Virus record (IMG/VR): IMGVR_UViG_3300009788_000003
Location: 25,324-89,323 of that record
Length of the DNA stretch: 64,000 nucleotides
Origin: a virus
Direction: 5' to 3' (one strand)
Position numbers and translations under genes: made by a program. The first letter of the stretch is position 1; the number at the start of each line of letters is the position of its first letter. The notes below the pieces were generated by a model, which was not told the DNA's origin, did not search any database, and was given only the letters and a program-made list of their open reading frames with translations. Shown here in pieces: positions 1 to 64,000 of the stretch.

Positions 1-697
1 CATTACCCAGAACACCAAGAGCAGCAGAAGATTCTTCGATTGACTGTCCAAAGGCAGCAGCAACAGGGGCAACAAAAGCAAGTGCTTCACCCAACTGTTG
101 AACAGAAGTATTTGAATTCGCAGCAGTGGCAGCTAATACATCCGCAACCCTTCCCGCTTCAGAAGTGTCTATGTTAAAACCAGACAGTACATTTGAAGCA
201 ATGTCAGCAGCTTCAGCTAAACCAAGACCACCCGCAGCAGCAAGATTCAACGTACCTTCAAGGGCAGCTATTTGTTCGTTGGCATCAAAACCCGCACGGG
301 CTAAGAACTCTAAACCTTGCGCTGCTTCAGTCGCACTAAATACAGTTGTTGCACCCAACCTTCGGGCTTCTTCATTTAAGTTCTTAAATTCAACATCCGT
401 AACCCCTTTCGTAACGGCACGAACATTCTGCATAGCCTGATCGAATCTGGCAATCTCTTTAATTGCATTCGCAAATAAGGCTATACCTCCTAGAGTGACT
501 AACACTCTCGTTAAAGCACTTCCTGCGGATGAAGCCTTTTTAAAACCTGCGGCAAGGGCATTCCCACCAGAACCGGGCTTACCCCCTCGGAATTTTTGTA
601 CTTCATCATTGAGTTTCTTAACATCCTTTTGAACTTGCTTAAGCTGCTTAGTAGCTAAGTTCTGAGCGTCAATAATTATTTGAAGTCTGGTAGCCAT
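1..697 (-). CDS. Tail tape measure protein, TP901 family (N-terminal part; runs off the window edge)
   Basis: Hand translation from ATG at 697: MATRLQIIIDAQNLATKQL...FDQAMQNVRAVT...ARRLGATTVFSATEAAQGLEFLARAGF...LNLAAAGGLGLAEAADIASNVLSGF. This is the typical TP901 tape-measure core, and it lies downstream of the tail chaperone. Confidence 0.93.
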   Translation of the reverse strand, partial: MATRLQIIIDAQNLATKQLKQVQKDVKKLNDEVQKFRGGKPGSGGNALAAGFKKASSAGSALTRVLVTLGGIALFANAIKEIARFDQAMQNVRAVTKGVTDVEFKNLNEEARRLGATTVFSATEAAQGLEFLARAGFDANEQIAALEGTLNLAAAGGLGLAEAADIASNVLSGFNIDTSEAGRVADVLAATAANSNTSVQQLGEALAFVAPVAAAFGQSIEESSAALGVLGN

Positions 698-701
698 TGA
701 T

Positions 702-980
702 TTAACCTAAGTCTTTTAAAGCACGTTTGTACTGTTTGTTATCAGCATGATATGCCATACGCATTACTCCCATCTGATCAGCATATTCCCCACGCTTTCT
801 TTTATTGGCTAAATAGAAGAAGGTAATTGCTTGGCATAGGGTATAACTTAATGCATTAATGTGACCGTGAGAAAGTAGGTATTCCCCTACCTGTGCGTAA
901 TATAATTTCCAATCTGTTACTATCCTTGCGTCTTCAGCGTCTTTCTGCTTTTTGGTCTTTACTTTGATTCCATCTTTTCC
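702..980 (-). CDS. -1 frameshift extension of the tail chaperone (gpGT-like)
   Basis: The -1 frame is open from GGAAAAG (974-980) to TAA at 702-704: KDGIKVKTKKQKDAEDARIVTDWKLYYAQVGEYLLSHGH...KRALKDLG*. It ends 4 nt before the tape measure ATG. Confidence 0.75.
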   Translation of the reverse strand, partial: GKDGIKVKTKKQKDAEDARIVTDWKLYYAQVGEYLLSHGHINALSYTLCQAITFFYLANKRKRGEYADQMGVMRMAYHADNKQYKRALKDLG

Positions 981-1339
981 GCTAATTTCGGGATAAGTCC
1001 TTGTATCCTTTCTATCAGCTTTTTTAGCGCATCATAATCCGGTATTGTCAAATCCCAACATTTTTCAAAAGCAGTCAGTTGGGTAGTAAAAGGAAGGGAA
1101 GCTATTTTTTCCCACTCATCAGGTTCATTTGCAGAAAGGGCAACAACTTTAGCCATGAATTCAGGATACTGATCGGCAATAGAACCTAGTTCTAATCTGC
1201 TTTCCATCAGGGCTTCAAGTGGTTCTTTGTATTCTCCTATCAGCTTACCAAGATGTGTCAGGGTTAAACCCTGCACTTCAAACGATTGATCATTTGGCAG
1301 ATCGATTTTTTCGGTCTGCACAACAATATCTTTAAGCAT
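959..1339 (-). CDS. Tail assembly chaperone (lambda gpG-like)
   Basis: 126 aa, located between the tail tube and tape measure genes; ends just after a slippery G GAA AAG site. Confidence 0.8.
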   Translation of the reverse strand: MLKDIVVQTEKIDLPNDQSFEVQGLTLTHLGKLIGEYKEPLEALMESRLELGSIADQYPEFMAKVVALSANEPDEWEKIASLPFTTQLTAFEKCWDLTIPDYDALKKLIERIQGLIPKLAEKMESK

Positions 1340-1360
1340 GGTCTCATCTCATTGTGATTT

Positions 1361-1388
1361 AAAACAAGGGGGGAATTTCAACCCCCCA
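1361..1388 (-). terminator. Probable intrinsic terminator after the tail tube gene
   Basis: GGGGG/CCCCC hairpin followed by a U-rich tail on the minus strand. Confidence 0.55.
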
Positions 1389-1413
1389 GAATTATTTGAT
1401 ACTAAGGTCAAAC

Positions 1414-2187
1414 TTAGTTAGTTGTAATCTGCCTTATAGTGAAATACTGGCTTCCACTTGACCGGGTTGGGTCAGTAAGGGCAGATGCTTCTACCACCAT
1501 TTCGGCAAGTTCTTCATTGATCAATGCCAGTTCTGCCAGTGGTTGAATTGAGCCTTTGTAAATATCGATTACAACAGGGTTTTCAGCATCAGCAGTATTC
1601 AGACCTTCAAAGCGAATCCAACGCTCAGGGGCAACAGAAGAAATGATTGCTTCAATTTGGTCATAACCTGCATGATCGTAATCGACAAAGATAACTTGAA
1701 GATCAGTGATTGCGCCAGTGCTCAGGACTTTGATTGAACCCGTTTCCGCATTCAGTTCATAGTCAGTGTCCAGAACGTAAGTGATAGTCGGGGTTGCATC
1801 ATCACCGACAATAACTGAAGACACTTTGATGTGATCAAGTGACGCCCACTTGTCATGCTGAGCAGTAAGCAGTTCATCAGAAATGGAAGCACCCACAACA
1901 GCAGCAGTTGTGCCGTAAAGGGCAAGGGCAAGATTGTCATTGTCGATAGATTCCATTGTCATTGCAATGGTCACAATAGTTTCCTGCACGATTTCTTTAT
2001 CGATACCCCGCACACCAGTACATGATTCTTTGTGTTGGAATACGGTTGTCTCTACACCGATTGTAAGGGCAGACACGTTACCAACAGGACGAAAACCTTC
2101 TGGTTCTCCCGTAACAGGGTCTTTCGTTGCAACCAGTACAGAGCCTTGACCGGAGAAATATTGATTAGTTACGCATGAATTAGTCAT
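1414..2187 (-). CDS. Major tail (tube) protein
   Basis: YFSGQGSVLVA...FRPVGNVSALTI...WIRFEGLNTAD...PVVIDIYK is typical of siphovirus tail tube proteins; gene position fits. Confidence 0.8.
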   Translation of the reverse strand: MTNSCVTNQYFSGQGSVLVATKDPVTGEPEGFRPVGNVSALTIGVETTVFQHKESCTGVRGIDKEIVQETIVTIAMTMESIDNDNLALALYGTTAAVVGASISDELLTAQHDKWASLDHIKVSSVIVGDDATPTITYVLDTDYELNAETGSIKVLSTGAITDLQVIFVDYDHAGYDQIEAIISSVAPERWIRFEGLNTADAENPVVIDIYKGSIQPLAELALINEELAEMVVEASALTDPTRSSGSQYFTIRQITTN

Positions 2188-2204
2188 TTATCAAACCTCT
2201 ATAT

Positions 2205-2414
2205 TTAAGAAATAATGCCCCGTGCTCTTAATTTCCTTGCCGAAGCAGGGTTATCAAAGACAATGACATCACCAGATTTATACGAGACACCCCTATGAGT
2301 GTGTGCCGCAACTACAACAGTACCAGTGTCTTCTGCTTCATCAATAACAGATTCAGCATCAACACTCGCATCATTGTCGGAGTCCTTAACTTTCAGCTTT
2401 TTCTTACGAGCCAT
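2205..2414 (-). CDS. Small hypothetical virion-associated protein
   Basis: 69 aa with GAGG RBS, inside the structural operon. Confidence 0.5.
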   Translation of the reverse strand: MARKKKLKVKDSDNDASVDAESVIDEAEDTGTVVVAAHTHRGVSYKSGDVIVFDNPASARKLRARGIIS

Positions 2415-2463
2415 AAAAAAACCTCAAATAGTTATCGTGAGACTACAACTACCTAACATCAAA

Positions 2464-2895
2464 TTAAAGTATTATTTGATATGCTGTAACCCATCTTTGC
2501 CTATAAATCAACTTATCATCCACCCCAAAACTAGGGGATTCAGATTCCAGATTCCAACTTCTTGTAGTAGCACTGGTATTACATGCCATTGCTTTTCTTA
2601 ATCTTTGGAGAATTTCCGTTGCTGTGGGAACAACATTGAGACCTTGAACTTGGTTTAATGATTCAGCTTTTGCCACCAAATACAGATCAAAAACAACATC
2701 ATGCTTCTTACCTGCTATACGCATTCCCGCATAATGAAAAATCAGACAAGGCAAAGACAACCGTGTATGTGCTGCACTTAATTGGGATGGGTCATAGAGA
2801 TACAGGGATTTTTTATTTAGCTCAGACACAGTATTTACCTGAGTTTCAATATCCTCCTTCAGTGCCGTAATAACATCTGTTGCTGTAGTGGTCAT
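2464..2895 (-). CDS. Putative tail terminator / tail completion protein
   Basis: 143 aa upstream of the tail tube gene, overlapping the upstream gene; called from size and position. Confidence 0.55.
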   Translation of the reverse strand: MTTTATDVITALKEDIETQVNTVSELNKKSLYLYDPSQLSAAHTRLSLPCLIFHYAGMRIAGKKHDVVFDLYLVAKAESLNQVQGLNVVPTATEILQRLRKAMACNTSATTRSWNLESESPSFGVDDKLIYRQRWVTAYQIIL

Positions 2896-3335
2896 CGTAG
2901 TGCAAGTTTAACACGAGCCTCAATTATTCTTTTAACTCCTTCTTCATCTTCAGGACTTATTCCCAGAAATTCCCGCTTTGGAAATTGAACCCCATCAACT
3001 TCAAGACCAAATTGATGTATGTCTGCATAAGGAAGATCGGTAGAAATGATTCTTACTCCCGGCCCTCCCCGTGTCAATTCAATGCTGTTGAATAAATCAC
3101 CTGAATCAAATAAGGTTCCCCCACCAAGACCACCTGCTTGTCTATTCTTGGCAGCTTGGGATACTTCCCATGTGGTTCCATCAGTGGCTTCCTGTCTTAA
3201 GAATCTGGTTTTGATTTGATTGAGGATGAAGGCTCCCGCAGCATCTAAAATATCTTCCGTGTTGGTTGCCAACTCCATAGCATTAAGTGCCTTCTGGATG
3301 TCTTCAAACCCTTCTGCGAGAATACTTGCAGCCAT
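2892..3335 (-). CDS. Virion morphogenesis protein (Mu gpG / P2 gpS-like)
   Basis: Family motifs RFLRQEATDGTTW...TLFDSGDLFNSI...PYADIHQFG...FPKREFLGIS. Confidence 0.85.
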   Translation of the reverse strand: MAASILAEGFEDIQKALNAMELATNTEDILDAAGAFILNQIKTRFLRQEATDGTTWEVSQAAKNRQAGGLGGGTLFDSGDLFNSIELTRGGPGVRIISTDLPYADIHQFGLEVDGVQFPKREFLGISPEDEEGVKRIIEARVKLALR

Positions 3336-3336
3336 T

Positions 3337-4005
3337 TTAGAACTGGTCTATTGGGTCTAAATGCAGGGGGGCAACACGAATATTATTATCAACCAGATAA
3401 GCCAGATTCCCAGAGAAAGCATCCGCAGGAACATCTTTGGAAGGATTGGTTAGTTGATATATTTCCCGCGCCTTAATTAATCCCGCTTCCTTAAGCCACT
3501 CAGGAACACCATCATAAATCCTACCGTCTTCCGTGCTAATGTTGGCAAACCCATGATCGTAGGTGATACGAAATAAATATTCAAAAAAGAAATCTGGAAT
3601 TCTTCGACTAATGGTTATCAGATCACTATTGAAACCAGTGACATCAAATTTAACGGTTCCTTTGTCGGTATTGATCTTCAGAAATTTGGGGTCAATCGAA
3701 GTGGCATTAACTAAATCGTCTTCCGTGATTCCAAACAGAACATCCACAGAATTAGTGGTTTCATCAATGAAGGCATTAGTAACACGAAACTTTAAATACC
3801 GTTCACCACGTACTGCGGTATCCCGGTCAATCAGAAAGTCCTCAATAACAGCAACCCCCGCATCAAGTTCACCCAATCGAAAAATATCTTTAAGTTGGAT
3901 AGTCGCAGACTTTAACGATTCGTATAGCAGGGGTCTTAATCCCTGTGCATCAATGGCATTAATACGAAGAATTAAGTCATCTACTGATGCAAGGGGAAGT
4001 GTCAT
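3337..4005 (-). CDS. Putative head-tail adaptor / head completion protein
   Basis: N-terminal LASVDDL and C-terminal ITYDHGF...VPEWLKEA resemble head-tail connector proteins; gene position fits. Confidence 0.6.
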   Translation of the reverse strand: MTLPLASVDDLILRINAIDAQGLRPLLYESLKSATIQLKDIFRLGELDAGVAVIEDFLIDRDTAVRGERYLKFRVTNAFIDETTNSVDVLFGITEDDLVNATSIDPKFLKINTDKGTVKFDVTGFNSDLITISRRIPDFFFEYLFRITYDHGFANISTEDGRIYDGVPEWLKEAGLIKAREIYQLTNPSKDVPADAFSGNLAYLVDNNIRVAPLHLDPIDQF

Positions 4006-4008
4006 AAA

Positions 4009-4389
4009 TTAAACCTGTACTACGTTGCTTGATTTCTCAGTTTTGGCAGTCGGCTTTTTCAGCTTGGGGGATTTTTTCTTTGCCGTACTTTTCTTTGCTG
4101 CGGATTTCTTCGGTTTGGTACTAACCTGTTTTAGTGGTTGCGCCTCTCCTGCCACCGATACTTGTTTTGGAACAACAGGGGCATCAGGAACGTAATCTTC
4201 AATTTGAAGACTGACTACCGGAACACTCCCAACATTGGCAGGGTCAACAATACCGAACATGGGCATATCTTTGTCCATCAAACTACAAAGAGTCATACCC
4301 ATATCTTCGGGTACATCGTAGATACGCGCCTTCCGATATAGGAAGTTATCTTTTAGGAATCTTTTTGCAACAGTTAAACGAACTAACAT
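4009..4389 (-). CDS. Hypothetical structural-module protein with Lys-rich C-terminus
   Basis: 126 aa with GAGG RBS and a KPKKSAAKKSTAKKK tail. Confidence 0.55.
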   Translation of the reverse strand: MLVRLTVAKRFLKDNFLYRKARIYDVPEDMGMTLCSLMDKDMPMFGIVDPANVGSVPVVSLQIEDYVPDAPVVPKQVSVAGEAQPLKQVSTKPKKSAAKKSTAKKKSPKLKKPTAKTEKSSNVVQV

Positions 4390-4413
4390 GGTAATTAACC
4401 TCTCAGTCTCATT

Positions 4414-4443
4414 AAAAGTAAGACCCGTATTTCAGGGTCTTAC
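4414..4443 (-). terminator. Intrinsic terminator after the capsid and decoration genes
   Basis: GTAAGACCC/GGGTCTTAC inverted repeat with an A-run on the plus strand (U-run on the minus strand). Confidence 0.7.
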
Positions 4444-4458
4444 CATACTAACAAGAGA

Positions 4459-4707
4459 TTAGAAAATTACAATATCAATCGTATCGTCTGCGGCCCAATC
4501 AACACCACCAGTATTGTCAATACTAACAACATCAGTACCGACAGTAATAAGACCGTCCCATGCGACAAGAACACCTACTCTTCGCACTGTGACAAGCGCA
4601 CCAGTAGCAGCAGATGAATCCGTATTAAAAGCAATGACCGCATCAGAAACATTCCCGGCAGTGACAACGTGCCGAAGACCTAAACATTTACCCATTTCCA
4701 TCTTCAT
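4459..4707 (-). CDS. Putative capsid decoration protein
   Basis: Small, beta-rich 82-aa ORF directly after the capsid gene, with GAGGA RBS. Confidence 0.45.
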   Translation of the reverse strand: MKMEMGKCLGLRHVVTAGNVSDAVIAFNTDSSAATGALVTVRRVGVLVAWDGLITVGTDVVSIDNTGGVDWAADDTIDIVIF

Positions 4708-4767
4708 ATCCTCTTAAGTTGAAGGGATTGAATCAGGGGGAATTACTCCCCCCCATTTCAACTCGGA

Positions 4768-5742
4768 TTAGCCGATGTTAATGTACTTAACCACTGCTTC
4801 TTCTTCTTCGTACTTGAAGTCGATTCGCAGGGTCATGACAATAACGAAAACGCGCTCAGTGATAATCTTATCAACTTCGACAGACAGTTGACGCTGAATA
4901 CCCCAGATCATGTTATTCGGATTGGTGAAGAGTCCATTCGCGGCAGGCATAACAGCAGCACCTTCGACCTTTGTTCCCAAAGCCCAAAGAATCGGAGTTA
5001 CCTGATCATTGACGGTATCACCACCGTTGGTTTCCCGGTTAGCACGAGTGTCCTGATACTCAGTATAGTTGTCCATACTCACGAAGTTTTTCAACTGCGC
5101 CAATGTGCCTTTGTACTGATCAGGAAGGGTTTTGATACCATTCTTGAACAGAGTACGAGAAACGACAGCAGCCCCGTTATCGACCACATTCGAAGTGGCA
5201 GCAACAAGGAAACCATCCAACAGGGCAAGATACGCATCACCGGAACCTGTGTCACCCAGAATCGCTAATTCTTCTAGGTCAATGGCAACACGTTCTGCCA
5301 TCATCTCCATGATGGTATCTTTAAAGTCACCCTGAACAACACCGGAACCTGTCATGCTTGGGTCTGCGTTAATGCTTGCACCACCCTGTTCAATGTTGTC
5401 TTCGATAACATCGTAAGGCAACCGGACTTCAGCAATAACTTCCTTGGTAGTCAGTTGCACTTGCTCAGTGGTTGCTTTACTGCGCCGATTGGTTGGGGAT
5501 GTATCTTCATCCAGTGCCGTGCCAGAAATCGCAGGCATCAGGATTCTATCACCAAATCCAATCTTGTCGATGTTACGTTGGGGAGAACTCATCACAACAG
5601 TACGCATCTGGTTAAGGATGGTAGGTGTAGTTCTGAGCTTGCGAATAAATGCGGCAGCTTGTTCTGGATTTAACAGACCACCAGAAGCCAAGTCTGCAAG
5701 CGTCATATCCGCTTTTTGGATAATCTTACTATTAGAAGACAT
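4768..5742 (-). CDS. Major capsid protein (HK97 fold, XkdG-like)
   Basis: GGLLNPEQAAAFIRKL...LPYDVIEDNIE...AIDLEELAILGDT...TNPNNMIWGIQRQL...RIDFKYEEEEAVV. Confidence 0.92.
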   Translation of the reverse strand: MSSNSKIIQKADMTLADLASGGLLNPEQAAAFIRKLRTTPTILNQMRTVVMSSPQRNIDKIGFGDRILMPAISGTALDEDTSPTNRRSKATTEQVQLTTKEVIAEVRLPYDVIEDNIEQGGASINADPSMTGSGVVQGDFKDTIMEMMAERVAIDLEELAILGDTGSGDAYLALLDGFLVAATSNVVDNGAAVVSRTLFKNGIKTLPDQYKGTLAQLKNFVSMDNYTEYQDTRANRETNGGDTVNDQVTPILWALGTKVEGAAVMPAANGLFTNPNNMIWGIQRQLSVEVDKIITERVFVIVMTLRIDFKYEEEEAVVKYINIG

Positions 5743-5780
5743 ATTTAATACTCCAATTTACAAAAGTTACAATTTAAAGA

Positions 5781-6968
5781 CTAAGATAGCTCAACGTCAC
5801 CGAAGTCCAACACATTATCCCACTTCACTGCTTTAGCTTTCTTCGGTTCAGCTTCAGAGTTATCTTCGGCTTCCTCAGAGTTGACAGTACCCGCTAGGGC
5901 TTCATCAGTCTTTTTTACCTTGGCTTCCAGATCAGTCAATCGATCAGAAAGTTCTTTCATCGCTTCAGTCTGGGAAGTTTTAAGTTCCGCAAGACCATCC
6001 ACGATACCAGTTAAAGATTTGGTCATTGCTGCAATAGCATCTTCCGAACCTTCAGCTTGGGTTCCATCCGGGTCTTTCGATACGGCTTCTTCTGAATCAT
6101 CACCATCTGCCCCGGCATCTTCATCATCACCGTTTTCATCAGACCCATTTTCATCATCACCGTTTTCATCCGCACCGGAATCATCCGCACCAGAAGAATC
6201 TTCAGCTACAGCATCATCTTCTTCTTCCTCCCCATCTTCATCATCCTGCTTCGTAGTTTCCTTTGCAGGCTTTTTCTTGGAAGCTTTTTTCGGGGGGGCT
6301 TTTTTCGGTGCATTCAGCAAACCCTTTTCAACTTCCACTACAATTTCTTCAGCTTTGAAAGCCTGAACAGGGATTGTAGAAAGGATTGCATCGATGTACC
6401 CGCCGAAATCCGAAATTGCCTTTTGCACGGCTTCTTTGGTTTCAGCAGCATCACCTTCAGAGAAGATAATATTCCCAACAGTTTCATTGAGAATTTCATT
6501 GGCGATATGATAGGAAGGCGCAAATCCTGCCTTCGTAATATTTTCGATGAATGAATTGCTGTCTGGAAAAGCCAGAAGACCTTTCTCTACTCCGACAACA
6601 ATCAGTGCGACCTCATCTGAGATTTTCAATGCAACGGCATCTTTCATTTCATCAGACTTGGTAAACATCAGGGTTACACTTTCGTTTTCCCCTTCTGTTA
6701 CGTGGTCAACTTCAAAACCCCCATCAGCAAGGGCTTTGGTATAAACTTCCTGATCAGCCGATTTTGCTAATACAACTGCAACAACCGCAGGGTCTAGTTT
6801 GGTTTCATCTTTCCAAACAAAAAGATTTGAAATATTCATGGTGGGTTCTCCATCAGATTTTACGATACGAAAAGGAATGCGATTCGCACCACGCTTAACT
6901 AAAGAGATTATATTCACATCCATTTCCGAAAGTTCACGGGCTTGGATTACTACCTTTTTACGGGTCAT
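5781..6968 (-). CDS. Scaffolding protein with an N-terminal protease-type ISLV..AN strand
   Basis: Lies between protease and capsid genes; very acidic linker, C-terminal coiled coil, N-terminal RELSEMDVNIISLVKRGAN. Confidence 0.65.
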   Translation of the reverse strand: MTRKKVVIQARELSEMDVNIISLVKRGANRIPFRIVKSDGEPTMNISNLFVWKDETKLDPAVVAVVLAKSADQEVYTKALADGGFEVDHVTEGENESVTLMFTKSDEMKDAVALKISDEVALIVVGVEKGLLAFPDSNSFIENITKAGFAPSYHIANEILNETVGNIIFSEGDAAETKEAVQKAISDFGGYIDAILSTIPVQAFKAEEIVVEVEKGLLNAPKKAPPKKASKKKPAKETTKQDDEDGEEEEDDAVAEDSSGADDSGADENGDDENGSDENGDDEDAGADGDDSEEAVSKDPDGTQAEGSEDAIAAMTKSLTGIVDGLAELKTSQTEAMKELSDRLTDLEAKVKKTDEALAGTVNSEEAEDNSEAEPKKAKAVKWDNVLDFGDVELS

Positions 6969-7699
6969 TGCGTGTATACCTCAACGAAGCTAAATCGGTG
7001 TGCATGGTCATTGGTCTCTTCGGTAATAGTACCTCGCTTGATAAGGTGTACATGATCAGCATTGTCATCAATCGTTTTGCCCCCAAGAAAATTCCCTTCA
7101 TCATCGAAGTGAACCTTGAAAACATGTTTATGATTCTGCTCTTTATCTGTTTCACCTTTAACAAACTCTGGAATTTCAATTTCCAGTTCAGTATCTTTAC
7201 CTTGCCCTACACCATCTAATGAGAAGCCATTAATCTCCCCACTCTTTATAAGTTCCCAAACGGCATCATCCATAATTTTGATTCCTGCAACCCAAGCATT
7301 TTCAATAAAGTCTGGGTCTCCCTTGCGAACTATAAAACTTTCGACCACAGCAGCAGCAATTTCATCCCTGCTATGATTTACATCAACCTTTGTTACCCTG
7401 CCATTTGCCAGAAACCCATGCCCCATCTCACGCACAGTTTCAATAGTCATAAAATCATTATCTGAATCTGGGGTATTAGGAACATAGACTTCAGCGTAAA
7501 CAATCTGTAGTTCCTCATCTATTTTTTTGATATTCATCAAATGATTTTTGGTAACAGTCTCATCTTTTTCAAACTGAGAAAAACAAACCGCAGCCCTTTG
7601 GTCTGTATCAGGAAAATCTTTAACTGCTGTTGGATTACTCATGCAACGCGCAATAAAATTATCCCTTGATTCACCCGTATTAGGTGTGGGTAACGGCAT
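6965..7699 (-). CDS. XkdF-like prohead serine protease
   Basis: QIVYAEVYVPNTPDSDNDF...DVNH...VVESFI...WELIKSGEINGFSLDG is the XkdF / peptidase S78-like signature. Confidence 0.85.
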   Translation of the reverse strand: MPLPTPNTGESRDNFIARCMSNPTAVKDFPDTDQRAAVCFSQFEKDETVTKNHLMNIKKIDEELQIVYAEVYVPNTPDSDNDFMTIETVREMGHGFLANGRVTKVDVNHSRDEIAAAVVESFIVRKGDPDFIENAWVAGIKIMDDAVWELIKSGEINGFSLDGVGQGKDTELEIEIPEFVKGETDKEQNHKHVFKVHFDDEGNFLGGKTIDDNADHVHLIKRGTITEETNDHAHRFSFVEVYTQ

Positions 7700-7785
7700 T
7701 TTTTCTCAAAGCCAATAATCTATGTGTGTAATTTAGAACTACCTAACGCGAATCGCAAGGATTTTTTGATACTAAGGTCAAACGA

Positions 7786-7995
7786 TTATTCTTCTTCGAA
7801 TATAAAGTTTCCTGTCTCTAGATCAACTTCAGGGAATAACTCTTCAATCGATTCATCATCAGTTATTAGTGGGACATTATCCCGTCTAGTCTCTGATACC
7901 GAAACAACATCATTTTCTACATGATCGGAATCTATGAAATCCCCATTAGCATAGGTAAGGAAAGCATCACCATCTGCATTTCTGATTTTAGCCAT
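7786..7995 (-). CDS. Small acidic protein; candidate immunity/antitoxin for the MuF-zeta fusion
   Basis: 69 aa, D/E-rich, coupled by a TAATG overlap to the upstream MuF-toxin gene. Function is inferred only. Confidence 0.45.
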   Translation of the reverse strand: MAKIRNADGDAFLTYANGDFIDSDHVENDVVSVSETRRDNVPLITDDESIEELFPEVDLETGNFIFEEE

Positions 7996-9764
7996 TAGAA
8001 ACTACCTCCAACAAATTTAGGGTCAGTTCCAAAGGGAACAAGGTTATCCCACATACCCCATTTGCTAAAACTTGAACGTAATTGATCAAAGACTATTTCA
8101 TTTTGAGTGTTGGAAAGGATTACATCCAGTGGTACATATCTTCTTTCTTCACCCAATGCCCTTGCTACTGCTCTGTTTGCGGCTTCATGTCTAGGCAGAT
8201 ACATGTAATATCCTTCAAGTTGATACCCTGCATCAGTAAAAAGATTCATCCGTTCAATAGCTTGCCGTGCATTTTTCAAAGTCATATCATGAACCACATT
8301 GAAATTCATTCTTCTGGCAATCTTTGTGATTTCATCAAATAGATAGGAAGATTCTAGGTGAAGTTCTCCCGCATTCCACCCTTTGTATTCTGGCAGCAAC
8401 TTCTTGATTGCATCACTATCCATTAGCAATACGTTCCTTCGATCAATAGGCCCATCAACACCAGAGAACCAAGACTTACCAGAACCCCCGCGCCCCCCTA
8501 TAACAGTATATGTTGGGGCTTGTCCCGCAGTAGCCTTGGCTTGATGGAATCCATCTCTCAGAATATTAGAACGGGTTAGAACACCTGTTGCTTCATCATG
8601 ACCAAGAATAACCTTTCTTATAATATCCCTGTGAACCAGTTGCCTTCCCGCAGACCAGACACCATTTACATCCCTGAATCTATCTATGGTAGGAACTACA
8701 CCATCTAACAATTCTTCAAAACCCCTGATAGTGGCAGCATCTTCCAAAACCAGAGCATCAATTATTCCTGCTTCCGTTACTGCGGTATCTCCCGCAACAT
8801 AATAATCTGAAGCAGAAGTAAAAGGTTTGTCTGGAATTCTTTGACCGGGGCGCAACGGATTTACAGGTTGAACTGCTCTAGGTGCGCGAACTGCTTTCAG
8901 CAATCCCCGGCATCTGGGATGGTAAGGGGGAGTGTCCCAACCCTTAGCACGTAATTGTTCATTAGTCATTTCAGTCAAATCTTTGACAGCAGCTTTGCTT
9001 TGTAGGGGAAAGGGCGCAAGGATTTTTAAATCAGTGGGGTCAGTTATTCTTATCTGTGTATCCAATTTTGCCAGTGCGGGGGCAACCTCAAATCTCTTGC
9101 CGTGCATCCGACTACACACAGGACAAATCCTGCTATCTAATTGTTCATTAACAATATAATGAGTTACGCCCCGTGAAGATGCTTCAGCAGTAAACCCATA
9201 TTGAGCCATTCTTGACATCTGAAGAGAAGAAGCAGTGCTTATCATACTGCTCCCAATATTTCCTGCACCAGTAGTCAAAGCACTTCTTAAATTAATTGGA
9301 TTGATTTTTTGAACATTGGTGGAACTCCCTTTGTTAAATTCTTCTTCTTGTTGTTCTTCAAAGACAAGTCTTGCTTCCAGTTTAACAGCCAATTGTAAAA
9401 ACCGTTTTCTAACAGTAATCATTGCCTGATCTAACTGGATTTGATATTGATTGGTAGCAATGGGAACCAACCCTAAAGCATTTGGATTCAAGACTACTTC
9501 AAGGTCTAGGGTATTCCCATTAACTAAAGCACCCCCAAACACTAAACCTGTTTTAAGAAGTGTATTTATTTCAGTTAGTTTGCCTTGGTATAAAAGAGAA
9601 GTGTTGATGGTATCAACTATCTCAGTAACCTTTTGCAAATCATGGGCTTGAATAGCCTTCTCAATCTGGGGGATAACCCGTTTTAGAATACTGTTCCAAC
9701 GGGGTTGAACTATAGCCTCAAGGGATGCTTCCAAGTCAAGATAGGCTTCTACTTTGACTACCAT
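7995..9764 (-). CDS. Head morphogenesis protein (MuF / SPP1 gp7) fused to a C-terminal zeta-toxin-like P-loop kinase
   Basis: MuF motifs DSRICPVCSRMHG and PPYHPRCRG; C-terminal GGRGGSGKS, DSDAIKKLLPEY, LHLESS, VVHDMTL and RAVAR...RYVP. Confidence 0.85.
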   Translation of the reverse strand: MVVKVEAYLDLEASLEAIVQPRWNSILKRVIPQIEKAIQAHDLQKVTEIVDTINTSLLYQGKLTEINTLLKTGLVFGGALVNGNTLDLEVVLNPNALGLVPIATNQYQIQLDQAMITVRKRFLQLAVKLEARLVFEEQQEEEFNKGSSTNVQKINPINLRSALTTGAGNIGSSMISTASSLQMSRMAQYGFTAEASSRGVTHYIVNEQLDSRICPVCSRMHGKRFEVAPALAKLDTQIRITDPTDLKILAPFPLQSKAAVKDLTEMTNEQLRAKGWDTPPYHPRCRGLLKAVRAPRAVQPVNPLRPGQRIPDKPFTSASDYYVAGDTAVTEAGIIDALVLEDAATIRGFEELLDGVVPTIDRFRDVNGVWSAGRQLVHRDIIRKVILGHDEATGVLTRSNILRDGFHQAKATAGQAPTYTVIGGRGGSGKSWFSGVDGPIDRRNVLLMDSDAIKKLLPEYKGWNAGELHLESSYLFDEITKIARRMNFNVVHDMTLKNARQAIERMNLFTDAGYQLEGYYMYLPRHEAANRAVARALGEERRYVPLDVILSNTQNEIVFDQLRSSFSKWGMWDNLVPFGTDPKFVGGSF

Positions 9765-9767
9765 TTT

Positions 9768-11795
9768 TTAACCTAGTTGATGTGTATGACTGTTAGTAGA
9801 ACCTGTTGTTGCTTCCTCATTATTCCACGTATGGGTATGACCTTCTGCTTCAGATGTAACCCCACCCTCTTCAAGAATATGGATGTGATTATTTACACCA
9901 CCGGGGCCAACGGAATCACCTGCTTCAGCCTTTTGCTCATCCTTGGCTACACACTTCCCATCACGGTACACCTGACCGGGGGGGCATTGATGCTGAGCTT
10001 TAATTCCTGCAACTGCCCCAACCAATTCAGACATCCCAACATTATCATGTTCAACGGAAGCATAGAGTTTATTACTGGTAAGCATATTGACCATATCCTG
10101 TTCAAACGCATTCAGGCTTTTAATACTTGCTCTCAATTCCTTTAAATCTTTGGCGGGGATACTCTGGGTCAAACTCTTAACCTGAATATCAGCAATTTTC
10201 CCCAGATATGATAAGTCAACTTTTGCAACAGGCTCTTCTTCACTGATAGCAATTTGCTCTTCATCTACAAAATCTTCAATGTGTGGATTCCGTACCTGAT
10301 CAGCAGAACTAGAACCACTGAATCTTTCAGCAATTTCATCACCCGTTTCAGCATCCAGTTCTTTCAGGTTCACGCTTCCCACCAGATTTAGATTTTCTAC
10401 CAAATCTTTCTTAGTGATAGCCCCGGCATTCATTGCTGTTCGAAGTGTGTTCAGATTTGTTTCAGCATCAGCAACAGTCAGGGGTTTAGATTTAATCCGG
10501 TAAACCCCTTTGGTCATTTCCTTCATAACCGTGTTATTAAACGCTTCATCGAACTCCATTCTTTCCGGTTGGAATACCTGAGCTTCAGCCAACGTATAGG
10601 AAGCGAACACAGAAGCATAAGAATAATCATCAGCCTTACCGACAAACAACGGGGGCAATCTGAAGGAAGCACGAACACGTTGCTCACACCGAACATCATA
10701 ATTTTCAAACATTGAATCCTGTTGACGGTCAGAACCAAAGGATTCTATATCGACACGCACACCACCACCTTTATCAATAGTTCCTGATGTGCTCTGAATA
10801 TCGGCAACGATACCTTTTAATTTGTTTCGTGCTTTACCCGCAAGCAAACCTTCCAATTGTTTTCTAGCAGCCTGAGCCATTGCACCACCAGAGATAAAGA
10901 CCATCAAAGGGGGAATACCACCTGCTGCAAAATACTCAAGATTCAATTCTTCAGCAGAACGCGAACCAATAACGGAAGGCAATTGATTCAACCAACGGGG
11001 AACACCATAAGGGGATACAGCAGATCGATGAACAGTCAAGTAAATGATTTCACTAGCCCTTTCTTCAAACGGTAATCTTTTTCCTGCTTCCTCAACAAAA
11101 ACACCTGTGGCTTTGGTAAGATCACGGCTAGAACCAAACTCTTTGAAATAGATTTTCCTACGGGCAACCAATTGCACAAACCGTCTTTCCCGTGCCATAG
11201 TTTGAATTTTCATTTCCACCCCACCGCGAATTAAAGTTTTCACGGTAGGAACGGCTTGCCCTAATTTCATTAATCGAATCGTTTTCGATTCCAGAACCCG
11301 CATGAAAACAATTTCATCTTTGGGGTTTCTGATGACTTCGATACAAGCATATCCAGAAATTTCTTCCTGTCTCCGCATCTGTCTACGCAGAGTTACAAAA
11401 GAAACAGTGGGGGAAACCTCCATCAAAAATTCCCTGACAGGCTTAAGGGCAGCTTCATCTGCATCAGTTAAGTCTTCATGATCAGTACGAACAATATCAA
11501 AACCCGTTCCATCAATATTGACCTCCATAGCGGAGATACACTGATTCAGGGAATTGTTTTGTTCGACAAGGGAATAGTAAATATCTGGGGAAATCTCTGG
11601 TTGAAGAACATTAGCCGTATAATTATTCGTAAATGTATCTTCGATTTCCAGAGCATTAGAAGTTATCTGTGCTTCCGCTTTTACAATAGCGGTAACATTT
11701 GTTTCCAGTTTACGCACATTGGAAGGGGGGGTAGCAGGTTTCGCTTTCTTACGGGTACGAGTAGCACCAGTTTTCAACTTGGTTGTTTCAGCCAT
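9768..11795 (-). CDS. Portal protein (PBSX/XkdE-like) with a C-terminal extension
   Basis: GYACIEVIRN, SPYGVPRW, NLEYFAAGGIPP, VRASFRLPPLFVG; first gene of the head module. Confidence 0.9.
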   Translation of the reverse strand: MAETTKLKTGATRTRKKAKPATPPSNVRKLETNVTAIVKAEAQITSNALEIEDTFTNNYTANVLQPEISPDIYYSLVEQNNSLNQCISAMEVNIDGTGFDIVRTDHEDLTDADEAALKPVREFLMEVSPTVSFVTLRRQMRRQEEISGYACIEVIRNPKDEIVFMRVLESKTIRLMKLGQAVPTVKTLIRGGVEMKIQTMARERRFVQLVARRKIYFKEFGSSRDLTKATGVFVEEAGKRLPFEERASEIIYLTVHRSAVSPYGVPRWLNQLPSVIGSRSAEELNLEYFAAGGIPPLMVFISGGAMAQAARKQLEGLLAGKARNKLKGIVADIQSTSGTIDKGGGVRVDIESFGSDRQQDSMFENYDVRCEQRVRASFRLPPLFVGKADDYSYASVFASYTLAEAQVFQPERMEFDEAFNNTVMKEMTKGVYRIKSKPLTVADAETNLNTLRTAMNAGAITKKDLVENLNLVGSVNLKELDAETGDEIAERFSGSSSADQVRNPHIEDFVDEEQIAISEEEPVAKVDLSYLGKIADIQVKSLTQSIPAKDLKELRASIKSLNAFEQDMVNMLTSNKLYASVEHDNVGMSELVGAVAGIKAQHQCPPGQVYRDGKCVAKDEQKAEAGDSVGPGGVNNHIHILEEGGVTSEAEGHTHTWNNEEATTGSTNSHTHQLG

Positions 11796-11807
11796 GCGCT
11801 AAACCCA

Positions 11808-11855
11808 AAAAAATAATCGGAAGGGGGAAAGTGTATATCCTCCTAACCGATTATT
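11808..11855 (-). terminator. Hairpin upstream of the portal gene (terminator-like)
   Basis: AATAATCGG...CCGATTATT inverted repeat flanked by an A-run. Confidence 0.5.
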
Positions 11856-11879
11856 CTATAGTTTCAGACTGAGAGCAAC

Positions 11880-12527
11880 CTATTTAACAGCGTCTTTCCA
11901 CTCCGAAGTAAGCCCCCAATTATCAGCACAGACCGGGCCAAACCCCGCAGTTACCGAATTCTCATGGGTCAGAGTCTTATTACAGAAGCAACATGAACCA
12001 TGTTTGTGTCCATAGTTGGCGGCAAATCCCGCAGGGTTAAGTGAAAGTTCTTTCAGCAAATTCCCAACTTCATCAGTTGCGCTATAAGATTTTTCCCAAT
12101 TCCCAACATCGTCAACCCTGCCATACCAGATGTTATGACCGTAAGGTTGTCCATCCGTGACATTTATGGTTCCCGGCTTTGCTGCCTGTTTTCCTGCCAG
12201 TGATAACATCACAGTTCCACCTGATTCAGTAGTCAGGCTAATCTTCGGGTACTTCAGATTTCCCTTGGCTTTAGTGAACAATTCAATCACTCCCGAAAAA
12301 TCCCCAACACGTTCTTTGGGCAAATCGGGTTTGGGGGCAGTGGCTTGCTTCACCAGACTAGCAACAAAATTCCATTGCGGTTCAGTCAGGGAATTATCAT
12401 GTTGACCTTTCTTGATGTATTGGCTCACCAAAGAATAAGCAGCATCAGCAGCTTTTTCACTGAAGGGGTGAGTGTGAAGCAGCGTTTCCAATTCCACTGC
12501 TAAAGATTGCTTGGTGGTCATTTCCAT
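11880..12527 (-). CDS. Hypothetical protein with a C-terminal DUF6011-like Zn finger
   Basis: CCFCNKTLTHENSVTAGFGPVCA. Confidence 0.7.
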   Translation of the reverse strand: MEMTTKQSLAVELETLLHTHPFSEKAADAAYSLVSQYIKKGQHDNSLTEPQWNFVASLVKQATAPKPDLPKERVGDFSGVIELFTKAKGNLKYPKISLTTESGGTVMLSLAGKQAAKPGTINVTDGQPYGHNIWYGRVDDVGNWEKSYSATDEVGNLLKELSLNPAGFAANYGHKHGSCCFCNKTLTHENSVTAGFGPVCADNWGLTSEWKDAVK

Positions 12528-13053
12528 TATGCTTCTTCCTTCGCATCAAGTTTCCACATTGCATCAGCTATATGATCGTAGGCAATACAATCAATTGCAT
12601 CATCAACATGGGCATTAAGAAATTCATACTTTTCATAACCAGTAATTCCCAATCTTTCAATAGCGACTCTAACGCTTTTTGAAGTGAATGATTCTGGTGA
12701 ATGCCCCATATCAAAATAGATATGGTTAGCTATCGCATCAATGTTTTTCTGTTTACGTGGTGTCATTGTTTCTCTCCTAAACTTTAATGAATTTGATACT
12801 AAGATCAAAAAAGCCCCCGTAGGGGCTAAGTTGATTATGCGTTAAAAGTGGTAGCCATTGAGTAACGACCGTAAGGAAAACAAAATTCATTTCCTTCTGA
12901 ATCAATCTGAATGCCAACAGTCTTCGGGCCATAAAGATCAGTGTCAAGGGTAACGCGCTTTGCAGTACGCTTGATAACAGTTGCAGTAAAAATACAGTCA
13001 TAGTTACAAATGCTGCGGTCTGAAAGTTCTTGTCCTGCGTAAAATTTGTTCAT
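12527..13053 (-). CDS. Two short early hypothetical ORFs (12835-13053 and about 12527-12766)
   Basis: Driven by the promoter at 13087-13114; a terminator hairpin lies between them at 12808-12827. Confidence 0.55.
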
Positions 13054-13086
13054 CGTGTTAGTCTCTTTGTTTGTTTGTATACCTTA

Positions 13087-13114
13087 AGTATAGCATTCCC
13101 TTAATATTTGTCAA
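13087..13114 (-). promoter_or_regulatory. Sigma70 early promoter (TTGACA-16-TATACT, extended -10 TG)
   Basis: TTGACAAATATTAAGGGAATGCTATACT, followed by a CAAA-repeat leader. Confidence 0.8.
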
Positions 13115-13144
13115 GGAATATTTGATCTTAGTATCACTTATTTA

Positions 13145-13160
13145 TGTGATGTAGTTCACA
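13145..13160. promoter_or_regulatory. CRP-consensus site
   Basis: TGTGA-TGTAGT-TCACA upstream of the promoter at 13087-13114. Confidence 0.5.
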
Positions 13161-15477
13161 CCCTGACTTCATGCAGTTCCCCCAGATTAAAGCCAGTTTC
13201 ACAATCAACTAAAAAAGGTAATTGGGGAGACCACCCAAAATATTCTTTTAGCGGTAAATTCTCCATGATGTTTTTCATTTCAGGAATCCATAAATCACGT
13301 TCATCTAAATCAACGTAGGCAGTCAAATTATCATGTGTCATTCCAAAGAACCTACACCCTAAAGGATTGCCATGTTTCTTTTTAAACTCTGCCAGAGCTA
13401 AGCAGGAAAGGTCTGAGAGGGTAGATTGAATCGGGCTATTGATTGCCTGTCTTTCAGCCTGAAGCATTTTCATAAAGTTGTTTGAATTGATTAACGGTAA
13501 ATGCCTAACCCTGCCTAACGGGGATTGAACAAAACCCCACTCATGAGCATAGGCTTTATATTGATCATGGTAAGTTACCAGTTCAGGATATATTTCAAAA
13601 AACTTATCTCGCTGAGCCTTTGCTTCTGTCACAGAAATTATTACCCCAAAAGTATTACGTGCGTACTCAGCAAATCCTTCTGGAAAGATTCCGTAAATCA
13701 AACCGAAGTTTCCTGCCTTGCCCCCTTGCCTGATTGCTATTATTTTTTCATCACCTTCCGCTTTCATTCTCAGGGCTTCCGCTAAAGTGTACCCATTCAA
13801 TTCTGCACCTGTTTTCAAATGCATATCAATTCCATCACGGTAGGCTTGAATCATTGTCGGTTCATCTGCTACGCAAGCAATTACCCGAAGTTCTCCCTGT
13901 GAGTAATCCCAATTGACAATGCAATATCCTTCAGGGGCAGGGTAAGCAAGTCTTAATTTTTTTGCCCATATCGTATGCTTGGATAAGGTTTGCCAAGCAG
14001 GGTCTTTAAATGAAAGTCTTCCGGTTACTGTCCCAGAGTCATCAGCACTTCCCCCATAATCCCCCCGGTACAAAATTGCTGTTGGATGAAGCAACCCATC
14101 TTCCCGAAGATGTTTCAAAAATCCAGTAACATAAGTTGATTCAGTTTTTTTAGCTGAATTCCATTCCTTATATAACTTCACAAACTCAACTGCTTCAGGA
14201 ACATTTTCAAACATTTTGAGATGGTCAAATGATGTACTTGGTTGCTTGGTTTTTTCTGTCACCATTTTGGGGGTAAGTTTCAACCCGTTAGGATGGGCAA
14301 ACATAAAATCTTTTATGATTGCAGATTTAGTCAGGGAGAATTCATCCCCATATTTATTCAGGATTCTTCGTGGTATCAAATCTTTTACTGCTTCAGTCAG
14401 CCGTGACATTTCTGCAAACAGTTCAACCTGCAATTCTGCGAACTTATCTACATCAACATGAATTCCATTGAACTCCATATCTTCAAAAGCACGAGCCGCA
14501 GGATGAAGAAGATTTATATAAAATTGAGTCTGGGATTTTGACTCCGTTAATTTCTTCACCATCTTATTTGCAACCTGCAAAGTAGCGTCTGTATCTCCCC
14601 CCGCATATTTCAACAGTGGTTCATCAGGCACTAAATCCATTCTTGATTTATCGTAGTCCAAATTAAACGGGTCATCATACCCCCCCAACGCAGGAACATA
14701 AATTTTGGTGTGAGTGTTTAACGAATTGCTTCTATTTTCATCTAGCAGGGAACCCACCAAAGTTGTATCCATTCTAAAGTTAGTGCAACGGATTCCCCAC
14801 TTTAACCGAATCCAAAGAAGGTCATATTTCAGGTTAGCCCCAATCAAAGAAATCCTGTCATCATTCAGCAACCAATTTATTTCATCCCACAATTGAGAAT
14901 CTTTATCAGGTTGGTCATCAACCCCCTGAAATCTGATCAGGTCAGAAACACCTTCCAAAGATGTAAAAGAAATACTGACAATAAATTTCTCAGAATCAAA
15001 GGGGTCAAGTCCCACAGTTTCTAAATCCATTGCAACCCGAACACGTTTCCCTGTTTTGTTATATTGTTTATTTATGTAAGGTGGTAGATGTTCAAAATCT
15101 TCCATCCAAACATAGCTTCCATACACAGGTTCCAAACTCCCGGTATCCATAAATCTTTTAGTCAGGGAAATATCAGTTTGAAGTTTCACGTAGTTGGTGT
15201 AATCGAATTCTTTAATATCAATATCGAATGTGACAAAGCAGAACCCTTCCCCGATGTCATGAAGTTTTTCACGCATGGAAGTTATGGTTCTGCCTTTGGG
15301 TAAATGTCCTGCCTGTTGAATTGCTTTTAGATTTTCCCCACCCATACTGAGTAGCACATCATTGGGGGCTAAATTAGGAACTGCGGAACCGGAAGGAAAA
15401 GAATAATCCCCCGCTTTTAATACATCCAATTCTTTTATTAATTCTGGATGCTCAGACTTAGACCAAATTTTTAACAA
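13156..15477 (-). CDS. polA: Family A DNA polymerase with 3'-5' exonuclease
   Basis: Exo I DLET, Exo II NLKYDL, Exo III YAGGD; motif A DYSQGELRVIA, motif B KAGNFGLIYG, motif C THD. Confidence 0.96.
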   Translation of the reverse strand: MLKIWSKSEHPELIKELDVLKAGDYSFPSGSAVPNLAPNDVLLSMGGENLKAIQQAGHLPKGRTITSMREKLHDIGEGFCFVTFDIDIKEFDYTNYVKLQTDISLTKRFMDTGSLEPVYGSYVWMEDFEHLPPYINKQYNKTGKRVRVAMDLETVGLDPFDSEKFIVSISFTSLEGVSDLIRFQGVDDQPDKDSQLWDEINWLLNDDRISLIGANLKYDLLWIRLKWGIRCTNFRMDTTLVGSLLDENRSNSLNTHTKIYVPALGGYDDPFNLDYDKSRMDLVPDEPLLKYAGGDTDATLQVANKMVKKLTESKSQTQFYINLLHPAARAFEDMEFNGIHVDVDKFAELQVELFAEMSRLTEAVKDLIPRRILNKYGDEFSLTKSAIIKDFMFAHPNGLKLTPKMVTEKTKQPSTSFDHLKMFENVPEAVEFVKLYKEWNSAKKTESTYVTGFLKHLREDGLLHPTAILYRGDYGGSADDSGTVTGRLSFKDPAWQTLSKHTIWAKKLRLAYPAPEGYCIVNWDYSQGELRVIACVADEPTMIQAYRDGIDMHLKTGAELNGYTLAEALRMKAEGDEKIIAIRQGGKAGNFGLIYGIFPEGFAEYARNTFGVIISVTEAKAQRDKFFEIYPELVTYHDQYKAYAHEWGFVQSPLGRVRHLPLINSNNFMKMLQAERQAINSPIQSTLSDLSCLALAEFKKKHGNPLGCRFFGMTHDNLTAYVDLDERDLWIPEMKNIMENLPLKEYFGWSPQLPFLVDCETGFNLGELHEVRV

Positions 15478-16787
15478 GCGATTGTCTCTATTACAAAATC
15501 AGATTTCCATTTGCCTTCGACAAGATGGGTAAGCAACGCATCAAAATCTTTGCTGTCAAAATATTCCCTAGCAATTGGGTCACTGAAATCAATCAAACAA
15601 ATCTTTTTCAGACAACCATTCCCGGCATGGGCAATAATTCCTAGATCACCGATATGCATTATCACGTACATGTTCAAATCGGATTCATAAATATGAAGCC
15701 CCATTATTCTGACTTCAGCCTTAACATAATCATTGTTGATTATGATGGGGGTCAGAATTTTGAAGACACCACCTTTGCCTACCTTCGCATTAATTTTGAA
15801 GGCATCCAAGACTTCATATAAATTAGCTTGGCTTACGTTCATTTAGAATCTCCCCAAAATGTTTGCCCAAAGATACCCCACCAACTTCTAGCGTAACTGA
15901 TTTTGCTGTGTGGCTAGTTACCTTTAAATAAGTTTTACTTCCAAGCAACCACATCCCAGAAACAGGAACCATATTTTTCTTGCTTGAATTTTTGGTTGGC
16001 TTACCCATTACACACTTAGCTTCCGAATTTTTTCTTCATCAAATTTGGCAACTTCCCAACCTGTAAGACTTGCTTTCATCATTGCAAAATATCTTTTCAG
16101 TGGAAGTGTTCCGTGCATTTCAAAATGACCCGAAGCATAATCACCATTGTTATTCAATCCGATCATATCCATATCTTCAGATAACGAAGCGTTAAACGGT
16201 TCAACACGAACAGAACATTTAGTTCCCCTCAATCTCATTGCAAGTTTTCCCTTGCCGTTAGTTTCTACCGCAATAAAAACATAACGTGAACTTTCATTGG
16301 TTGACCGTACTGCATCATAAAACTTTGCAGCATCCTTCAACCACGGCACGGAAACCGTACCTGAAATATCATCTTCAATTTGTTTGTGTGCCATTGTGAC
16401 CCCAAGATTTTCAGTAGATTCCGCATCCACATTCAAACTAAATAAACCATCATCCGACATAGCGGAACTGTCAGGTTCCCCAATTCCTAACTGCATGAGA
16501 ATCCCAGACTTAATTAAATTAGCCTTAGCACTCCAATGTAATTCTTCAGGTAAATGGGCTTCACATATTGTTCCACCACCCATTGCAAAAGTAGAAAATG
16601 TTCTAGAGCAATGCAGTGTATAATCTAATTTCTTGGTTTTCAAAATATGCGTAACAGTTTCACCCAACAGTTTATGAAGGGTCTGCTTGCTAATCTTTGT
16701 AGAACCATACCCGCAAAGTGCTTTGCGAAGCGGCATAGGAACAACAGTCGCTTTGGGTTCTAACTCTGGTTTCTGAATTTGTAACAT
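15471..16787 (-). CDS. Three coupled hypothetical ORFs (16008-16787, 15823-16008, 15471-15842) upstream of polA
   Basis: Overlapping start/stop codons, GGAGG RBS and their own promoter at 16811-16839. Confidence 0.6.
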
Positions 16788-16810
16788 ATAACCTCCTAGT
16801 TCAAGACCCC

Positions 16811-16839
16811 ATCTTACAGGAGTCTAAAGTATTTGTCAA
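16811..16839 (-). promoter_or_regulatory. Promoter TTGACA-17-TAAGAT for the polA operon
   Basis: TTGACAAATACTTTAGACTCCTGTAAGAT. Confidence 0.65.
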
Positions 16840-17525
16840 TCATTATTTACGATTAATGAAGTGCCGTTAGCAGCTAAATAAGTCTGTGTTTTGTTCTTCG
16901 TTACCTGCCCTTCAATCCAATTTTCAATTAGATCAGTTCCAAAAGGAAGGCTAGTAGAACTTTGATTGCCCCAAGCAGTAGAAAGTTTTGAAGACTTCTT
17001 TTCTTTGCTGCCTTCAACTTTCTTGATTCCAAAATGCTTGTTCAACCAATTAATCTGTTCACTTGATTCAACAGCCTTCTTACAATAATTTTCTCTGACT
17101 GTGGTGGTTGCATCTTTATCCCCAATCATGTGCTTAGTCAGGGCAGCAAGGAACAAACCTGTTCTACCATGCCCACCGATACAACCCACAAAAACAGACT
17201 TGCCTTTTTTCATTTCTTTGGCAGTCCATGAAATCAGTTTTTTGAATTCACCTAAATCTTTAGGTACACCCATATCAGGAATCTTGAAATAAATATCTAC
17301 TCCATCATTCCACGGATAAGACCGTTCACCTTTTTTGCCCCCACCATCCAGAGCAATAAAAATATCAACATCAGGGTAATTACTGGTACAACTTCCACCA
17401 ACGATTTCCCACTTGCCTATTTTATAAACAGGATGTGTATGCCAACAAGGGGCATAAGATTTAATTTTAGATTTGGACTTAGACTTTTTACTTTTGCCAC
17501 TCCAAATATCAGCTACCTTAGTCAT
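16836..17525 (-). CDS. Cys-based (PTP / dual-specificity-like) phosphatase
   Basis: Acid loop IPDMGVP and CX5R P-loop VGCIGGHGRTG, followed by VRENYCKKAVESSEQ. Confidence 0.85.
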   Translation of the reverse strand: MTKVADIWSGKSKKSKSKSKIKSYAPCWHTHPVYKIGKWEIVGGSCTSNYPDVDIFIALDGGGKKGERSYPWNDGVDIYFKIPDMGVPKDLGEFKKLISWTAKEMKKGKSVFVGCIGGHGRTGLFLAALTKHMIGDKDATTTVRENYCKKAVESSEQINWLNKHFGIKKVEGSKEKKSSKLSTAWGNQSSTSLPFGTDLIENWIEGQVTKNKTQTYLAANGTSLIVNND

Positions 17526-18537
17526 GTTTAACCCCCTTCCTTGTTAGGGTTGGAATTTTCATAATCATTAAATCAAGATTACCAGATGGGAAAAATTCTT
17601 CATCTGAATCTGAATCTTTAGTTGCATCAACAGCATCTTTCGCTTTCTTAAATACATGCTTAGATAATGCCCCCGCTTCATGAATCGCAGCCGGGGAAAC
17701 ATAAGAATAAAACTCTTCACCCAGAATCGAAGCAGCAGAATTTACTTCCCCTACAAAGTTAGCAGCAACATTCGAAGCAACTCTAAAGGAAGGACACTCG
17801 CTTTTATATTTTTCGAAGTGCTTGATCAATGAAGGAATAGCTCCCCCACGTTGCATATCAAGTAATTGGGTAAGCCCCGCACCATCAAGTTCATGTTTAT
17901 AAATTGTGTTCTTATTAAAGATTGAACCTGTGTTGTGAACCAAAGCCCACGCAACATCAACCATAGTGAAGGGTGAAATTTCACCTTCCAGAACATGAGT
18001 AATTTTCTGGCTAATGTTTTTCCATTTCTTTCCACCATAAGAACCCATCCCTGCGAAACAATGAACAAACATCCAATCACAATAGCGGGAAAAATCCAGA
18101 AGGTCTCTATCACAAGAAAGGAATTCATCCCGTGAACCAGAACGATTTTTCTTGCCGTTTGTAACTGAACCAAAATTCTTAACATCAGCACCATACTGCT
18201 TTAAAATTGTAGCAGATTGAGAATGCACTTTTCCATGCCGGGATTCCCCGACAGAAATTAAAAGGATATAAGTGAAGATACGAAAGAAAACATCTTCCAT
18301 ATGTGAATGATGTGCTTTAACTAATTCGGCAACTGCTTCAGGAAGTTCAGTTTCAACCCCGTACTTAGATTCAACAGCACCCAGAACATGAGCACCAAGA
18401 TAGAACCTGATAACATCTTCTTCAGGTTGAATCATTGCCGTAGTATTAACAGAAATAAATTTATCCATGCCCACTTTTTGCTTGCTGTATTCACAAGCTT
18501 TAAAGAGCATTGAATTTTTTAAGTCTTTAAGTATCAT
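17518..18537 (-). CDS. Helical hypothetical protein with enzyme-like motifs
   Basis: GESRH, YGGKKW, D...VHNTGSIFNK and LLDMQR; TAATG-coupled start at 18537. Confidence 0.6.
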   Translation of the reverse strand: MILKDLKNSMLFKACEYSKQKVGMDKFISVNTTAMIQPEEDVIRFYLGAHVLGAVESKYGVETELPEAVAELVKAHHSHMEDVFFRIFTYILLISVGESRHGKVHSQSATILKQYGADVKNFGSVTNGKKNRSGSRDEFLSCDRDLLDFSRYCDWMFVHCFAGMGSYGGKKWKNISQKITHVLEGEISPFTMVDVAWALVHNTGSIFNKNTIYKHELDGAGLTQLLDMQRGGAIPSLIKHFEKYKSECPSFRVASNVAANFVGEVNSAASILGEEFYSYVSPAAIHEAGALSKHVFKKAKDAVDATKDSDSDEEFFPSGNLDLMIMKIPTLTRKGVKHD

Positions 18538-18887
18538 TAAAAATCTCTCCATGAAGTCCGAACAAATTCTTTAGTAAGATCACCATTCGGAAATTTGGTA
18601 ACAAGAAAAACTTCGTGCTTAACTTTATTGCCTGACTTGTCCCAAGTGAATTGAGCAGAACCTTCTTTAGTTGAATCGAAAACAGCAGCAGTGGTTTCCC
18701 ATTGTTGGCTACCATCATTCCACTCAACTTTTTTACCTTTCTTCAAAGCCTGTTTACCTTCTTCTATGGCTTCAGCAACAACACCCGCACCAAAGGCAAC
18801 AGTTAAAGTATTTTCCTTATCACGGAAAACCTTAACAGTGGTTTTGGGGCTATTCTTTAATAGTGCTTTTGCGTCTTTTTTATTCAT
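18537..18887 (-). CDS. Hypothetical protein (probably a leaderless mRNA)
   Basis: The ATG sits 7 nt downstream of the -10 box of the promoter at 18894-18921. Confidence 0.55.
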   Translation of the reverse strand: MNKKDAKALLKNSPKTTVKVFRDKENTLTVAFGAGVVAEAIEEGKQALKKGKKVEWNDGSQQWETTAAVFDSTKEGSAQFTWDKSGNKVKHEVFLVTKFPNGDLTKEFVRTSWRDF

Positions 18888-18893
18888 ATACTA

Positions 18894-18921
18894 ATAATAG
18901 CATACTAGTATTATTTGTCAA
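18894..18921 (-). promoter_or_regulatory. Sigma70 promoter TTGACA-16-TATTAT
   Basis: TTGACAAATAATACTAGTATGCTATTAT; the 18-bp palindrome lies just upstream at 18928-18945. Confidence 0.75.
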
Positions 18922-18950
18922 TAGATATTTGATCTTAATATCAAATTAAT

Positions 18951-19487
18951 TTACCTGACAATATCCATACAATTATCGATTCGATCACGAATAGCCAACA
19001 TTTCAGTTGGGTCATAATGACTTACAAATTTATATTGCTCTGAAGTTTCAACCGCAGTAGAAAGATATTCATCACGAACAAATTCAACAGGCTCATAAAC
19101 CATAGAACCATTCTCTAGGGTACTTGGATATTGGTTGAAGAATACTTTAATCCTGCCCCACAAAGTTTTTCTATCAGCTTCCAGATTCATGATACCAATT
19201 GTCTTGATCAAGATAGCCATGAACATTCCGGTTCGACCAATACCACCCATGCACCCAAGATAGATCACACCATCTTCAGTCAGGATTTTTAAAGCTTGGA
19301 AAAGAGCACCGTCTACTTGATGATTGGTAGGTACACCGAAATCAGGAATATCTAAAACGACATCCGCAGTAGATTCAATTTCTTGTGCGAGTTTTACGCC
19401 TCTTATTTCGTGCGGTCTGTCTCGGTATGGGCCGCCCATTACCGTGACTTTGCGCCCTAACAATTTTGTTTCTATCATTCCATTCAT
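18951..19487 (-). CDS. Second Cys-based (PTP / dual-specificity-like) phosphatase
   Basis: IPDFGVP, LGCMGGIGRTG and VRDEYLSTAVETSEQ; paralogous motifs to 16836-17525. Confidence 0.85.
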   Translation of the reverse strand: MNGMIETKLLGRKVTVMGGPYRDRPHEIRGVKLAQEIESTADVVLDIPDFGVPTNHQVDGALFQALKILTEDGVIYLGCMGGIGRTGMFMAILIKTIGIMNLEADRKTLWGRIKVFFNQYPSTLENGSMVYEPVEFVRDEYLSTAVETSEQYKFVSHYDPTEMLAIRDRIDNCMDIVR

Positions 19488-19863
19488 TTCTATCCCCTAC
19501 AATTTGCTTACCCGTACAATTCGGACAAGCGATTAATTTAAAATCTAAACCTTCTTTACAATCTTTACATCCTGCCCCATCACAAAAACTACACGGGTCT
19601 CCCACTTCAATTGTCTGTGAATCAAAACACACGTTACAATGAAACGTAAAATACCGTGCATACCTATTCAAATGAAAAAGTGTGACCCCAACAATTTCCC
19701 TGTTATTTCGATTAACAACGATATTGTTATATCTTATGTTCCCTAATTTATGGTCACAGGGACTTCCATTCTTGATGTACGAAAGTACATCTGCATAAGT
19801 GTGTTCATTGTGCAGGGCTAATAAATCTTCCTTAGCCCCTTTACTAAATTTGTGTAACATCAT
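19375..19863 (-). CDS. Cys-rich Zn-finger protein (DnaJ-like CxxCxGxG)
   Basis: CNVC, CSFCDGAGCKDC and CPNCTG. Confidence 0.55.
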   Translation of the reverse strand: MMLHKFSKGAKEDLLALHNEHTYADVLSYIKNGSPCDHKLGNIRYNNIVVNRNNREIVGVTLFHLNRYARYFTFHCNVCFDSQTIEVGDPCSFCDGAGCKDCKEGLDFKLIACPNCTGKQIVGDRNEWNDRNKIVRAQSHGNGRPIPRQTARNKRRKTRTRN

Positions 19864-20151
19864 TTACCCGTTGCGTTTTTTCTGCCCACGGTCAATTGTA
19901 ATACTTCTGGGGGCATCAACCAACACCCTACAGAACCCATCCCGATTCGTATCAGTTCCCAACATCATTTTAACATCAGTAGTGACAGCAACATATTTCA
20001 AATCATTGATGACCAATTGTTGCGTCATATATCTCCCATGAACTGTAATCTGGGTTTGCTTCGGATTTAAAATCTTGTCTATCGTTATCAGTAAATCACC
20101 CACCCAAATTTCATTATCCTTTTCTAAATTCATCCCAAGAACTAAAGCCAT
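19864..20151 (-). CDS. CsrA/RsmA-like RNA-binding protein with an internal insertion
   Basis: N-terminal MALVLGM...EIWVGDLLITI and C-terminal RVLVDAPRSITIDR match the two ends of CsrA (MLILTR..GE.I.IGD.I.V ... VRIGI.AP..V.IHR). Confidence 0.6.
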   Translation of the reverse strand: MALVLGMNLEKDNEIWVGDLLITIDKILNPKQTQITVHGRYMTQQLVINDLKYVAVTTDVKMMLGTDTNRDGFCRVLVDAPRSITIDRGQKKRNG

Positions 20152-20152
20152 T

Positions 20153-20581
20153 TTATTTGCCCCCGTGCCATTTTGTTATTACTATTTTATGAGCAGTCCA
20201 CAAGGAACCACCCAACCTTCCTTTTCGATCTTCCAAAGCAGTTATCAATCCTCTCTTCCTTAAAATAGAAAGATTGGTTGTTGCCTTGTCAACCGTGATA
20301 CTCAACTGTCTTGCAATTTGCTGAGAAGTTAAATCTCCCAGAGCAACCAAGCATCCTAAAATTTGTGAAAGCTGACTTCCCCTGACAGGAAGCACAACAG
20401 TAGTTAATTTAATCGGAACCCTAGTGAGAGTTACCCCATCTATTTTAAGGTACAGAAACTTGTTCAGTCCACAAACGCAATGTTGTACAACCGAATCTTC
20501 TTCAAATTTAATCCAAGACCACGCCCCACATTTGGGGCAAGCTAGAGCCATAAGAAAGGTCATCAGCAAAAAAAGTGTCAT
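20153..20581 (-). CDS. Zn-ribbon plus winged-HTH transcription regulator
   Basis: CPKC...HCVCG, then LTSQQIARQLSITVDKATTNLSILRKRGLI. Confidence 0.7.
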   Translation of the reverse strand: MTLFLLMTFLMALACPKCGAWSWIKFEEDSVVQHCVCGLNKFLYLKIDGVTLTRVPIKLTTVVLPVRGSQLSQILGCLVALGDLTSQQIARQLSITVDKATTNLSILRKRGLITALEDRKGRLGGSLWTAHKIVITKWHGGK

Positions 20582-20585
20582 GAGT

Positions 20586-22523
20586 CTAACCTATATGTAT
20601 TCGTTTTTCGAGAAGACCTAATGCACTTTCCATTGCAACAACCCGTGCAGATAATCCCAACTGCTCACTAATTTGATGGAAAGTTTCAGCATCACCCATA
20701 ACATTTTCAATAAAATCTTTTTCGATGTACCCGATAAAATCAGGGTTCATAACATCAGCCATAGTTTTATAAGGCTTAGCAACTTGCTCAGTTACCCAAG
20801 TTCCTGAATCAAAAAATACGTTAGTCATTGCAGGATTATTACAAATAGCTTCATCCAATTCACGGGCAACTTCCATTGCTTCAGGGTTGGGGTCTCCAAG
20901 AAAATTACTGACTTTATCCCTACGCTCAGGATTAAGAAGAACAACCTTATCAAAACGATCAGCCAAATCAGCAAGTTCAGTAGCAGACAAACCTTCAACC
21001 GGAACCCCAATTTTATAAATGTAATCTTCAAGGCTCAGGGCTTCATTATAATTCTCAACCTTAATCCAATCATTTTCTGTAATGGCAACTTCAAAAAGAC
21101 TACCCAAAAGTTCAACAGGAATGTTGGTTGAAAAATCAAGATCAAAAGGTTTATCTGATAAAAAGACTTCACCTTTTTGACCATCGATCAGAACATACAT
21201 AGTTCCCAAAAGATTAGAAGCATCTGCAAACATAGGTTCAACATCAGGACAACCCACAACACAAGGCTTGTTCATTCCACGAGCAACAACAGCAGCGTGA
21301 CAAGTAGCTGAACCTCTGAAGGTCAAAATACCTTTAGCTTTTTCCATTGCCTTAATATCTTCAGGGGTAGTTTCTTCGGCAACCAGAATTGTATCTTCGT
21401 TGCTGTCCAGAACTTCCTTCACAGAAAAAGCAGCTTTACCTGTGGCGAAGTATCCACCAGAACCAATACCCTTTGCATTAGCTTTCTTTTTAAAATCAGC
21501 AGGGAGAACGGGAACCCGAAGTTTCATAAAAGTTCCTTCATTAATTCCATCACCCAATTCATCAATGATACCTTCTTCAAGAAGATCAAGAGCAATCTTG
21601 ATTTCTGCATATGAAGACCGCGCACCATTACGAGTTTGAAGAATAAACAGTTCACCATCTTCAACAGTGAATTCAATATCCTGCATATCCTTATTTTTCT
21701 TTTCAAGAATTTTACCAATCTCAACCAGTTCATTATAAAGATCGATGTTCCACTTTTTCATTTCAGAAATCGGGGGGGCAGTAATATGACCCGCAACAAC
21801 ATCTTCACCCTGACAATTGGTAAGGAAGTCTCCAAAAACTTTCTTCGCCCCAGAATCAGGATTACGAGTAAACATAACTCCTGAACCAGAGTTGTCATTG
21901 AAGTTTCCAAAAACCATAGATTGAATTATTACAGCAGTTCCCATATCGTTAGGAATCTTGTTCATCTTTCGATAGTGTGTGCAACGCTCATTATCAAAAG
22001 ACTTCCAAACTGCTTCAATTGAATTACGGATAACATCCCGCAATTCAGGAATGTGTTTTTTGATGGTCTTCATCCACTTAACAGGGTCTTCAATTTTTCC
22101 TTCATGACCCATAACAACACCCGCATACATTTCAACAAAACGTCTACGGCAATCTGCTTTCAAGTTTTTCTCTAAACCCTTGTCTTCGTAACCTGCCCCA
22201 ACATTCAAAACAGTATCCATCATTCCCGGCATTGAGATAGGCGCACCAGATCGAATCGATACAAGCTTATGAACCGATTCAGGATAAATGTGGGTATCCA
22301 GTGCTTCCATAACAGCATCAATTACTTGATCAAGTATGAGAGTCTTACCTGTAGGATTTGATTTGCGGTATTGATTACAAATGGCAGTAGGTATAACCAT
22401 GCCAGTAGGAACATTAAGACCATCCATTTTCATTTCAATCAGGTTATGACCTTTGCCACCGTTACTATTAACAGTAGACTTGTTATCAATTTGTCCTGAT
22501 GTGAAAAGGTTAATTAAATTCAC
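20586..22523 (-). CDS. PPDK-like dikinase (ATP-grasp plus phospho-His swivel domain) lacking the pyruvate-binding barrel
   Basis: GGKGHNL, LVSIRSGAPISMPGMMDTVLNVG, QGEDVVAG, DIEFTVEDGELFILQTR and the His motif GSATCHAAVVARG. It is only 645 aa and lacks the GLCRTEHMF-type barrel motifs. Confidence 0.9.
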   Translation of the reverse strand: MNLINLFTSGQIDNKSTVNSNGGKGHNLIEMKMDGLNVPTGMVIPTAICNQYRKSNPTGKTLILDQVIDAVMEALDTHIYPESVHKLVSIRSGAPISMPGMMDTVLNVGAGYEDKGLEKNLKADCRRRFVEMYAGVVMGHEGKIEDPVKWMKTIKKHIPELRDVIRNSIEAVWKSFDNERCTHYRKMNKIPNDMGTAVIIQSMVFGNFNDNSGSGVMFTRNPDSGAKKVFGDFLTNCQGEDVVAGHITAPPISEMKKWNIDLYNELVEIGKILEKKNKDMQDIEFTVEDGELFILQTRNGARSSYAEIKIALDLLEEGIIDELGDGINEGTFMKLRVPVLPADFKKKANAKGIGSGGYFATGKAAFSVKEVLDSNEDTILVAEETTPEDIKAMEKAKGILTFRGSATCHAAVVARGMNKPCVVGCPDVEPMFADASNLLGTMYVLIDGQKGEVFLSDKPFDLDFSTNIPVELLGSLFEVAITENDWIKVENYNEALSLEDYIYKIGVPVEGLSATELADLADRFDKVVLLNPERRDKVSNFLGDPNPEAMEVARELDEAICNNPAMTNVFFDSGTWVTEQVAKPYKTMADVMNPDFIGYIEKDFIENVMGDAETFHQISEQLGLSARVVAMESALGLLEKRIHIG

Positions 22524-22558
22524 TTACAACCTCCTAAGTTTTCAAGTGATATACCCTA

Positions 22559-22587
22559 AGCTTATACCATGAGTTAATATTTGTCAA
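22559..22587 (-). promoter_or_regulatory. Promoter TTGACA-17-TAAGCT for the dikinase operon
   Basis: Same architecture as the promoters at 50654-50682 and 63657-63685. Confidence 0.7.
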
Positions 22588-22749
22588 GCTATTTCTTTAA
22601 TTAATTTACGATAATCTTCAGACCCAAAAAACTGATTCTTTTTACTATCGTGCTTAATCAACGGATGCAAGTGAGTGCTGAAATACTTGTAATGGGGGCA
22701 ACTAAAAACCAAAGGCTTAGCACCCCACTTCCTGATTTGAATCAGGGCT

Positions 22750-23955
22750 TCATTCCGGTTTATCATCACCCAAAGATGATCGCTCATGTTTCACTTCCCG
22801 TTCCTTGATTTCCTTCTGCAATTTTTCTTTAGTCACTTCCCCACCTTCTGTCATTTCACTCAGGTAGTCCCTGATGATGATTCCATATCTGGGGTCTCCC
22901 GCAACATAACTAGGAACCCAAGTCCGTTTTTGAAGATGGTGGGGAAGCCTTCTGTGATTAGGCCAAAGCTGATAATGCCCCCTTCGAACATGCATGGCAA
23001 CCCCGCTAACAGGATTTTCTGAAGGTCTACTTTCTGTATAAACGGTCTTCGTAAAATCACCGATACTGCTCACAAAATAATTTGTATAAGGGGTTTGCTT
23101 TTTCTTGGTTCTTTTTCTGGCTATGCCTCTGGGAATTTCTACTTCCTTATAATAAACCCGTTGATGTCGATAGAAAAACAAAAACAGAACCACAATAGTC
23201 ATCATCGAAGTTCTAGCAACATCATTAAGATTTTCAATTAGAATTTCATCTTCCTTGAATGCTGATGCTTTCGATGTTTTAGAAGAATGAACAAAAGGCC
23301 CATAAATAAAATCTAATATCTTGTCTCCCCACAATAAATTTTGTTCCAATATTACTTCATCTTCAAATAATTCAACTATCTGTGGCTTACAACTTGCCAT
23401 ATAAATATCTTGTTTTCTGTTTGTAAAGTCATAGTCTTTATCTGAGATTGTGTGCATCATCGAAATCTCAATCATGGTATCAACAGATTCATCCAACTCA
23501 ATACGATAACTTTTAGTTACGTTCCGAATGCGAACACACACATCTTCAAGGACTTTACTATCTGGGGTTTCACATGCCCCAACATTGATAACCATATCTT
23601 CAAAAGGAAAATGACATTTGCCGTTCCTCATATCTTCAGCAGCAACTTTAATTAGACCAACAAGGTCATCTTCACTCAAAGTTTTTGCCAGATATTGCAA
23701 GTCATTTTCAAAATCTATAATAACAGGATATTGGTCATCTATACTCATTCCGCAATCTGCTGTCCAATAACAAAATTTATCCGTTCTAATTAGAGACTTT
23801 GCTACCTCTTCTTTAAGACCATCAAAATTCCCAAGTTCAACATCGTGCAGCCTTTTAAATTCTTCGGGGTAATTTATAAGAACATAACTATCAGACATCA
23901 CCCTGTATGAAAATTTAAGTTTGTCCCTTAGCCCCGCAATTTTCGATTTAAACAT
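22750..23955 (-). CDS. Hypothetical protein with a C-terminal HxRRGH motif
   Basis: 401 aa; HVRRGHYQLW...WVPSYVAGD; GGAGG RBS. Confidence 0.6.
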   Translation of the reverse strand: MFKSKIAGLRDKLKFSYRVMSDSYVLINYPEEFKRLHDVELGNFDGLKEEVAKSLIRTDKFCYWTADCGMSIDDQYPVIIDFENDLQYLAKTLSEDDLVGLIKVAAEDMRNGKCHFPFEDMVINVGACETPDSKVLEDVCVRIRNVTKSYRIELDESVDTMIEISMMHTISDKDYDFTNRKQDIYMASCKPQIVELFEDEVILEQNLLWGDKILDFIYGPFVHSSKTSKASAFKEDEILIENLNDVARTSMMTIVVLFLFFYRHQRVYYKEVEIPRGIARKRTKKKQTPYTNYFVSSIGDFTKTVYTESRPSENPVSGVAMHVRRGHYQLWPNHRRLPHHLQKRTWVPSYVAGDPRYGIIIRDYLSEMTEGGEVTKEKLQKEIKEREVKHERSSLGDDKPE

Positions 23956-23965
23956 TTTTAACCTC

Positions 23966-24460
23966 CTAGTTAAATATATCGAATCTAATTTTCGCCTCTA
24001 TAAAAAGTTCTTTGGAAAGTTCAATATCCACATGATGCTTTTCCATTTTCTCAGGGGATGATAGTAGAGTCACCACCCTTCCTAATTTCCTGCTGATGAT
24101 GCTAACCGTGCAAGGTACACACGGGGGGTAGGTCACATACAAAGTTCTGCCCACCAAATTCTTAGTTGAATTATCCATTGCATTTTTCTCAGCATGAATA
24201 ATCAGCTTGTGTTTCAAATCGTAATCATCCAACCTTTCTTTCAGATCAGCAATTCCTTCTGGGAATCCGTTGTACCCAATATCAATATCCCGTTTCCCGT
24301 TTGCAATGATTGCCCCAACTCCTGTCCGTGGGTCTTTACTCCACTGCGAAACGTGAAGGGCTAAATTCATTAACCGCATATCCCAATGAAGACCAACTTC
24401 TGTAGCCACAATATTATTGGAGTACACCCGTGCTAGTGGCTTGTTGTCAATTTGAATCAT
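23966..24460 (-). CDS. dCMP deaminase
   Basis: SKDPRTGVGA, GYNGFP, HAEKNA and PCVPC. Confidence 0.92.
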   Translation of the reverse strand: MIQIDNKPLARVYSNNIVATEVGLHWDMRLMNLALHVSQWSKDPRTGVGAIIANGKRDIDIGYNGFPEGIADLKERLDDYDLKHKLIIHAEKNAMDNSTKNLVGRTLYVTYPPCVPCTVSIISRKLGRVVTLLSSPEKMEKHHVDIELSKELFIEAKIRFDIFN

Positions 24461-25466
24461 CGTAGTTTTATAATCCCCTTTAGGAAATCACCTGTTGCAT
24501 CCCCTTCAGGAAATCTCTTAGTCAAATAGTTCATTGCCCTATCATTATCTTTCCAATACTTGATCAATAAATCAGTCACCAAAGATTCATCAATTATTTT
24601 AGATAGCTTTCTAACTCGCAATTTTTTTAGTTTTAGGAGTACCATAGTGGTTTCTAAAATCCCTCACTGCTAGTTTTTCGGTTTCGTACCTGTACCCCCT
24701 TACCCCGCACACAGGACATTCAACATGAAATGAATCACCGTTGTTATGAACGTCTGAAGGGGTTTCACACTCAGGGCAAAGAGTCAGCAGAGAAATAATT
24801 GTATGCTCTACCGTTCCCGTGTGTAATTTTGAAAGTAGTTTAGGCATTTGGAAGCACCCATTTAGCTTTATTCAAATTAGTAAGTGTAATTACTTTTTTA
24901 ATACGCTGAGCATGTGGATGCTTTGCACCTACAGTTTCAATAACAATAAAACAATCATTATTTTCCTCTTTTTCCTTCACTAACTTAAACCAAATATCGA
25001 TATCCGTTTCAGAGAAATCAAAAGTCAAATCATGATTAGCTACTTGATCAAGAAGATCACTAATCTTACCCATCATTAATCCTTCAAGGGTTTTCTTCGG
25101 GGGGTCAATTTGATAAACACCGTTTTCTTCTGGGTTAGCAGGGTCAATATGAAGAATAGCCTTTTCCCCCTCAACTAATTCAACCCCGTCAACTGTCATT
25201 GTCATTAATGGGTTAGCATCTTTCTCATCTTGCTCTATAAGGATTTTGAGATTAGTAACGGTCTCATTAAATTTTACATTCTTAGATTCTTCTTGGTTAA
25301 GCAGCCACATACAATAACTGTGTTGTTGTTCCATCAGCATAGACAGATTCATGCCCTTATGCTTTCCAAAATCAATCACATACTCTGCTGCCTTGACCAC
25401 ATCATCAGATGGGTCTTGCAGCTTTTGTTGCTGTTCAACTAATTGCCCGAAGGTCAGACTAGTCAT
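24457..25466 (-). CDS. Three coupled hypothetical ORFs (24840-25466 with an FGKHKG motif; 24611-24847 Zn-ribbon; 24457-24645)
   Basis: IDFGKHKGMNL...YCMWL; CPEC...CPVC; promoter CTGACA-18-TATAAT at 25508-25537. Confidence 0.55.
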
Positions 25467-25557
25467 AAGCCATACACCTTTTTGTATTTAGATTGTTCAT
25501 ACCTCCTATTATAACACATCTAAAAATTATTTGTCAGTTTATTTTTTGATCTTAGTA

Positions 25558-26124
25558 TCAAACCACTTCCAATAACTCCATCGTACCTAAAAGTTTTTCA
25601 AGTTTCCAACCAAGTGTTTCAACATCTGTATTATTCATAATTCGGTAGTCAATCAGGTCTGGTGAAATTCCATCTTCAGAAGAATGCTCTGCTTCGGTTC
25701 CCTCCAAAGATAACACACCTTCCCTGAGTAATTCGATCACTGCCCCACCACACGAATGAATCCAATTCGCTTCATTATTAAATCTGACATCGGTAACAAA
25801 TCCCAATCTAATAGAAGTGGGGGAACTCTGTATTTTTTCATTCAATCGATTAACCCAGAAATCCTTTGAAATTAAATCCCGTGCAAACTCGGTTCCAAGC
25901 TTTTGCAACATTTCCCGGTACGAGATTCCCCACCGTTCAGAAATCTCTTCCTTGTGTTCATAAAACTTCCCAACAGGCTCACCAAAAACCGCAGCACAAG
26001 AATGTTTCACTGCATCAGCAAAAGCAAATCTTTGGGCTAACGGGTGGTCTGGTCTTTTGAAATATTCCTCAACCATTGTGTCTTTTCCACATCTTGCCTT
26101 ACCTGTGATTCCGATTATTATCAT
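25558..26124 (-). CDS. Deoxynucleoside monophosphate kinase
   Basis: GITGKARCGKDT, FADAVK, REMLQKLGTE, TDVRFNNE and HSSE. Confidence 0.92.
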   Translation of the reverse strand: MIIIGITGKARCGKDTMVEEYFKRPDHPLAQRFAFADAVKHSCAAVFGEPVGKFYEHKEEISERWGISYREMLQKLGTEFARDLISKDFWVNRLNEKIQSSPTSIRLGFVTDVRFNNEANWIHSCGGAVIELLREGVLSLEGTEAEHSSEDGISPDLIDYRIMNNTDVETLGWKLEKLLGTMELLEVV

Positions 26125-26622
26125 TTAAAAAACCTCGATACAATTTTATGAACTACCAAATGAAATCCACGCGCAAAAAATCGGCGCGTGTAATATCTAC
26201 GAATATAAGAAGTCACAGTGAAAACCATGACTACCCCGAATGCAACCCCCGCACTTGACTTCGACACGTAGGAAGGGAACAGCACCGGAATGAGCCAAAG
26301 CATGACACACCAAGACACCACGAATCCACTTGCCATATCTGCACTTGCCTCAATGTGAGACTCAACCTTAGTTTGTTCCATCCCCGTATCCCCTACTATA
26401 TATGCCGTAGCTTTTAAACACTATCCCGTATGTTGTGGTTTACCTATCGCCAACAAATCCCTGCATGAATCTCAATCAATTTATGATTTTGGTGGGTAGT
26501 TAGCGCATGGTCATCACCCTTGTTAAACAGATCATCCACAAATTTACGCTCCCATTCATTTAAGTCAGGCTCATTTTCTGACTCCATGATTTCATCCAAC
26601 AATCTACTTTGCACTTTGTTCA

Positions 26623-26979
26623 TCAATAATCCTTGAAGACTGCATGACCTACCGAAACCATTTCTTCATTGATATTCATTTCCGTATGCTCACCCCTGTC
26701 CATCCAAAGCGTACCTATCCACCTTCCATACTTGCCCTTCTTATCCTTCAAAGTCGTTACAACCAAATCACCTGTCATGTTATGCAACAGTTCAACTAAA
26801 AATTTAGTGGAAGCAATACCTGCCATTTTTTCAGTAAGGTCTTTGGTTCTGGATTCTGGTGCATTGATTCCATGCAACCTAAATCTTTCATGAATGGTAA
26901 TCTTAAATCCAAGGTCTACCCATAGATCAACCGTGTCACCATCCACTACCCTGTCTATTTTGCATTTGTATTCAAACAT
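26623..26979 (-). CDS. Thermonuclease (SNase-like)
   Basis: RVVDGDTVD, RLHGINAPE, GKYGRWIG and INEEMV; ATG at 26979 with GGAGA RBS. Confidence 0.9.
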   Translation of the reverse strand: MFEYKCKIDRVVDGDTVDLWVDLGFKITIHERFRLHGINAPESRTKDLTEKMAGIASTKFLVELLHNMTGDLVVTTLKDKKGKYGRWIGTLWMDRGEHTEMNINEEMVSVGHAVFKDY

Positions 26980-27496
26980 TTTATCTCCCCGTGTGTTTTG
27001 CAACTTCGTGTTGTTGTAGTCCAACTTCAGCAACAAGTTTACCACAGTGGGGGCATTTTACTTTTGGTGATTTGCCCTTAGTGGCATGATGCTGTGGGTT
27101 GTTGGTTTGTTGTTTCTCTGGGATGTCAAAAATGCTTGGGTCATCATCTTCAACTTTCTCACCCCCGCATTCCGCGCATGTGTAGGGATAACCTTGCGGC
27201 TCCCTTCCATCAGAGCAACAACACAATTGGCAGATTTCCCCTTCAACTATTTGATCAGCAATATCACCCACCGTCTTTCTCCGTTGGGGGTTTTCCCGTG
27301 TACCTTCTGGATGTCGTTATGTCCATAAGAGATTCCACACTTTTCATAATTGCCCGTGCATCAGAATTAGACTGACCTTCTAAAGCATCAGCTATTTCAA
27401 CCATAGCCTGTCCATGTTTTCTTAATTCCTCAGATGGAACTTCGCAACGTGTATCTAATATTTCAAGAACACTATTTACCATTTCTATTTTAGTCA

Positions 27497-27868
27497 TTAT
27501 CCTAACCCCTCTATAAATTCTCGTATGTTGGTTTCATCGGAGAGCATTACCGCATTATGGATAACATATCCCGGCGATATTGGCCCCACGTAAGGAACGT
27601 CAAATTCCCCGAACTGATCAACCGTCATATCAACAATAGTATGTGACTCTTCATCGATGTTCTCTACCTGAATCCAACTATGGTCTTTCCCCGCAAACAC
27701 ACCCTGACACAAGTGAATGTTGTAAGTTGGAATACCTGTCTCTTTGATTTGGATTGCTAACCAAGTTAGGGCTTCATGACATCTACCGTAGGTACTGTCT
27801 AATCCCCTCTCTTCCAAAAACTTTGGCACATTAGCCAAAGCTGCTACTTGTCCCACTGTCGCGCTCAT
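27497..27868 (-). CDS. Small transglutaminase/papain-like protein
   Basis: Putative Cys-His-Asp triad: GRCHE, DHSWI and VDMTVDQF. Confidence 0.55.
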   Translation of the reverse strand: MSATVGQVAALANVPKFLEERGLDSTYGRCHEALTWLAIQIKETGIPTYNIHLCQGVFAGKDHSWIQVENIDEESHTIVDMTVDQFGEFDVPYVGPISPGYVIHNAVMLSDETNIREFIEGLG

Positions 27869-27946
27869 TTTACTATCCCCCAGATAAAAAAAATCCCGTT
27901 CCTGAAATAAATCAAGAACAGGATGCTCTACCCCTCCCCATTATTC

Positions 27947-28474
27947 TTACGCAGCATAACCATAAAGAAGTGCTTCAGCCCTAGCATATAATTCAGGATG
28001 TCCACCTTCCAAAGATTTCAACAGCAATTTGTTTTCGGCAACATAGACCTTTGCAAAATTCGGGTCATATTTAATTATAGTTGGAGTGTTGTGCAGAATA
28101 TCGGCAAGCTTGATTGTCTTAACTTCATTCGGGGCTTTAGCCAGATGTGCAGCAATCAAAGCCTTCCTGTGTTTTCTGTTTGTGGCAAAAGAATATTCCT
28201 TGTTGGTCAACCACTCAACATAAGTAGCAGCAACCATCCCACCAACCCTTTCAACATCAGTCAAGGTAAAGTCAGTGTCTTCAAGGATGTCATGCATCAT
28301 AGCAGCCGCAATCATATCCAGATCATAAACAACATCCCGAACAATCCGTGCAACTTCCATAGGATGTTCAACATAAGGTTCACCCGTATACTTTCGGGTC
28401 TGACCCTCATGAGCCATTGCTATAAACTCGATAACATAATCGATGTCGTGAATAAATTTCATGTTAGTTTCCAT
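27947..28474 (-). CDS. HD-domain small alarmone ((p)ppGpp) hydrolase-like protein
   Basis: AHEGQTRKYTGEPYVEHP, AMMHDILEDT and IKLADILHN are RelA/SpoT hydrolase / Mesh1 motifs. It has its own promoter (28481-28509) and terminator (27886-27924). Confidence 0.85.
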   Translation of the reverse strand: METNMKFIHDIDYVIEFIAMAHEGQTRKYTGEPYVEHPMEVARIVRDVVYDLDMIAAAMMHDILEDTDFTLTDVERVGGMVAATYVEWLTNKEYSFATNRKHRKALIAAHLAKAPNEVKTIKLADILHNTPTIIKYDPNFAKVYVAENKLLLKSLEGGHPELYARAEALLYGYAA

Positions 28475-28519
28475 ACGTTAATAGTACCATTCAGTAAATT
28501 ATTTGTCAATACTAAATAT

Positions 28520-29537
28520 AAATAAATCCAAAGAAAAATAGTCCTGCTGTGCTGAACCAATACACCCCCAAAACCATCATAATAATAAAAGGGTGATTGG
28601 CGTAATCAACTCTCTTGACCATGTATACGTGAATCGCATACAAGATAAAAATAGTCAGGACAATGTAAAATTTAATTTCCATTATGCTGTCCTGACTACA
28701 ACCCTGTAAGGTCTCGGATTCGGGCGCATATCAACTTCGAATCTGACATTGTACCCAAGGCTTTCCATCTCTGAGATGTAAGCACTGGTAGCAGTCCAAG
28801 TTGAAAAGAATTTACTGGTTGTCATCTAGTACACCTTGTTAGAAAGAATAATAATTTTGGTTGTGATAGGGTCAGTTGCATTCTCAGGAACTTCAACCCC
28901 TTCAATTAAATCTGCATATTCAACAACCCACCTTTCAACATCAAAAGTCCAAAGTCCATTTGTATAAACTGAACTATCATGGGCATAAGTGATGGGGGCA
29001 AGTCTGTAATCTTCTTCAGCAGAAGTGAAATGAAAATATCCGTGACCTTTTATCAGTTCAACCTTGTGACCGAACTTCTTCAGGATTGCAGCAGCAACAT
29101 TTTTCTTAGTAGCTTTCATTATGCTGCCTTCCTGATTGCTAATTCCATCCCACAATAATTAACTTCATCGGCATAGTAACCTGCTTTAGAACCTTCAGGA
29201 TTTGCTCTCATTGCTTCATAAGCATCCTTCATAATATAACGCAGGGAATCATCAGATTTATTTTTCAGACTGATGGGATATGTTCTGTGGTTGATGTTTA
29301 CTATGACCATGATTATTTAACTCCGTAAAGTCTAAGAGTAGCGGCACAAACAGGAACTTCATAAAGAGTGATTCCAAATTTGCGAACAGCGATTCCTGCT
29401 TGATGTGCTTCAGGATGCTTCTTGCAAATGCGCTGAGCTAAACGATGAGTTGTAACAGTTCTCCAATGCTTGAAACCCGCAACTGCAAAAAGTCCTACCG
29501 GGATTTGAAGGCTTAAAAAGATGATTACTGTTTCCAT
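28520..29537 (-). other. Early cassette of short hypothetical ORFs
   Basis: Coupled ORFs 29313-29537, 29119-29310, 28826-29119 and smaller ones, behind the promoter at 29571-29598. Confidence 0.55.
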
Positions 29538-29570
29538 TTTCTGTCTCGTGTTGTTTGTTTCTATACCTTA

Positions 29571-29623
29571 ATTATAGCACTCTACTATTATTTGTCAGGA
29601 TTATCGGTGTGACTTAGTTCACA
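29571..29623 (-). promoter_or_regulatory. Promoter CTGACA-16-TATAAT with an upstream CRP-consensus site
   Basis: TGTGA-CTTAGT-TCACA at 29608-29623. Confidence 0.65.
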
Positions 29624-29928
29624 TTTCGGCAAAAAAAGAGGGGCATTTCAGCCCCCCAAAAACACGCTCTTCTACGTGATTCAATCCTTCAATAAATCTA
29701 AACAAGCACGGGGTTTTAAATAACCGTCTACATCCCGCAATTCCTTATCCAGAGTAAACCCCATAGAACAAGTTGCGTGTCCACCATAGTTATCAAAGAA
29801 CTGACAGTGGGGGGAATTCTGCCCCGTAAGCTTGCAGCAATGTGTGCTGTCAGGAACCAAGATTTTCAGGTTCACCATTTTGTATCCGTTATTCAAATTT
29901 AGTGCTTCACTCATTTTTATTTCCTCCA

Positions 29929-30609
29929 TTATTTTATCCAATAAACTAGAACGTACCTTTCCCCCTCAGTAACAGGATTTGCCCTATGACACTGAATAGG
30001 GTTCCCAGAAAAAAGAAGAGCATGACCCTTCGGTATTTCAATTTTCGTTTCTGGATGTCTCACGAAAGACATTTCCCCGCCCTTAAAACCATCATTCAAA
30101 TTAACCGAAACAGATAGCAAGGAAGTTTTATCATGATGCATATCCATACTTCGATATCCAACTTGAGTTGTGTACTTAATCAGGAAACACTTGATAGCTT
30201 TTTCTGCTACATACCCGAACAACCCCTTGTACAAAGAATTCAAAATCCAGAGACAAATAAAATCTTCGTGATAACTATTAATCCACGGATTCATTTTCTT
30301 CAAGTGAGTTTCGAATGCAGCATATCCATCTTTATTATCGAAGCACCACTTGTCAGCTTCGTTACCTTTCTCAATCAGCCAGTCACAATATTCATCTGAG
30401 AAAAGGGGAACTAAAAAAGTGTAGGGTAGTGGTTCCTGTATTTGGGTTAGAATCTTGCTGCCCTCATGAATGACCCCAAACGGATTAAAAATATTTTCCC
30501 AATCTGGATGCAGCATTTCGGGGGTAGGTCTCCAATTCCAAGAATCAGGAATGTCAGTGGGCAACCATTTATCCACTGCTTTAATTATGTTGCCCCGAAA
30601 TTTACTCAT
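29929..30609 (-). CDS. 2-oxoglutarate/Fe(II)-dependent oxygenase
   Basis: HxD (MHHD), distal His (CHRA), RYVLV and FKGGEM. Confidence 0.88.
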   Translation of the reverse strand: MSKFRGNIIKAVDKWLPTDIPDSWNWRPTPEMLHPDWENIFNPFGVIHEGSKILTQIQEPLPYTFLVPLFSDEYCDWLIEKGNEADKWCFDNKDGYAAFETHLKKMNPWINSYHEDFICLWILNSLYKGLFGYVAEKAIKCFLIKYTTQVGYRSMDMHHDKTSLLSVSVNLNDGFKGGEMSFVRHPETKIEIPKGHALLFSGNPIQCHRANPVTEGERYVLVYWIK

Positions 30610-33600
30610 TTTTTTCTGTCTTCAAATTGAGAAGGGTGAAATAATCTCCTTACCGCTTCAAATGTTTGATAGGGATTATTCTTGTGGCTATCTTCCATTG
30701 CTTGCTTTATTTCATCGGCAATAGGAACCCCACTACCATCTTGAAACTCCCACACCATTGTTTTAGAATTTAATTTTCTACCGCGCCAGTAACTACCGTG
30801 TTTTGTCATTATGAATTTCTGTGTGGGATGCTTTCCGCAAGTTCATAATCGAAGTCCACAAATGCTGCCTTCAGAAATTCTTTAACATGACCTTCATTAT
30901 TAAAGATTCTGGAATCCTCATGTGGAAGATCACGAATTGCAGTTTTGTATGTGACTTGAATAAAGTTCAATCCATAGACACTGATTGTCCCATCCAATAT
31001 TTTTGCTTTGCAGAAGGTAAGGGTTCTGAGTTTCCCATCGAAGTTTTCAATACAACCATAAACTTCATTCAGTCCAACCTCATTACAAAATTCAAACAGC
31101 CTTGTTGATAAATCTTTCCTTGCGCTCATATTCTATCCCCGGTAAGTGATACTAAGTTCAAATTATTTTCTCTCGTATGGTTCACCACAGTACAGGCAAT
31201 TATCCATTTCAGGGTCTTCCCCTTCATCATAAACACACAAGGGAAAAGGATTCTGATGTTGGTACTTCTCACATTCCCATCCATCCGCAGGATACATAAT
31301 CCACTGTTTCCGATCTGGAAAATCTCTGCCCACAACACATTTAACGATGTTTGCAATCTGATCATTTAACCCATTCACTTTCTTTTGAATGGTAATCAAT
31401 TTAGCATCAAGTCGTTTTACCTGAACTTCCATATCCACAACTAATTTCCCTGCTTTCCTTTTTGTTATCATCTGCTCTGCCCCAATTGAATATTGATCAC
31501 AGCAAGATCATTCATCAGAGTTTTTTTAACCCCCTCAAGATCGTCTATTTTTTGCAACACCCTGTTAATCTCTTCCAACGTGAAAGAAATAACAGGCTCT
31601 TCCATAGTGGCAATTGCATCTGCCCGTTTGTGTACAATCAGATTTAGTATGTCCATTCAATGCCTCAACGGAAATTGAGCATTCCATTCCTTCCAGTGCT
31701 CTAAAGAAAATTCTTCTATTCGTGTGTAGGCTTCCCGCATTTGTTTCAACGTCAATTCAGAAACCATAATATCTAAACCCGTACAAAATGAATTGGCATC
31801 AAACTTCATTGACCAACCCGTGAAAAACGTGACATCGAAAGTCATAGACAGATAATGAAAATCCAGTTTTTGAATTAAATCCAGACACCCATCTTTGTCT
31901 ATTCGTTGATTAAATGAATGGGCAGTTTCAATATTGTAGTTCATCATTAAATCTCCGAACTCACTTCATCAAATGCCTGAATCGCAGTTTCAAAAGTGCT
32001 GATATTCATTTGAAGGTAAACACGGTATTCCCGGTCTACCCTATTATGACAATTAGCAGGGATTCTCTCCAACTCTAATTGCATTTCAGATAATTTGTTT
32101 CGTGCCTCTCCGACACCCATTCTTACTTCAGTCATCACTGACCCCCATTAAGTTTTTGGCATATCTTCGTAACGCACCAAGTTCCTTCGATACATCTTCA
32201 TGAGATTTGCGATAAACAGTACCACCCGCAAACCCTTGTATTTCAAGTTCCAACTTTTTCAAACGCTCAGCCAATTCCTGAATCATATCGTACTCTTCTG
32301 AATCACAGTTTTCTTGTCCTGCCATATCGAAAGCACGGGTTGTTAGTTTGCTCATCCTAATTTACTCCACCATAAAATTTCAGTGAAACAGGTTGCTAAC
32401 CCGTATTCTTTTTTAGCATGTTCAGCAGTTTCATTTGTCAAAGTCTCAATCCCAATATCAGACTGCGGGGTTATCCGGTCTTTGATTACCAAATTTCCAT
32501 ACCCCTGAACAAGCGTGGAATCTTCGAAACCCATTCTGCCTGTGTAATGATAACTCACAAACAAATCACTCATAATTTATCCTGATGATGTGAAATACAA
32601 TCCTGCTCAGTTTCAAAAACAAGTTCTCTGCCTGACAGGGGTAAATCAATTCTCATTCTCCCTGCCAATCTCACAAAAGCATTTGCGCTTCCCTTTATTA
32701 GCATGTGTCCCGCGCACTGTAATTTTGTATTTTTGTGACACACAAAAGAATCTTCTGCCAGAATTTCAGGCATACGATTAAGCCAACCCTTCATGCAATC
32801 AGTTCTGAACGGGCAATCTTTACAAGGCTTTCTTACATGCGGTAATTTAGTCATCTCTTTTTTCCAACCACCAGAACAATGCCGCAAGTGCAAACGCACC
32901 AATCCCGCAAATAACAAAAGCAACAGGAATTAGATAGTAGTCTGGGTTCATGATAATTTCTTTAGCCCCCAATCCGTTTTAATCTGATTGGTAAGATTCT
33001 TGACTGCGGCAATTCTTTGTTGATACTCAATCCGAACAACTCCAAGTTCCTTAGCCAAAACATTAAGGGCTTCCATTCGTGGGTCTTCCGTGAGCCTAGT
33101 GCAATCCGTACCACAAGATTTACACACAGGGGTATCTGGGAACCCATCATCTGTTTTCGGGTACTCCCGGTCTGAACTAAAATCCCCACATTCGGGGCAA
33201 TAGAATCTTTCTGCCATGTTATCCCCCAAGTTCCTTAATCCATTCTTTCTTCTTCACAATGGAGTTTTCAAGACAAACAATAGTTTCGGAATCGCGCAGC
33301 GTCATATCATTCAATTCTTCCAACCTGCTTTGCAAGCGAATCAAATCAAGTTTGGCTTTGTCAAGTTTAGAAAATTCGGTTGTCATTTCTCTAGCCTTTG
33401 CTTTCTTTCCACTGTGTAAGTAGATTCCAGTTTGACAAGTATATGTCCTGATTCGTTAATCAGATTTTCAAACTGGTCATCTATATTCTCTAGGTCATCA
33501 GGAAGGGTTTCATACGCACCCACATATCGGGCTTTGGTACGGGCAACCCCAATACCAACTTCTACTAATGTATCTGCCTTATCAAGAACTGCCCACACTT

Positions 33601-34573
33601 CATCAGTCATATAGTTAGAAGTGGTGATGACTTCTTGGGTCTTCAGTAATTTTCCCACGGTTATACTCCTGTACTTTGGTCATTAAAAAATCTATTCGGT
33701 TCTGCTTCCAGACATCCCGATTATTATCACGGGGATTAATTAGCCGTATAAGAACATCAGCATCAATACGATCAGCAAATTGCTTTGCATGTATCTCTGC
33801 TGCTTCTTCAAAAATTTCTTCGTGTCGTTGTTTTTTTTTCACTGATTTAAGGATTGCCGCAATTAAGCGGCTACCTATCCCCCATCCGAATTTCTCTGCC
33901 CACTTCATGAAGGTAAACCCAAAGCCCCCCGCATTTCTTTTCGGGCATCTTTTTTACCTGCTGCAACACCCCGATTAACCATCTTCGCAAACTTTTCCAA
34001 ATCTGCGTGATCGATAAAATTTAAAGGTGCGCTCCAAGTCGAATCGAACTGCCCATTAATCCAAAGTTCAAGATCGTAATCACCTTGATTGTTTCGCTTC
34101 GGATTGAATTTAATTTCACACGCACTCATGACAGTTCACGCTTTGCGGATTTGCGGCAAGCTTTGTTGGCAATACGCTTTTGTACAGGCTTGGCAGTTCT
34201 GCCCCAAGTACCTGCTTTGCGTCTGCCTAGTTTTTTAACGGTATTCGCGTTCATAAAACCTCCTAGTCAATATAACCCTATACTATATAGAGATATTTGT
34301 CAATCAGAATCTATCGATATTATCCTCAATAGATTTTTCAATTTGTTCATCGATGTCAGCCCACAAATCTTTGCTGTCGGCTATCTTGTGAAGCCACTTA
34401 GCTTCCCCCTTCTTAGGGTATCCATTGCGGTCTTTCAAATTGTATTCCATTTCAGTATAACCGTAACAGTCAACATCACTATCAGCTTGCATTCCCTGCG
34501 GGGCAACGTGAATATAACTAGTCAGTTCTGCCAGAGCAGGAATACCATTTACATTAATTTTAAAAGTATCCAT
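30606..34573 (-). other. Array of about 17 short, tightly coupled hypothetical ORFs, including a DUF6283-like ORF at 32570-32854
   Basis: Overlapping ATGA/TAATG junctions; PCKDCPFR...FVCHK...CAG motif; several CxxC ORFs. Confidence 0.6.
34126..34254 (-). CDS. 42-aa highly basic peptide (not in the ORF track)
   Basis: MNANTVKKLGRRKAGTWGRTAKPVQKRIANKACRKSAKRELS; GGAGG RBS; upstream TTGACAAATA promoter. Confidence 0.6.
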   Translation of the reverse strand: MNANTVKKLGRRKAGTWGRTAKPVQKRIANKACRKSAKRELS

Positions 34574-34605
34574 TGGTTAAGTATAACACACTATAGAATT
34601 ATTTG

Positions 34606-35040
34606 TCAGTTTATTTTTCGCATTCTGTAAACTTCTTTTACGGTCTTCCCGGCTTGTGGGGAAAAAGCAGTTGATACTTTGTGCTTGCTGAAGGTGTCTA
34701 TGAACAGCCCACCCTGCACGGCAACATAGTGACCAGTGACATACACCACATAAATTTCTGGGTCATCAACGTCAAGCCCATGCATGAATTCCTTCAACCG
34801 CATCTTCGGATTTTCCGCATGATGATAGGTGGTGAAAGATCGCCACCCTAATAACAAGAAAGCTTTTCGCAGTTCCCACGGTTGCACCGAACAGACCCCC
34901 CGTGTATCGGGTCTAAGTTTTGCGCGATTGATTGCCGTGCGAATTACATCGAAGGTTTCCCCTGTGGTTGCTGCCATTACATAAGGCCCACAATACCACT
35001 TGCCTTTTTCTCTCGCAGGGACGTTCATTAATTTATTCAT
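34606..35040 (-). CDS. Papain / C39-like cysteine peptidase-fold protein
   Basis: WYCGPYVMA...GHYVAV...FID, a putative Cys-His-Asp triad. Confidence 0.5.
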   Translation of the reverse strand: MNKLMNVPAREKGKWYCGPYVMAATTGETFDVIRTAINRAKLRPDTRGVCSVQPWELRKAFLLLGWRSFTTYHHAENPKMRLKEFMHGLDVDDPEIYVVYVTGHYVAVQGGLFIDTFSKHKVSTAFSPQAGKTVKEVYRMRKIN

Positions 35041-35326
35041 ATCGTGTCCTATGCTCTGAGTGCAACTTTCGCACTCTTGGTAATTCCAAAATTCTTCCCG
35101 CACTTGCGAAGTGCCTTCTTCGCTTTATTAGTGGGGTAGTCGATGACCGTGTATCGGGAATCAAGTCTGACCTTTCTGATTCGCATTCCTGAAGAGTCAG
35201 GATAGATGACCCCAATAAATTTATGACCGACACTGACCACTAAGCCAGTTCGATAACCTTCATCTTCATGAAGTCTTATAACTGAGTCTTTCATATTCGT
35301 GTCTCGTATTTGTTTGCTGAATCATC

Positions 35327-35355
35327 ATTATACCACATCTAAATATATTTGTCAG
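35327..35355 (-). promoter_or_regulatory. Leftward promoter CTGACA-17-TATAAT (divergent pair)
   Basis: Extended -10 TGgTATAAT and a CAAA leader before the ORF at 35049-35294. Confidence 0.75.
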
Positions 35356-35441
35356 TTTTATTTTTTCGGGATTTCTCTGCAAACACCCAATCAGCCTGTC
35401 TATCAGCCCTAAAAATAATTGAAATTAATTTCATAAATCGC

Positions 35442-35469
35442 TTGACAAATAATACGTGTGTGCTATTAT
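35442..35469 (+). promoter_or_regulatory. Rightward promoter TTGACA-16-TATTAT driving the structured RNA
   Basis: TTGACAAATAATACGTGTGTGCTATTAT with an AT-rich UP element upstream. Confidence 0.8.
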
Positions 35470-35475
35470 TAAGGT

Positions 35476-36337
35476 GTAAGTTAAGTAATGTGAGATTGAA
35501 ACGGGGAAGGTCAGAATCCTCATTCGCAAGAATCATCGACTGACCGGACTCACCCCCTGATAGGCAGGTGGGTACATTGAACAGGAAGTTTAGTGGTCTC
35601 ACACTACTTAATTTACCACGGAAGAACGAATCGCTCATAAGCCAATAGGAACGGACAAGGGTAACGGGAGTAACCCAGATTAATATTCCCACCAAATTTG
35701 TTTTAATGTACGAGAAGGGTTAGCAGGGTTCGATTCCCTGCCAGTGTCACGAAGCTTCACCAGACCGGGTTTACCGGGGAAGGGCATTGAGAGAGTATTT
35801 TGGTACGGCTCCTTCTATTTTTTTTGAAAGTTCTTAGGTACTGCTAGTACATCCCGTTTCGATCACGGGTGAGACCTTAAGACTCTCAGTTAATCGGCAA
35901 CAGTCGAAGACGTTTGACACGAAGGTTGGAATCCTTCTGCTGAGAACTTTCAAAAAAATTTATGTCTTTGATGAACGGTTTTTGTCCTTGACTACTTTGG
36001 GGGGTTGAATATTGCCCTTGGAGCATGATACCTGAACGGATACGTTCTTGGGAATAGTTCCCGGCAATGCTAGACCAATAGTGGTAGGTTCGAACCCGAA
36101 GACCGTTCTTCAAAGACTTAAAGCGGAGCTAGGGCATCAGGAATGGCTTAAGACTGAACTGATGTACGTGACTGTTCTGGGTTGACAGGTGCATTCTACC
36201 GAAATTGAATGACCGCAAACGGGATTGCAGGTTATCGTATAACCACTTTTCTAGACCCCTCGATTTAGAGCTTGCTTCAATCCGATGATGCACATCGAAC
36301 AATACGTGCTAGGTGAAATGAGGCAAGTTCTTTTTTT
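35476..36337 (+). ncRNA. Candidate large structured non-coding RNA (or RNA array) with tRNA-like T-arms
   Basis: No convincing sense-strand ORF; consecutive closing helices (35476-35497/35595-35616, 35819-35837/35940-35958, 35964-35984/36097-36117, 36268-36279/36319-36330 plus U-run); T-loop hairpins at 35723-35741, 35853-35869 and 35921-35937. Confidence 0.7.
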
Positions 36338-36354
36338 ACACTAGGAGGTAATAC

Positions 36355-36543
36355 ATGAACGTGGAGATATCTGAATTCGGGGAAACCCGCGAAGTTGAGA
36401 ACATCATTGAAATAAAGGTGACACCAACATTCTACGGGAATGGGGAATACAATTACACGCACGTTGCTTTGATTCACGATAAAAGTTTAAAGCACGAACC
36501 TGTCCTACTTAGGAACAGCGAAGATTACGTGTCAATCCGATGA
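36355..36543 (+). CDS. Hypothetical protein
   Basis: Strong AGGAGG RBS; ATGA-coupled to the next gene. Confidence 0.65.
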   Translation: MNVEISEFGETREVENIIEIKVTPTFYGNGEYNYTHVALIHDKSLKHEPVLLRNSEDYVSIR

Positions 36544-36830
36544 GCAAATTATTTGACCTTATCGAAGTAGCGAGAGCGTTGAAACCTGCTGAATGGGAAC
36601 CCTGCAATAATTGCGGGTGGTGTTGCCTTACCGAAGTTTGCCCTACCGGAATTGAATTTGGTGGCACGGCAAGCATACCCTGTAAATTTCTGGAATCAGA
36701 AGGTGATAAGCATTATTGCGGATTAGCGAAATTGAATATCCCGGTAATGAATGAACACCTGTCCATAGGTACAGGCTGTGATGCTCGTACCCAACAGGAA
36801 CAACTTGCAAGTCTGGGATTCACGATATGA
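36540..36830 (+). CDS. YkgJ-like Cys-cluster (Fe-S or Zn) protein
   Basis: CNNCGWCC...CP...CKFL...YCGL...GC. Confidence 0.7.
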   Translation: MSKLFDLIEVARALKPAEWEPCNNCGWCCLTEVCPTGIEFGGTASIPCKFLESEGDKHYCGLAKLNIPVMNEHLSIGTGCDARTQQEQLASLGFTI

Positions 36831-37054
36831 AGACCTACCGTATTCAAGATTTCTTCACGGGTAGACCGATACCCACCGAACAATATTTTATGGATGTCCA
36901 CCTGTTCGACACTCCCAAAACTATTGCCGCTGCAATCAACAATCTTCCCGGCCCGTGTATCAAGGTATCGGTTCGCCACGATGTAGGCAGAAAAGGCAGA
37001 CAGGAAGCGCGATTAGCAGGAATAAAATGTGGTGTTGAAATCGTTTTCACATAA
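36827..37054 (+). CDS. Hypothetical protein
   Basis: ATGA-coupled last gene of the plus-strand unit. Confidence 0.55.
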   Translation: MKTYRIQDFFTGRPIPTEQYFMDVHLFDTPKTIAAAINNLPGPCIKVSVRHDVGRKGRQEARLAGIKCGVEIVFT

Positions 37055-37874
37055 TGTTCTTTTTGCGCGAAAATTTTTCACGGAAATAAGCTCTATACCG
37101 TCCCACCAACGCTTTACACTCCCCTAGTTCACGCCTCAATCTGCGGATTTCTTTCACATCCACCTTAGCTTGCTGCTTCGCCCTGATTAACACACTTAAA
37201 TATGGGTCTGTCATAGACCGGATTATAACATCCGTTTTTTTGTGCGCGTAGGAAATCTGGCTATTATCTCATGTGATACTAAGATCAAACCAGACTAAGC
37301 CGAAAACGAGACCTGAAATATATATCAGAAAATTGAAATATATATAAGCCTCAAAAAACCTTAAAAATATCCAGAAAAACTATCCACAGGTGCTTTACCC
37401 GATTGATATTAATATCACCGACTAACTGAAAAAAAGTATATGGTATCCGAGACCGTTTAGGGACAAAAGAAAGAAAAAAGATTTGAAAATAATTTTCGAT
37501 TCACTTAAATAATATTTTTTATATTTTAATAATAAAAATTATGGGTTCCTGTGGGGGGGTCTACAGGGGGGGTCTCTTATACGCCTAATATCTCGTACAA
37601 TATACACAGCAGCACACCCCGCGCCCTTGACACCGCAGATTGTATGTGTGAAGTCAGCCCCCGGCCCACCCACGGAAGTATATCATATCCTTTATTATTT
37701 GTCAAGGCTATGTGTGTGACTTAGTTACTATATTTATTTGTCAAGATATGTTATCATACCGGGGCGGGTCAGGGGCTATCCCTGCCCTTATATTATTTGA
37801 TACTAAGTGCAATTAAGTGTTGACAAATAATAACTATTATGTTATCCTTACCGGGTGGGTCAGAGGGTACGCCC
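37055..37874. other. Non-coding region; candidate genome terminus / packaging site
   Basis: About 820 bp without ORFs next to terL. It holds an A-tract-rich block, two GGGGGGGTCT repeats, an imperfect direct repeat of about 35 bp, and promoters on both strands. Confidence 0.5.
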
Positions 37875-39722
37875 CTAGTCCCATACTTGCTTCTCTGGTT
37901 CATCCACCGCGAAGTAGTTGGTAATCATGGGGCTTGGTTGTACCCCGAAGCTTGCCCATGTCCACCGTTGCATAGTAAGTCCATACACTACCCCCGCGAA
38001 TGCATCAGCTAAGTCTTTAGTATTGAATGCGTTGTGATCGACCTTACCCTTGGATGTACGTTCTAGGTGTACTATCTCATTGCGTACATGGGCATCTTCA
38101 GGTGCAGTGATACGCTCTTGATTCAGCGCGTTCTTAAGGATGTCATACGGTAACGGGGTTCTATCCATTGACTGTAAGCCCGTCATGTATCCCTTACCCC
38201 GCAATATCTGTAGGCTATCCACTGACTGATATGAATCGAATGTAACCCAACGTATCAGTACACCCAACTCAGTCAGCTTATATAAGATCGTGCGTATCTT
38301 GGCAAAGTTAATCTCATCATTGATAGGTGGTGTCACACGCAGGAACCCATCAATCATTATGTGGGGCATCATACCCCCGTGTGAGTCTTCTTCCCCTTCA
38401 ACGTGTATGAACTTGTCCACGTAACCTAAGCACACACCCGCCGCATCAGCAGTAAGACCTAGATCGATGTGTACAAAGCGTGGTCTGTGAGGCTGCTTAA
38501 TAGCATCCTTGACTAACCCCACCTGAGTAACAACGAAATCACAATCAGGTCTGGTGAATATACTTTTGATCTTAGTATCAAAGTTCTTGGATAGTATCTC
38601 CACGTTGGGGAAGTATGGGGCTTTAGCTACCGTGCTTACCCCGGCTATCTCCCGCAGGGCATTGTATATATCGTTTACAAATCGCTTACGGTATTCAGCA
38701 GGTATACGCTTAACCTGAGCAGGGTAATCCTTCTTAGTCTGCTTAACATCATGCGGGGCTATGATATACGGCTTACGAGTATCACTACCTATGAAGATGT
38801 GAAACCATTTGCCTGTGAATAGCTCAGGGGGCTTGATATCCCATATCACTTCATCCCGGTAATAGATACCATCATCACGTTTTGCTTCTGCTGCCTTCCT
38901 GTCTGTGAACTGACCGGGATAATTCTTCGATGAGCCTAAGCATAGTATCCCCGGCACTACCCCTTGCCGCATGAACCTGCTTTCCCGGCGTGATGCTATC
39001 GAGTTGTATAGCTCTATTGCTTGGTTGAACTGCCCCCCATCTACCAATTTGCGGGAAGAGTCAACTACCTCCATGAAATTAATCTCATCGATGAAGCCAC
39101 TATAAACATTTTGTCCTATGGTTGCACTGGTCTCGCCACTCGTAGGAAACACACTTATGTTTTTAGGGAAGACTAACCTGCTATCTAAATCCTTACGGTA
39201 AGGAAAGACCGTGTTGAAATATTCACTGCCTTCAATCATGTTTCGAAAACGTGCATAATCCACATCACGAGCCACACGAGCATTAATTGACTGGAAGACA
39301 AAGAAAATTTCAGAAGCGCGGTCTTGATTCAGCAGCAGATGGGGTGAGCGAAAGCAGGATAATAAATAAAGCTGATAAGCTGTTGTTTACAATGCTCTGG
39401 TAGTCTTAGCAGTACCTATTCCTCCTGTTAGGCAACACTCATAAAACCTTTGCCCCAATCTGTCACCATCGGGATTATTTATCTCTATAATACTCTCCAT
39501 TACTGAAGGCCAAACTTCGGCCCCCGTCCCTAAATACTCCTTGGCAAAAATGAACTCTTCTACACTAACCGGATAACGCCCCAACAGCAGAAGTGAAGGT
39601 AGCCGAACAATATTCTCTCCTTCAAGATACCATTCGATTGATTGCCTGATGTCCTTACTGAATGGGTCACTTTTACCCGCCAAGCTTCGATGCATATTGG
39701 TAAGCTTACTTGGCTTAAGCAT
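37875..39722 (-). CDS. terL: Terminase large subunit, interrupted by one in-frame TAA at 39387-39389
   Basis: Walker A TGGIGTAKTT, Walker B FIDEINF, nuclease motifs HIDLG, FDSYQS and KDLADA. The frame is continuous across the stop: RAL*TTAYQLYLLSC. Confidence 0.9.
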
Positions 39723-40477
39723 TACTTACTCGCAAACAGTTCTAACGCGAATTCATCCATTGCAGCATGTGCCTTATCTTTATCGGTTTCAGGTACGATA
39801 TTGATTACATCATCCATCACAGATGCATTGCCCCGAATGTGTGCGAAGACCCCGCAATAGTCCAAGAATCTAATCTTATTCATCTCGGTATCTGAGGCAA
39901 CTTTCAGGGCAGCAATTTGCTCTTTGGCACTGTAGGCTTTATCTGTAGCCATTCCCATAGACATGTTTCTGACTTCCATGAAGAAGGCTACTGTCTCCCC
40001 CAAAAACTCGTTTAGGTCTATGTTTGTAAATGAGCGTTTGTGTAAGTCCTTAATTTGCTCTTTGATTTTGCAGATCATGCGCGTACTGACTTCAAGCTTT
40101 TCTGCTATCCGTTCATTAGTCCAACCCCGCATATGGAACCTGTGAACTAACACAATTCGACTGTCCTTTTGGTCATCATTCAATCCATTGTATCTGCCTT
40201 CCCCCCCTTTAGGCGCGACATCAAATAATTCTTCATCTGTCATGTTCACGAACTTGCCGATATTACCCAACCGTTCTGTATCAAGCCCGGAAGAATTCTT
40301 GGCAAGATTTAAGTGTTTTGTGACTTTGACATTGGTGGGGTCAACCGCAGAAAGTTTTGATAATTCCGGTTCAGGAATATCAGATTTCAGTTTTCCGATT
40401 TTGAGCTTATTTTTGAACTTTTTTGCGCTCAGTTTTGGCTCTTGTTTTTGTGGTTTATGTTCAATTAAGACAGACAT
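39722..40477 (-). CDS. terS: Putative terminase small subunit (HTH)
   Basis: HTH GWTNERIAEKLEVSTRMI; TAATG-coupled to terL; likely ATG at 40477. Confidence 0.65.
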   Translation of the reverse strand: MSVLIEHKPQKQEPKLSAKKFKNKLKIGKLKSDIPEPELSKLSAVDPTNVKVTKHLNLAKNSSGLDTERLGNIGKFVNMTDEELFDVAPKGGEGRYNGLNDDQKDSRIVLVHRFHMRGWTNERIAEKLEVSTRMICKIKEQIKDLHKRSFTNIDLNEFLGETVAFFMEVRNMSMGMATDKAYSAKEQIAALKVASDTEMNKIRFLDYCGVFAHIRGNASVMDDVINIVPETDKDKAHAAMDEFALELFASK

Positions 40478-40584
40478 AAAAAAACACCAATCGTAACAGT
40501 AATTGGTGCGAAGTCTAAAACTCTTAAATAGTTCAGTCAAGAACTATTAAACGGGTAAAATCAATTTGATCTTAGTATCAAACT

Positions 40585-42373
40585 TTATTTCAAAGACCGT
40601 GCTTTTACGATCTTCCAAAACAAATCAGCATTGCCCTTGGATTCAATATGAGCAAGAATTAAATTCTTAGCTCCTGCTATGGTTCGTGACCAAGTAGCCC
40701 CGGCTAACACATTGCAGAATCCATCAGTGACAACCCAACCAGTAGTAACCCATTTGCCGTTGATAAGAAAACCATAACGCCCAAAATCCAACTTTGGCTT
40801 GATAGTAAATCCACGATATTTATATGTGGTCATTCTAAAATCTCCGTATCATCTTCTCTGGGTATAGTATCCATGAGACCCACCAAATCCCGCTTACTGA
40901 AATACGCTTCAACCTGTTCAGCCAGTTCAGCAGTATCAGCAGAGCACATGAATTTTCCGTTCAGCCGAATGAAGTAAGGTGTGGTAGGTGCATCAGGCAT
41001 ATACTTGCCAAACTCCCCAACAAGTTCCCCTGCCATTTGTCTCTTGGTTTTCATTTGAATGCTGCCTCTAGTTCAGTTTTAACTTCAGCTTCAGTAGCAA
41101 AGATTTCGCCTTGATGCTTGTAATCTTTGGTCTGGTAATAATACCCTTCATCACTAGATTCAATATAGCCTTCCAAGTTGCTGTTTATAAAAACAGTAGT
41201 ACAAGGTGCGGCTAAACAATTGGGATAAGTTCCGTATGAAATCGCCATGTTAAATTACCTCAACTTCGTAGTATCGCCATTTGCATTCCCCCGCAAGAAT
41301 TCCCTTTTTAATAAGTGCTCTTACCGCAGGGGCAGAAGCAGCTTCATCAAATCTGAAATCTGGGGCAGTCGTATTGTAGGCATACTCACTGGTTTGAATA
41401 TTAAGAATATCACCTTTGCTGTAGTGATCGCTAATGACAGCAGCTAATTCTTTGCTATCGTATTGGTTCCAAAGTCCTGCCATGATTATATACCCCTACA
41501 AATTTGACAAAGCTTGGTGAAGTCTTCAGGAACTTCAGCATCATAAATAGCATAAGCTTTATACTGGTAATCGAGATTGTAAGAAAAACTGTCAAAGGCT
41601 GCTTGGAGCATTTCCTTTGAAAGACCGTTTTTGGTTTCCTTCTTCAGCGTTGCATTCATAAACTGATTGACTATCGCTTGAGAAGTTATTGCTTTCCATT
41701 TATCAAATATCATTTTCGTGTTTCCGTGTTGTTGGTTGATTGGTTGGTTGTGTCGTTAAAAAAGCCCCCCGGTTAAGAGGGGCAAAAACAACACACGATT
41801 AACTTTAAAATAATTTCAGGTAAAGACCCGTTTTAGATTCGATCAGGTCATGAAGCATATCAACGTAAGCACCTTCAAAAGTAGCTTTAACCTTGTAGTT
41901 CATTCCCCAGACCTTTCCAAATTCAAGGTCATAAGTGTCCATTGCGTTCAGGGTGATCTTGATATAATTAACTGCCTTGCTACCGCGAATCCTAAAACTC
42001 AGGGCATCACCGTGATCAAGCAAATTCTTTGCGCCCATCATGTAAAAGGCTTTGTGTCCGATTTGCTCTTGAATTGTTTTTGCTATGCTCATTTCATTTA
42101 CCGTGTTTGTTTGTTTGTATGCTATAAGTATAGCACTCTGTAGTTATTTGTCAAGGAAATATCGCATTTATTTTCACTTTATTTTGATCAAAAAAAAGCC
42201 CCTAGTAGGGGGCTTCTTCATCTGGTCTTACTAAAAGTGGTTTAAGCTTTGTAACCAAGTCCTTCGTATTTGCTTACTACTGAAGGAGTGTTTACTACAG
42301 TGACTTCTTTACCTGATACTTCGTGGGTCATTGTTACTGTGGCTTCTTCGTTGCTTGTCATTAATTCGTTCAT
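40585..42373 (-). other. Early gene cassettes with short ORFs, including a 43-aa ORF at 42242-42373 missing from the track
   Basis: Promoters at 42127-42154 and 42407-42434, CAAA leaders, and terminators at 41758-41783 and 42189-42213. Confidence 0.6.
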
Positions 42374-42697
42374 CGTGTTATTCCTTTTGTTTGTTTGTAT
42401 ACTATAAGTATAGCATCCTATAGTTATTTGTCAAGGAATATTTGATACTAATATCATTTATTTAGTGTAACAAAGTCACATATTCAATATCGCTGAGACT
42501 CCCTGTAAGCCCCTGTTAGCCGAACTCAGTTAGTCAGTGTAATGGTATCTTCTGCAAGTTCCCCCGCAGGTAGCTCACCAAAGGCTTCTGTGCGACTACG
42601 GCAAGCCTTAGATGTTGCAACCCACCTGAAATCTGTGGTTCCCATGATCGGCATTTTCTGAAAAACATACCACTTACCATCATGACCCGTTGTAACT

Positions 42698-42943
42698 TTA
42701 AACTTTACCATCTCGGATTCTCCCCAATAATTCAATTGCCTTGTCTAATTCTTTACGTTGTATCTGCTTGCCCAATTTTTCCTTCAGTGCATCAAGTGCG
42801 TTTTGTCCTGCCCGTAGATCAACTTCAACTTCAATAGTGCTGAACCTCACTTTGCAGGTATAGCAAATCCATCTTCGGCGCGTATACCCGTTGCATGGTC
42901 TAGTGTCTACGCATCTTCTTCGTGTATGTTGGCACTGGTGCAT
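42698..42943 (-). CDS. NrdR-like Zn-ribbon protein
   Basis: CVDTRPCNGYTRRRWICYTCKVRFSTIE resembles the NrdR N-terminal VxDSR...RRRRECxxCxxRFTTxE; no ATP-cone domain. Confidence 0.6.
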   Translation of the reverse strand: MHQCQHTRRRCVDTRPCNGYTRRRWICYTCKVRFSTIEVEVDLRAGQNALDALKEKLGKQIQRKELDKAIELLGRIRDGKV

Positions 42944-43093
42944 TTTCTCATCTCGTAATCTTTCAGCCCACACTTGGCAGAACAATATACCATCTGTGGG
43001 GCAGTCATCATTCTCCAATAGCGGGAGACTGGAAAACCATCTACAGAACTTGAAGCAACAAACTTACCGCACACCCCACAGTTCCATCCAAAT

Positions 43094-43600
43094 TTAGGAA
43101 CGGGCTTTGTGGTGTTCATGAAGCAACGTCCAAAACCTGTAGGTCATGCCCCTAGTTTTCTTGTAAAGCAATTTCTCTGTAGGTCTATTCTTGTGCAGCC
43201 GTTTTGGTTTTCTCACATGCCTGATATATCCCGCATTGTCCTTTTCACTATATGGCTTGTTCAACTTATACCCCACATAAATACCTGCGTACTCTGGAAT
43301 ATCATCTTGAATCTTGGGTAGCAAAAGGGCAGGAACCAGAAAGCAAAAATAGTTGGCAATCAAATTACCGCGCTCAAGTTCCTGATGTTTCATTCGATGT
43401 CTGCCCACCGTTTTTCTGAAGTCAGCTAAGAAATCAGATCGACTCGTTTTGATTTCAATTTCCTCAACCATAAAACTCCCTTTCCTTACACACATAATAT
43501 CCATTTCATATCCTAGATTGAAATGAGTATTTGGAATCATGAAATCATATCGTTGCTGTTGTGTTCGATGATAGGCTAAGGTCAACTCACGGACATTCAC
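43094..43600 (-). CDS. PD-(D/E)XK nuclease (MmcB-like)
   Basis: EMDIM...EIEIKTSRSDFLADFRK...YFCFLVP...IPEYAG. Confidence 0.7.
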   Translation of the reverse strand: MNVRELTLAYHRTQQQRYDFMIPNTHFNLGYEMDIMCVRKGSFMVEEIEIKTSRSDFLADFRKTVGRHRMKHQELERGNLIANYFCFLVPALLLPKIQDDIPEYAGIYVGYKLNKPYSEKDNAGYIRHVRKPKRLHKNRPTEKLLYKKTRGMTYRFWTLLHEHHKARS

Positions 43601-46600
43601 AGAACCCCCGTCAATTTTCTACATTGGTATAGTGCTTGCTGTTCAGAAAATTCATGACTTCCCGCAGCAACTAAAACCTGCCCGTATTCCTCAACAGACA
43701 TTACCCTAACCAAATGATTCGTACCCTTAAATGCGTCAACGAAATCTGCATTTGAATCCACGAACTTCATAGTATTCATATTCAGGTATCGATATGTCAG
43801 GGACATTTTAGGTTTATTGTTATTCATCTTGCACCGTAAAATTATCGACTGCCTTACATCTGGGGCAAACCATTAGTACCTGTTTGTCTGATTCCCTGAT
43901 ATTGATTTCTGTATTCTTAGCTATTCCATCCCACCCGCAGCTATTACATATCAGGTCAACATCCCACAGGGAAACATCTTCATCCCGTGTCATTTTTATT
44001 CTCCCTTTCCTGTTTCATGATCAGGATTTTATAAACTGATATACACAGCCTCATAAAAATATCAAGAATGTAGAGAACCACCAAACATGCTAGTAGCAAA
44101 ATAAACCATTCAGGCATCACTATTGTTATCATTCTTTCCACTCCCCATAGTATGTTTTCACCAATCTCCATTTATGAATGACACTGTGATCAGTGACATC
44201 AGGAATATCCTGAACCACTCCCACAAAATTTATCTCTTCATCCATTGCGCCTTCTTCCCCCCGAAGACAGACAGTTGATTTAGTCATCACCACATAATTA
44301 AATGGATTTCTTAACCAGTATAAATTTGACAGAACATGCGCCCATGCAATCTTAGACATTATTGAAATCCACTGTTGAAATGATTTAGGTTCCATCAAAA
44401 TACTCCCCATTATTACAGTACACAATACCATACTCTATGTATGCAACCCCACCCCGAAAATCTGTGTCACAAAACTCAGCACCGTTATCATATTCAAACG
44501 GATTAATTTCACTGCACCCAGAAAACAGGATTGCAATTATAATACAAAGGCAAAGTAACTGAACAAAATCACTTTCAATTAGTTTCTGCATTTTTCTTTT
44601 CCGCATATACGGCTTTGTAATTGCTTAGCATTCTCCAAGGCCAATACTCTTTTCCAATATTCGGATTACAACCGGGGCAAGGGTAATCGAAACTTGCTGC
44701 CATATACGTTGAATCCGTAACTCTATGCCCACAGTGACAAACCCAATATTCAGGTCTGGGGGGTAATTCATAGGTGAAGTTATTGGTTATCACTCTCTAT
44801 CCCATTAAGAATATTAAATATTACATCCTTTCTGACATACACAAATTCATTAATGGTCTTAACCTTCTCAGGCTTTTCCAGTTCATACAAACGCCCTTCC
44901 AATTCTATTACCTGTGCTGCTGCTTTCTCCCCTTCTCGTATTCTGTTTGCAGCCCATTCAGGTTCAATTTTAACCATCTGATTAAGAGTGCATTTAAACC
45001 CATCAGTTGATTCATATAATTTATCTGTCATTTCATTGCCTTGCGAAATTCATCTGCTGCCCCACCACCAAACAAACCTTCTACGATTTTACAAGAGTCA
45101 TCAATCCGTGATTTCAGTTTGTCAATCCGTTCCCTTTGCACTTTCTCTATCCCCTGATAATTGAATGTCACATTTTTAATTCGGTCTTCCAATTCTTTTA
45201 TCTGCTTGTGTAGTGGGTCATGCACAGCAGCCCAATAATTTGAAAACCAACCGACCATTAATCCTTCATCAATATCATTAGGATTCCACATTTCTTTATG
45301 CATAGTAGCAATAAAAGCTTTTGCCCAATGCATTGCATCTGTGCTGCTTCTATCCAGTTCATCACTCATTGTAATTTCCCCTCATAGCTTTCAATGGTAG
45401 GCAAAAGTTTTCCAATCTTATGCGCGGCATCAATTGTGATTGTCCATTTATGATCAGCCCCCAATACTTCATCACCTTCAATCCCAGATTCCCCAACCAA
45501 TTCTTTCAGTTCATCCAGACAATTCCTGTACCAAGAATATTCATCAAATTTAATAATTAGCTTATCACTCATTGGCACAACTTAGACACAGTACCGCAAC
45601 GCTTGCAATAGGTTTTTGCGTAATCATAAAATCCATCAATCCCATCATCTATCTGTTTTTGAGTTGGTTTATCCTGCCCCTCATCAACAGCACAAGTCCA
45701 ATCGTGATCGCCAATCAAGCATAGAAACCAATCCCAAAACTCACGCCAGAATTTAATCATTTCACTGCCTTGCATCCATCTTCCCCGACAACAGGAATAG
45801 AATGACCGTCCCAATCTTGTAAAAATAATTCTGCATTTTGGTAGGTATCAAAACAAAATCTACCCCGATAATTTCCCTGTTCATCGATTCCATACATCAC
45901 CCCCACGGTATAAATCATTCTCATCAGCCCACACAGATTTCCATCAATATTTTTTAGGCTTCCATATCCTGCCTGTTCAACTGTGTAATCACTCATCTAT
46001 ATTTTCCTTGTTCAGCAGCTTTTTGACATCTATATGAAGTTTATGCAATCGATATAAAATCCCTAGAGTACAGACCAGTACAAATAATCCTAGTGCGGGG
46101 TCATTCATCATTCCCACCCCATACATTTTGCACAGTGATACCGAACCAGTTTTACTTTCTCGCCTAACCAATTGCGCCGATAATAAGCAACACGGAATAA
46201 CGCCATGAATGAAAATTCCTTCTGGCATTTGTCACACGGGAACGGCATCACTATTCTCCTGATGAACCAACAACACAGCCATTAAGCGATATGACCCTGT
46301 AAGGTCAACACCGTATTTCATCCCACATCCAAGGGCTTCATAGGGCTTATCACGTTCTAGCATTTCAGCCATACCCGCAACCGTTCCCATTGCCTTACTA
46401 GAATTCATTTCAAATTCTTCTCTGCATGTACGGTAGGCTTCATCCCTTCTGAAATCTGGGATTGGTTTACCCATAGCAGCAAATCCATCCGCGCATTCTG
46501 GGGGGTCAACTGGTATTGTTTGATTTAGAAATTCAGCCATTTTTCTTCTCCTTAGCTTTGGGTCTGGTCTTATCCAGAATTTCAACGAACCACATTGGGG

Positions 46601-47441
46601 CTTCACGTTTCCGTAGTTCAGTTTGGCAGGGAATACAAATCAAAGATAATTCTGCGGTAGGCAAAAGAGGCACAACAGAATCACCACACCTACGGCAACG
46701 ATGCATTGAAGACTCGGTATAGTCCCGCTGCTTATCAATTTCTTTTTGGAAAGGTGGTGGTGACATCAGCCGCTTCATTGCGGCAATCATAAGTTTGTGA
46801 TTTTTGATGGTTTTATCCACCAAATTCTTCACCTGTTCTTCAGTTTGTATTTTCATTATCTATCCCCGTAGATACAGAAAAGCCCCACCGAAGGGGCTTA
46901 GTTAAATATTAAAAATATCAGAACTCGTAGCAATCCTGCGCTTGAAATCCACGCTTGTTCAGTTCTTTGATTGCATTATGATATGCACGATATTTTGCCT
47001 GAGCAGCAGAACGAGAAATTTCACCATCACAGTGTAGATTCTCTGGTGACAATCCCGTATCAATATGAATATAAATACTTTGGGCTTCTTTAACACTCAA
47101 AGAATTAATATCCATTTCAGGATTGCCCTTCAACCTTGCCCACAAATTCATTTCATCAATTTCATTTTGTAAACTCATTCTTGACCTCATATGTCATTTG
47201 AATATACCCGATTATAGCACACTCTGAAATTATTTGTCTACTTCTTTTTAACAGGCATATCCTTTATATGAATATCATAAACTCCATGAGCCGCTAACAA
47301 TGGTTTGATACTAAGATCAAATTCACTATCAATACAGGAAGTCCCATCACACACATGATTCCAGATCGCCCTTTGTGCATCAGTGCCTAATTCAAAAATT
47401 AAAATATCACTGACCCCTATACTTATCCTTCTCAATTTCAT
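43597..47441 (-). other. Array of short coupled hypothetical ORFs
   Basis: About 15 overlapping ORFs of 60-125 aa; promoter at 47211-47240; terminator at 46877-46899. Confidence 0.55.
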
Positions 47442-48109
47442 AACGAATACTTCTCCCTGAAAACTCTGGTAGCTATAGGCGCAAGTTCCCCCAACATTAT
47501 CAAGATAGCATCTGAGTAAACCCGTATTTCATATTGGGCATGTTCATGACTGCGTTCCTTACAGAACCGATACCAGTTAAATAAATTAGCCGTACAAAAC
47601 ATATGACTGTATGTGCCAACAGGCAAAACAGACCGTGCTATTTCACGGGGGCATTCAGTTCTAATCAAATGCTTGTAAACCTGAAAAGATGCTCTGTTAG
47701 CTGAGACAATTTGAATCTGAATTTCTTTGGATTCAGGATGTTGTTCATCAGTTCGCATCTGCTTATTATCTTTTGACTGCTTGGTTATTTTCTCTTCTTC
47801 AGGAATATAAAATTCTTCTGGCAGTTCTCGATACCTTGCCGACAATTCATTATAGGATTGTGTCCTGTGTCTATGCCACTGCCTGAAAACAAAGATGGGG
47901 GCTTTCACTTCAAAAGTAATACACGTTGATTCAAATGGTGTGTTGTGTCCGTTCATTAGCAGGTACTTGATTAGCCCCTTGTCTTCCTCACGGGCTTCAG
48001 CGTCATAAGAGACCCTAGCGTTCCGACTGATAGCCAGATCACCACCCATGTAATCTATGAGCCTCAGTAGCCCATGATCAAGAATCTGTACACTGTCACC
48101 CCTCTTCAT
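47438..48109 (-). CDS. thyX: Flavin-dependent thymidylate synthase
   Basis: HNTPFE, RQWHRHR...NELSARY, EIARSVLP and HAQYEIR. Confidence 0.96.
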   Translation of the reverse strand: MKRGDSVQILDHGLLRLIDYMGGDLAISRNARVSYDAEAREEDKGLIKYLLMNGHNTPFESTCITFEVKAPIFVFRQWHRHRTQSYNELSARYRELPEEFYIPEEEKITKQSKDNKQMRTDEQHPESKEIQIQIVSANRASFQVYKHLIRTECPREIARSVLPVGTYSHMFCTANLFNWYRFCKERSHEHAQYEIRVYSDAILIMLGELAPIATRVFREKYSL

Positions 48110-48344
48110 GTAGCAAGCCCCCCCGGTTCTTCAGGTTTGACTTCAACCCCCTTTTTTTCATCTCCATGCCAGAATGCACAAAACTCATTTGCTGCTGTCT
48201 CAGGAAATACAGTTGTGGGTTGCAGGGAAGCATCAAACCCTGCCCGAATCACAACAACAATTGGTGGGTTATAATGACACTGACCATGCTGCTCCCTTCC
48301 TGCTGTCAGGTTCCACCATCTACAAGTTCCACATTCCTTATCCA

Positions 48345-48788
48345 TCAGTAGCCCCTACCCAGAGTGCGTGAAAGACTATGATGATCTTCCTTGTCCCTTG
48401 AAATTGCAGTTATCATACGATGTAATCGAAGCAGCACCTTTTGTTCTTCTGGGGTTTCACTTTCCACCTGTGGTCTTTGATTTCCCATTGTGTCATACGT
48501 GGGTCTATGCTCATTGTCATAGACAGTATCAAGCCTGAACTGAATAACCGTTTCCAGTTTATCCAAAACATTTTGCAGTTCATCCCTTTGTTCTTCCGCT
48601 TCCCGCGCTTCCTTTTGAGCAACCCGATTAACTTCCTGTCCCATCTCCCATTCTTCATGATATTTGTCAGCAGCATTTTTTTCTGTGACCAACAAATTAA
48701 CTAAAAAAGGTATAGTCTTTTTCTTTAGTTCCGCACGGGTAAATTCCCCACCTTCAAATTTGATTTTTCTACTGTGACCTTTTCTCAT
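48345..48788 (-). CDS. Coiled-coil hypothetical protein
   Basis: Likely start MRKGHSRK with GGAG RBS. Confidence 0.5.
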   Translation of the reverse strand: MRKGHSRKIKFEGGEFTRAELKKKTIPFLVNLLVTEKNAADKYHEEWEMGQEVNRVAQKEAREAEEQRDELQNVLDKLETVIQFRLDTVYDNEHRPTYDTMGNQRPQVESETPEEQKVLLRLHRMITAISRDKEDHHSLSRTLGRGY

Positions 48789-48798
48789 CTCGTTTCTC

Positions 48799-49332
48799 CT
48801 AAAATTTCTTACCGTCAAAATGACTTCCCCGATATTCTCTGGTGTGATCAATTCGGGTTTCGTTGTACAGCATCTTGTCTTTGGTTGCGCCCTCAAGGTC
48901 ATAGCCTTGATTGTCAGATACCTTAACAATCGATTCTATTAGCATTGAATAACTGCGGGTCATATCTGAATGTGGATAACGACTATAAACGTAGGCAAGT
49001 TCAATAACATCTGCATTGATTCCCAAATGCTGTTGACCAATTGTATTGTCTTCAAAGCACCATACATTAGAAGGGAAACCCGTTTTATAAAGTACCTTCA
49101 TATGGTATCCAAAATCCAGAACACGAATCAGGGCATCAGCTAATTCTACTTCCCCCATTTTCCTGTGTGGTATGTGGTCATCCATCAAATCCTTTCGCTC
49201 CCCTTCAGTGGCTTCTGCTATCTCAGTTGATACCAGTTGAAGAGTTTGATACAGACAACGGTTGGGGTCATCCCACCAACCCACAGAAACATTCCACTCA
49301 TAAATCTTTTTAGCGTATCTATTAAAATTCAT
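48799..49332 (-). CDS. MazG-like nucleotide pyrophosphohydrolase
   Basis: STEIAEATEGERK...EVELADALIRVLD...KMLYNETR. Confidence 0.8.
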   Translation of the reverse strand: MNFNRYAKKIYEWNVSVGWWDDPNRCLYQTLQLVSTEIAEATEGERKDLMDDHIPHRKMGEVELADALIRVLDFGYHMKVLYKTGFPSNVWCFEDNTIGQQHLGINADVIELAYVYSRYPHSDMTRSYSMLIESIVKVSDNQGYDLEGATKDKMLYNETRIDHTREYRGSHFDGKKF

Positions 49333-49696
49333 CAGGACTACCCACAGATGATTTCAGTTTGAACATCCCCTTCAACTTTGAATCTAGAGCCATAATCAAC
49401 CGTGCTAGATGGGGGGTAAAATCATTCGATAGTTTGTACTCTGTTCCTACCTCACTAACCAATGAATCCCACCGCAACTTTTCACGAATACAGTAGGCAC
49501 TATAATATTCGCGTCTTCCCCTGCGCTTTAATTCGTAGGCAGTTTTATAGAAAGCCTGAAACACATGATGATTCTGGGGCAACCACTCCAAGAATTTCTT
49601 GGTAGGTTTATTCAGTAGCCCCGCAAACATACCCGCTTCATTTGCCTTATGAATAACTTCCGAAGGTGTAAAATATTTTGTTACATTCAATTTCAT
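49322..49696 (-). CDS. Hypothetical protein
   Basis: 124 aa with GGGGA RBS; follows the terminator at 49714-49742. Confidence 0.55.
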   Translation of the reverse strand: MKLNVTKYFTPSEVIHKANEAGMFAGLLNKPTKKFLEWLPQNHHVFQAFYKTAYELKRRGRREYYSAYCIREKLRWDSLVSEVGTEYKLSNDFTPHLARLIMALDSKLKGMFKLKSSVGSPDEF

Positions 49697-49765
49697 TCCA
49701 TCCCCCCAATTGCAAAAAAGGGCATACCGAAGTATACCCTTTGATTTTTACGCTTGGTCTAAGCC

Positions 49766-50608
49766 TTAACCTGTGGCTTCAGCATCACCTTCATCATCAT
49801 CATCACCCAATGAAGGATGAACAGAGATAACCAGAGCAGCAGCTTTTTGAGCAGTCATGCCCTTCAGGAAAGCTTTCACAGCAGCAACAGTAACTTTGGG
49901 TTTACCAATGTTACCTTCGATGTAGCCCAATGTGATTTGCTCAAGAGCAACGGCATCATACTCAGTCCCAGACTCTTCCTTTTTCTTGGCAAGTGCTTCC
50001 TTGATCGTATCTTTCTGATCAGGGTGAACTTTGAAAACCATAGATGAAACTTTGGTGGTAACTTCTTCACCGTTTTCATCCTTCTTGGTTTTGCCTTCTT
50101 TCAGTCCCTTGACATACTCTTGAATTTCCAGAGAATTCATTGTGTCGGCACGTTTAACCCATTCCGCAACATTGTCTTCAGTAAGGTATTCAATTATAAA
50201 ACGAAGTATTGACCAACCGATTGATTTGACATCTGCCCACTTGATTCCCGCAGCAACCAATTTTTCATAGATGTTTACAAGATACATGCACTTCCGATAT
50301 GGAAGACCTAACCCTGTTTCGATGTAGTCTTTGAAAGATTCGTAGTCATCACCTTCCCACCACTTTTCTTCCTGAATGCGTTGAAGAACTCCACCAAGTT
50401 TAAAGTCATTGATACCTTCCGCTTCGATAAGTTCAGGGGCAAGTTTCAGTGCTCTAGCTTTGGTGAGATTTTCAACTTCGGTAGAAGACGCAACGATTAA
50501 ATCTTTGGTCTCCACCTTAGCCTTGACAGGCTTTGCAGCAGGGGCTTTAGTCGTTGCCTTATCTGCTGTCAGATTCGCCATTTTCGGCGCAGTCTTTGAT
50601 TTTGCCAT
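49766..50608 (-). CDS. Putative DNA-binding protein with its own promoter and terminator
   Basis: Lys/Ala-rich N-terminus and HTH-like SFKDYIETGLGLPYRKCMYLV; promoter TTGACA-17-TAAGCT at 50654-50682. Confidence 0.5.
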   Translation of the reverse strand: MAKSKTAPKMANLTADKATTKAPAAKPVKAKVETKDLIVASSTEVENLTKARALKLAPELIEAEGINDFKLGGVLQRIQEEKWWEGDDYESFKDYIETGLGLPYRKCMYLVNIYEKLVAAGIKWADVKSIGWSILRFIIEYLTEDNVAEWVKRADTMNSLEIQEYVKGLKEGKTKKDENGEEVTTKVSSMVFKVHPDQKDTIKEALAKKKEESGTEYDAVALEQITLGYIEGNIGKPKVTVAAVKAFLKGMTAQKAAALVISVHPSLGDDDDEGDAEATG

Positions 50609-50701
50609 GTTATAAATCTCCTAAATATTCATGTACAATTGTTTGACTCTCTAAGCTTACACCACTATTAAATATTTGTCAAGTAGAATTTGCACTTAAT
50701 A

Positions 50702-51235
50702 TCAAACTTTTTTTGCAGGGGAATGAACAATAGATAAGTGTTTTGCATCCCCCTTTTTCCAAGTTCCTTTCTCATCAGCAATACCCAAATTAGTAAACAG
50801 GGTGCATAGTGCAAGCCCATAGGCATCAGATAAGTTATCATCAGTGGTATCATATCCCCAATTTTTATACACCCCCAACAGCATCAAATCTTTCTTACTG
50901 TTGCCCTTGCCCGTTACAAATTTCTTTAAAGTTGAAGGGGGAATTACTGTGTAATCATACTCCGATTGCCAAAGGAAGTAACGAATTACTGTGCCTACAG
51001 AATACGTGATTTCATGGTTAAATTTAGAACCAAATGAATACCCTTCTAGCCCAATCAAATCAGGATTGAATTGCTTCAACATATCGATTATGCATCCCCC
51101 AATATCCCCCAATCTTTGCATCCCTTTATTCTTAGATGAATACACCTGTTCATGAATTGTAGTGATAACACCTTTCTTATTATCTAAAACTATCAATCCC
51201 ATTTTGGTTGATGGGTCTATGCCAAGTACAATCAT
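50702..51235 (-). CDS. ruvC: RuvC-like Holliday junction resolvase
   Basis: VLGIDPS, LEGY, PSTLKKFVTGKGN and DNLSDAYGLA. Confidence 0.88.
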   Translation of the reverse strand: MIVLGIDPSTKMGLIVLDNKKGVITTIHEQVYSSKNKGMQRLGDIGGCIIDMLKQFNPDLIGLEGYSFGSKFNHEITYSVGTVIRYFLWQSEYDYTVIPPSTLKKFVTGKGNSKKDLMLLGVYKNWGYDTTDDNLSDAYGLALCTLFTNLGIADEKGTWKKGDAKHLSIVHSPAKKV

Positions 51236-52128
51236 GATTTCTCCGAAAAACAAGTTTCTCTATAAGTGCATCTCTTCGCACGTTTACAAGTTATGGTAGG
51301 GCATACTTCCCGCTTCGGTATTTTTCCTGTCTTCTTATATGCTTTAACATCCAATGCTTTTTGATACACTGCATCCAATCCTTCCCCGCTTATTTTCTTA
51401 ACTTTGAACTCTTTGAACGGGCTAAATTTAGCATCAGAAATTCCCTGCCTTCCTTCCGTGTTGTCAGCAAACCCAAACCCCTTACAGCAATAAAGAAGAT
51501 AGCCATAGTCCAAATTAATCTTTACATCAAAATCCATCCAAGTGCTGTGAGAAAGTAGATCAAGATAAAATTGGGTTCTTCTTCTGTGCTCAGATAATGG
51601 GGCTTCTAATACCTTGAACTGATCTTTATCAATTGTTTTGATTTCTACTGGTGTCAGGAATTCATCTTTCCAGAGCATGAAATCAATACCGCAACTGCAA
51701 TCATATTCTGGTGAGTAAGCACGGGGTTCAATGTAGGTCATGTGCTTGCCGGGATGTGAACAGTTGTCACAGGCTTCAGGAACAGTTTGATACTGGTGTG
51801 TGTGACCACAGTTACTACAGTACCAATCACCCAACGCATATTTTCTAAGCCACACATTACGAACTTGATTTTCATACCAACGTCCAACCTGATAAGTGAC
51901 ATTCAAAGAAGTACCAAGTCTTCCATCTTTCCGGTTGTCTCCATCCCGCAAAAGGTAAGCACGTTCTCTAGGGCAAAATTCAATATCCTCTCTGGTCAAT
52001 TCTGAGGCATGAAGATTTTTAATACTTCTGGGGGGGTCAGTTACAGCAAGTTCTTTGTGCAAAATATATTTCAATCCCTGCTCAGATTTTAACTCACTGG
52101 ATTTTTTAAATTTCGCTTTCATTCTCAT
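51232..52128 (-). CDS. Cas4-like PD-(D/E)XK exonuclease
   Basis: HASEL...CPR, GIDF...EIKT, QFYL, and a C-terminal Cys cluster (CPTITC...CTYRETC). Confidence 0.75.
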   Translation of the reverse strand: MRMKAKFKKSSELKSEQGLKYILHKELAVTDPPRSIKNLHASELTREDIEFCPRERAYLLRDGDNRKDGRLGTSLNVTYQVGRWYENQVRNVWLRKYALGDWYCSNCGHTHQYQTVPEACDNCSHPGKHMTYIEPRAYSPEYDCSCGIDFMLWKDEFLTPVEIKTIDKDQFKVLEAPLSEHRRRTQFYLDLLSHSTWMDFDVKINLDYGYLLYCCKGFGFADNTEGRQGISDAKFSPFKEFKVKKISGEGLDAVYQKALDVKAYKKTGKIPKREVCPTITCKRAKRCTYRETCFSEKS

Positions 52129-52507
52129 TCAGCCATTCGGCAAAATCCATAAACATATATAGGGGTATCACTGCAAAGTCTCCCCCCGGTTTAGCCTCTC
52201 CCGAACCATCAACAAATGAAATTGTCAGCACAGGTACTTTGCCTGTAGCAAGTGCTTCTTCTCTGATTTTCAAAAGCCATACATGTTTTAAAGAAATCGA
52301 TTTATGTATTGTAGATTTACATTCAATCCGCAGGTTGTCTTTCACCCCATCAGATTTCATACCGTCAATAGAACCAGATGCAATTGTTTGCATTGCCCCC
52401 ATATCTTTAATAACCCTTGTTTCTGATTTCTGACCGTGCAAGGGAACATCAGTCATTAACGGATTTTTATTTGTGGTGGGCTTCCGTTTCCATTTAGTCA
52501 TCATCAT
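52106..52507 (-). CDS. Hjc-like PD-(D/E)XK resolvase/endonuclease
   Basis: SE...ASGS...KSD...IECKST. Confidence 0.7.
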   Translation of the reverse strand: MMMTKWKRKPTTNKNPLMTDVPLHGQKSETRVIKDMGAMQTIASGSIDGMKSDGVKDNLRIECKSTIHKSISLKHVWLLKIREEALATGKVPVLTISFVDGSGEAKPGGDFAVIPLYMFMDFAEWLNENESEI

Positions 52508-53534
52508 CCCCGTACAATTGTTCCATACGTGCTTCCATTATTTTTTCTCTGACCGCATCCAAAAGTTTTGGATTTCCGTAAAGTTCTTCCCGCACTGCTT
52601 TATAAGTTGGATATTGCTGATCGAAACAAAATATTGTCTTGCCCTCTTTACCTAACCAACCCAAATCTTTCAAGTGAGTTGAAATAGTATTCCAATCATC
52701 GATGAAGCCAATCTTCAAACCTCCCTGATTAGTGACAGGGAAATCAAATACAAAATCCTTGTGCAAGGTTCTAACTTTGGTTTTGAAAACTGACCCCGTA
52801 ACCTTTTTAAATGAAGCACGATCTTTATTGATACTAGGGTCAATTATGTCATTGCCCCGAACTTTCACGGTCAAAGCTGAATGATGTTTCAGGGCTTTTC
52901 CCCCCGGCATATCATCAGGGCTTCCAAACATGACCCCGATTTTATTTCTCATCTGATTGATAATCAAAACTGTGGGATATCTTCCGTAACTGGTAGCCTT
53001 TGACATTCCCACAATCAACTTCTTAACCATCTTCGTTATGACCAGTGCTGCACCCCCAACTTGCATCTTAGCGGCATCAGATTCATCCTCATTGATTGTT
53101 ATCATTGCACCGATAGAATCTAGCACCACACATCCCACATCATCAGCAGAGACAACCCCCTGAATTATATTGATAGCCTGTTCTGCATAGTTGGGTTGGA
53201 TAAGTGCTAACTTCTTTTTATCACAATTGACCCCAATCGATGTTGCCCATTTAGGGTCAAACGAATGTTCTAGATCAATGAACACATTCACCTTACTTGG
53301 TTCAAGTCTTTGATTCATTGCAATAGCTTTCAGGGCAAGATTAGTTTTCCCGCTAGATTCCGCGCCCCAAATAATAGAAGTTCTGCCACGGGGAAATCCC
53401 CCACCAGTGGCATAGTCGAATGGATATATTCCCGTAGGCAATCTTTCAATATCCCCTACCTGATCAGCAGAAGTTACGAATTGTTCCCCGTGAGATTTTT
53501 TCAGGTCTACCTGAATTTCAGAAATTTTAGTCAT
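52494..53534 (-). CDS. recA: RecA/UvsX-like recombinase
   Basis: GGGFPRGR, GAESSGKT, VLDSIGAM, INQMRNKIGVMFG and GGKALK. Confidence 0.95.
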   Translation of the reverse strand: MTKISEIQVDLKKSHGEQFVTSADQVGDIERLPTGIYPFDYATGGGFPRGRTSIIWGAESSGKTNLALKAIAMNQRLEPSKVNVFIDLEHSFDPKWATSIGVNCDKKKLALIQPNYAEQAINIIQGVVSADDVGCVVLDSIGAMITINEDESDAAKMQVGGAALVITKMVKKLIVGMSKATSYGRYPTVLIINQMRNKIGVMFGSPDDMPGGKALKHHSALTVKVRGNDIIDPSINKDRASFKKVTGSVFKTKVRTLHKDFVFDFPVTNQGGLKIGFIDDWNTISTHLKDLGWLGKEGKTIFCFDQQYPTYKAVREELYGNPKLLDAVREKIMEARMEQLYGDDDD

Positions 53535-54033
53535 CTGAGTCTGTGTACTCAGAAATCACTTCCTCCATTTTTTTCTCAACCTATCCTTTACAGAATTCAT
53601 AGTTGCCTTCTATCTCTTCTTCATCAACCTCACTAGGAACATGTAAGGTCACATGAATTTTCAGGCTTTCAAAATCTCCCAGATTTACAGTTCTGTCTAT
53701 CCCGTACCCAACATTTGCCATTGGCTTACCTGCGGGTTGAACAGATTCAGCACCTTCCACATCAACCTGATTAACTTCTTCAGGTTCATCCTGTTCCTTA
53801 ACTGCTACCGTACCTGTGATGGGTTTACCCACCTTTGATTTACCAAATTTTATTTTTGTTTTTGTAGCAACTTTCACAGCTTCCCCCGGTTCAATTTCAA
53901 TTTCATCATCATCAGGCTCAAATGGTGGGTCTTCAATTTCAGACTCATCTTCCCCTTCAACTTCTGGGGTTTCCTTATGGATTACCAACTTCCCTTTCTT
54001 ACCTTTTTTGATTGATAACTTCTTTACTGGCAT
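53527..54033 (-). CDS. Hypothetical protein (TAG at 53581-53583 may be premature)
   Basis: RTVNLGDFESLK motif. The frame stays open past the TAG to a TAA that overlaps the recA start. Confidence 0.55.
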
Positions 54034-54511
54034 CTCTGTTCCTCCAATTTTTAACCAGATACTTTTTCATACTCTTAGCAGTTGCAGCAGCACCATCTTC
54101 AGAAGCAGTTTCTAAAAACCGTGCAAGCACTGGCAACTGATCAATAGTAACCAGTTTCAGTTTAGTGTCATCAAACACAAAAGTAGGAAAATATTTGCGG
54201 TGGTAATAGCCACGCAAAGTATTCAGATTAACTCCAAGCCTAGCAGCAGCTTCACTTAATTTGATAGCCACATATTTAACCTTCTTGGATTTGACCAACC
54301 TACTACCATCAGGAAAGATATTATTTTCTTCCATGTATTTATCCCGCACACGAGCCTTACCCGCTTCCCGATATTGGGTATCATCTGCATACCTTTTTTT
54401 CTTTTGCTTATTCAGGTCTTTGGCATTTTCCTTATACCAATCCTTAAACACCCTTTTTTTCTTAGATGTCTTTCTTCCGTTTCCTGCACTCATCTCATTA
54501 ACCTCCAACAA
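53999..54511 (-). CDS. MerR-like HTH DNA-binding protein
   Basis: LSEAAARLGVNLNTLRGYYHRKYFP. Confidence 0.65.
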   Translation of the reverse strand: MLEVNEMSAGNGRKTSKKKRVFKDWYKENAKDLNKQKKKRYADDTQYREAGKARVRDKYMEENNIFPDGSRLVKSKKVKYVAIKLSEAAARLGVNLNTLRGYYHRKYFPTFVFDDTKLKLVTIDQLPVLARFLETASEDGAAATAKSMKKYLVKNWRNRDASKEVINQKR

Positions 54512-55868
54512 TATTTAATGCATTCGAATTATAGTATTTGCATCTGCTTTTAAAATAATTCTCCAACAACTTAATTGAGTCTACAAAATCATAGACCACG
54601 GGAATTTTCTTCCCCTCCAATTCCCGAACAACTCTCCCCACGGGTTGTTTAACATTAGCCCTTGGGGTCATGAATACAGCAGTATCCCAATGCGGAAAAT
54701 CTGTGCCGTACTCAGTCATTTTATAGGTAGCCAACACCACCCGTTTATGTGCCTGTTTTATTAACTTTTCTTTTTCCTCAATAGAATCATTTTTAGTCCC
54801 AACATAAAATCCTATATCAGACATTTTCATTCCTGCATTCACCAGACAATCATACGCATAATCCAAATGCTTTAAGGTCTCTGCAAAGCAAACAAGATTC
54901 CTTCCCCGCCCGTAAGCATACAAAATCTTCTGAGTTATAATTGCCTGTCTGTTTTCATGCTGCCCCAAAAAATTATTTAGATTCACAGTTCTCCCTACTT
55001 TGTATCTCACCCATTTTGGAACCACCACATTAATTTTCACTACCACCACATTGAACGGCATAGGCAAAACATTTGCCTTAATAATTATTCGCCCTATATG
55101 ATCTTTAAATACATGTTGTTTCCTGTCCGATCTTTCTAGTTCAGCAGACAACCCCAACCGATATTTTGCCGGGAGTTGCCACATACAATTTACAAATTTG
55201 TCAGCAGCCATTAGATGAACTTCATCAATAATCACTAGCCCGAAATATTTATATACCCAACTTGGATACCGTTTCTGCTTCATCATGGATTGCACGTAGG
55301 CAATCACAACGGGTTTATCTGTGACATTACAAATGTCTCCCTTGATCAATCCAATATCTTCTGCCCCCATCCCCAGAAACTTCTTCAAAGATTTTCTCCA
55401 CTGCCCTTCCAAATCTGACTTGGTAATCAAAATCAGGGTAGTGACTTCCAGATCATTTATTGCAGAGCAACCCACAAAAGTTTTTCCAAACCCTGTTGAT
55501 GCATTAACAATAATTCCTGTCTCTCCCTTTAAATAATGACAATGCAATTCCTTACATACACGCACCTGTTCATCATTCCTTGGAACCCCATCAAATCCTG
55601 TTTGAATCTGATACCCTTCTATTCTTCGATCTTCTGCCCCCAATTTATATTTTGTTCTGGGTAGCAATATTCTGGGGCTATCCGTATTCTTACCAATAAC
55701 CCTATAATTTATATACGGTTTTTTAAATCTATCCACCAAAGTATATTGCTCTGCTAACTCTGGTGTGTAATCAAATACCGCAGCAGACCCCGTATAAATC
55801 GGTTCCGGTATTAAAGAAGCAGGGGCTTGCGCCCGTGCCTCTTTTGCTAGTTTAAGAAGTAAGGACAT
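54498..55868 (-). CDS. Superfamily 2 DExH helicase (UvsW/XPB-like)
   Basis: STGFGKT, IIDEVH, LGLSA and QPVGRVVR. Confidence 0.9.
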   Translation of the reverse strand: MSLLLKLAKEARAQAPASLIPEPIYTGSAAVFDYTPELAEQYTLVDRFKKPYINYRVIGKNTDSPRILLPRTKYKLGAEDRRIEGYQIQTGFDGVPRNDEQVRVCKELHCHYLKGETGIIVNASTGFGKTFVGCSAINDLEVTTLILITKSDLEGQWRKSLKKFLGMGAEDIGLIKGDICNVTDKPVVIAYVQSMMKQKRYPSWVYKYFGLVIIDEVHLMAADKFVNCMWQLPAKYRLGLSAELERSDRKQHVFKDHIGRIIIKANVLPMPFNVVVVKINVVVPKWVRYKVGRTVNLNNFLGQHENRQAIITQKILYAYGRGRNLVCFAETLKHLDYAYDCLVNAGMKMSDIGFYVGTKNDSIEEKEKLIKQAHKRVVLATYKMTEYGTDFPHWDTAVFMTPRANVKQPVGRVVRELEGKKIPVVYDFVDSIKLLENYFKSRCKYYNSNALNIVGG

Positions 55869-56665
55869 TAAACTACCTTATCCTCATCAACCCCCGGTTC
55901 ACCACCTACAGCAGTAGTGGCAGTTCCAAATCCCAATGCCAATAATTCTTCTGCTGAATGAACTTTGATAACTTCATCATAATCCAGTGGTTTAACTTCG
56001 CAATCAGGAAATGCTTCACCCAACTCTTCAAGGGTATTACTTTGAACATAATCAAAATCATCCCCCACATTGAAAGCATCTTTGCTTGTGCGAGTTACTT
56101 CGAAAGTTGCACCAATCAAACCGTTCTCATATTTCTTTGCTTTCTTGCGTAGCTTGTCAGCCACACCAGTTTTAGCAACGAACAATTGAACAGAACCTTC
56201 ATACTCTTTTTTCTCTTTTTTACTCATCCATTTTTCATGAGTGAGCACCGTAAAGACGGTAGCAAAATAGGGAGTATTTCCAGACGCGCAAACAGGACAT
56301 TCAGAACCTTCTGCGGGATTGTTGATACACACATACTTTGGATATTTCTGAGCAGGGTTATTAATGGTATGTTCGTAATAACATATGCTATCAAGATCAC
56401 CATCAACATCTAGCCCACCATCAAGAAACGAAATTACCCGTTCCTGTTCTGGCTTCATGTAAAAACGAAATACCTGATTTTCCCGTTGCTCTTCCCGCAC
56501 CTGTGCTGCCTGTTGTTCAGCAACCAATGCTTCTTTTGCTGCATGACCTTTCTTCAAAAAAGAAGATGTAGTTTTGGTCTTTACAACCTCACTCTCTTCA
56601 GCAGCAACTTTCAGCTTCACAGGTTTAGCAGTACCCTTATTGAGTTTGTTTAATTTAAGAGCCAT
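55868..56665 (-). CDS. Single-stranded DNA-binding protein (gp32-like, Zn-binding)
   Basis: FRFYMK, YEH...C...CPVC and FEVTR; acidic C-terminus; located in the replication module. Confidence 0.65.
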   Translation of the reverse strand: MALKLNKLNKGTAKPVKLKVAAEESEVVKTKTTSSFLKKGHAAKEALVAEQQAAQVREEQRENQVFRFYMKPEQERVISFLDGGLDVDGDLDSICYYEHTINNPAQKYPKYVCINNPAEGSECPVCASGNTPYFATVFTVLTHEKWMSKKEKKEYEGSVQLFVAKTGVADKLRKKAKKYENGLIGATFEVTRTSKDAFNVGDDFDYVQSNTLEELGEAFPDCEVKPLDYDEVIKVHSAEELLALGFGTATTAVGGEPGVDEDKVV

Positions 56666-56738
56666 TTAGCCCCTCCATTTTATTTAGGTTTAATTGTCCA
56701 TTTGGACAACGCAATTGTCTCATTGAAGAATTTATTTG

Positions 56739-57680
56739 TCAAGAAATAGACTCCAATAATTCTAAAACTTTGTCATCTGGCATCTGTCCCAAATCCCCGT
56801 AAGGTTCTGGTGGTTTCAAATGCGTGACAGGAATTTTGGTAAAGTATTTTGAGATTCTTTCCCTACCTTTATCTCCCCCTTTTCCGTTATCAAAAATCGT
56901 TATAATTTCTTCTGCCCCCGCAAGTCGTTTAATCTTATCCATCTGAACCTGTGTCGTTTGTCCAGATAAAACATTGCTGTAATGAACTCTGATCTTGGCG
57001 TAGTCAAATTGACCTTCAACCAAAACCACAGGCTCTTCTAAATCAACGTGATCTTCCCCCATCCAGACAGAAGGATTTCTAACCCCGTTACTTGGGTAAC
57101 TATAATATCTTGGCTCTACATCCTCCAAAAAAGTTCTCCCGTGTACCCCCATCAAAACCCCTTCCCAATTTCTGATTGGAAATAAAATCCTGCAACTTTC
57201 AAAATCTAATCTTATGTCAATCTGCTCTGCCAACTCAGCAGAAATTTCCCGTACCTGAACATAGGGATGAATGTAGGCAGAAGGAAAACATTGAAACCAA
57301 TGTTCATCGAAGGGAACCAACTCAACAGGCTTTTTATTTATCTCAGTTTCATAGTCGGGAAATTCTAGTTCTTCAGTATATTCTTCCGCATCTATAATCT
57401 GCATTGCTTTTTTTAAATCAACCTTATGTGGTACATCCCCCGCATACATAAATTTTAATTTCTTGTAAATCTCATACGGGGTTCCACGTTCCCCGCAACT
57501 GAAACAATTATATTTTGACTCCCCGCCCGTGATAGTCATTCCACTTGAAGGGTGATTATCCACCTTCCCATCATGTAGGAATCTTGCAAACACACATCTA
57601 CAAGTTGCCCACTTTGAAGTTGTGGTGGTGACTTCGCCCCCCAACGCAGAGAGCAAAGCAACTACCTGTTCTTTGTTCAT
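56739..57680 (-). CDS. dnaG: DNA primase (Zn finger plus TOPRIM)
   Basis: C...H...CFSCG, FPIRN...GR, LVEGQFD and FDNGKGG. Confidence 0.9.
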   Translation of the reverse strand: MNKEQVVALLSALGGEVTTTTSKWATCRCVFARFLHDGKVDNHPSSGMTITGGESKYNCFSCGERGTPYEIYKKLKFMYAGDVPHKVDLKKAMQIIDAEEYTEELEFPDYETEINKKPVELVPFDEHWFQCFPSAYIHPYVQVREISAELAEQIDIRLDFESCRILFPIRNWEGVLMGVHGRTFLEDVEPRYYSYPSNGVRNPSVWMGEDHVDLEEPVVLVEGQFDYAKIRVHYSNVLSGQTTQVQMDKIKRLAGAEEIITIFDNGKGGDKGRERISKYFTKIPVTHLKPPEPYGDLGQMPDDKVLELLESIS

Positions 57681-58138
57681 TACCCGTATTTGAGTCTGCG
57701 ATTCCCTTCTTTAATTTCAGTCAAGGCTTTCATTTCCGCAGGACTAAAATATTTATCCAGATCACCCAACGCAAATTTTGCCAGTTTCAGGGCAAGACCA
57801 TCTTCAAAATCTTCCAGAGCAACAACCACTTCATCAGTGTCTTTGATTACCCGTGACTGAACACGAGCAGAAACACCAAGTACCAAATCCCCGTTGATCA
57901 GATTCAATGATGCTTCCCCATCAATTTCAGGGTCAACAAGATCACGAATATCTTTTTCAATAGGATTAAGTTTGTCGGTAAGATTTTTGGTCTTAGCAGC
58001 CAGAACCGCAATTTCCTTTTTAAGCTTGAATGCTTCAGGAAGTAATTTGGTTGCCGCCGAAATTCCGGTAGTTGATGTAACCGAAGTTTTAAGTTTTGCT
58101 GTCTTCGATTTGCTTGTTGTCTTTAGCTTAATTGCCAT
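57680..58138 (-). CDS. Hypothetical coiled-coil protein
   Basis: TAATG-coupled to the primase gene. Confidence 0.5.
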   Translation of the reverse strand: MAIKLKTTSKSKTAKLKTSVTSTTGISAATKLLPEAFKLKKEIAVLAAKTKNLTDKLNPIEKDIRDLVDPEIDGEASLNLINGDLVLGVSARVQSRVIKDTDEVVVALEDFEDGLALKLAKFALGDLDKYFSPAEMKALTEIKEGNRRLKYG

Positions 58139-58635
58139 TTCATATCCCCTTGCTTTGTTTGCCAAAAAGCCCCAATTAAGGGGCTATGAATTTGGGTCAA
58201 GTTTCTCACCGTGAAAAAGGAACAGTGGTCTATCCTCTAGCATTTCTTCATCTTGCTTGATGTTGGCTATTGCATCCTCAACAATCTGTTGCGCCCATTA
58301 ATGATTAGTTACTTTGTGAATCTGTTATTTACTCCGTTTCCGAAGTCCGTGTAACTAACTGTCAATCTTCTTGGAAAGAGCCGCAGCACCCTTGACAGTA
58401 GACTTTGCGGTTCTGGTTGGCTTACCTAATTCGGGCAGTACCCTCATTACCAACCACCTTCTTAAATTCACACCATGTTTGTTTCTTGTATTCTCCTGTG
58501 TTGACAGGGTTAATCGAATGTTTCTTAACTTACCCCCTAATAATAGCATACGGGTTATATTTGTCAAGCCTTTTTATTGAAAAAATTGACCCCTATTGGC
58601 CCCCCCTATAGGCAAAACTGATTTTAAGGGTTTTA

Positions 58636-59916
58636 CTAGTCCACAACAATTTCCTGCTGTGGTTCACTACCCTTACCTTTCTTGGGTAGCTCCCCGAAAT
58701 CCATATTGTAAAAGTCCCACTTGGTATTAAATTTTCCTAGCTCCCCATCCCTGCCCTTCAGGATTTCAACTTCACGAGTCATAATAGTTTCAATGCTTTC
58801 TTCCTGCATCAAACCCAACACAACAGAACTAAGTTGCCCGATTTCATCTGTGTACCCTATATCCTCCAACCCCACCTTCTGATCTTTGGACATTTTCTTT
58901 TCAGCAGTTCTATTGAATTGCCAACTGGCTACCACTGGAATATTAAATTCCATTGCAAGCATTTGCTTTAATGCCCGTGCATTCTCAGCAACCTTTTCAT
59001 ATTTCCCCATCCTTGTATTGGGATGTGAAAGCAAGTACGCACCATCGACCACAACAAGATCAGGATTAACCTGCATCACTAATTTCCAAATGTCTTCAAC
59101 TGTGGAAGCAATATCGCCCCCGGCTATCCAAAATGATTCATCGATTCCTGTCAGCACATCTAACTTCGAAAGCAGGTCTTTGTAAGCCTTAGTAGCAAGC
59201 TGTGCCTTTTTAAGCTGTGTCAGACTGTGCTTGGTATGCATACTGGCTAATCGTTGCTCTATGGCAAGCACAATCATTTCTAGGGTGATGAACAAAACTA
59301 CCTTATGTTGGTTATACCATGCGTTATGTGCCATGAATAAACTTGAAAAGGTTTTGCCCATTGCGGGTCTACCAACAATTGAAATCAGGTCTCCCCCCTG
59401 CATACCCCCAGACAAAATATCTACTGTGGGGTAGCCCATGAGAACCGTTCCTTCCATGCCAAGCATTTTCTTTTTCTTGTAGGCAAGTTCTATGAACTTT
59501 CGTGCATCCTTGAAATCCACCAAATCTATTTTGGATGTTGCCCTATGAATTGTCATCAGGGTTTCAGTCAAACAATCAATCCCTGCCTGAACATCCATAT
59601 TTTCTTTGTGCAGAAATGGTTGCACATCGGCATACCCTTTTTTAATGGTGTCCGATATAAAGCGTTCCCGAATCTGCTTGGCATAATAAGAAGAAACTTC
59701 TTTTGCAATCGGTAGGCTATCTAATCCCATATCAAGCAGCACGGTTTCAGATTTTGGCAGTGCCTTGTGTTCGTAAAGAAATTCTTTTATGAACGTATAA
59801 ACTTCTAGTTCATGGTCTTTCAGAGTTACCGGATTGACATCTAGTTTTGAAAATGACTTTACATCACCCTCATTCAATAGCGCGGAAACAAGCTTAAGCC
59901 CGATACTTGATGACAC
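58636..59916 (-). CDS. dnaB: DnaB-like replicative helicase
   Basis: GRPAMGKT, TLEM, VVVDGAYLL, QFNR and LKGRDG. Confidence 0.93.
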   Translation of the reverse strand: MSSSIGLKLVSALLNEGDVKSFSKLDVNPVTLKDHELEVYTFIKEFLYEHKALPKSETVLLDMGLDSLPIAKEVSSYYAKQIRERFISDTIKKGYADVQPFLHKENMDVQAGIDCLTETLMTIHRATSKIDLVDFKDARKFIELAYKKKKMLGMEGTVLMGYPTVDILSGGMQGGDLISIVGRPAMGKTFSSLFMAHNAWYNQHKVVLFITLEMIVLAIEQRLASMHTKHSLTQLKKAQLATKAYKDLLSKLDVLTGIDESFWIAGGDIASTVEDIWKLVMQVNPDLVVVDGAYLLSHPNTRMGKYEKVAENARALKQMLAMEFNIPVVASWQFNRTAEKKMSKDQKVGLEDIGYTDEIGQLSSVVLGLMQEESIETIMTREVEILKGRDGELGKFNTKWDFYNMDFGELPKKGKGSEPQQEIVVD

Positions 59917-59926
59917 GATTTATCCC

Positions 59927-60208
59927 CTACTGGATTAAACTTACATGCATGTGGATACCAAGACCGTCTTCAACCGTCTTCTTAATATCGTCAATAATCT
60001 CCGTATCAATTTTTCCTGCTACCACCGATTCTTTCGGAATAATTATATCTGCTTCCAGTGCAGGTTTTAAAAACAGATCATCAGGTATATCTAAATTCAA
60101 TTTTATTGAAATCTCATGTGCCTTTAATGATGGAGATTTCGCGGAAAGTTTTGCATTACCCTTGCCCCATTTTTTATAGCCCACTATCAGGTATCGTGTC
60201 ATGTTCAT
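59927..60208 (-). CDS. Hypothetical protein
   Basis: 93 aa with GGGGA RBS. Confidence 0.5.
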   Translation of the reverse strand: MNMTRYLIVGYKKWGKGNAKLSAKSPSLKAHEISIKLNLDIPDDLFLKPALEADIIIPKESVVAGKIDTEIIDDIKKTVEDGLGIHMHVSLIQ

Positions 60209-60218
60209 TTTTATCCCC

Positions 60219-60839
60219 TTATTCTAATTCTAGAAAATGATTATCAATGTGAGTCCGAAGAACCCCCCCATATTGTTGATTAATATAATCCAGTGTTTCA
60301 ACGTAGATTACTATCTGCCTTCCCTGACTGTGGCTATTGAGAACCCAACTAAGTACGTTGCTCATTTCCCACGTTGCCACATTCCCACCCTCAGATTTAT
60401 CTAGTGCAAAATTTGGAATACAAATCAATTTGCTCTTAGGTGGATTTCCCGCTTTGATTTCTTTGATCAGGTCTTGAAGCGTAATGAATCGAGAATCAAT
60501 AAAGTTACGGGTCAATACCCCTATCATGCTGTACATTCTGTCTATGAAATTATGGTTGCTTTCGATTACTGCCCCGCTAATTCCTTTGATGAACTGCCTA
60601 CCGAAATCTTCCAGATAGGCAACATCCTTTGATAGCAAAATTCCTTCTGAAGTATTGTAAATAAAATATTCTGGAATCCCTGCTTGCTCTGCGTACATCT
60701 CAATATTCTGAACCATACGCCAGTGCTTTTGATAATTGAGAATGCCTGTCTGGTAATATTCCGCATAGGTTTTCATGTGATGCTTTTCATCTTCCGATAG
60801 GTCATCACCTTCAATGTCTGTCTTTAATTTAATTCCCAC
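60219..60839 (-). CDS. Degenerate DnaC/IstB-like helicase loader
   Basis: AGIPEYF and FITLQDLI; located between the initiator and DnaB genes; no Walker A. Confidence 0.45.
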   Translation of the reverse strand: MGIKLKTDIEGDDLSEDEKHHMKTYAEYYQTGILNYQKHWRMVQNIEMYAEQAGIPEYFIYNTSEGILLSKDVAYLEDFGRQFIKGISGAVIESNHNFIDRMYSMIGVLTRNFIDSRFITLQDLIKEIKAGNPPKSKLICIPNFALDKSEGGNVATWEMSNVLSWVLNSHSQGRQIVIYVETLDYINQQYGGVLRTHIDNHFLELE

Positions 60840-61764
60840 TGTCTTTCCCCACGGCTTTTAACAATGCCTTGGTATGTGCATCCGTTACTGTCTTCTTCGT
60901 TACTTTGATTTTCTTGGTTTTGATCTTAGTATCACTTTTCTTCTGGAAGAATTGCAGAGCTAAATTAGAATGGTAAATAAAGAAATTCATATTAGGTGAT
61001 GCAGGTTTTTTAGATAAGCCTGTTTGTAGATTTACATATTTAACAAATGGTTCCCAATTCCAAACCGCATTTTCTAATGCCTCTTTGAAACCACCTTCCA
61101 TTTTTTTTGCAACCTTGTTCATTGAACCTGCCTGTACCTGAGTAAACTTTAAATCTACTATGGCTAAGAGATGTTCATTCTGGAAATCGACACAAGCATT
61201 TCTCCAAATATCTATTGGGTTCATTATCTTCTTATTGGTCTTTTCGAATTTCACCAAATCCAAATCTTCTATTTTCATTTCTTCACCTACCCCCTTAATG
61301 GATTCGGGTATTGTGATTTTGTTTTTTGAAATCACTTTACTACTTTTACTTACTGCCTTATCTACTACCTTATTTACTAGGGTGTCACTGTGGCACTTGT
61401 CTGGTGTCACCATGATACTAGGTTGGTGTCCCTGTGGCACTAGTGCTAGTGTCATCATGACACTACCTAACCCTTTTTTCTTGGCAGATTCAATATCTAA
61501 ATCAAGATTTTTTTCACAGATTGAATATTTGTTTCTGACCCTTGGAGTTTTTTTGACAGTAATTAACTGCTGTAAAATTAAACTCTTTATGGTTCTAATA
61601 ATTGTGCTTCTGGAATACCCGCTAAGTTTTGCCAAAGTATTAAACGATGGATAGCAGAAACCCTTGTGGTCAATTTTGTCAGCAAGAATAGCCAACACCA
61701 TTTTTTCACAAGGGCTAATGTTCAGTCGGTTACGAATAACCTTCTGGGTTAGCTCAAAACTCAC
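60829..61764 (-). CDS. Replication initiator with N-terminal winged HTH (lambda O-like architecture)
   Basis: EKMVLAILAD...CYPSFNTLAKLSGYSRSTIIRTIKSL; internal iterons. Confidence 0.8.
   Translation of the reverse strand: MSFELTQKVIRNRLNISPCEKMVLAILADKIDHKGFCYPSFNTLAKLSGYSRSTIIRTIKSLILQQLITVKKTPRVRNKYSICEKNLDLDIESAKKKGLGSVMMTLALVPQGHQPSIMVTPDKCHSDTLVNKVVDKAVSKSSKVISKNKITIPESIKGVGEEMKIEDLDLVKFEKTNKKIMNPIDIWRNACVDFQNEHLLAIVDLKFTQVQAGSMNKVAKKMEGGFKEALENAVWNWEPFVKYVNLQTGLSKKPASPNMNFFIYHSNLALQFFQKKSDTKIKTKKIKVTKKTVTDAHTKALLKAVGKDSGN
61330..61464. repeat. Putative replication origin: four 17-bp iterons plus an AT-rich TACT-repeat tract
   Basis: GGTGTCACTGTGGCACT (61381), GGTGTCACCATGATACT (61403), GGTGTCCCTGTGGCACT (61425) and AGTGTCATCATGACACT (61448); spacing 22, 22 and 23 bp. 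Confidence 0.8.
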
Positions 61765-61772
61765 GAGTGAAT

Positions 61773-62363
61773 CTACTTCTTTTTAATCGGTACTACTTTT
61801 GCTTTCGTGGGTTTCTTTTCCTTCGGCGCAACAGGGGCATACATGGTCATGAAATCATCCATGCTATCCTTGATCACCTTCTTCACAGTATCATTCGTAT
61901 CACAGAAGATACCAATACTTCGAAGTACCCTGTTACCCAGATCAGTAAAGTCTTTGGTTAGGGCTTTCATTAATTCCGTATGCCCTTTCAAAGTTTGTGG
62001 GTCTCCATAATCACCCAACGCTTTAGCAGAAACCAACACGTAGGAAACTCGCTCATTACCTACCGTCAAATTTTGACCTTTGATAAATTTCGTAGCCAAC
62101 TTCTCATTCACTTCCCCGGCTTTGAAATTTGAATTGAACCAACTTTCCATGTTGTACAGGTCAATCTTTGCAGAAGGAATCATACGAATCCTTACAAAGA
62201 ATCCCACGGGTTGTCCCGCAAAATCAGTGGCAAAATCCAGTTTCAAACAATAGCGAACCCTGTCTTCAAAGATAACAAAATAATCTTCATACCCTTCACT
62301 TCCCTTAATCCTGTCCAGATTTTTAAGGGTTGTGGTTTTCTTAACCAGTTTTTCCTGTATCAT
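61773..62363 (-). CDS. Hypothetical protein
   Basis: 196 aa with AGGAG RBS. Confidence 0.55.
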   Translation of the reverse strand: MIQEKLVKKTTTLKNLDRIKGSEGYEDYFVIFEDRVRYCLKLDFATDFAGQPVGFFVRIRMIPSAKIDLYNMESWFNSNFKAGEVNEKLATKFIKGQNLTVGNERVSYVLVSAKALGDYGDPQTLKGHTELMKALTKDFTDLGNRVLRSIGIFCDTNDTVKKVIKDSMDDFMTMYAPVAPKEKKPTKAKVVPIKKK

Positions 62364-62375
62364 AATAACTATCTC

Positions 62376-63560
62376 CTATAGTCCGTGTTTCGATGATTGT
62401 AAATACTCGATGACCCACTGACATACTAAAGCCTGTGGGAAATATTTTTCACTAGTGGTTTTGCTTTGTGCCATTTTAGCACCCACCATTTTCATTCCTT
62501 CATTGAAACCTTCTGTCACTCCGAAAGTTTGCAGCAGTTGAGTAACAAAATCTTTCAACTGATCTTTGTGCAATCCCTGCAACTTTATTAATTGATCTAT
62601 CCTACCTGATCTATAAAGTTCCGTGGGGAGTGCTTCCAAATTATTACAGGTCATCACAACATATACTTTACTAGTCTTATATTGTAACCACCACAAAAGT
62701 TTAGATAACAATCTTTGGCTTGTGTCATTTTCACTATTGTCCATGAACAGCTTTTCCACTTCATCAAACAAAACAATGCACGGGCTTTCTTTGTCTAGCG
62801 TTGTGAGTGCAGCATTCAAATGATGCTCTGCTTCTCCCTGCCATTTCGATAACATGGAATTAACATCCAACAGAAATAAAGATAATCCCCATTCCCGCGC
62901 AACATATTTAGCAAATTCAGTTTTGCCTGTTCCCGCATCCCCGTACATCAGAACACCTTTAGGAACTAATCTGTGATCGACATCCGCAAACATGTAAGGT
63001 TTATTTTCAGCTACCCACGCACACAAGTTATTTCCACCAAAATAAAAGGGGGTACTAGAATCAATTCGCGTCAATCCAGTTTGATGAATGAATAATCTTT
63101 CTTTGGTTTTGCGGATACTCTCCACTGAAATCTGATCGTAATAAATAGAGCACAGGGAAAGTGTTTGTTTGATATGTTGAACCGTTAGACCCTTGAGATA
63201 GGCAACGGATTCTTTGAGAATTTTCTTTGGGATTTCACCTTCAAGCATCTGGTGAATTGTTTTTTCATCTGGGACTAACTCCCCGCATTCCATCAGTCGG
63301 GGGTCTGGGTCATGATTGATAAATATTACTGAGTATTCATTTTGCTCAGCATCATTATAAAGATCGTTAAGAGTATTTTCTTTTGAATTACCAATGGAAT
63401 AATATAGGGGGGGTTGATGTTCATTCGCGGTATGCTTGGAAGCCAATGACATCACATTGAAAGAAGGGAATAATCCCCGCAGAACAAATTCAATATGAAG
63501 TAGGTCAGTAGACCTAACAGAAATAAGCGGAATCAATCCACTCACTGCTTTCTTAATCAT
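62376..63560 (-). CDS. AAA+ ATPase (Ycf46-like)
   Basis: PKGVLMYGDAGTGKT, VLFDEVEK and TCNN...LPTELYRSGRID. Confidence 0.88.
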   Translation of the reverse strand: MIKKAVSGLIPLISVRSTDLLHIEFVLRGLFPSFNVMSLASKHTANEHQPPLYYSIGNSKENTLNDLYNDAEQNEYSVIFINHDPDPRLMECGELVPDEKTIHQMLEGEIPKKILKESVAYLKGLTVQHIKQTLSLCSIYYDQISVESIRKTKERLFIHQTGLTRIDSSTPFYFGGNNLCAWVAENKPYMFADVDHRLVPKGVLMYGDAGTGKTEFAKYVAREWGLSLFLLDVNSMLSKWQGEAEHHLNAALTTLDKESPCIVLFDEVEKLFMDNSENDTSQRLLSKLLWWLQYKTSKVYVVMTCNNLEALPTELYRSGRIDQLIKLQGLHKDQLKDFVTQLLQTFGVTEGFNEGMKMVGAKMAQSKTTSEKYFPQALVCQWVIEYLQSSKHGL

Positions 63561-63656
63561 TAACTATCCCCTAGTTATTTGTAGCTTACTGCTTGTTCAT
63601 CTAAAAGTAAAATGCTCCCACCCAATTGATAGGGAATTTAACGAGAGCATGTACCA

Positions 63657-63685
63657 AGCTTAGACTACTTTAAAATATTTGTCAA
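63657..63685 (-). promoter_or_regulatory. Promoter TTGACA-17-TAAGCT for the replication operon
   Basis: TTGACAAATATTTTAAAGTAGTCTAAGCT. Confidence 0.7.
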
Positions 63686-63692
63686 GCTGTTT

Positions 63693-63974
63693 TTAAAATT
63701 TGGGTTTGTTTAGGTTCTCTAACCATTCAGCATAATCAACTATCTCAAGCGGAAATTCTCCTGCTTCCATCTTAGTCATGTAGGCAGTAACTTCTTCAAT
63801 ATGTTTACTCGCCCACTTGTCTTCCTCAATTCTGGCATTCAAGCCATTCAATCTATAAGCTTGTCTGCGTAAAATCTCAGGAATCATTTCAGCATACATT
63901 TCTTTAGCAGCTTCAACAGCGTCTTCATAAGTTACATAAATCGGCTTCTCAGGATTGTAGAATTTTCCACGCAT
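63693..63974 (-). CDS. Hypothetical protein (start may lie beyond the window)
   Basis: ORF track; window edge. Confidence 0.45.
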   Translation of the reverse strand: MRGKFYNPEKPIYVTYEDAVEAAKEMYAEMIPEILRRQAYRLNGLNARIEEDKWASKHIEEVTAYMTKMEAGEFPLEIVDYAEWLENLNKPKF

Positions 63975-64000
63975 ATCAGACCAAGAACCATCAGGGGCAG

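What the first reader, a model, noticed from the sequence alone, without database searches (positions are those of the whole stretch)
35442..36337. An 860-nt multi-domain structured RNA with tRNA-like T-arms under a dedicated strong promoter
Seen: in a gene-dense genome this stretch has no credible sense ORF. It begins at the predicted TSS (about 35476) with a helix of about 20 bp and ends in a helix plus U-run. It divides into about six consecutive domains of 60-175 nt, most closed by a long helix containing G-U pairs (35476/35616, 35644/35819, 35819/35958, 35964/36117, about 36120/36266, 36268/36330). Inside are stacked hairpins: T-arm mimics CAGGG-TTCGATT-CCCTG, CCCGT-TTCGATC-ACGGG and GAAGG-TTGGAAT-CCTTC, plus GGTTCGAACC and a GCAA tetraloop. 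The segment 35884-35945 folds like a D-armless tRNA. I could not build a canonical cloverleaf. Known: phages carry large ncRNAs (GOLLD, ROOL) and Y RNAs with tRNA-like domains, and long closing helices are RNase III substrates. Inference: one new large ncRNA, or a processed array of tRNA mimics acting as decoys for anticodon nucleases, toxins or other RNA-binding defence proteins. It is probably expressed early and may act with the three downstream ORFs.
Basis: partly seen in the sequence, partly recalled or inferred. Interest (0 to 1): 0.88.

Follow-up and report, generated by a model that had tools for sequence, protein, structure and literature searches.

The report
Phage operon of shuffled structured RNAs
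An uncultured marine-sediment phage carries, where its relatives keep tRNA genes, a promoter-driven string of at least five different folded small RNAs of unknown function, some with tRNA-like hairpins, that are swapped between related phages like cassettes.

Summary
The structured, ORF-free stretch is real. The + strand folds far better than shuffles (z -7.05). It matches no Rfam family and no tRNA or tmRNA. Relatives show compensatory base-pair changes in five of the six modules: D1, D2a, D2b, D3 and D5.

It is not one 860-nt RNA. In 13 related array stretches from uncultured phages the modules change order, drop out, nest inside one another or keep a closing helix around a different interior. 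Canonical tRNA-Tyr, tRNA-Glu and tRNA-Asn genes sit among them. This phage has none.

The best reading is an early, sigma-70-driven polycistronic small-RNA operon of the tRNA-cluster type. Its closest analogue is the phage T4 tRNA transcript with species 1 and 2 RNAs.

Three T-loop hairpins are conserved. One module ends in an invariant ACCA after a covarying 7-bp stem. Function is inferred, not shown; the anticodon-nuclease decoy idea has no direct support.

The scan has noted other unknown RNAs in phage tRNA arrays on other genomes, but not this family. Interest is moderate to high.

The parts
35442..35469 (+). Sigma-70-type promoter (TTGACA, 16-nt spacer, TG-n-TATTAT). By spacing, the predicted start is about 35476.
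   Evidence: 11 of 12 matches, TG present. Conserved in front of the arrays of relatives (P hits at 80-88 %). Three further copies of its first 30-47 bases lie elsewhere in the genome.
35476..35616 (+). Module D1, a four-way junction. It has a 20-bp closing helix ending GUGAGA/UCUCAC, a conserved J1/2 (UUGAAAC), and a hairpin P2 with a conserved internal loop (AAUCCUC/CAUCGA) and a variable tip (GCAA, or UUCG in a relative). Hairpins P3 and P4 follow.
   Evidence: z -6.05. In 8 sequences, 18 of 33 pairs have compensatory changes. Model R1 finds one copy per array, scoring 122-170 bits on + against 14-28 bits on -.
35617..35658 (+). Purine-rich linker or leader of D2a, with little predicted structure.
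35659..35694 (+). Module D2a core. A 7-bp hairpin (35666-35672 with 35684-35690) is followed by an invariant ACCA (35691-35694) and an A/U-rich trailer. The loop ACCC (35673-35676) could pair with the upstream GGGU (35659-35662) to give an H-type pseudoknot.
   Evidence: ACCA is invariant in 11 of 11 array stretches that hold D2a. In the stem, 3 of 7 pairs have compensatory changes and 93 % of cells pair. The pseudoknot stem never varies, so it is untested. z is only -1.05.
35713..35816 (+). Module D2b. It has a closing stem, a T-arm-like hairpin (35724-35740, CAGGG-UUCGAUU-CCCUG), a 7-bp helix CAGUGUC/GGCAUUG with a nested hairpin, and a conserved single-stranded GAGAGAG tract. In relatives its ends match the acceptor stem of the array's tRNA-Tyr.
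   Evidence: In 6 sequences, 11 of 26 pairs have compensatory changes. The T-loop is invariant. Strict T-arm scan. Shared GGAAGUG...ACUUCC-A ends with tRNA-Tyr. z is only -0.73.
35819..35958 (+). Module D3. A 17-19-bp A/U-rich closing helix encloses a small hairpin, T-loop hairpin 1 (35853-35869), a hairpin with a ...AAGACU loop, hairpin hpC (35903-35918, GACG loop) and T-loop hairpin 2 (35921-35937). The third loop base of hairpin 2 varies freely.
   Evidence: z -4.64. In 9 sequences, 11 of 40 pairs are compensatory. For hpC and T-arm 2, 100 % of cells pair and 2 pairs are compensatory.
35959..36122 (+). Module D4, a 164-nt rod-like hairpin cassette. Among the related array stretches it occurs, nearly unchanged (99.4 %), only in L021 and L027. 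One contig has the same closing helix around a shorter, unrelated interior, and most arrays join D3 directly to D5.
   Evidence: z -5.88. Presence and absence. A contig joins 35955 to 36112 in run X5. The variant has a compensatory change in the closing helix.
36125..36258 (+). Module D5, a multi-hairpin RNA. Its 5' part (about 36121-36190) is invariant in all 8 arrays and includes a hairpin with an 18-nt loop carrying CUUAAGACU. The 3' hairpins vary and covary.
   Evidence: the aligned 5' columns are identical in 8 of 8, and 10 of 42 pairs are compensatory, all in the 3' part. A 44-nt piece (36127-36170) lies in other contigs with different flanks. z is only -0.54.
36267..36337 (+). D6, a 13-bp-stem hairpin followed by a U7 run. 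It is a likely leaky terminator or processing hairpin. It replaces the tRNA-Tyr gene that relatives carry at this position.
   Evidence: z -3.63. Relatives have tRNA-Tyr there. It was not called by the simple terminator scan. No homologue was found, so there are no covariation data.
36343..37054 (+). A strong RBS (AGGAGG, 36343-36348) and three small ORFs (36355-36543, 36540-36830, 36827-37054) follow, with no promoter-like site between them and the array. They are probably cotranscribed with the RNAs, but they are not a fixed partner set.
   Evidence: Partial conservation in relatives. Other ORFs follow the array in L035. There are no Pfam hits. The 96-aa ORF matches cysteine-cluster (YcgN) families only weakly.

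Best explanation
The stretch is a polycistronic small-RNA operon of the phage tRNA-cluster type. One strong host-type promoter drives a string of independent, individually folded RNA modules (D1, D2a, D2b, D3, D4, D5), which ends in a hairpin plus U-run and runs on into small ORFs.

Shown:
- The modules are real RNA structures on the + strand.
- Each is a separate evolutionary unit that is shuffled, lost, replaced or nested among related phages.
- Relatives carry ordinary tRNA-Tyr, tRNA-Glu and tRNA-Asn genes in the same arrays.
- Three hairpins keep the T-loop sequence.
- D2a ends in an invariant ACCA after a covarying 7-bp stem.
- The ends of D2b match a tRNA-Tyr acceptor stem.

Inferred:
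- The transcript is cut into separate stable small RNAs by the host enzymes that mature polycistronic tRNA precursors. RNase E would cut at the recurrent A/U-rich AAUUUUG-type junctions, and RNase P and 3' trimming would act at tRNA-like ends. RNase III would cut the 17-20-bp closing helices of D1, D3 and D4.
- The products act in trans on host or phage factors that read the tRNA elbow or the CCA end.

The target itself is unknown.
For: RNA structure and strand.
- z is -7.05 on + and -3.63 on -.
- Compensatory pairs: D1 18 of 33, D2b 11 of 26, D3 11 of 40, D5 10 of 42, D2a stem 3 of 7, hpC 2 of 6.
- A GCAA to UUCG tetraloop swap occurs in a relative.
- The D1 model scores 122-170 bits on + and 14-28 bits on -.

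Independent modules.
- The module maps of 13 related array stretches differ in order and content.
- Module X is inserted between D2a and D2b in L028, and D2a plus X occur without D2b in L018 and L022.
- D4 is absent from most arrays and is replaced by another interior within the same closing helix in L035.
- Contigs from three further metagenome studies show the same joints.

tRNA-cluster context.
- tRNA-Tyr, tRNA-Glu and tRNA-Asn lie in the same orientation inside the arrays of relatives, and an HNH homing endonuclease gene lies beside tRNA-Tyr.
- A/U-rich AAUUUU(G) stands directly before tRNA 5' ends, after the tRNA-Tyr CCA and after the D2a ACCA.
- Passages of PMC2330249 describe the T4 tRNA region as one ~1.75-kb transcript that is the precursor of eight tRNAs and of species I and II RNAs and also holds the segB mRNA.
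- T4 rnaC (139 nt) contains a T-arm hairpin in a non-cloverleaf MFE fold.

tRNA-like features.
- Strict T-arm hairpins occur only here in the genome.
- The T-loops are conserved while their stems covary.
- ACCA is invariant in 11 of 11 D2a copies.
Against: - No transcript, processing site or stable product has been observed. No RNA run was listed for this sequence (no evidence either way).
- D2a, D2b and D5 do not fold better than shuffles (z -1.05, -0.73, -0.54), so their support rests on 6-8 related sequences.
- D4 and D6 have almost no comparative data.
- The closing stems of D2b and D5 are short, so RNase III cannot explain every boundary.
- The RNase E consensus is recalled, not tested. 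In the window itself the strict AATTTT junction word occurs 0 times; the junctions there are looser A/U runs.
- The T-arm-like hairpin of D2b sits in the D-arm position, which is not tRNA topology.
- The phage encodes no Ro60, RtcB, CCA-adding enzyme or reverse transcriptase that could point to a pathway.
- The family was found only in a narrow clade of uncultured phages.
Confidence: 0.55

Rival explanations
1. One large multi-domain ncRNA works as a single molecule, like GOLLD or ROOL, and the domains are peripheral elements of one fold.
For: There is one promoter and one terminal hairpin plus U-run, with no internal promoter or terminator called. The whole stretch folds with z -7.05. GOLLD and ROOL are phage-associated and lie near tRNAs (recalled; I saw only the abstract of the preprint 10.1101/2024.12.08.627333, in the listing).
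Against: Module order differs between relatives: D1 comes before D2 here and after D2 in L024, L026, L028 and L029. Single modules are missing or replaced, and tRNA genes sit between modules. The supported helices are all local. No Rfam family reaches its threshold, and at E up to 10 there are only three sub-threshold chance-level matches.
Confidence: 0.08
2. The array is a cis-acting structured leader. Its folded modules only stabilise, insulate or time the processing and translation of the cotranscribed tRNAs and small early ORFs, and have no function of their own in trans.
For: The RBS and first ORF start 6-18 nt after the U-run, with no promoter-like site between. In L035 the ORF follows tRNA-Tyr directly. 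Long closing helices would insulate the folding of neighbours.
Against: The downstream ORFs differ between relatives while the modules are kept. The 5' 70 nt of D5 are identical in 8 of 8 arrays whose other parts differ by 10-25 %. The T-loops and ACCA are conserved at the sequence level. Such constraints are more than a passive leader needs.
Confidence: 0.15
3. The modules are tRNA decoys that absorb anticodon nucleases or other tRNA-cleaving defence toxins.
For: Relatives carry tRNA-Tyr, tRNA-Asn and tRNA-Glu in the arrays. From recall, not from a paper read here, these are species that known anticodon nucleases attack and that phages are thought to replace. T-loop hairpins and an ACCA end are conserved. 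The location suggests an early accessory region.
Against: No module is a cloverleaf by ARAGORN or the Rfam tRNA model. Relaxed ARAGORN models are poor. The arm of D3 in the anticodon position ends in a 4-nt GACG loop, and I saw no conserved 7-nt anticodon-type loop in the module alignments. The third T-loop base of D3 hairpin 2 varies freely, so a tRNA-type elbow is unlikely there.
Confidence: 0.07
4. The array is selfish or decaying DNA: hairpin cassettes with inverted-repeat ends (MITE-like) and remnants of tRNA genes that homing endonucleases and recombination spread through the tRNA cluster, of no use to the phage.
For: D4 is an insertion bounded by a 20-bp inverted repeat and is 99.4 % identical in the L021/L027 lineage. 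An HNH homing endonuclease gene lies in the array of that relative. The ends and T-arm of D2b look tRNA-Tyr-derived.
Against: G-U pairs and compensatory changes maintain RNA helices on one strand. Loops and junctions are conserved at the sequence level. Patterns from D5 and D1 found no copy in 185,579 species genomes. The D4 closing helix itself shows a compensatory change.
Confidence: 0.1

Closest known systems
Phage T4 tRNA gene cluster with species 1 and species 2 stable RNAs (rnaC 139 nt, rnaD 119 nt)
   Same: Non-tRNA structured RNAs of 120-165 nt lie in one orientation with tRNA genes and a homing endonuclease gene. In T4 they are made as part of one precursor transcript (PMC2330249, passages; annotation). 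rnaC holds a T-arm hairpin in a non-cloverleaf MFE fold. Function is unknown.
   Different: No homology beyond the 11-16-nt T-loop words. The D1 model finds nothing in the T4 region (best 9.2 bits, E 0.16). Here there are six or more different modules, long closing helices, cassette-like shuffling, and no canonical tRNA at all in this phage.
GOLLD and ROOL large phage-associated RNAs (Rfam)
   Same: Ornate non-coding RNAs of phages and prophages, often near tRNA genes, with unknown function (recalled; only the preprint abstract was seen).
   Different: No Rfam family reaches its threshold, and the only matches at E up to 10 are three other families at chance level. The present locus is a set of separable modules, not one conserved fold.
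Bacterial Y RNAs (YrlA) with Ro60/Rsr
   Same: A long stem formed by the 5' and 3' ends plus a tRNA-like part with a T-arm (PMC4201824, abstract only). D3 has that general outline.
   Different: No Rfam match. The phage has no TROVE/Ro60 gene and no RtcB. The host is unknown.
Pseudoknotted, CCA-ending tRNA-like structures of plant RNA viruses
   Same: D2a could stack a 4-bp and a 7-bp helix into an acceptor-like arm that ends in ACCA.
   Different: D2a is internal to a DNA-phage transcript and would need 3' processing. The pseudoknot stem never varies and so is untested. D2a has no T-arm or anticodon-arm analogue. Aminoacylation cannot be tested here.
Candidate structured RNAs of viruses (10,006 csRNAs from IMG/VR and RNA viruses, PMC10690425)
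   Same: That screen used IMG/VR and reports tRNA-like candidates of up to 151 nt (passages). Single modules of this array could be among them.
   Different: The text describes no array of this kind.

Membership tests
tRNA (Rfam RF00005, ARAGORN cloverleaf) | A cloverleaf with a 7-bp acceptor stem, D-arm, anticodon arm with a 7-nt loop, and T-arm, recognised by ARAGORN or the Rfam model | tested here: not met
   ARAGORN finds 0 genes in the window and in the whole genome. There is no RF00005 match at E up to 10 in 35300-36450. Relaxed intron-mode models have mismatched stems. The 96-nt 'tRNA-Val' that ARAGORN calls over D2 in L011 and L012 is contradicted by covariation of its 3' strand with a downstream partner.
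tRNA-like element (partial mimic) | A conserved T-loop hairpin (5-bp stem, UUNRANN loop) | tested here: met
   Hairpins lie at 35724-35740, 35853-35869 and 35921-35937. The loops are conserved and the stems covary or are invariant.
tRNA-like element (partial mimic) | An acceptor-type helix followed by NCCA | tested here: met
   In D2a a 7-bp stem is followed by ACCA, invariant in 11 of 11 copies, with 3 of 7 pairs compensatory. Whether ACCA becomes a 3' end is not testable here.
tmRNA | A tRNA-like domain plus a tag reading frame, recognised by ARAGORN or Rfam | tested here: not met
GOLLD / ROOL / other catalogued large RNAs | A match to the Rfam covariance model | tested here: not met
   0 matches at gathering score in 64 kb. 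Only three sub-threshold chance-level matches at E up to 10.
Y RNA (YrlA) | An Rfam match and a Ro60 (TROVE) partner gene | tested here: not met
   No Rfam match. No TROVE domain in the phage, while the control genomes gave hits. The host genome is unknown.
Retron ncRNA | An adjacent reverse transcriptase | tested here: not met
   No RVT_1 in the 89-kb genome.
Phage tRNA-cluster stable RNAs (T4 species 1 and 2 type) | Encoded within, and in the same orientation as, a phage tRNA gene array under a shared promoter | tested here: met
   Met through relatives: tRNA-Tyr, tRNA-Glu and tRNA-Asn lie among the same modules behind the same promoter. This phage itself has no tRNA.
Phage tRNA-cluster stable RNAs (T4 species 1 and 2 type) | Sequence or structure homology to T4 rnaC or rnaD | tested here: not met
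   Only T-loop words are shared. R1 finds nothing.
Phage tRNA-cluster stable RNAs (T4 species 1 and 2 type) | Accumulates as a stable processed RNA | not testable with these tools
   No RNA run was listed.
CsrB/RsmY-type protein sponge | Many GGA motifs in loops | tested here: not met
   There are 15 GGA in the region, against 14.5 +/- 3.3 in shuffles and a mean of 10.9 in genome windows.

The most novel reading that the evidence does not exclude
The array is an exchangeable toolkit of RNA-only counter-defence or takeover cassettes. Each module would be matured by the host's own tRNA-processing enzymes into a stable RNA that imitates one surface of tRNA (elbow or T-loop, or the acceptor-CCA end) and so blocks or misdirects a different tRNA-reading host factor, such as toxins that modify the CCA end or enzymes that dock on the elbow. 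Phages would swap such RNA cassettes as they swap anti-defence protein genes, and canonical phage tRNAs would be just one kind of cassette in the same system.
Probability: 0.15. Interest if true: 0.85.

Novelty: new variant of a known kind. Interest (0 to 1): 0.6.

Why it matters
Stable non-tRNA RNAs in phage tRNA clusters have been known since the T4 species 1 and 2 RNAs and are still unexplained.

This locus offers an unusually rich and tractable case:
- at least six distinct covarying RNA folds behind one promoter;
- natural 'deletion', 'swap' and 'insertion' variants in related phages;
- defined tRNA-like features (T-loops, an ACCA-ending minihelix, a tRNA-Tyr-type acceptor stem) that suggest concrete partners to test.

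If the modules act on tRNA-binding host factors, phage tRNA clusters would be general RNA-effector loci rather than codon-supply loci. If they are only processing scaffolds, that would still explain a recurrent class of 'empty' phage DNA.

The limits are plain. The phage is uncultured, the family is narrow, and nothing about expression or function is shown.

Tried and rejected
Searches that found no relative or no family.
- blastn of 35300-36450 against 50,697 GenBank phage records gave no match.
- The three cultured Vibrio phages with the nearest DNA polymerase (47-52 % aa), KarBoss, SIO-2 and VH2_2019, hold neither D1 nor any tRNA.
- Exact-pattern scans of IMG/VR for D3, D2b, D5, D4 and D1 returned only 1-5 stretches, all from the same small clade.
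- Patterns from the D5 loop and from D1 found nothing in the genome collection. This says nothing about diverged copies.

Other checks.
- More distant relatives found through the 466-aa gene (L014, L015, 53-54 % aa) have genes, not an array, at that position.
- CsrA-sponge idea: GGA is not enriched.
- Antisense idea: the D5 loop has no complementary site of 10 nt or more elsewhere in the phage genome.
- Retron, Ro60/Y RNA, RtcB and a phage CCA-adding enzyme are all absent from the phage.
- The neighbouring 466-aa gene looks like a large terminase by language-model features only and is not linked to the RNAs.
- Flanking ORFs have no Pfam or NCBIfam assignment beyond a weak cysteine-cluster match.
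- Expression: no RNA holder was listed. The four runs laid were DNA contigs, so they show mosaic joints but nothing about transcripts.
- The small 5' hairpin of D3 seems to covary (UAC/GUA against ACA/UGU), but the alignment shifts register, so I leave it as tentative.
- The supplements of PMC10690425, which may list single modules as candidate RNAs, could not be opened.
- I built only one of three possible covariance models and did not run complex prediction, structure prediction or the large protein searches. None bears on an RNA locus.
Full report
Where it lies. The window is bases 25324-89323 of an 89,323-bp IMG/VR phage record with direct terminal repeats. Nearly all genes run on the - strand. 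The finding sits in a small + strand island between divergent promoters. The phage's DNA polymerase is closest, at 47-52 % amino-acid identity, to Vibrio siphophages of the KarBoss, SIO-2 and VHS1 kind. DNA runs that hold the stretch are labelled subsurface, marine-sediment and cold-seep metagenomes. The 466-aa gene to the right looks like a large terminase by language-model features only.

Noticed in passing
L008:4377-4856 (- strand of the locus; same contig as L021): A 159-aa HNH homing endonuclease (HNH_3, E 1.3e-10, plus a weak I-TevI DNA-binding match) lies directly beside tRNA-Tyr in a relative's array. This parallels segB in the T4 tRNA cluster and is a likely driver of the mosaicism.
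   Followed up: partly
window 37055-37875: An 820-nt A/T-rich non-coding gap lies between the small ORFs and the 466-aa gene. It holds two GGGGGGGTCT repeats and several TTGACA-type promoter look-alikes. Another first-stage note calls it a candidate packaging start. Several relatives' contigs end in or near it.
   Followed up: no
window 37875-39275 (-): The 466-aa protein has no Pfam, PHROG or NCBIfam match. By protein-language-model features it resembles clusters of large terminase subunits.
   Followed up: partly
window 36540-36830 (+): A 96-aa ORF carries a CxxCGxCC-type cysteine cluster. Its only matches are weak ones to YcgN-family cysteine-cluster proteins (E 0.002, far below the cut-off). 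It is conserved at 77-81 % DNA identity in L006 and L023.
   Followed up: partly
genome G000:C1 83844-83890, 44215-44244, 54885-54920 (- strand); window 58521-58567, 18892-18921, 29562-29597: Three further copies of the first 30-47 bases of the promoter region occur elsewhere in the genome. This suggests a shared early-promoter consensus.
   Followed up: no
window 36127-36170, seen in runs X1 and X3: A 44-nt piece of the invariant D5 hairpin occurs in short metagenome contigs with quite different flanks, so a more distant D5-like module exists in other phages.
   Followed up: no
L035 (reverse complement) 277-380; also after D5 in L025 and L028: Module Y is a further ~100-nt unit. Its 13-16-bp closing helix is followed by G-CCA and AAUUUUG, just before tRNA-Tyr. 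It is a second non-tRNA module with an NCCA-type end.
   Followed up: partly
window 20586-22523 (-): A 645-aa protein matches PHROG 18609 ('kinase', E 5.8e-132). Another first-stage note reads it as PPDK-like.
   Followed up: no
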